The notes under the pieces were generated by a model that ran no database searches, was not told the origin of the DNA, and saw only the letters and a list, made by a program, of their open reading frames with translations. Source: a virus (lineage: Duplodnaviria > Heunggongvirae > Uroviricota > Caudoviricetes). From it: a stretch of DNA of 7,031 bases. The position numbers were made by a program, and so were the translations under genes. This document shows, in pieces, positions 1-7,031 of this stretch. The stretch lies in the IMG/VR virus record IMGVR_UViG_2693429623_000005, positions 1 to 7,031 of that record. One strand, given 5' to 3'. Position 1 is the first letter of the stretch, and each line of letters starts with the position of its first letter.

Positions 1-138
1 TGCAGAGGCGTTCGAGCATTATAACGAATGGCATCCGCATAGTGCACTGGGTTATCGCTCGCCACGGGAATATCTACGGCAGCAAGCCAGTAATGGGTTA
101 AGTGATAACAGGTGTCTGGAAATATAGGGGCAAATCCA
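1..138 (+). mobile_element. IS2-like (IS3 family) insertion sequence, transposase-proximal terminus only; body of element lies upstream of window
   Basis: 117..138 (tggaaatataggggcaaatcca) is the exact reverse complement of 7010..7031. Sequence upstream of it encodes a transposase C-terminus. The terminal sequence matches my recollection of the IS2 right inverted repeat (one mismatch at ~105). Confidence 0.85.
2..127 (+). CDS. insD: IS3-family DDE transposase OrfB, C-terminal 41 codons (5'-partial)
   Basis: Frame 2 reads [41 protein letters not shown] then stop at 125..127. The HYN..RPHS.LGY..P.EY motif is the conserved C-terminus of IS3-family transposases. Confidence 0.8.
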
Positions 139-246
139 GCGTTCATCAGCCCCCGCATTGCCGACAGGATCACAGACGGGGGGCGCAACTGGTTGTCGTT
201 CAACTGGCCCAGCTACCGTTCTTGTATCAGAGGTGTGGCTGCATGA
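139..246 (+). pseudogene. 3' remnant (35 codons) of the gene upstream of the helicase, probably the replication initiator, truncated by the IS
   Basis: Open frame from the IS junction (139) to TGA at 244..246, which overlaps the helicase ATG (ATGA coupling). Identity as an O-like initiator is inferred from position only. Confidence 0.35.
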
Positions 247-1634
247 CAACACCAGTCTGGCGTAATGATGACCTGGAAGGCGCTGTCATTGGCGCATTCT
301 TTCTGCGTGGGGCAGATCATGAAGTGATGGATATTCTGATCACACTACCGGCGGACATTTTTTCTGTACGAGCGTATCGGGATATCTACACAGGCATCTG
401 CAGACAGGCCCGTGTTTCAGGAGTGATTGACCCCGTGCTGTTGTGTAATGAGATGCCGGAACTTGCCCCGGTGATTACTGATACCGGGCGTAAAACCTGG
501 GTGAAGTCTTCACTGGAGCACTATGTTGCAGCGTTGCGGCGCAATGCCGCACTGCGCGATGCAGAAAAAACACTGAATGAGGCGCTGCAGAAATTACGTG
601 ATGCGCATACCTGTGAAGCAGCTGAAGATGCCCTGAAGGATGCGCAGAACATGATGGTCACACTGTCGACAGGAAAGGGCGTCATTCAGCCGGTACATAT
701 TGATGATGTGCTTCCGGAAGTGGTTGAGCGTGTTGAATGCCGGAATCAGGGGCTGGAGAAATCCAGGACGTTGATGACCGGTATTGATGAACTGGACGCA
801 AAAACAGGCGGTATGGAGCCCGGAGACCTGGTATTCATTGCCGCCCGTCCTTCGATGGGGAAAACCGAACTTGCGCTGGACATCATCGACAAGGTGACTG
901 AGCAGGGGCATGGTGTGCTTCTGTTCACCATGGAGATGGCGAACATCCAGATTGGTGAACGTATGGTGTCTGCGGCTGGAGGGATGCCAGTATCACGCCT
1001 GAAATCTGTGGCTCACTTTGAAGATGAAGACTGGGCGCGTTTCTCACAAGGGGTGGGGCGGATGACCGGGCGCAATATCTGGATGGTGGACCAGGCGAAC
1101 CTGACCATTGATGAGATATGCGCAACAACGAAACACCATCTGATTAAACATCCGGAAACGGCGCTGGTGGTGGTTGATTATCTCGGGCTGATAAAAACCC
1201 GAACCACGGGGCGTCATGACCTTGCCGTGGGTGAAATCTCAAAGGGGCTTAAAGGCCTGGCAAAATCCGGTGGTTTTCCGTTGATTGCGCTGAGCCAGCT
1301 CTCCCGCGGTGTGGAGTCCAGACCCAATAAACGTCCCATGAACTCAGACCTGAAAAATTCCGGAGAAATAGAGGCGGATGCAGACATCATTCTGATGCTT
1401 TACAGGGATGAAGTGTACAACCCGGATACACAGGCTACAGGCATAGCAGAAATTAATATCACGAAACAACGTAACGGTTCTCTGGGGACGATTTACCGGC
1501 GTTTTTATAACGGACATTTTCTGCCTGTGGACCAGGAAAGCGCACAGGTTCTTTCCACCCCAATGCGGCAGCCCCAGCCGCGCAGATACAGCAATACACG
1601 TACCGACAGCAGTAAGATGGAGCGTTTCTTTTGA
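243..1634 (+). CDS. DnaB-family replicative DNA helicase (phage-encoded, P22 gp12-like), 463 aa
   Basis: Walker A ARPSMGKT, Walker B LVVVDYLGL, and SQLSRGVESRPNKRPMNSDLKNSGEIEADADIILMLYRDEVY, which closely matches the DnaB C-terminal motor. N-terminal domain LEGAVIGAFFL is DnaB-like. ATG at 243 chosen over the GTG at 102 in the ORF track, which would run into the IS end. Confidence 0.93.
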   Translation: MTTPVWRNDDLEGAVIGAFFLRGADHEVMDILITLPADIFSVRAYRDIYTGICRQARVSGVIDPVLLCNEMPELAPVITDTGRKTWVKSSLEHYVAALRRNAALRDAEKTLNEALQKLRDAHTCEAAEDALKDAQNMMVTLSTGKGVIQPVHIDDVLPEVVERVECRNQGLEKSRTLMTGIDELDAKTGGMEPGDLVFIAARPSMGKTELALDIIDKVTEQGHGVLLFTMEMANIQIGERMVSAAGGMPVSRLKSVAHFEDEDWARFSQGVGRMTGRNIWMVDQANLTIDEICATTKHHLIKHPETALVVVDYLGLIKTRTTGRHDLAVGEISKGLKGLAKSGGFPLIALSQLSRGVESRPNKRPMNSDLKNSGEIEADADIILMLYRDEVYNPDTQATGIAEINITKQRNGSLGTIYRRFYNGHFLPVDQESAQVLSTPMRQPQPRRYSNTRTDSSKMERFF

Positions 1635-1888
1635 ACAACCAGACAATGACTTTTACCTCTGAACAATTGCGTAAACACGCGCAGGAAATGTTGCGACAGG
1701 CGGAACAACTGGAAAAAACAGGTGTAACAAAAGATGCCATTCGTCGGGATATGGTGCCAGCGCTCAGGGAACTGATGCAGGCGAAACATCGCGCACAAAA
1801 AGCGGTGGATGAGCTCGTTGATTGTGTGGCAGAGCTGGAAACCAAAGTTGGAAAGTTTGAAAAAATGGTGCAGGAGGTGCTGCGCTGA
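1631..1888 (+). CDS. hypothetical small protein, predicted helical/coiled-coil (85 aa from TTG at 1631; alternative ATG at 1646 gives 80 aa)
   Basis: ORF fills the helicase-rusA gap exactly. Its TTG overlaps the helicase TGA, and its stop overlaps the rusA ATG (TGATG). Heptad-like charged sequence. No family recognised. Confidence 0.5.
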   Translation: MNNQTMTFTSEQLRKHAQEMLRQAEQLEKTGVTKDAIRRDMVPALRELMQAKHRAQKAVDELVDCVAELETKVGKFEKMVQEVLR

Positions 1889-2259
1889 TGCGCCATGAGT
1901 TTATTTTACCTTATCCGCCGACGGTGAATACTTACTGGCGACGTCGTGGCAGCACATATTTTGTATCAAAAGTTGGTGAGCGTTATCGCCGTGATGTGAC
2001 GCTAATTGTTCGCCAGCAGCGGCTGAAATTAAACCTGTCCGGAAGGCTGGCGATAAAGATTATTGCAGAGCCACCGGATAAGCGCCGTCGTGACCTGGAC
2101 AATATCCTGAAAGCACCACTGGATGCGCTGACGCATGCCGGACTACTCATAGACGACGAGCAGTTTGATGAAATCAATATTGTGCGCGGTCAGCTCGTTC
2201 CTGGTGGGCGACTGGGCGTGAAGATTTATGAAATCACAGGTGATAACGATGGCGCGTGA
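1888..2259 (+). CDS. rusA: RusA-family Holliday junction resolvase, 123 aa
   Basis: [16 protein letters not shown] ... [30 protein letters not shown] ... [11 protein letters not shown] matches the E. coli RusA pattern including the acidic catalytic residues (RRDLDN, DD). Start is coupled to the upstream stop. Confidence 0.9.
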
Positions 2260-2635
2260 TATTCAGCAGGTTATGGAACGGTGGGGGGCTTGGGCTGCAA
2301 ACACTCATGAAGATGTATCCTGGGCGTCGATCGCTGCTGGTTTTAAAGGGTTAATTCCGTCGAAAGTGAAATCACGCCCTCAGTGTTCTGATGATGATGC
2401 AATGATAATTTGTGGCTGTATGGCCCGGTTGAACAAGAAAAATCAGGATTTGCACGATTTGCTGGTGGATTATTACGTAGGTGGAATGACTTTTATGAGT
2501 CTGGCACGGAAACATGGGTGTTCGGATACCTGTATTGGCAAGCGCCTGCAGAAAGCGGAAGGGGTTATTGATGGCATGTTGATGATGCTTGATATCCGGC
2601 TGGAGATGGACAGATACGTAGAACGAATTATGTAG
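2249..2635 (+). CDS. late-gene antiterminator Q, Q933/QuuD type, 128 aa
   Basis: [17 protein letters not shown] ... [20 protein letters not shown] ... [23 protein letters not shown] matches the small Q family of Stx phages and DLP12 QuuD as I recall it. Lies directly after rusA as in DLP12. ATG at 2249 has an AGGTGA RBS 5 nt upstream; the ORF-track start at 2228 is also possible. Confidence 0.7.
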
Positions 2636-2639
2636 GTGC

Positions 2640-2669
2640 TTGACCAGACACATTGTCCGGGGCTATATT
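2640..2669 (+). promoter_or_regulatory. sigma70 promoter candidate immediately downstream of Q (PR'-like): TTGACC-18 bp-TATATT
   Basis: -35 TTGACC at 2640..2645 and -10 TATATT at 2664..2669, starting 5 bp after the Q stop. This is the position of the late promoter in lambdoid phages. Confidence 0.45.
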
Positions 2670-2730
2670 CCTCACGCGCCAGCAAAATCTGGCGTCGGGA
2701 TTGGAACCCCGGATAGAGACCGCGACAGAC

Positions 2731-2752
2731 ACACGCCGCGAGCGTGTTTTTT
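2731..2752 (+). terminator. intrinsic terminator candidate (tR'-like), about 80 nt downstream of the promoter at 2640
   Basis: Stem acacgc (2731..2736) / gcgtgt (2742..2747), loop cgcga, followed by a T-run (2748..2752) then att. Confidence 0.5.
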
Positions 2753-2880
2753 ATTGTCGTATGCACGCGCACATCTGAATTATGGTGGGGCGCATGGGGG
2801 AGCTGAAAAGCTCGCCGGTCGGTTTCCCGGTAGTTCCAACCCTGTGCGTCTCACCACCCGATGATTGGAACCTGACGGTG

Positions 2881-2909
2881 TTGACAGTTTCAGGTTTGCA
2901 GTTTACATT
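2881..2909 (+). promoter_or_regulatory. second sigma70 promoter candidate: TTGACA-17 bp-TACATT
   Basis: Perfect -35 TTGACA at 2881..2886, 17-bp spacer, -10 TACATT at 2904..2909. Confidence 0.35.
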
Positions 2910-2944
2910 TCCCCGCGGTGCTCAAAACACCTCGAAAGCGGTAT

Positions 2945-2972
2945 CCACACCCGATAGCCATGTGGTTTTTTT
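2945..2972 (+). terminator. weak intrinsic terminator candidate, about 55 nt downstream of the promoter at 2881
   Basis: 5-bp stem ccaca (2945..2949) / tgtgg (2961..2965) with an 11-nt loop, followed by seven T (2966..2972). Confidence 0.3.
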
Positions 2973-3115
2973 GTGTCCAGAATTCTTGGTTTATGACCGG
3001 GTGTGCGGCTAATACAATACCAGCAATGGAAATACGCCCGCCGACTTTCGACGGTTTTGAGCGCCCGGTCACCCTCTCAAAAGGGGTAAATCAAAATATT
3101 CGAAAGGACATGTCT

Positions 3116-3607
3116 ATGAATCGCACGTCTATTGAAAAACTCCCGTCACTTACGCATAACCATCTTCCTGTCATGACAACAGAGCTGCTGGCTGATTTGT
3201 ACGGAACAGAGCGCCAGCGTTTGACAAACAATTTCAATCGAAACAAAGAACGGTTTATAGAAGGTAAACATTTTTTCCTGATAGAAGGTGATGCGTTACG
3301 AGAGTTGAAGAACGAAAACTCTTTAAGAGTTTCTGTGAAAATTGCCCGTAACGTTCGCTCCCTCATCCTCTGGACAGAACGTGGCGCAGCCCGTCACGCC
3401 AAAATGCTCGAAACCGATCAGGCGTGGGAAGTGTTCGAAAAACTGGAAGACTGTTATTTCAACCAGAAACAGCCACCAGCGGCACAAAACACATCTATCG
3501 AAAATGATGGATGCGCATTACTGAGCCACTTCGATAAACACGGTCAGGTTGAGTTCACGGAAAAGGTACCCCGCCGATGCGATGGTATGTACTCTGGAAC
3601 GGTTTAA
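3116..3607 (+). CDS. ORF6N-domain protein (phage antirepressor-like DNA-binding protein), 163 aa
   Basis: PVMTTELLADLYGTERQRLTNNFNRNKERFIEGKHFFLIEGDALRELK ... LWTERGAARHAKMLETDQAWEVFEKLEDCYF fits the ORF6N pattern. AAAGGA RBS 7 nt before ATG 3116 (ATG 3110 also in frame). The ORF-track GTG start at 2918 is rejected. Confidence 0.7.
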   Translation: MNRTSIEKLPSLTHNHLPVMTTELLADLYGTERQRLTNNFNRNKERFIEGKHFFLIEGDALRELKNENSLRVSVKIARNVRSLILWTERGAARHAKMLETDQAWEVFEKLEDCYFNQKQPPAAQNTSIENDGCALLSHFDKHGQVEFTEKVPRRCDGMYSGTV

Positions 3608-3619
3608 ATTTTATCTGGA
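3582..3619. repeat. 38-bp perfect direct repeat R1, copy a (atggtatgtactctggaacggtttaaattttatctgga)
   Basis: Identical to 5533..5570. Overlaps the last 26 nt of the ORF6N gene. Confidence 0.9.
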
Positions 3620-3631
3620 AGGATTCTGAAG

Positions 3632-3919
3632 ATGAAAATCGAAGAATTGCGTGAAATTTTTAGTGAAAATGGCCTCTATGCTGTGCGCGTTGAGAATGGA
3701 GCGATTGTCAGCCATTGCCGCATTAGATGTTTGCAATCTCAACAAAGGAAGAGCGGTGCTGTGTTATTTTATTTTTGTAATGGACTTCTGACGGACGGTT
3801 TTATTTTGCGTGAGGACGAATTTGTCACATCATTACGGGTTTTGAAAGAGATTGGTTTTAAGGCTGGTTTTCTGCTTTTGCTGAAGAATAAACTCATCTA
3901 CAATCTTGAGCAGGATTGA
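3632..3919 (+). CDS. hypothetical protein, 95 aa, no family recognised
   Basis: ORF with an AAGGA-type RBS. No competing ORF on the minus strand. Confidence 0.55.
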   Translation: MKIEELREIFSENGLYAVRVENGAIVSHCRIRCLQSQQRKSGAVLFYFCNGLLTDGFILREDEFVTSLRVLKEIGFKAGFLLLLKNKLIYNLEQD

Positions 3920-3957
3920 ACTCCTGCTGTGTAACACCGTGCCACCGGAGAAAGCCG

Positions 3958-4557
3958 ATGGCACATATACAACTGGTCAAACAAACCTCTTCCGGATTAC
4001 TTCTCCCGGCGACGCCGGAGAGTTGCGATTTTCTGCATCAAATCAAAATAGGTGAGTGGATACACGCAGACTTTAAGCGTGTGTGTAACTACGCATTCCA
4101 CAAGCGTTTTTTCAAACTCCTGCAACTGGGTTTCGATTACTGGACTCCGGTCGGTGGGGCGATCACGCCTCGCGAACGAAAACTGGTGTCCGGTTTCGTT
4201 GATTACCTGTGTGAATCAGTAGGCCGGGAACATACGCCAGCTCTGAGCGAAGCCGCAGAGCAATATCTGAATACAGTTGCGACACGCAGAACCAGTGATA
4301 CGGCATTGCTAAAGTCGTTTGAGGCTTTCCGCGAGTGGGTAGCCATTCAGGCCGGATTTTACACCGAGCATTTTTATCCGGACGGTAGCCGTGGGTGTCG
4401 GGCGAAATCTATCGCGTTTGCGAATATGGACGAAACCGAGTTTCAGCAGGTTTATAAATCTGTTCTGAATGTGCTGTGGAACTGGATTCTGTTCCGTAAA
4501 TTTTCCTCTCCGGAACAAGTCGAAAATGTGGCCGCGCAGCTGCTGGAGTTTGCGTAA
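3958..4557 (+). CDS. lambdoid nin-region-type protein, DUF1367-like (about 200 aa), function unknown
   Basis: ATG 3958 with GGAG RBS (ORF-track TTG at 3916 possible). Stop TAA overlaps the next ATG (TAATG). Size and sequence fit my recollection of the DUF1367 family that sits next to YbcO-like genes; the family name is recalled, not searched. Confidence 0.65.
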   Translation: MAHIQLVKQTSSGLLLPATPESCDFLHQIKIGEWIHADFKRVCNYAFHKRFFKLLQLGFDYWTPVGGAITPRERKLVSGFVDYLCESVGREHTPALSEAAEQYLNTVATRRTSDTALLKSFEAFREWVAIQAGFYTEHFYPDGSRGCRAKSIAFANMDETEFQQVYKSVLNVLWNWILFRKFSSPEQVENVAAQLLEFA

Positions 4558-4847
4558 TGGTGGATTTACGTAAAGCGGCGCGGGGGCAGATGTGCACCGT
4601 CAGAATTCCTGGCTACTGCAATCACGATCCGGAAACGTCTGTGCTGGCGCATTACCGACTGGCGGGAACGTGCGGAACAGCGATAAAGCCACACGATATG
4701 CAGGCAGCGATTGCCTGTAGCTCGTGCCACGATTTAATCGACGGGCGGGTAAAAACCAGCGATTACACCAAAGAAGAATTACGCCTGATGCATGCAGAAG
4801 GTGTTTTTCGCACACAAGAAATCTGGAGAAAGGAGGGATATTTATGA
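4557..4847 (+). CDS. YbcO-like protein (DUF1364), putative Zn-binding nuclease, 96 aa
   Basis: MVDLRKAARGQMCTVRIPGYCNHDPETSVLAHYRLAGTCGTAIKP ... IACSSCHDLIDGR resembles DLP12 YbcO as I recall it, with a Cys-rich C-x7-C ... C-x2-C pattern. Coupled to neighbours on both sides. Confidence 0.7.
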   Translation: MVDLRKAARGQMCTVRIPGYCNHDPETSVLAHYRLAGTCGTAIKPHDMQAAIACSSCHDLIDGRVKTSDYTKEELRLMHAEGVFRTQEIWRKEGYL

Positions 4848-5398
4848 TTTACCCAACGAATACAGGAAAAAGCGGAGAACACCTTCGTCTCACCACGCTG
4901 GAAAGTGTCTGGATTCAGGGAAAACTACGTATGTGGGGGCGCTGGTCGTATATTGGTGGCGGTAAGACGGGGAATATGTTTAACCTGATGTTGACCTCTA
5001 AAAAGCTGACAAAAACGGCAATTAACGAGGCGCTCCGGAGGATGAAAAAAGCAGGTCTGAACAAGTCTGAACTTGAGGCTTTTTTGCGGGATATGATTAA
5101 CGGTAAGCAAAAGAGCTGGCTGGCGCATTGTACTGATGCAGAGGCGTTATGTATTGATCGGGTCATAAGTGAGGTGCTGGCAGAGCATCCAGGATTGATT
5201 AGCGTCCTTCGGCAACGGTATGAGGGGCGGGGGATGACCAAACGCAAAATGGCTGAACTGCTGAATGATGCACACCCGAAATGGAGTTTAAGAACCTGTG
5301 AAAGACGCATTGAGCATTGGCTAAAGGTGGCAGAATTTATTTTGTACAAACCAATGGTTATGGCTTTTGGTATAGAGAAAAAAGTTATTGCTTTTTGA
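4844..5398 (+). CDS. 184-aa protein with a C-terminal sigma70 region-4-like helix-turn-helix; candidate transcriptional regulator
   Basis: Strong RBS AGGAGGG (4831..4837) and ATG 4844 overlapping the upstream stop (ATGA). C-terminal VLRQRYEGRGMTKRKMAELLNDAHPKWSLRTCERRIEHWLKVAE resembles ECF-sigma/LuxR-type HTH. It is the last gene before the terminators and tRNAs, the usual place of Q. Confidence 0.65.
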   Translation: MIYPTNTGKSGEHLRLTTLESVWIQGKLRMWGRWSYIGGGKTGNMFNLMLTSKKLTKTAINEALRRMKKAGLNKSELEAFLRDMINGKQKSWLAHCTDAEALCIDRVISEVLAEHPGLISVLRQRYEGRGMTKRKMAELLNDAHPKWSLRTCERRIEHWLKVAEFILYKPMVMAFGIEKKVIAF

Positions 5399-5477
5399 CG
5401 TAAAAACTGCTTCAATTCTTGTACGCTTCGCAAAGCTGTACCGCGAGGCGAATAGCAGACATGGACATTTGAAAGAG

Positions 5478-5499
5478 CCCGCTTTATGCGGGTTTTTTT
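5478..5499 (+). terminator. intrinsic terminator T1
   Basis: Stem cccgc (5478..5482) / gcggg (5488..5492), loop tttat, then seven T (5493..5499). Lies 80 nt after the stop of the 184-aa gene. Confidence 0.6.
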
Positions 5500-5531
5500 A
5501 TACCTGAAAAACGGCACAGGACGTTAAACGT
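5488..5531. repeat. 44-bp perfect direct repeat R2, copy a (gcgggtttttttatacctgaaaaacggcacaggacgttaaacgt)
   Basis: Identical to 5721..5764. Comprises the 3' arm and T-run of a terminator plus a 32-bp tail. Confidence 0.9.
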
Positions 5532-5532
5532 A

Positions 5533-5570
5533 ATGGTATGTACTCTGGAACGGTTTAAATTTTATCTGGA
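5533..5570. repeat. R1, copy b
   Basis: Identical to 3582..3619. Begins 1 nt after the end of R2 copy a. Confidence 0.9.
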
Positions 5571-5631
5571 GCAACACGGGTGGATCGTTGCCCGTAAAGA
5601 GCAACTGGTGGAGCGGTTGATGCGGTTTTAA
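5533..5631 (+). CDS. possible 32-codon ORF starting at the ATG inside R1 copy b (MVCTLERFKFYLEQHGWIVARKEQLVERLMRF)
   Basis: Open frame only; weak RBS (AGGACG, 10-nt spacing). The same ATG in R1 copy a opens a 15-codon frame ending 2 nt before the 95-aa gene. Confidence 0.2.
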   Translation: MVCTLERFKFYLEQHGWIVARKEQLVERLMRF

Positions 5632-5706
5632 AAATTTTTTCCGAAAACTTTACGATCGTAAAAAGTTGAATATCCTGTTAAGAGTGGTTACTACGCCACA
5701 CAGCTT

Positions 5707-5732
5707 AAACCCGCCGATGAGCGGGTTTTTTT
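5707..5732 (+). terminator. intrinsic terminator T2
   Basis: 8-bp stem aaacccgc (5707..5714) / gcgggttt (5721..5728), loop cgatga, T-run 5726..5732. Confidence 0.65.
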
Positions 5733-5764
5733 ATACCTGAAAAACGGCACAGGACGTTAAACGT
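5721..5764. repeat. R2, copy b
   Basis: Identical to 5488..5531. Followed directly by GCTGGTGG (5765..5772). Confidence 0.9.
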
Positions 5765-5782
5765 GCTGGTGGTCAGATGAGT

Positions 5783-5811
5783 TTGCAGATGTGATGACAT
5801 ATGGTTATTAT
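5783..5811 (+). promoter_or_regulatory. sigma70 promoter candidate for the tRNA cluster: TTGCAG-17 bp-TATTAT
   Basis: -35 at 5783..5788, -10 at 5806..5811. Predicted start is 2 to 3 nt before the first tRNA. Confidence 0.4.
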
Positions 5812-5820
5812 TCTGCCTCC

Positions 5821-5897
5821 GGCCCTTTAGCTCAGTTGGTCAGAGCGAGCGACTCATAATCGCCAGGTCGCTGGTTCAAGTCCAGCAAGGGCCACCA
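5821..5897 (+). tRNA. tRNA with anticodon CAU, Ile2 (lysidine) type, ileZ/ileX-like; 77 nt with encoded CCA
   Basis: Cloverleaf folded by hand: acceptor ggccctt/aagggcc, D-stem gctc/gagc, anticodon loop cuCAUaa, T-loop ttcaagt. Overall close to E. coli ileX as recalled, hence Ile2 rather than Met. Confidence 0.85.
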
Positions 5898-5898
5898 A

Positions 5899-5975
5899 CC
5901 ACCACTAGCTCATCCGGATAGAGCATCAACCTTCTAAGTTGACGGTGCGAGGTTCGAGTCCTCGGTGGTGGGCCA
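5899..5975 (+). tRNA. tRNA-Arg (anticodon UCU), 77 nt with encoded CCA
   Basis: Acceptor ccaccac/gtggtgg (7 bp perfect), anticodon stem tcaac/gttga, loop cuUCUaa, T-stem cgagg/cctcg with loop ttcgagt. Confidence 0.8.
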
Positions 5976-5977
5976 GC

Positions 5978-6053
<76 letters not shown>

Positions 6054-6056
6054 TAT

Positions 6057-6131
<75 letters not shown>

Positions 6132-6745
6132 GCGAGATTTGAGACGAAGGTTGTTATTTGCACTGACACAATATTGTGTGGGAATGTCTGACTCCTTACC
6201 ATCTCCTGTTCTGTGATGTTGTTTTGTTGCAGTTCCAGTGCTCTTTTTTCAGCACCAGAATGGTGCATTGTCGGTCAGGTTACGTAGTGAACCTCTGGCA
6301 GGGGACTGATAATGCATCATTCTGGTGTTGTAAATATCTCTTCGGACAACTTACAAAATATTCTAAGCAAACCCCGGGAACACACTCTTAACTGCCTTGG
6401 CTGGCGGTTTTTTGTACAGCGCTCGGTATGTGTGAGCTGGAAATCAGATTTTGCATGGACTGGAATCATGCTGTTATTTAGGGGCGAAGAACTGGCTTTT
6501 TCTTCCGCCTTCTCACCAGTAACGATTAGAAAAATAATGAAATGCCCCCCTCCGGGGAGGAGGACCGTAGAAAAAAGGACCCGCCAGCAAAAACATTGGG
6601 GATGAACAGCTTTCGCTACTCAGATTGCTGGCGGGTAAAGTTCCTCATGAATTAAGAATGCTACGCGATCTTTTTTAATGGAAATGAAAATTATTGTCAA
6701 TTAGTCGTGCGTGTTTTTTCATACAATATTGGTAAAGGTGATTCA

Positions 6746-6776
6746 GGCCATCAGAGTTTTGCTGATGGCCTTTTTT
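6746..6776 (+). terminator. strong intrinsic terminator 36 bp upstream of the holin start
   Basis: Perfect 9-bp stem ggccatcag (6746..6754) / ctgatggcc (6762..6770), loop agttttg, T-run 6771..6776. Confidence 0.7.
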
Positions 6777-6811
6777 CTTTCCGATAGCACAGGTCTGTCG
6801 GGGGGCGGGAT

Positions 6812-7009
6812 ATGTATCAGATGGAAAAAATATCAACAGGCATTGCCTACGGCACCTCCGCCGGCAGTGCCGGCTACTGGTTTTTGCAGTGGTTGGATCA
6901 GGTCAGTCCATCACAGTGGGCTGCGATTGGTGTGCTGGGAAGTCTGCTTCTGGGGCTTCTGACTTATCTGACGAATCTGTATTTCAAAATAAGAGAAGAT
7001 AAGCGTAAG
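6812..7009 (+). CDS. S: S21-like class II pinholin with dual start (Met1/Met4); native frame interrupted after codon 66 by the IS terminus at 7010
   Basis: Translation [66 protein letters not shown], then the frame continues into IS sequence (WICPYIS) with no stop before the window end. Matches the phage 21 S21 68/71 holin as recalled. Missing from the ORF track because there is no in-window stop. Confidence 0.8.
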
Positions 7010-7031
7010 TGGATTTGCCCCTATATTTCCA
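7010..7031 (-). mobile_element. IS2-like terminus of a second copy in inverted orientation; element continues beyond the window
   Basis: tggatttgcccctatatttcca is the exact reverse complement of 117..138. Confidence 0.85.

Follow-up and report, generated by a model that had tools for sequence, protein, structure and literature searches.

A Rac/Qin-type nin/Q module, probably joined by illegitimate recombination, interrupts an ORF6N gene in a defective prophage fragment

Introduction

Rac-like prophages of Escherichia coli and Shigella carry a single nin/Q module, which follows hok and includes genes for a Rem protein, a DUF1367 protein, a YbcO protein, and a DUF1133 protein. In phage Rac 442/2 (MN652886), these genes are annotated rem, irsA, ybcO, and q. 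A similar layout is found in the Qin prophage of E. coli K-12 (hokD-rem-ydfU-ydfT/quuQ), where rem is placed after hokD and before nin-like and Q genes. The K-12 Rem protein derepresses the DicA-controlled dicBp promoter 165-fold, and it is the only member of its family for which relief of DicA-type repression was demonstrated (PMC10448788).

The Gifsy-1 prophage of Salmonella offers a broader parallel. Its region reads dinI-gfoA-irsA(DUF1367)-ninG-antQ-isrK-orf45-anrP(ORF6N-like), followed by tRNA and lysis genes, and it resembles the locus described here in combining a small antirepressor, an IrsA/DUF1367 protein, a nin nuclease, a Q protein, IsrK with a terminator, an ORF6N-type antirepressor, and tRNA and lysis genes. 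The Gifsy-1 gene STM2620 is the irsA homologue, and trans-acting antirepressor cross-talk was documented for the Gifsy prophages (PMC3121763).

The window analyzed in this study is the stretch of 7,031 nucleotides at positions 1 to 7,031 of the IMG/VR virus record IMGVR_UViG_2693429623_000005 (Caudoviricetes). A preliminary description made from the sequence alone proposed two readings for a block of four genes in this window: a second nin/Q-type module derived from a mosaic ancestor, or an accessory cassette, possibly for defence or anti-defence, inserted between conserved flanks. Both readings were examined by comparison with known protein families, prophage loci, and complete genomes.

Results

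The ORF list of the window confirmed four genes on one strand at 3632-5398, hereafter the block, with a helicase gene on the 5' side and tRNAs and a holin gene on the 3' side (Table 1). The last three genes overlap each other, and the two overlaps on which their proposed coupling was based, TAATG at 4555-4559 and ATGA at 4844-4847, were read straight off the sequence. The complete RusA-Q-promoter-terminator unit that had been placed 5' of the block was recovered by Pfam matches and by promoter and terminator scans, and the tRNAs placed 3' of it were found to be four in number, forming a cluster 99.7% identical to that of E. coli FDAARGOS_944, where it also lies 3' of the DUF1133 gene. The interval from the first Q unit to the block contains an ORF6N gene together with three Rfam RNAs, none of which appears in the preliminary description. 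Inverted IS3-family ends enclose the entire segment, and the holin and ORF6N genes of the fragment are both broken.

Table 1. Features of the window discussed in the text, with positions counted from its first nucleotide.
Feature	Position	Strand	Basis or remark
RusA	1888-2259	+	Overlaps Q1
Q1, first Q antiterminator	2228-2635	+	PF06530, 176 bits
Sigma-70-like promoter, TTGACC-18-TATATT	2640-2669	+	Promoter scan
C4 targets a1/b1	2663-2715	+	Context of Q1 unit
IsrK-like 77-nt RNA with terminator	2676-2752	+	Rfam gathering-score match
Terminator 3' of Q1	2731-2752	+	Terminator scan
C4 antisense RNA	2778-2861	+	Rfam gathering-score match
sRNA-Xcc1	2995-3078	+	Rfam gathering-score match
ORF6N (AnrP/Ant-like antirepressor) gene	3110-3607	+	PF10543; PHROG anti-repressor families
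R38 copy 1	3582-3619	+	ORF6N coding; last part still contiguous with the gene
rem-like gene, 95 aa	3632-3919	+	Small Rem-family antirepressor (putative); 68% identity to K-12 Rem
DUF1367/IrsA-family gene, 199 aa	3958-4557	+	PF07105; GGAG ribosome-binding site 6 nt 5' of ATG
YbcO/DUF1364 gene, 96 aa	4557-4847	+	PF07102; start overlaps DUF1367 stop (TAATG)
DUF1133 gene (Q2), 184 aa	4844-5398	+	PF06576; start overlaps YbcO stop (ATGA)
Candidate Q2 late promoter	5388-5416	+	Proposed from comparative alignment
Predicted leader of about 77 nt, candidate tR' of Q2	5423-5499	+	RNA fold, conservation
T50 copy 1	5488-5537	+	Terminator tail plus 32 nt; end of B-type insert
Orphan 3' end of ORF6N	5533-5631	+	R38 copy 2 (5533-5570), last 20 codons, and stop codon (MVCTLERFKFYLEQHGWIVARKEQLVERLMRF, then stop)
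Second terminator, native to ORF6N unit, with T50 copy 2	5707-5770	+	Terminator scan; T50 family (copy 2 at 5721-5770)
tRNA cluster CAU, Arg-UCU, Thr-UGU, Gly-UCC	5821-6131	+	Four tRNAs, B-type prophage

In the upstream unit, the PDB match of Q1 was the phage 21 Q protein (Q21, E 2.7e-7). The ORF6N protein is 62% identical to Gifsy-1 STM2616, and its gene is disrupted both by a frameshift from a surplus C at 3569-3572 and by the block. Unlike in Gifsy-1, the IsrK-ORF6N part of the window belongs to this upstream Q1 and not to the DUF1133 gene.

An NCBIfam search with the four block proteins returned no family for any of them, while other searches assigned each to a known family, the Pfam scores of the DUF1367, YbcO, and DUF1133 proteins being far above what chance would give. 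The 95-aa product, previously listed as unknown, is a member of the Rem family, sharing 68% identity over 80 aa with E. coli K-12 Rem and 64% identity with the rem product of phage Rac 442/2. This assignment was made through BLASTP to Rem and through the precomputed match PF27490:Rem, which is recorded for an identical product; the PHROG is phrog_340, and a search of the protein against a Pfam set without the PF27490 model gave no family. By homology, the protein would be expected to act as an antirepressor.

The label DUF1367-like given to the second gene was supported, with a full-length match to PF07105 of 317.9 bits. The longest ORF spans 3916-4557, but translation was assigned to the ATG at 3958, because the first residue of the Pfam domain is residue 15 in the long ORF and RefSeq homologues have the resulting length of 199 aa. 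The protein is 53% identical to Gifsy-1 STM2620, and a PDB sequence search gave no meaningful match. It falls in PHROG 319, and a putative role as a NinB/Orf recombination mediator is drawn only from the label of that PHROG cluster.

For the third gene, the earlier view of a YbcO-like, Cys-rich putative nuclease was upheld by a PF07102 match of 151.3 bits and by an alignment with the YbcO structure 3G27 (E 1.4e-30), in which the C..C and CS.CH motifs align and the Cys/His zinc and active-site motif is kept. The protein belongs to PHROG 131, HNH endonuclease, and a nuclease function was predicted for DUF1364 (PMC4999995); it is hence a predicted His-Me-finger (HNH-type) nuclease. No significant match to a defence system was found among the four block proteins in the PADLOC models: the Rem, DUF1367, and DUF1133 proteins had no family, and YbcO matched HNH effector models at E 0.002-0.006 and about 15 bits (at most 16) over 30 residues that span the HNH motif only.

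The fourth protein had been described as a 184-aa HTH protein, a label replaced here by that of a Q-like antiterminator. Besides its PF06576 (DUF1133) match of 356.7 bits, the protein matched PF06530 (Phage_antitermQ) over residues 69-163 at 29.4 bits, above the cut-off of 26, and the same match is precomputed on nearly all DUF1133 homologues. Its PHROGs (753, 14465, 943, and 79) are all annotated as 'anti-termination protein Q-like'. The only significant PDB matches were the Q21 chains 6P18 and 6JNX, with E values of 4e-4 for the single sequence and 2.3e-5 for the profile, and no solved structure other than Q21 (PF06530) was matched both by Q1 and by the DUF1133 profile. The match is collinear at the N and C termini, including an N-terminal W..G.L..WG.W.Y motif and the C-terminal helix region, although the likeness is at the profile level only and the DUF1133 protein has 184 aa against 162 aa in Q21. 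An hhalign comparison of the DUF1133 alignment with the single Q1 sequence gave a weak 43% probability. An AlphaFold2 model from a 32-sequence alignment was unusable (mean pLDDT 53.3, pTM 0.34), because the listed homologues are all at least 72% identical and the alignment is therefore too shallow. In Rac-like prophages, the DUF1133 protein is the sole Q candidate. This weak but consistent similarity suggests that the protein is a remote Q21-family antiterminator, and hence a second Q (Q2) in the window. In the literature searched, no experimental work on any DUF1133 protein was found. The DUF1133 gene is nested in a longer GTG ORF at 4724-5398.

Gifsy-1 AntQ was considered as experimental support for DUF1133 and rejected, as it is annotated as phage 82 Q-like; a tblastn search of Q2 against Gifsy-1 gave no match. 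The two systems also differ in their nucleases, NinG in Gifsy-1 and YbcO in the block, and in the Gifsy-1 antirepressor GfoA, which, unlike that of the block, is LexA-controlled and follows dinI.

A candidate late promoter for Q2, which is a weak match to the consensus, was identified by comparative alignment. It has a -35 element TTGCTT (5388-5393), a spacer of 17 nt within which the Q2 stop codon falls, and a TG-extended -10 element TGcTTCAAT (5408-5416), and it aligns with TTGATT-17-TATCTT of phage Rac 442/2. A consensus promoter scan called no promoter in the stretch from the Q2 stop to the terminator, since the candidate does not have an A at position 2 of the -10 element, while about 70 loci conserve the element itself 3' of the DUF1133 gene. 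The predicted leader comprises two elements, a conserved 8-bp hairpin on the 5' side and then an intrinsic terminator (GCCCGC-loop-GCGGGU and a U run, 5470-5499), with a predicted fold of -30.3 kcal/mol (z = -4.2). It is conserved across DUF1133-linked loci, where a by-eye check of covariation among hairpin variants revealed no clear compensatory changes.

Outside the window, Rac-like prophages were found to carry the same DNA, at 99.7-100% identity, as their only Q module. The native loci are those of E. coli FDAARGOS_944 (NZ_CP065613.1, 4299097-4300863) and four further loci (L093, L094, L097, and L098). They carry repressor-cro-ydaT-replication-queH-hok on the 5' side and tRNAs, holin, lysozyme, Rz, and terminase on the 3' side, with no other Q. 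The four genes, their order, and their overlaps are the same as in the block, with 99.7-100% DNA identity in FDAARGOS_944, L094, and L097, and the leader/terminator and the tRNA cluster on the 3' side are shared as well. In contrast, hok precedes the module in these prophages, where the window has the 3' part of ORF6N, and the window also holds a different Q module 1 kb upstream. Phages vB_EcoS-683R6 and Rac 442/2 likewise have the module in its native context without another Q. Megablast and tblastn searches of the block DUF1367, YbcO, and DUF1133 sequences against the K-12 Qin stretch gave no match; therefore, ydfU and ydfT of K-12 are different genes in the same positions.

The preliminary description had asked whether homologues of the block genes occur only as nin genes beside Q, and this was essentially what 80 IMG/VR loci and 5426 complete E. 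coli genomes displayed. In the 80 loci, the neighbour of DUF1133 was always nin-type and on the same strand, and the genes directly 5' of it were DUF1367-YbcO in 48, RusA in 30, YbcO alone in one, and another gene in one. The DUF1367-YbcO-DUF1133 triad had matches in 1768 of the 5426 genomes, with five of its 2106 places on plasmids, and it was found in three plasmid records of PLSDB. DUF1133 is very common in prophages of E. coli, Shigella, Salmonella, and Citrobacter, including Stx phages.

The block is bracketed by an exact 38-nt direct repeat (R38), and a 50-nt repeat (T50), whose copies are 96% identical, lies on its 3' side. Two types of DNA alternate across these repeats: A-type, to which the upstream Q unit and ORF6N belong, and B-type, to which the block belongs. 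Matches to A-type DNA end at 3619/3620 and those to B-type DNA begin at 3610, which places the crossover in the last 10 nt of R38 copy 1 (TTTATCTGGA, 3610-3619). On the other side, the B-type match ends at 5531-5537 and resumes at 5721. The halves of ORF6N are parted by a 1951-bp repeat unit (3582-5532), and the B-type content spans 3610-5537. When 3620-5570 is removed, joining 3619 to 5571, and one C at 3569-3572 is deleted, a 189-aa ORF6N protein is restored, and its C terminus matches those of two other loci (L087 and L088). The arrangement ORF6N-R38-tail-terminator is uninterrupted in these two loci and in 32 E. coli genomes, and R38 is present once in the uninterrupted genomes. The native loci have the block without R38 on either side, sharing only its last 10 nt. 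R38 is a stretch of the interrupted ORF6N that was duplicated, and it is target-derived and no cassette end, because it is ORF6N coding sequence present as a single copy in uninterrupted genomes. The flanking repeats of the preliminary description are hence real, as an exact 38-nt repeat, while the mobile cassette drawn from them fails: they are an ORF6N duplication, and the same flanks were found nowhere else. Neither junction occurs in the 5426 complete E. coli genomes or in IMG/VR, and the left junction, which was the one scanned there, is absent from GTDB species representatives and JGI metagenomes. A look-up of the exact product of the truncated ORF6N gene gave no match, and one with Q1 gave two short draft contigs only. 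The ORFs of the block and their Pfam matches include no integrase, transposase, or other recombinase gene.

Discussion

The block is an ordinary mosaic scar and not a cargo or defence cassette. It is very probably a Rac/Qin-type nin/Q module that was joined into the A-type ORF6N gene by illegitimate recombination, and the first of the two earlier readings, a second nin/Q-type module from mosaic recombination, is the one sustained, as the fourth gene is of the Q family and Rac-like prophages have no nin/Q module other than this block. The block forms the right end of the B-type (Rac/Qin-type) lambdoid early operon, with a native order of hok-rem-DUF1367-ybcO-Q-(leader/terminator)-tRNAs-holin, whereas the A-type prophage reads helicase-RusA-Q(PF06530)-IsrK/C4 RNAs-ORF6N-terminator. 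In the B-type prophage, Rem would be expected to inactivate a repressor of the DicA/RacR type, and Q2 to load on RNA polymerase at the promoter immediately 3' of the Q2 stop codon and to take it past the terminator as far as the tRNA and lysis genes.

The joining event was probably an illegitimate recombination between prophages, with microhomology of 10 nt at the left joint (TTTATCTGGA) and of no more than a few nt at the right, and it left 38 nt of ORF6N in two copies. Within the shared 50-nt terminator tail, a homologous exchange would have led back to the B-type tRNAs and holin, and the outcome is two different Q modules in tandem in a defective, IS-bounded prophage fragment. Which of the two lineages is called the recipient in this join is an arbitrary label.

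It is unlikely, if less so than the readings that follow, that the arrangement is a two-tier circuit, in which induction of the A-type module, through the Q1-dependent, IsrK-C4-controlled promoter, would express Rem and Q2, with Rem derepressing DicA/RacR-type prophages in trans and Q2 switching on their late genes. The block keeps just 22 nt of native 5' sequence, so its transcription must come from upstream; all four of its genes keep intact frames, with 99-100% identity to their counterparts in prophages that appear complete; and in a 51-kb IMG/VR prophage (L071) and a second locus (L070), too, a PF06530 Q gene lies 5' of a triad, at a distance of about 4 kb. Precedents exist in the Gifsy cross-talk (PMC3121763) and in Rem/DicA (PMC10448788). 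However, the IS-bounded fragment, its broken holin and ORF6N genes, and the uniqueness of the arrangement fit decay better than selection.

An accessory moron, that is, a nuclease and a regulator for defence or anti-defence inserted at a swap site 3' of Q, is improbable. The block does lie 3' of a complete Q-promoter-terminator unit and encodes a predicted HNH-type nuclease with very weak matches to PADLOC HNH effectors, but these matches span the HNH motif only, the other three proteins have no PADLOC family, and the supposed regulator is a Q homologue. In addition, in every other genome examined the genes take the nin/Q place in the early operon and not that of a moron, and the block breaks a gene instead of occupying an intergenic site. 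With no significant PADLOC match, no recombinase, a target-derived repeat, and flanks that do not recur, the earlier proposal of an accessory or defence cassette is abandoned.

Slightly less probable still is an autonomous cassette moved by site-specific or transpositional recombination with the repeats as its ends. Although the exact 38-nt direct repeat brackets the 1951-bp unit, the repeat is single-copy ORF6N coding sequence in uninterrupted genomes and is missing from both sides of the block in native loci. Its 38 nt far exceed known transposon target duplications. Moreover, neither an integrase nor a transposase gene is present in the block, and no further site with the same unit and flanks was found in the collections searched. 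An assembly artefact in which short repeats led to the joining of two prophages from the same genome, as the A-type/B-type alternation with repeats at the joints might suggest, is scarcely credible, as the stretches that the parents share, only 10 nt at the left joint and a few nt at the right one, are too short to have misled an assembler, and the 38-nt repeat exists in the product only and not in the B-type parent.

With the block read as a recombined Rac/Qin-type module, a candidate cargo or defence cassette is removed, and four vague labels give way to a Rem antirepressor, an IrsA/DUF1367 protein, a YbcO nuclease, and a DUF1133 Q-type antiterminator, the functions being assigned by homology; the significance is mainly one of annotation. 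It is a long shot that the decayed fragment may serve as a trans switch, where the firing of Q1 would let Rem and Q2 wake Rac/Qin-type prophages, and that DUF1133 would represent a fourth, uncharacterised class of Q with an unusual promoter. The locus is a base-resolved example of how microhomology-mediated recombination between two resident prophage types may place different Q modules in tandem. DUF1133 appears to be the sole late antiterminator of the phages that carry it, including Stx phages, and its promoter and binding site are worth mapping, because Q controls the expression of Stx and lysis genes.

Identity of the four genes

All four ORFs that the preliminary description had placed at 3632-5398 were present, as were the translational overlaps TAATG (4555-4559) and ATGA (4844-4847), read straight from the sequence. 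The start of the DUF1367 gene was set at ATG 3958, as opposed to the TTG opening the longest ORF, because the Pfam match runs from residue 15 and annotated homologues have 199 amino acids. Pfam scores were 317.9 bits for DUF1367, 151.3 bits for YbcO, and 356.7 bits for DUF1133.

The first protein (95 aa) shares 68% identity across 80 residues with Rem of E. coli K-12 and 64% with the rem-annotated gene product of phage Rac from E. coli 442/2, and its identical product has a precomputed PF27490:Rem match; it is thus a Rem homologue. The K-12 Rem was shown experimentally to be a DicA antirepressor, with dicBp derepressed 165-fold (PMC10448788). The DUF1367 protein is 53% identical to STM2620 of Gifsy-1, which assigns it to the IrsA family, and the PHROGs database clusters it with the NinB/Orf recombination mediators, a grouping label only. 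In Gifsy prophages, the irsA homologue shares an operon with the small antirepressor gene that precedes it (PMC3121763). The YbcO/DUF1364 protein matched the solved YbcO structure 3G27 (E = 1.4e-30) and was classed as HNH-like in PHROGs, and a nuclease function was predicted for DUF1364 (PMC4999995).

The last protein (184 aa), previously labeled an HTH protein, was instead found to be a DUF1133 protein and a remote member of the Q21 family. It exceeded the gathering score of PF06530 (Phage_antitermQ; 29.4 vs 26 bits) and matched four PHROGs labeled as Q-like, two of them common to Q1, the first Q antiterminator of the window. Only two PDB relatives were significant, chains 6P18 and 6JNX of phage 21 Q; E values were 4e-4 for the single sequence and 2.3e-5 for a profile, the match was collinear at both ends, and Q1 hit these chains too (E = 2.7e-7). 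By these matches, the block therefore ends in a second Q gene, hereafter Q2. DUF1133 is listed as 'Q antiterminator (HHPred)' in a survey of Stx phages (PMC8136144), and no experimental work on it was found in the literature searched.

A stretch of ~100 nt downstream of DUF1133 genes was conserved in about 70 loci, and its elements were read by aligning it to the Q1 region and to the diverged version in Rac 442/2. A -35-like element (TTGCTT/TTGATT) is followed by a 17-nt spacer holding the Q stop codon and by a -10-like TTCAAT (TATCTT in Rac), which is preceded by TG in the window. The leader was predicted to fold into a hairpin and an intrinsic terminator (-30.3 kcal/mol, z = -4.2). A consensus scan called no promoter at the candidate site. 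Just beyond the expected start lies a -10-like TA(N)GCT; the Q proteins of the lambda, 82, and 21 systems need a sigma-dependent pause element, and this motif could act as one for Q2. We infer a PR'-tR' unit that would make an RNA of ~77 nt, the size of the IsrK-like RNA downstream of Q1.

Native context and distribution

E. coli FDAARGOS_944 carries window positions 3610-5537 and 5721-7009 at 99.7% identity. Upstream of its four genes are, in order, the repressor, cro, ydaT, replication genes, DUF977, queH, and hokD, and downstream are the same four tRNAs, holin, RrrD lysozyme, Rz, and terminase. This prophage has no further Q gene, and phages vB_EcoS-683R6 and Rac 442/2 have the same layout. 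Gifsy-1 shows a parallel arrangement (dinI-gfoA-irsA-ninG-Q-isrK-anrP-tRNA-lysis). The exact Rem product was recorded in 4517 blocks of the assembly collection; all ten places listed were hok-Rem-DUF1367-YbcO-DUF1133 or versions disrupted by insertion sequences, and two of these (L094 and L097) were 100% identical to the window over 1922 nt. The DUF1367-YbcO-DUF1133 triad had matches in 1768 of 5426 complete E. coli genomes; only five of 2106 places in these genomes were on plasmids, and PLSDB held three plasmid records. Among the 80 closest IMG/VR loci, DUF1133 was directly preceded by DUF1367-YbcO in 48, RusA in 30, YbcO alone in one, and another gene in one, which is the ordinary swapping among nin genes.

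The block is hence a known and very common module. Its earlier reading as a fossil second nin/Q module was borne out, as the block ends in a second Q that is the sole Q module in FDAARGOS_944. The competing reading of a mobile accessory or defence cassette failed every test applied (PADLOC, repeats, junctions, and native context), with a PADLOC search of the block returning nothing above 16-bit YbcO matches to an HNH motif.

Insertion into the ORF6N gene

The window is one long array of genes on the same strand, in which the complete Q unit and flanking repeats of the preliminary description were recovered.

Features of the window
Feature	Position	Remarks
DnaB-type helicase	243-1634	
ORF, 85 aa		listed between helicase and RusA
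RusA	1888-2259	
Q1 antiterminator, PF06530	2228-2635	Pfam, 176 bits
Promoter-like TTGACC-18-TATATT	2640-2669	Q1 unit
a1/b1 targets of C4	2663-2715	Rfam
isrK	2676-2752	Rfam, 77.5 bits
Terminator	2731-2752	Q1 unit
C4 antisense RNA	2778-2861	Rfam, 71 bits
Second good sigma-70-like promoter, TTGACA-17-TACATT	2881-2909	10/12
sRNA-Xcc1	2995-3078	Rfam, 77.4 bits
ORF6N gene	3110-3607	AnrP/Ant-like antirepressor
R38 direct repeat, 38 nt	3582-3619 / 5533-5570	exact
Four-gene block	3632-5398	
T50 repeat, 50 nt	5488-5537 / 5721-5770	96% identical
Four tRNAs	5821-6131	
S21-type class II holin	6812-7009	

In prophages of a second type (A-type), such as those of E. coli EC12 and SCU-125, RusA, Q (PF06530), and ORF6N are followed by a terminator. 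A synthetic query joining window 3300-3619 to 5571-5800 aligned in one piece in 32 E. coli genomes (90-95% identity), which is the uninterrupted ORF6N arrangement; in these genomes R38 is single-copy, as coding sequence near the ORF6N 3' end. The window carries a +1 frameshift (CCCC at 3569-3572 vs CCC in relatives) with an early stop at 3605-3607. Removal of one C and splicing of 3619 to 5571 restored a 189-aa protein with the C terminus of the EC12 and SCU-125 proteins; therefore the block sits inside the ORF6N gene, and 5533-5631 is its orphaned end. The gene was thus damaged twice, by the frameshift and by a 1951-bp unit that split off its last 20 codons.

Since A-type matches stop at 3619/3620 and matches to the Rac/Qin-type (B-type) prophages in which the block is native start at 3610, the left crossover used the 10-nt microhomology TTTATCTGGA. 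At the right breakpoint, B-type matches stop at ~5531-5537 and A-type matches restart exactly at 5533, with a return to B-type within T50, at 5721. The resulting A-B-A-B order could have arisen by several two- or three-step routes, possibly by homologous exchange in T50 with one or two microhomology joins, or alternatively by a template switch. Both junctions were absent from the 5426 complete E. coli genomes and IMG/VR, and the left one also from GTDB species representatives and JGI metagenomes. Rather than marking the ends of a cassette, the repeats arose as by-products of a single recombination event. The tandem arrangement represents a one-off mosaic scar, left in a prophage that is decaying.

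Other double-Q loci and a possible exchange point

Two IMG/VR loci (L070 and L071) encode a 177-aa PF06530 Q-like protein ~4 kb upstream of the triad (2467-3000 and 6115-7543 in L071, a 51-kb contig), with three reverse-strand genes without Pfam matches and hok in between. They represent a second type of double-Q prophage, so mosaics with two Q genes are not confined to the window. In L001 and L080-L084, the IsrK/C4/ORF6N region that lies after Q1 in the window instead follows a DUF1133-type Q, 88% identical to Q2 over residues 1-175, and homology switches between the promoter -35 and -10 elements. The pattern suggests that exchange recurs at this point, which would let every Q gene retain the upstream half of its promoter. 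L001 is PP818812.1, named 'Actinobacillus phage vB_Apl-pPE4'; the E. coli-type lambdoid genes in this record (DUF1367-YbcO-DUF1133, ORF6N, and hok) have 91-95% nucleotide identity to the window, and its stated host looks doubtful.

Prophage boundaries and transcription of the block

One IS3-family terminus in inverted orientation cuts the array at both ends, so the whole segment is an IS-bounded prophage fragment, with phage DNA at 139-7009. Two arms of 22 nt (117-138 and 7010-7031) show 100% complementarity, and ends annotated 'IS3 family transposase' share 100% identity with window 1-138; we take this terminus to be IS2-like. The left end interrupts a DnaC-like gene upstream of the helicase, and the right end truncates the holin five codons short; the latter junction also occurs in L094 and L097 (HE616528.1, presumably Shigella sonnei 53G).

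The first tRNA (5821-5897) was called Met (CAU) by ARAGORN and tRNA-Ile by RefSeq in the identical FDAARGOS_944 gene; this gene probably encodes an Ile2 tRNA with lysidine modification, as does ileZ of Stx phages. Between the tRNAs and the holin, 680 nt of non-coding DNA (6132-6811) contain an imperfect inverted repeat of 31 nt (6246-6276 / 6304-6334, 84%), several terminator-like hairpins (e.g., 6745-6771, 10 bp), and, at 6706-6719, a CGTGCGTGTTTTTT motif resembling the terminator tail after Q1.

Rfam called four RNAs at gathering score in 2640-3078, between Q1 and ORF6N; the Q promoter-terminator unit therefore doubles as a P1 immI-like or Gifsy-1 IsrK-like control region for the ORF6N antirepressor. 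The second promoter, between the C4 RNA and sRNA-Xcc1 and upstream of ORF6N, could drive the inserted block too. As only 22 nt of native DNA were kept upstream of the block, its genes are transcribable solely from the two A-type promoters. Control of the second Q and of an antirepressor by the first Q, as a result of this insertion, is conceivable but unlikely, since the fragment is IS-bounded, its ORF6N and holin genes are broken, and its junctions are unique to the window; only this reading would have some novelty.

Follow-up and report, generated by a model that had tools for sequence, protein, structure and literature searches.

A Shigella sonnei prophage holin gene of the S21 type interrupted by IS2 five codons before its stop

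A stretch of Shigella sonnei prophage DNA ends a few nucleotides after a holin reading frame has passed, without a stop, into what appears to be the end of an insertion sequence. The locus raises the question of what has been inserted, whether the join is genuine, and whether the prophage has lost its capacity for lysis because of it. The stretch analysed, here called the window, is 7,031 nucleotides long and is the entire draft contig CXCR01000186.1 (7031 bp) of S. sonnei assembly GCA_001259815.1. Both of its ends are copies of IS2, at which short-read assemblies break, and so the contig stops there. A sequence-only reading had proposed that an S21-like pinholin gene with two starts is cut after codon 66, its C-terminal tail replaced and the following endolysin and Rz genes separated from it, probably making the prophage lysis-defective. 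The features at issue are these:

Positions 6812 to 7009, plus strand: codons 1-66 of an S21-type class II holin (pinholin) gene, from its translation, PF04971 and alignment with phage 21 S.
Positions 7005 to 7009: GTAAG, the 5-bp IS2 target site (third base of codon 65 plus codon 66), from the element's flanks in the complete S. sonnei chromosome L015.
Positions 7010 to 7031, minus strand: the outer 22 nt of the IS2 right terminal inverted repeat (IRR), TGGATTTGCCCCTATATTTCCA, matching the start of the element in L015 and an inverted copy of positions 117-138.
Positions 1 to 138, plus strand: the right end of another IS2-like copy, a divergent one at 95% identity to canonical IS2, inverted with respect to the copy at 7010.

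The holin frame is missing from the list of open reading frames first drawn up for the window, as had been remarked, solely because it runs off the end of the sequence. That it is a chance frame is ruled out by the match of its 73-residue translation to PF04971, ‘Bacteriophage P21 holin S’ (E=7.8e-35, above the gathering score, with residues 5-66 aligned to profile positions 1-62 of 64). With the holin as tblastn query, 436 phage records are matched, including the curated phage 21 genome, OL657228. The window holin is identical to the S protein of that phage (CPT_21_66/67, annotated as the S21-71 antiholin and the S21-68 pinholin made from two starts) at 60/66 positions (91%), with no difference from residue 7 to residue 45 and with Met1 and Met4 shared. 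The six substitutions, going from phage 21 S to the window, are K2Y, S3Q, D5E, V46L, F49L and R64K. Holins of this class have two transmembrane domains, a weakly hydrophobic TMD1 rich in Gly, Ala and Ser and a hydrophobic TMD2 that forms the pore. Judged from the sequence, both should be intact, as should the 8 residues with which the cytoplasmic tail begins; TMD2 differs from that of S21 by V46L and F49L only, and hydropathy peaks at residues ~31-60, with the same maximum as in S21. Intact close relatives, in E. coli and in a different S. sonnei prophage, show no difference from the window up to and including codon 66, after which they read AARGE-stop, giving 71 aa. As the intact proteins run ...EDKRK-AARGE-stop, the break falls exactly after codon 66, and the frame continues as WICPYIS to the end of the window. 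RefSeq has an entry for this product, WP_052983971.1, as ‘class II holin family protein, partial [Shigella sonnei]’.

The inserted element is IS2. All alignments to intact holin loci stop at 7009, leaving 7010-7031 outside every one of them, and these 22 nt, which encode WICPYIS in the holin frame, are the reverse complement of the right end of IS2. They recur, inverted, at 117-138, where they end the 138 nt of transposase-coding sequence with which the window begins. In L015 the same junction leads into a 1331-bp element at 12812-14142 that is 99.5% identical over 1331 bp to E. coli copies annotated as ‘IS3-like element IS2 family transposase’. The right inverted repeat adjoins the holin gene, and antisense to it are the transposase genes, orfA and orfB, whose joint product IS2 makes by programmed frameshift; in the matching loci they specify products of 121 aa and 301 aa (or a fused 409-aa product) with HTH_Tnp_1 and rve domains. 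Every complete genome that has this junction also has the element at full length, which disposes of the idea that it is a remnant.

GTAAG is present on both sides of IS2 in L015 (...GCGTAAG, then TGGATTT...CCAGTCTA, then GTAAG and GCTGCGAGAGGTGAATAATG); more fully, the left side of the junction reads GATAAGCGTAAG followed by TGGATTT, and the right side, past the element, reads CCAGTCTA followed by GTAAG and GCTGCGAGAGGTGAATAATGTCG. The window has one copy of the duplication, at 7005-7009, and the second is seen in L015. The same position of the break, the same IS end and the same orientation recur in 11 distinct loci of long S. sonnei records, 10 of them multi-megabase (L015/L026 counted once; L022-L031), and the junction is therefore real rather than the product of a chance frame. 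A search with the junction pattern, specific and then generalised, gave 0 matches in a collection of one genome per species, apparently with no S. sonnei representative among them, and nothing specific on this S. sonnei holin insertion was found in the literature. The IS2-cut holin is an ordinary allele of S. sonnei, already present in public genomes and annotated there.

What lies beyond IS2 is visible in the complete S. sonnei genomes. Past the element and the second GTAAG, L015 has the orphaned last five holin codons with their stop, an unchanged ribosome-binding region and the endolysin start (GCTGCGAGAGGTGAATAA directly after GTAAG). The endolysin gene is intact, and its product shares 93% identity with the SAR endolysin R21 over its full length, a Gly/Ala-rich SAR segment at the N terminus included; Rz (PF03245) is next. 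The order holin 5′ part, antisense IS2, lysozyme and Rz is found in every fetched locus that encodes the chimeric protein. Thus the expectations of an S21-type holin cut after codon 66 by an IS, of a far IS end, of a 5-bp target duplication and of an endolysin and Rz set apart from the holin have all been borne out, with the far end, the duplication and the endolysin observed in other S. sonnei genomes rather than in this isolate. Taken as a whole, the locus is very probably explained by simple transposition: in a decayed lambdoid S. sonnei prophage, IS2 entered the S21-type pinholin gene of the late operon at its 3′ end.

Upstream of the holin gene the window contains the following:

Positions 2249 to 2635: Q-family gene, PF06530 E=2.7e-52.
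Positions 4844 to 5398, plus strand: DUF1133 / Q-like antiterminator gene, PF06576 E=2e-107 and PF06530 E=8e-7.
Positions 5821 to 6131, plus strand: four tRNA genes (CAT, Arg-TCT, Thr-TGT, Gly-TCC) found by ARAGORN, within the late-operon leader.
Positions 6745 to 6781, plus strand: terminator-like hairpin with T-run from a consensus scan, with a 10-bp stem containing 6 GC pairs, ~30 nt 5′ of the holin start.
Positions 6800 to 6809, plus strand: G-rich stretch GGGGGGCGGG, by its position the putative Shine-Dalgarno sequence for both holin starts, aligning with the region of the annotated ribosome-binding site of phage 21 S.

The layout of the tRNA cluster is shared with phage 21, where the tRNA genes are between pR′ and S, with Stx phages and with annotated E. 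coli relatives. More broadly, the relatives share the operon grammar of phage 21: a Q-type gene, tRNAs, S, a SAR endolysin (93% to R21) and Rz/Rz1. The late regulator nearest upstream of the holin is the DUF1133 / Q-like gene. The scan gave further terminator-like hairpins in the leader, and together the hairpins suggest that the holin operon is normally read by antiterminated late transcription. The two antiterminator-type genes (2249-2635 and 4844-5398) stand in tandem 5′ of a single lysis cassette because of the mosaic structure of the window, which is taken up below. The CAT tRNA gene of the cluster is called tRNA-Met by ARAGORN, while its equivalent in RefSeq relatives is annotated tRNA-Ile; it may be an Ile tRNA that is lysidine-modified. 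Also within this region is a 50-nt direct repeat, 96% identical between its copies at 5488-5537 and 5721-5770, that is single-copy in related prophages. Copy 1 is 90 nt 3′ of DUF1133 and copy 2, ~50 nt 5′ of the tRNA cluster, overlaps a terminator-like hairpin with T-run at 5707-5728; copy 1 has the same GCGGGTTTTTTT motif.

The two starts of the holin gene merit separate consideration. In-frame ATGs are present at 6812-6814 (Met1) and 6821-6823 (Met4), and to this extent the comparison made earlier with the dual start of S21 68/71 is sound, as the positions are conserved. The likeness does not reach the residues between them. The N-terminal extension is Met-Tyr-Gln, with a net charge of 0, versus Met-Lys-Ser, with +1, in S21-71, and it is by the extra positive charge of its extension, from Lys2 of S21-71, that the antiholin form is set apart (PMC9636201). 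The window holin has no such lysine. Since MYQM defines a common, family-wide allele class that is also found intact, as in the sequenced Shigella phage Ss-VASD, its MYQ extension is not a consequence of the IS2 insertion. By position, then, a dual start is present, while its use and any antiholin logic in the MYQM allele are putative. Folding of 6790-6850 gave no significant RNA structure around the two starts (z=-0.6, with z=-0.9 for the phage 21 equivalent), and a regulatory hairpin there of the type of the lambda S sdi is thus unsupported. In the NCTC long-read assembly the G-run 5′ of the gene has five more G than in the window (GGGGGGGGGGGCGGG versus GGGGGGCGGG; 12597-12601 of L015 versus 6799-6809 of the window), and the extra five G, which fall within the presumed Shine-Dalgarno region, are probably a homopolymer error.

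Granted that the junction is certain, its linkage to the left 6 kb of the contig is uncertain. S. sonnei carries two relevant prophages. One, here the A locus, has the order helicase-RusA-Q-ORF6N and an intact holin gene; the other, the B locus, carries the holin gene with IS2, and does so in all the complete S. sonnei genomes examined. Over positions 1-3619 the window agrees with the A locus (L002-L011) at 99.97% identity and has the same left IS2 junction, and the holin of that locus is intact. From 3610 to 5531 the window agrees with the B locus (L015 and L018) at 100% identity, 5533-6265 match A again, and 6266-7031 have one difference to B and four to A. At the five sites in this last segment that distinguish the two loci (6311, 6314, 6420, 6973 and 7000) the window reads B,B,A,B,B, a pattern that suggests gene conversion or short-read collapse of two near-identical copies.

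The right end could therefore be a real junction that is unlinked to what precedes it, with ~6266-7031 derived from the B locus and merged with A either by collapse of a 744-bp near-identical repeat or by real recombination of A with B; the chance of this is substantial, though we put it somewhat short of even. Among the points in its favour is the absence from the window of an IS3-family insertion, accompanied by a 374-bp deletion, which complete genomes carry in the B locus at 5891/6266. Scored for the IS3-family insertion and for the holin IS2 respectively, L018 is +/-, L015 is +/+, the window is -/+ and L019 is -/-, and, as all four combinations exist, recombination, repeated insertion or assembly collapse is required. 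The two ends of the contig also lie in IS2, as is typical of short-read assembly, and its joins at 3619/3620 and 5531/5533 are in no other fetched locus.

The same joins provide one of the arguments on the other side. The source loci share ~10 bp or less at them, too little for k-mer collapse, and so a simple k-mer chimera is ruled out there and the mosaic is probably partly real. Furthermore, the contig runs 22 nt into IS2, unbroken at the fork that would be expected near 7000-7009, and an independent IS2 hit at a preferred site is conceivable. A perfect 38-bp direct repeat (3582-3619 and 5533-5570) is present at the joins. Between its copies the ORF6N gene is split into a 5′ part, 3116-3619, and a 3′ part, 5533-5631, by a segment of 1913 bp comprising Rem-DUF1367-YbcO-DUF1133 that a different S. 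sonnei prophage carries at 100% identity. Either templated insertion or recombination, or else an assembly artefact, is the origin of this segment. An extra C at 3569 shifts the ORF6N frame, and the frameshifted protein is unique to the window contig.

None of this touches the insertion itself, which is certain whatever it is joined to, and with simple IS2 transposition as the preferred account it can be asked whether the site is a special one. Three further IS2-type insertions at the S-R junction of related holin genes come into consideration:

L034, positions 3190 to 3200: an IS2-type insertion at the same nucleotide as in the window; the allele is 85% identical, and three of its differences are no more than 12 nt from the junction.
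L035, positions 3190 to 3200: a divergent IS2 variant, 3 nt upstream of the window site.
L038, positions 3205 to 3215: an IS2-type insertion 11 nt downstream of the window site.

The three differences near its junction show that L034 is not a recombinant copy of the window allele. Together with the S. sonnei allele this makes four separate IS2-type events in a span of 14 nt, and in all of them the IRR end faces the holin gene. The database proteins with IS insertions in this region include P0003, P0007, P0061, P0106 and P0120, and certain tails that begin at codons 59-66 we take to be ends of IS1 and of another IS3-family element. An IS2 right end is close to an S21-type holin gene in 19/5426 complete E. 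coli genomes. It may be, then, that the 3′ end of S21-type holin genes, or the S-R junction, is a preferred IS2 target and that recurrent hits are kept there because uncoupling of the lysis cassette benefits the lysogen, but we regard this as rather doubtful. Ascertainment is strong, since a protein search recovers late disruptions only and the DNA search had the query orientation only. In addition, the insertions in the 4 E. coli loci inspected are scattered within essD or rrrD (at holin codon ~45 and at rrrD nt ~93, ~141 and ~375), and scattered insertions fit neutral accumulation in ubiquitous cryptic prophages equally well. Only as a tentative suggestion, with the balance against it, can the last ~15 nt of S21-type pinholin genes be put forward as a recurrent IS2 target, where insertion leaves a pore-competent core with a basic tail, uncoupled from its SAR endolysin, and so could form a repeatable route for Shigella and E. 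coli lysogens to the disarming of prophage lysis cassettes.

The consequence first proposed for the insertion, that IS2 inactivates the holin by replacing its tail and cutting it off from endolysin and Rz, with a lysis-defective prophage as the outcome, survives less well and is unlikely. What speaks for it is plain enough: the holin ORF is cut and fused to IS sequence, S and R are split by the 1331 bp of antisense IS2 in complete genomes, and the strongly basic tail that is added could retard or block triggering. The extent of the damage to the protein is what weighs most heavily the other way. The holin ORF extends 84 nt into the right end of IS2, giving 94 aa from Met1 and 91 aa from Met4, with the native last five residues, AARGE, exchanged for 28 basic residues encoded by canonical IS2. 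It is therefore only in part that the native tail is replaced, for of its 13 residues 8, KIREDKRK, are kept and 5 are lost. From K59 on, the net charge of the tail goes from +3 to +8, with no new hydrophobic segment. The 91-aa chimera that starts at Met4, P0001, goes by the name ‘lysis protein S [Shigella sonnei]’, and longer variants, of 94 and 111 aa, begin at starts further upstream. The contig collection indexes the chimera in 234 blocks, of which 18 have a contig >1 Mb.

Losses of this size are tolerated by phage 21 S21-68. C-terminal truncations of it down to K56 still form pores, and of the truncations only that at K56, which is K59 in the 71-aa numbering, had an effect (10.1101/2021.04.20.440580, a preprint). 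When truncated S21-56 was fused C-terminally to ring-forming proteins, pores were also still formed (10.1101/2021.04.20.440580); these data are for phage 21 S21-68, all of the tested variants lacking the +5 tail. The chimera of the window keeps seven residues past K59. With its transmembrane domains and membrane-proximal basic anchor untouched, it would probably insert and form pinholes, and both its near-identity to S21 and the published C-terminal tolerance lead us to infer that the window holin can make the pinholes (~2 nm, depolarising) of its class. By analogy with lambda S, the change in tail charge from +3 to +8 would probably alter the triggering time. The pore-forming core of the chimera is likely to be intact, by analogy with S21, and any effect of the insertion on the protein is likely to concern its timing, not its function.

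The operon is likely to be affected more than the protein. S and R are 1.3 kb apart in the complete genomes, with the antisense IS2 between them, and the chimeric ORF has lost the single base that the S stop normally shares with the R start. The ribosome-binding region of R, its Shine-Dalgarno sequence included, and its start are intact past IS2, which is a further point against loss of lysis. With the coupling of S to R broken, expression of R and Rz would need read-through of the antisense IS2, which a Q-antiterminated polymerase may or may not achieve; antiterminated transcription would be expected to favour it.

There is also the question of whether lysis is what limits such a prophage. 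Independent lesions in replication and morphogenesis genes suggest that it is not. The second IS2-like copy, at the left end of the window, cuts a dnaC-like gene of which the last 108 nt remain, at 139-246; window position 139 aligns with position 2780 of L001, within an ‘ATP-binding protein’ gene, and complete S. sonnei genomes (L002-L011) have the IS2-dnaC junction too. In the window the ORF6N gene is also disrupted, and the two related prophages of complete genomes have a fragmented portal gene together with transposase genes of IS3-family, IS110-family, IS1 and IS4-family elements. Because the prophage carries other IS lesions, the holin insertion is seen as a further step of decay, one more that would be neutral or mildly beneficial, and not as the event that disabled lysis. 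That the prophage is lysis-defective because of IS2 is possible, and is neither shown nor the most economical reading.

Set against known systems, the holin of the window departs from phage 21 S in having MYQ in place of MKS, in having an IS2 tail in place of AARGE and in no longer being adjacent to R. Its closest counterparts are the class II holins that start with MYQM, such as the Ss-VASD holin, WP_000284485.1 and EssD of the DLP12 type, and those of Stx and other lambdoid phages, which have the same Pfam domain and a 71-aa architecture. Genes of the WP_000284485.1 type are identical to the window in codons 1-66, but these relatives are intact, ending in ...KAARGE with the endolysin directly after, whereas the window gene is interrupted. 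The IS2 insertions in the essD-rrrD cassette of E. coli involve the same element (IS3 family, 1331 bp) in the same orientation and in the same type of cassette, but at different sites, holin codon ~45 or inside rrrD; the S. sonnei insertion is five codons before the stop and generates a long chimeric ORF. Lambda S105/S107 likewise has two in-frame starts a few codons apart with opposing products. However, lambda S is a class I holin with three TMDs that makes large holes and is unrelated in sequence, and the Lys2 of its antiholin has no counterpart in MYQ.

The gene family, IS2 and the IS-driven decay of prophages in Shigella are all well known, and what the locus offers is in part practical. 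The chimeric ORF is fit for annotation as an IS2-disrupted holin pseudogene and not as a lysis protein, and yet loss of function is not to be assumed from a lesion of five residues. Prophage structure is not to be inferred from IS-bounded contigs that pass through sequence common to two prophages unless long reads are at hand. Should the S-R junction prove a true hot spot for IS2, it would be a small, neat case of repeatable prophage domestication.
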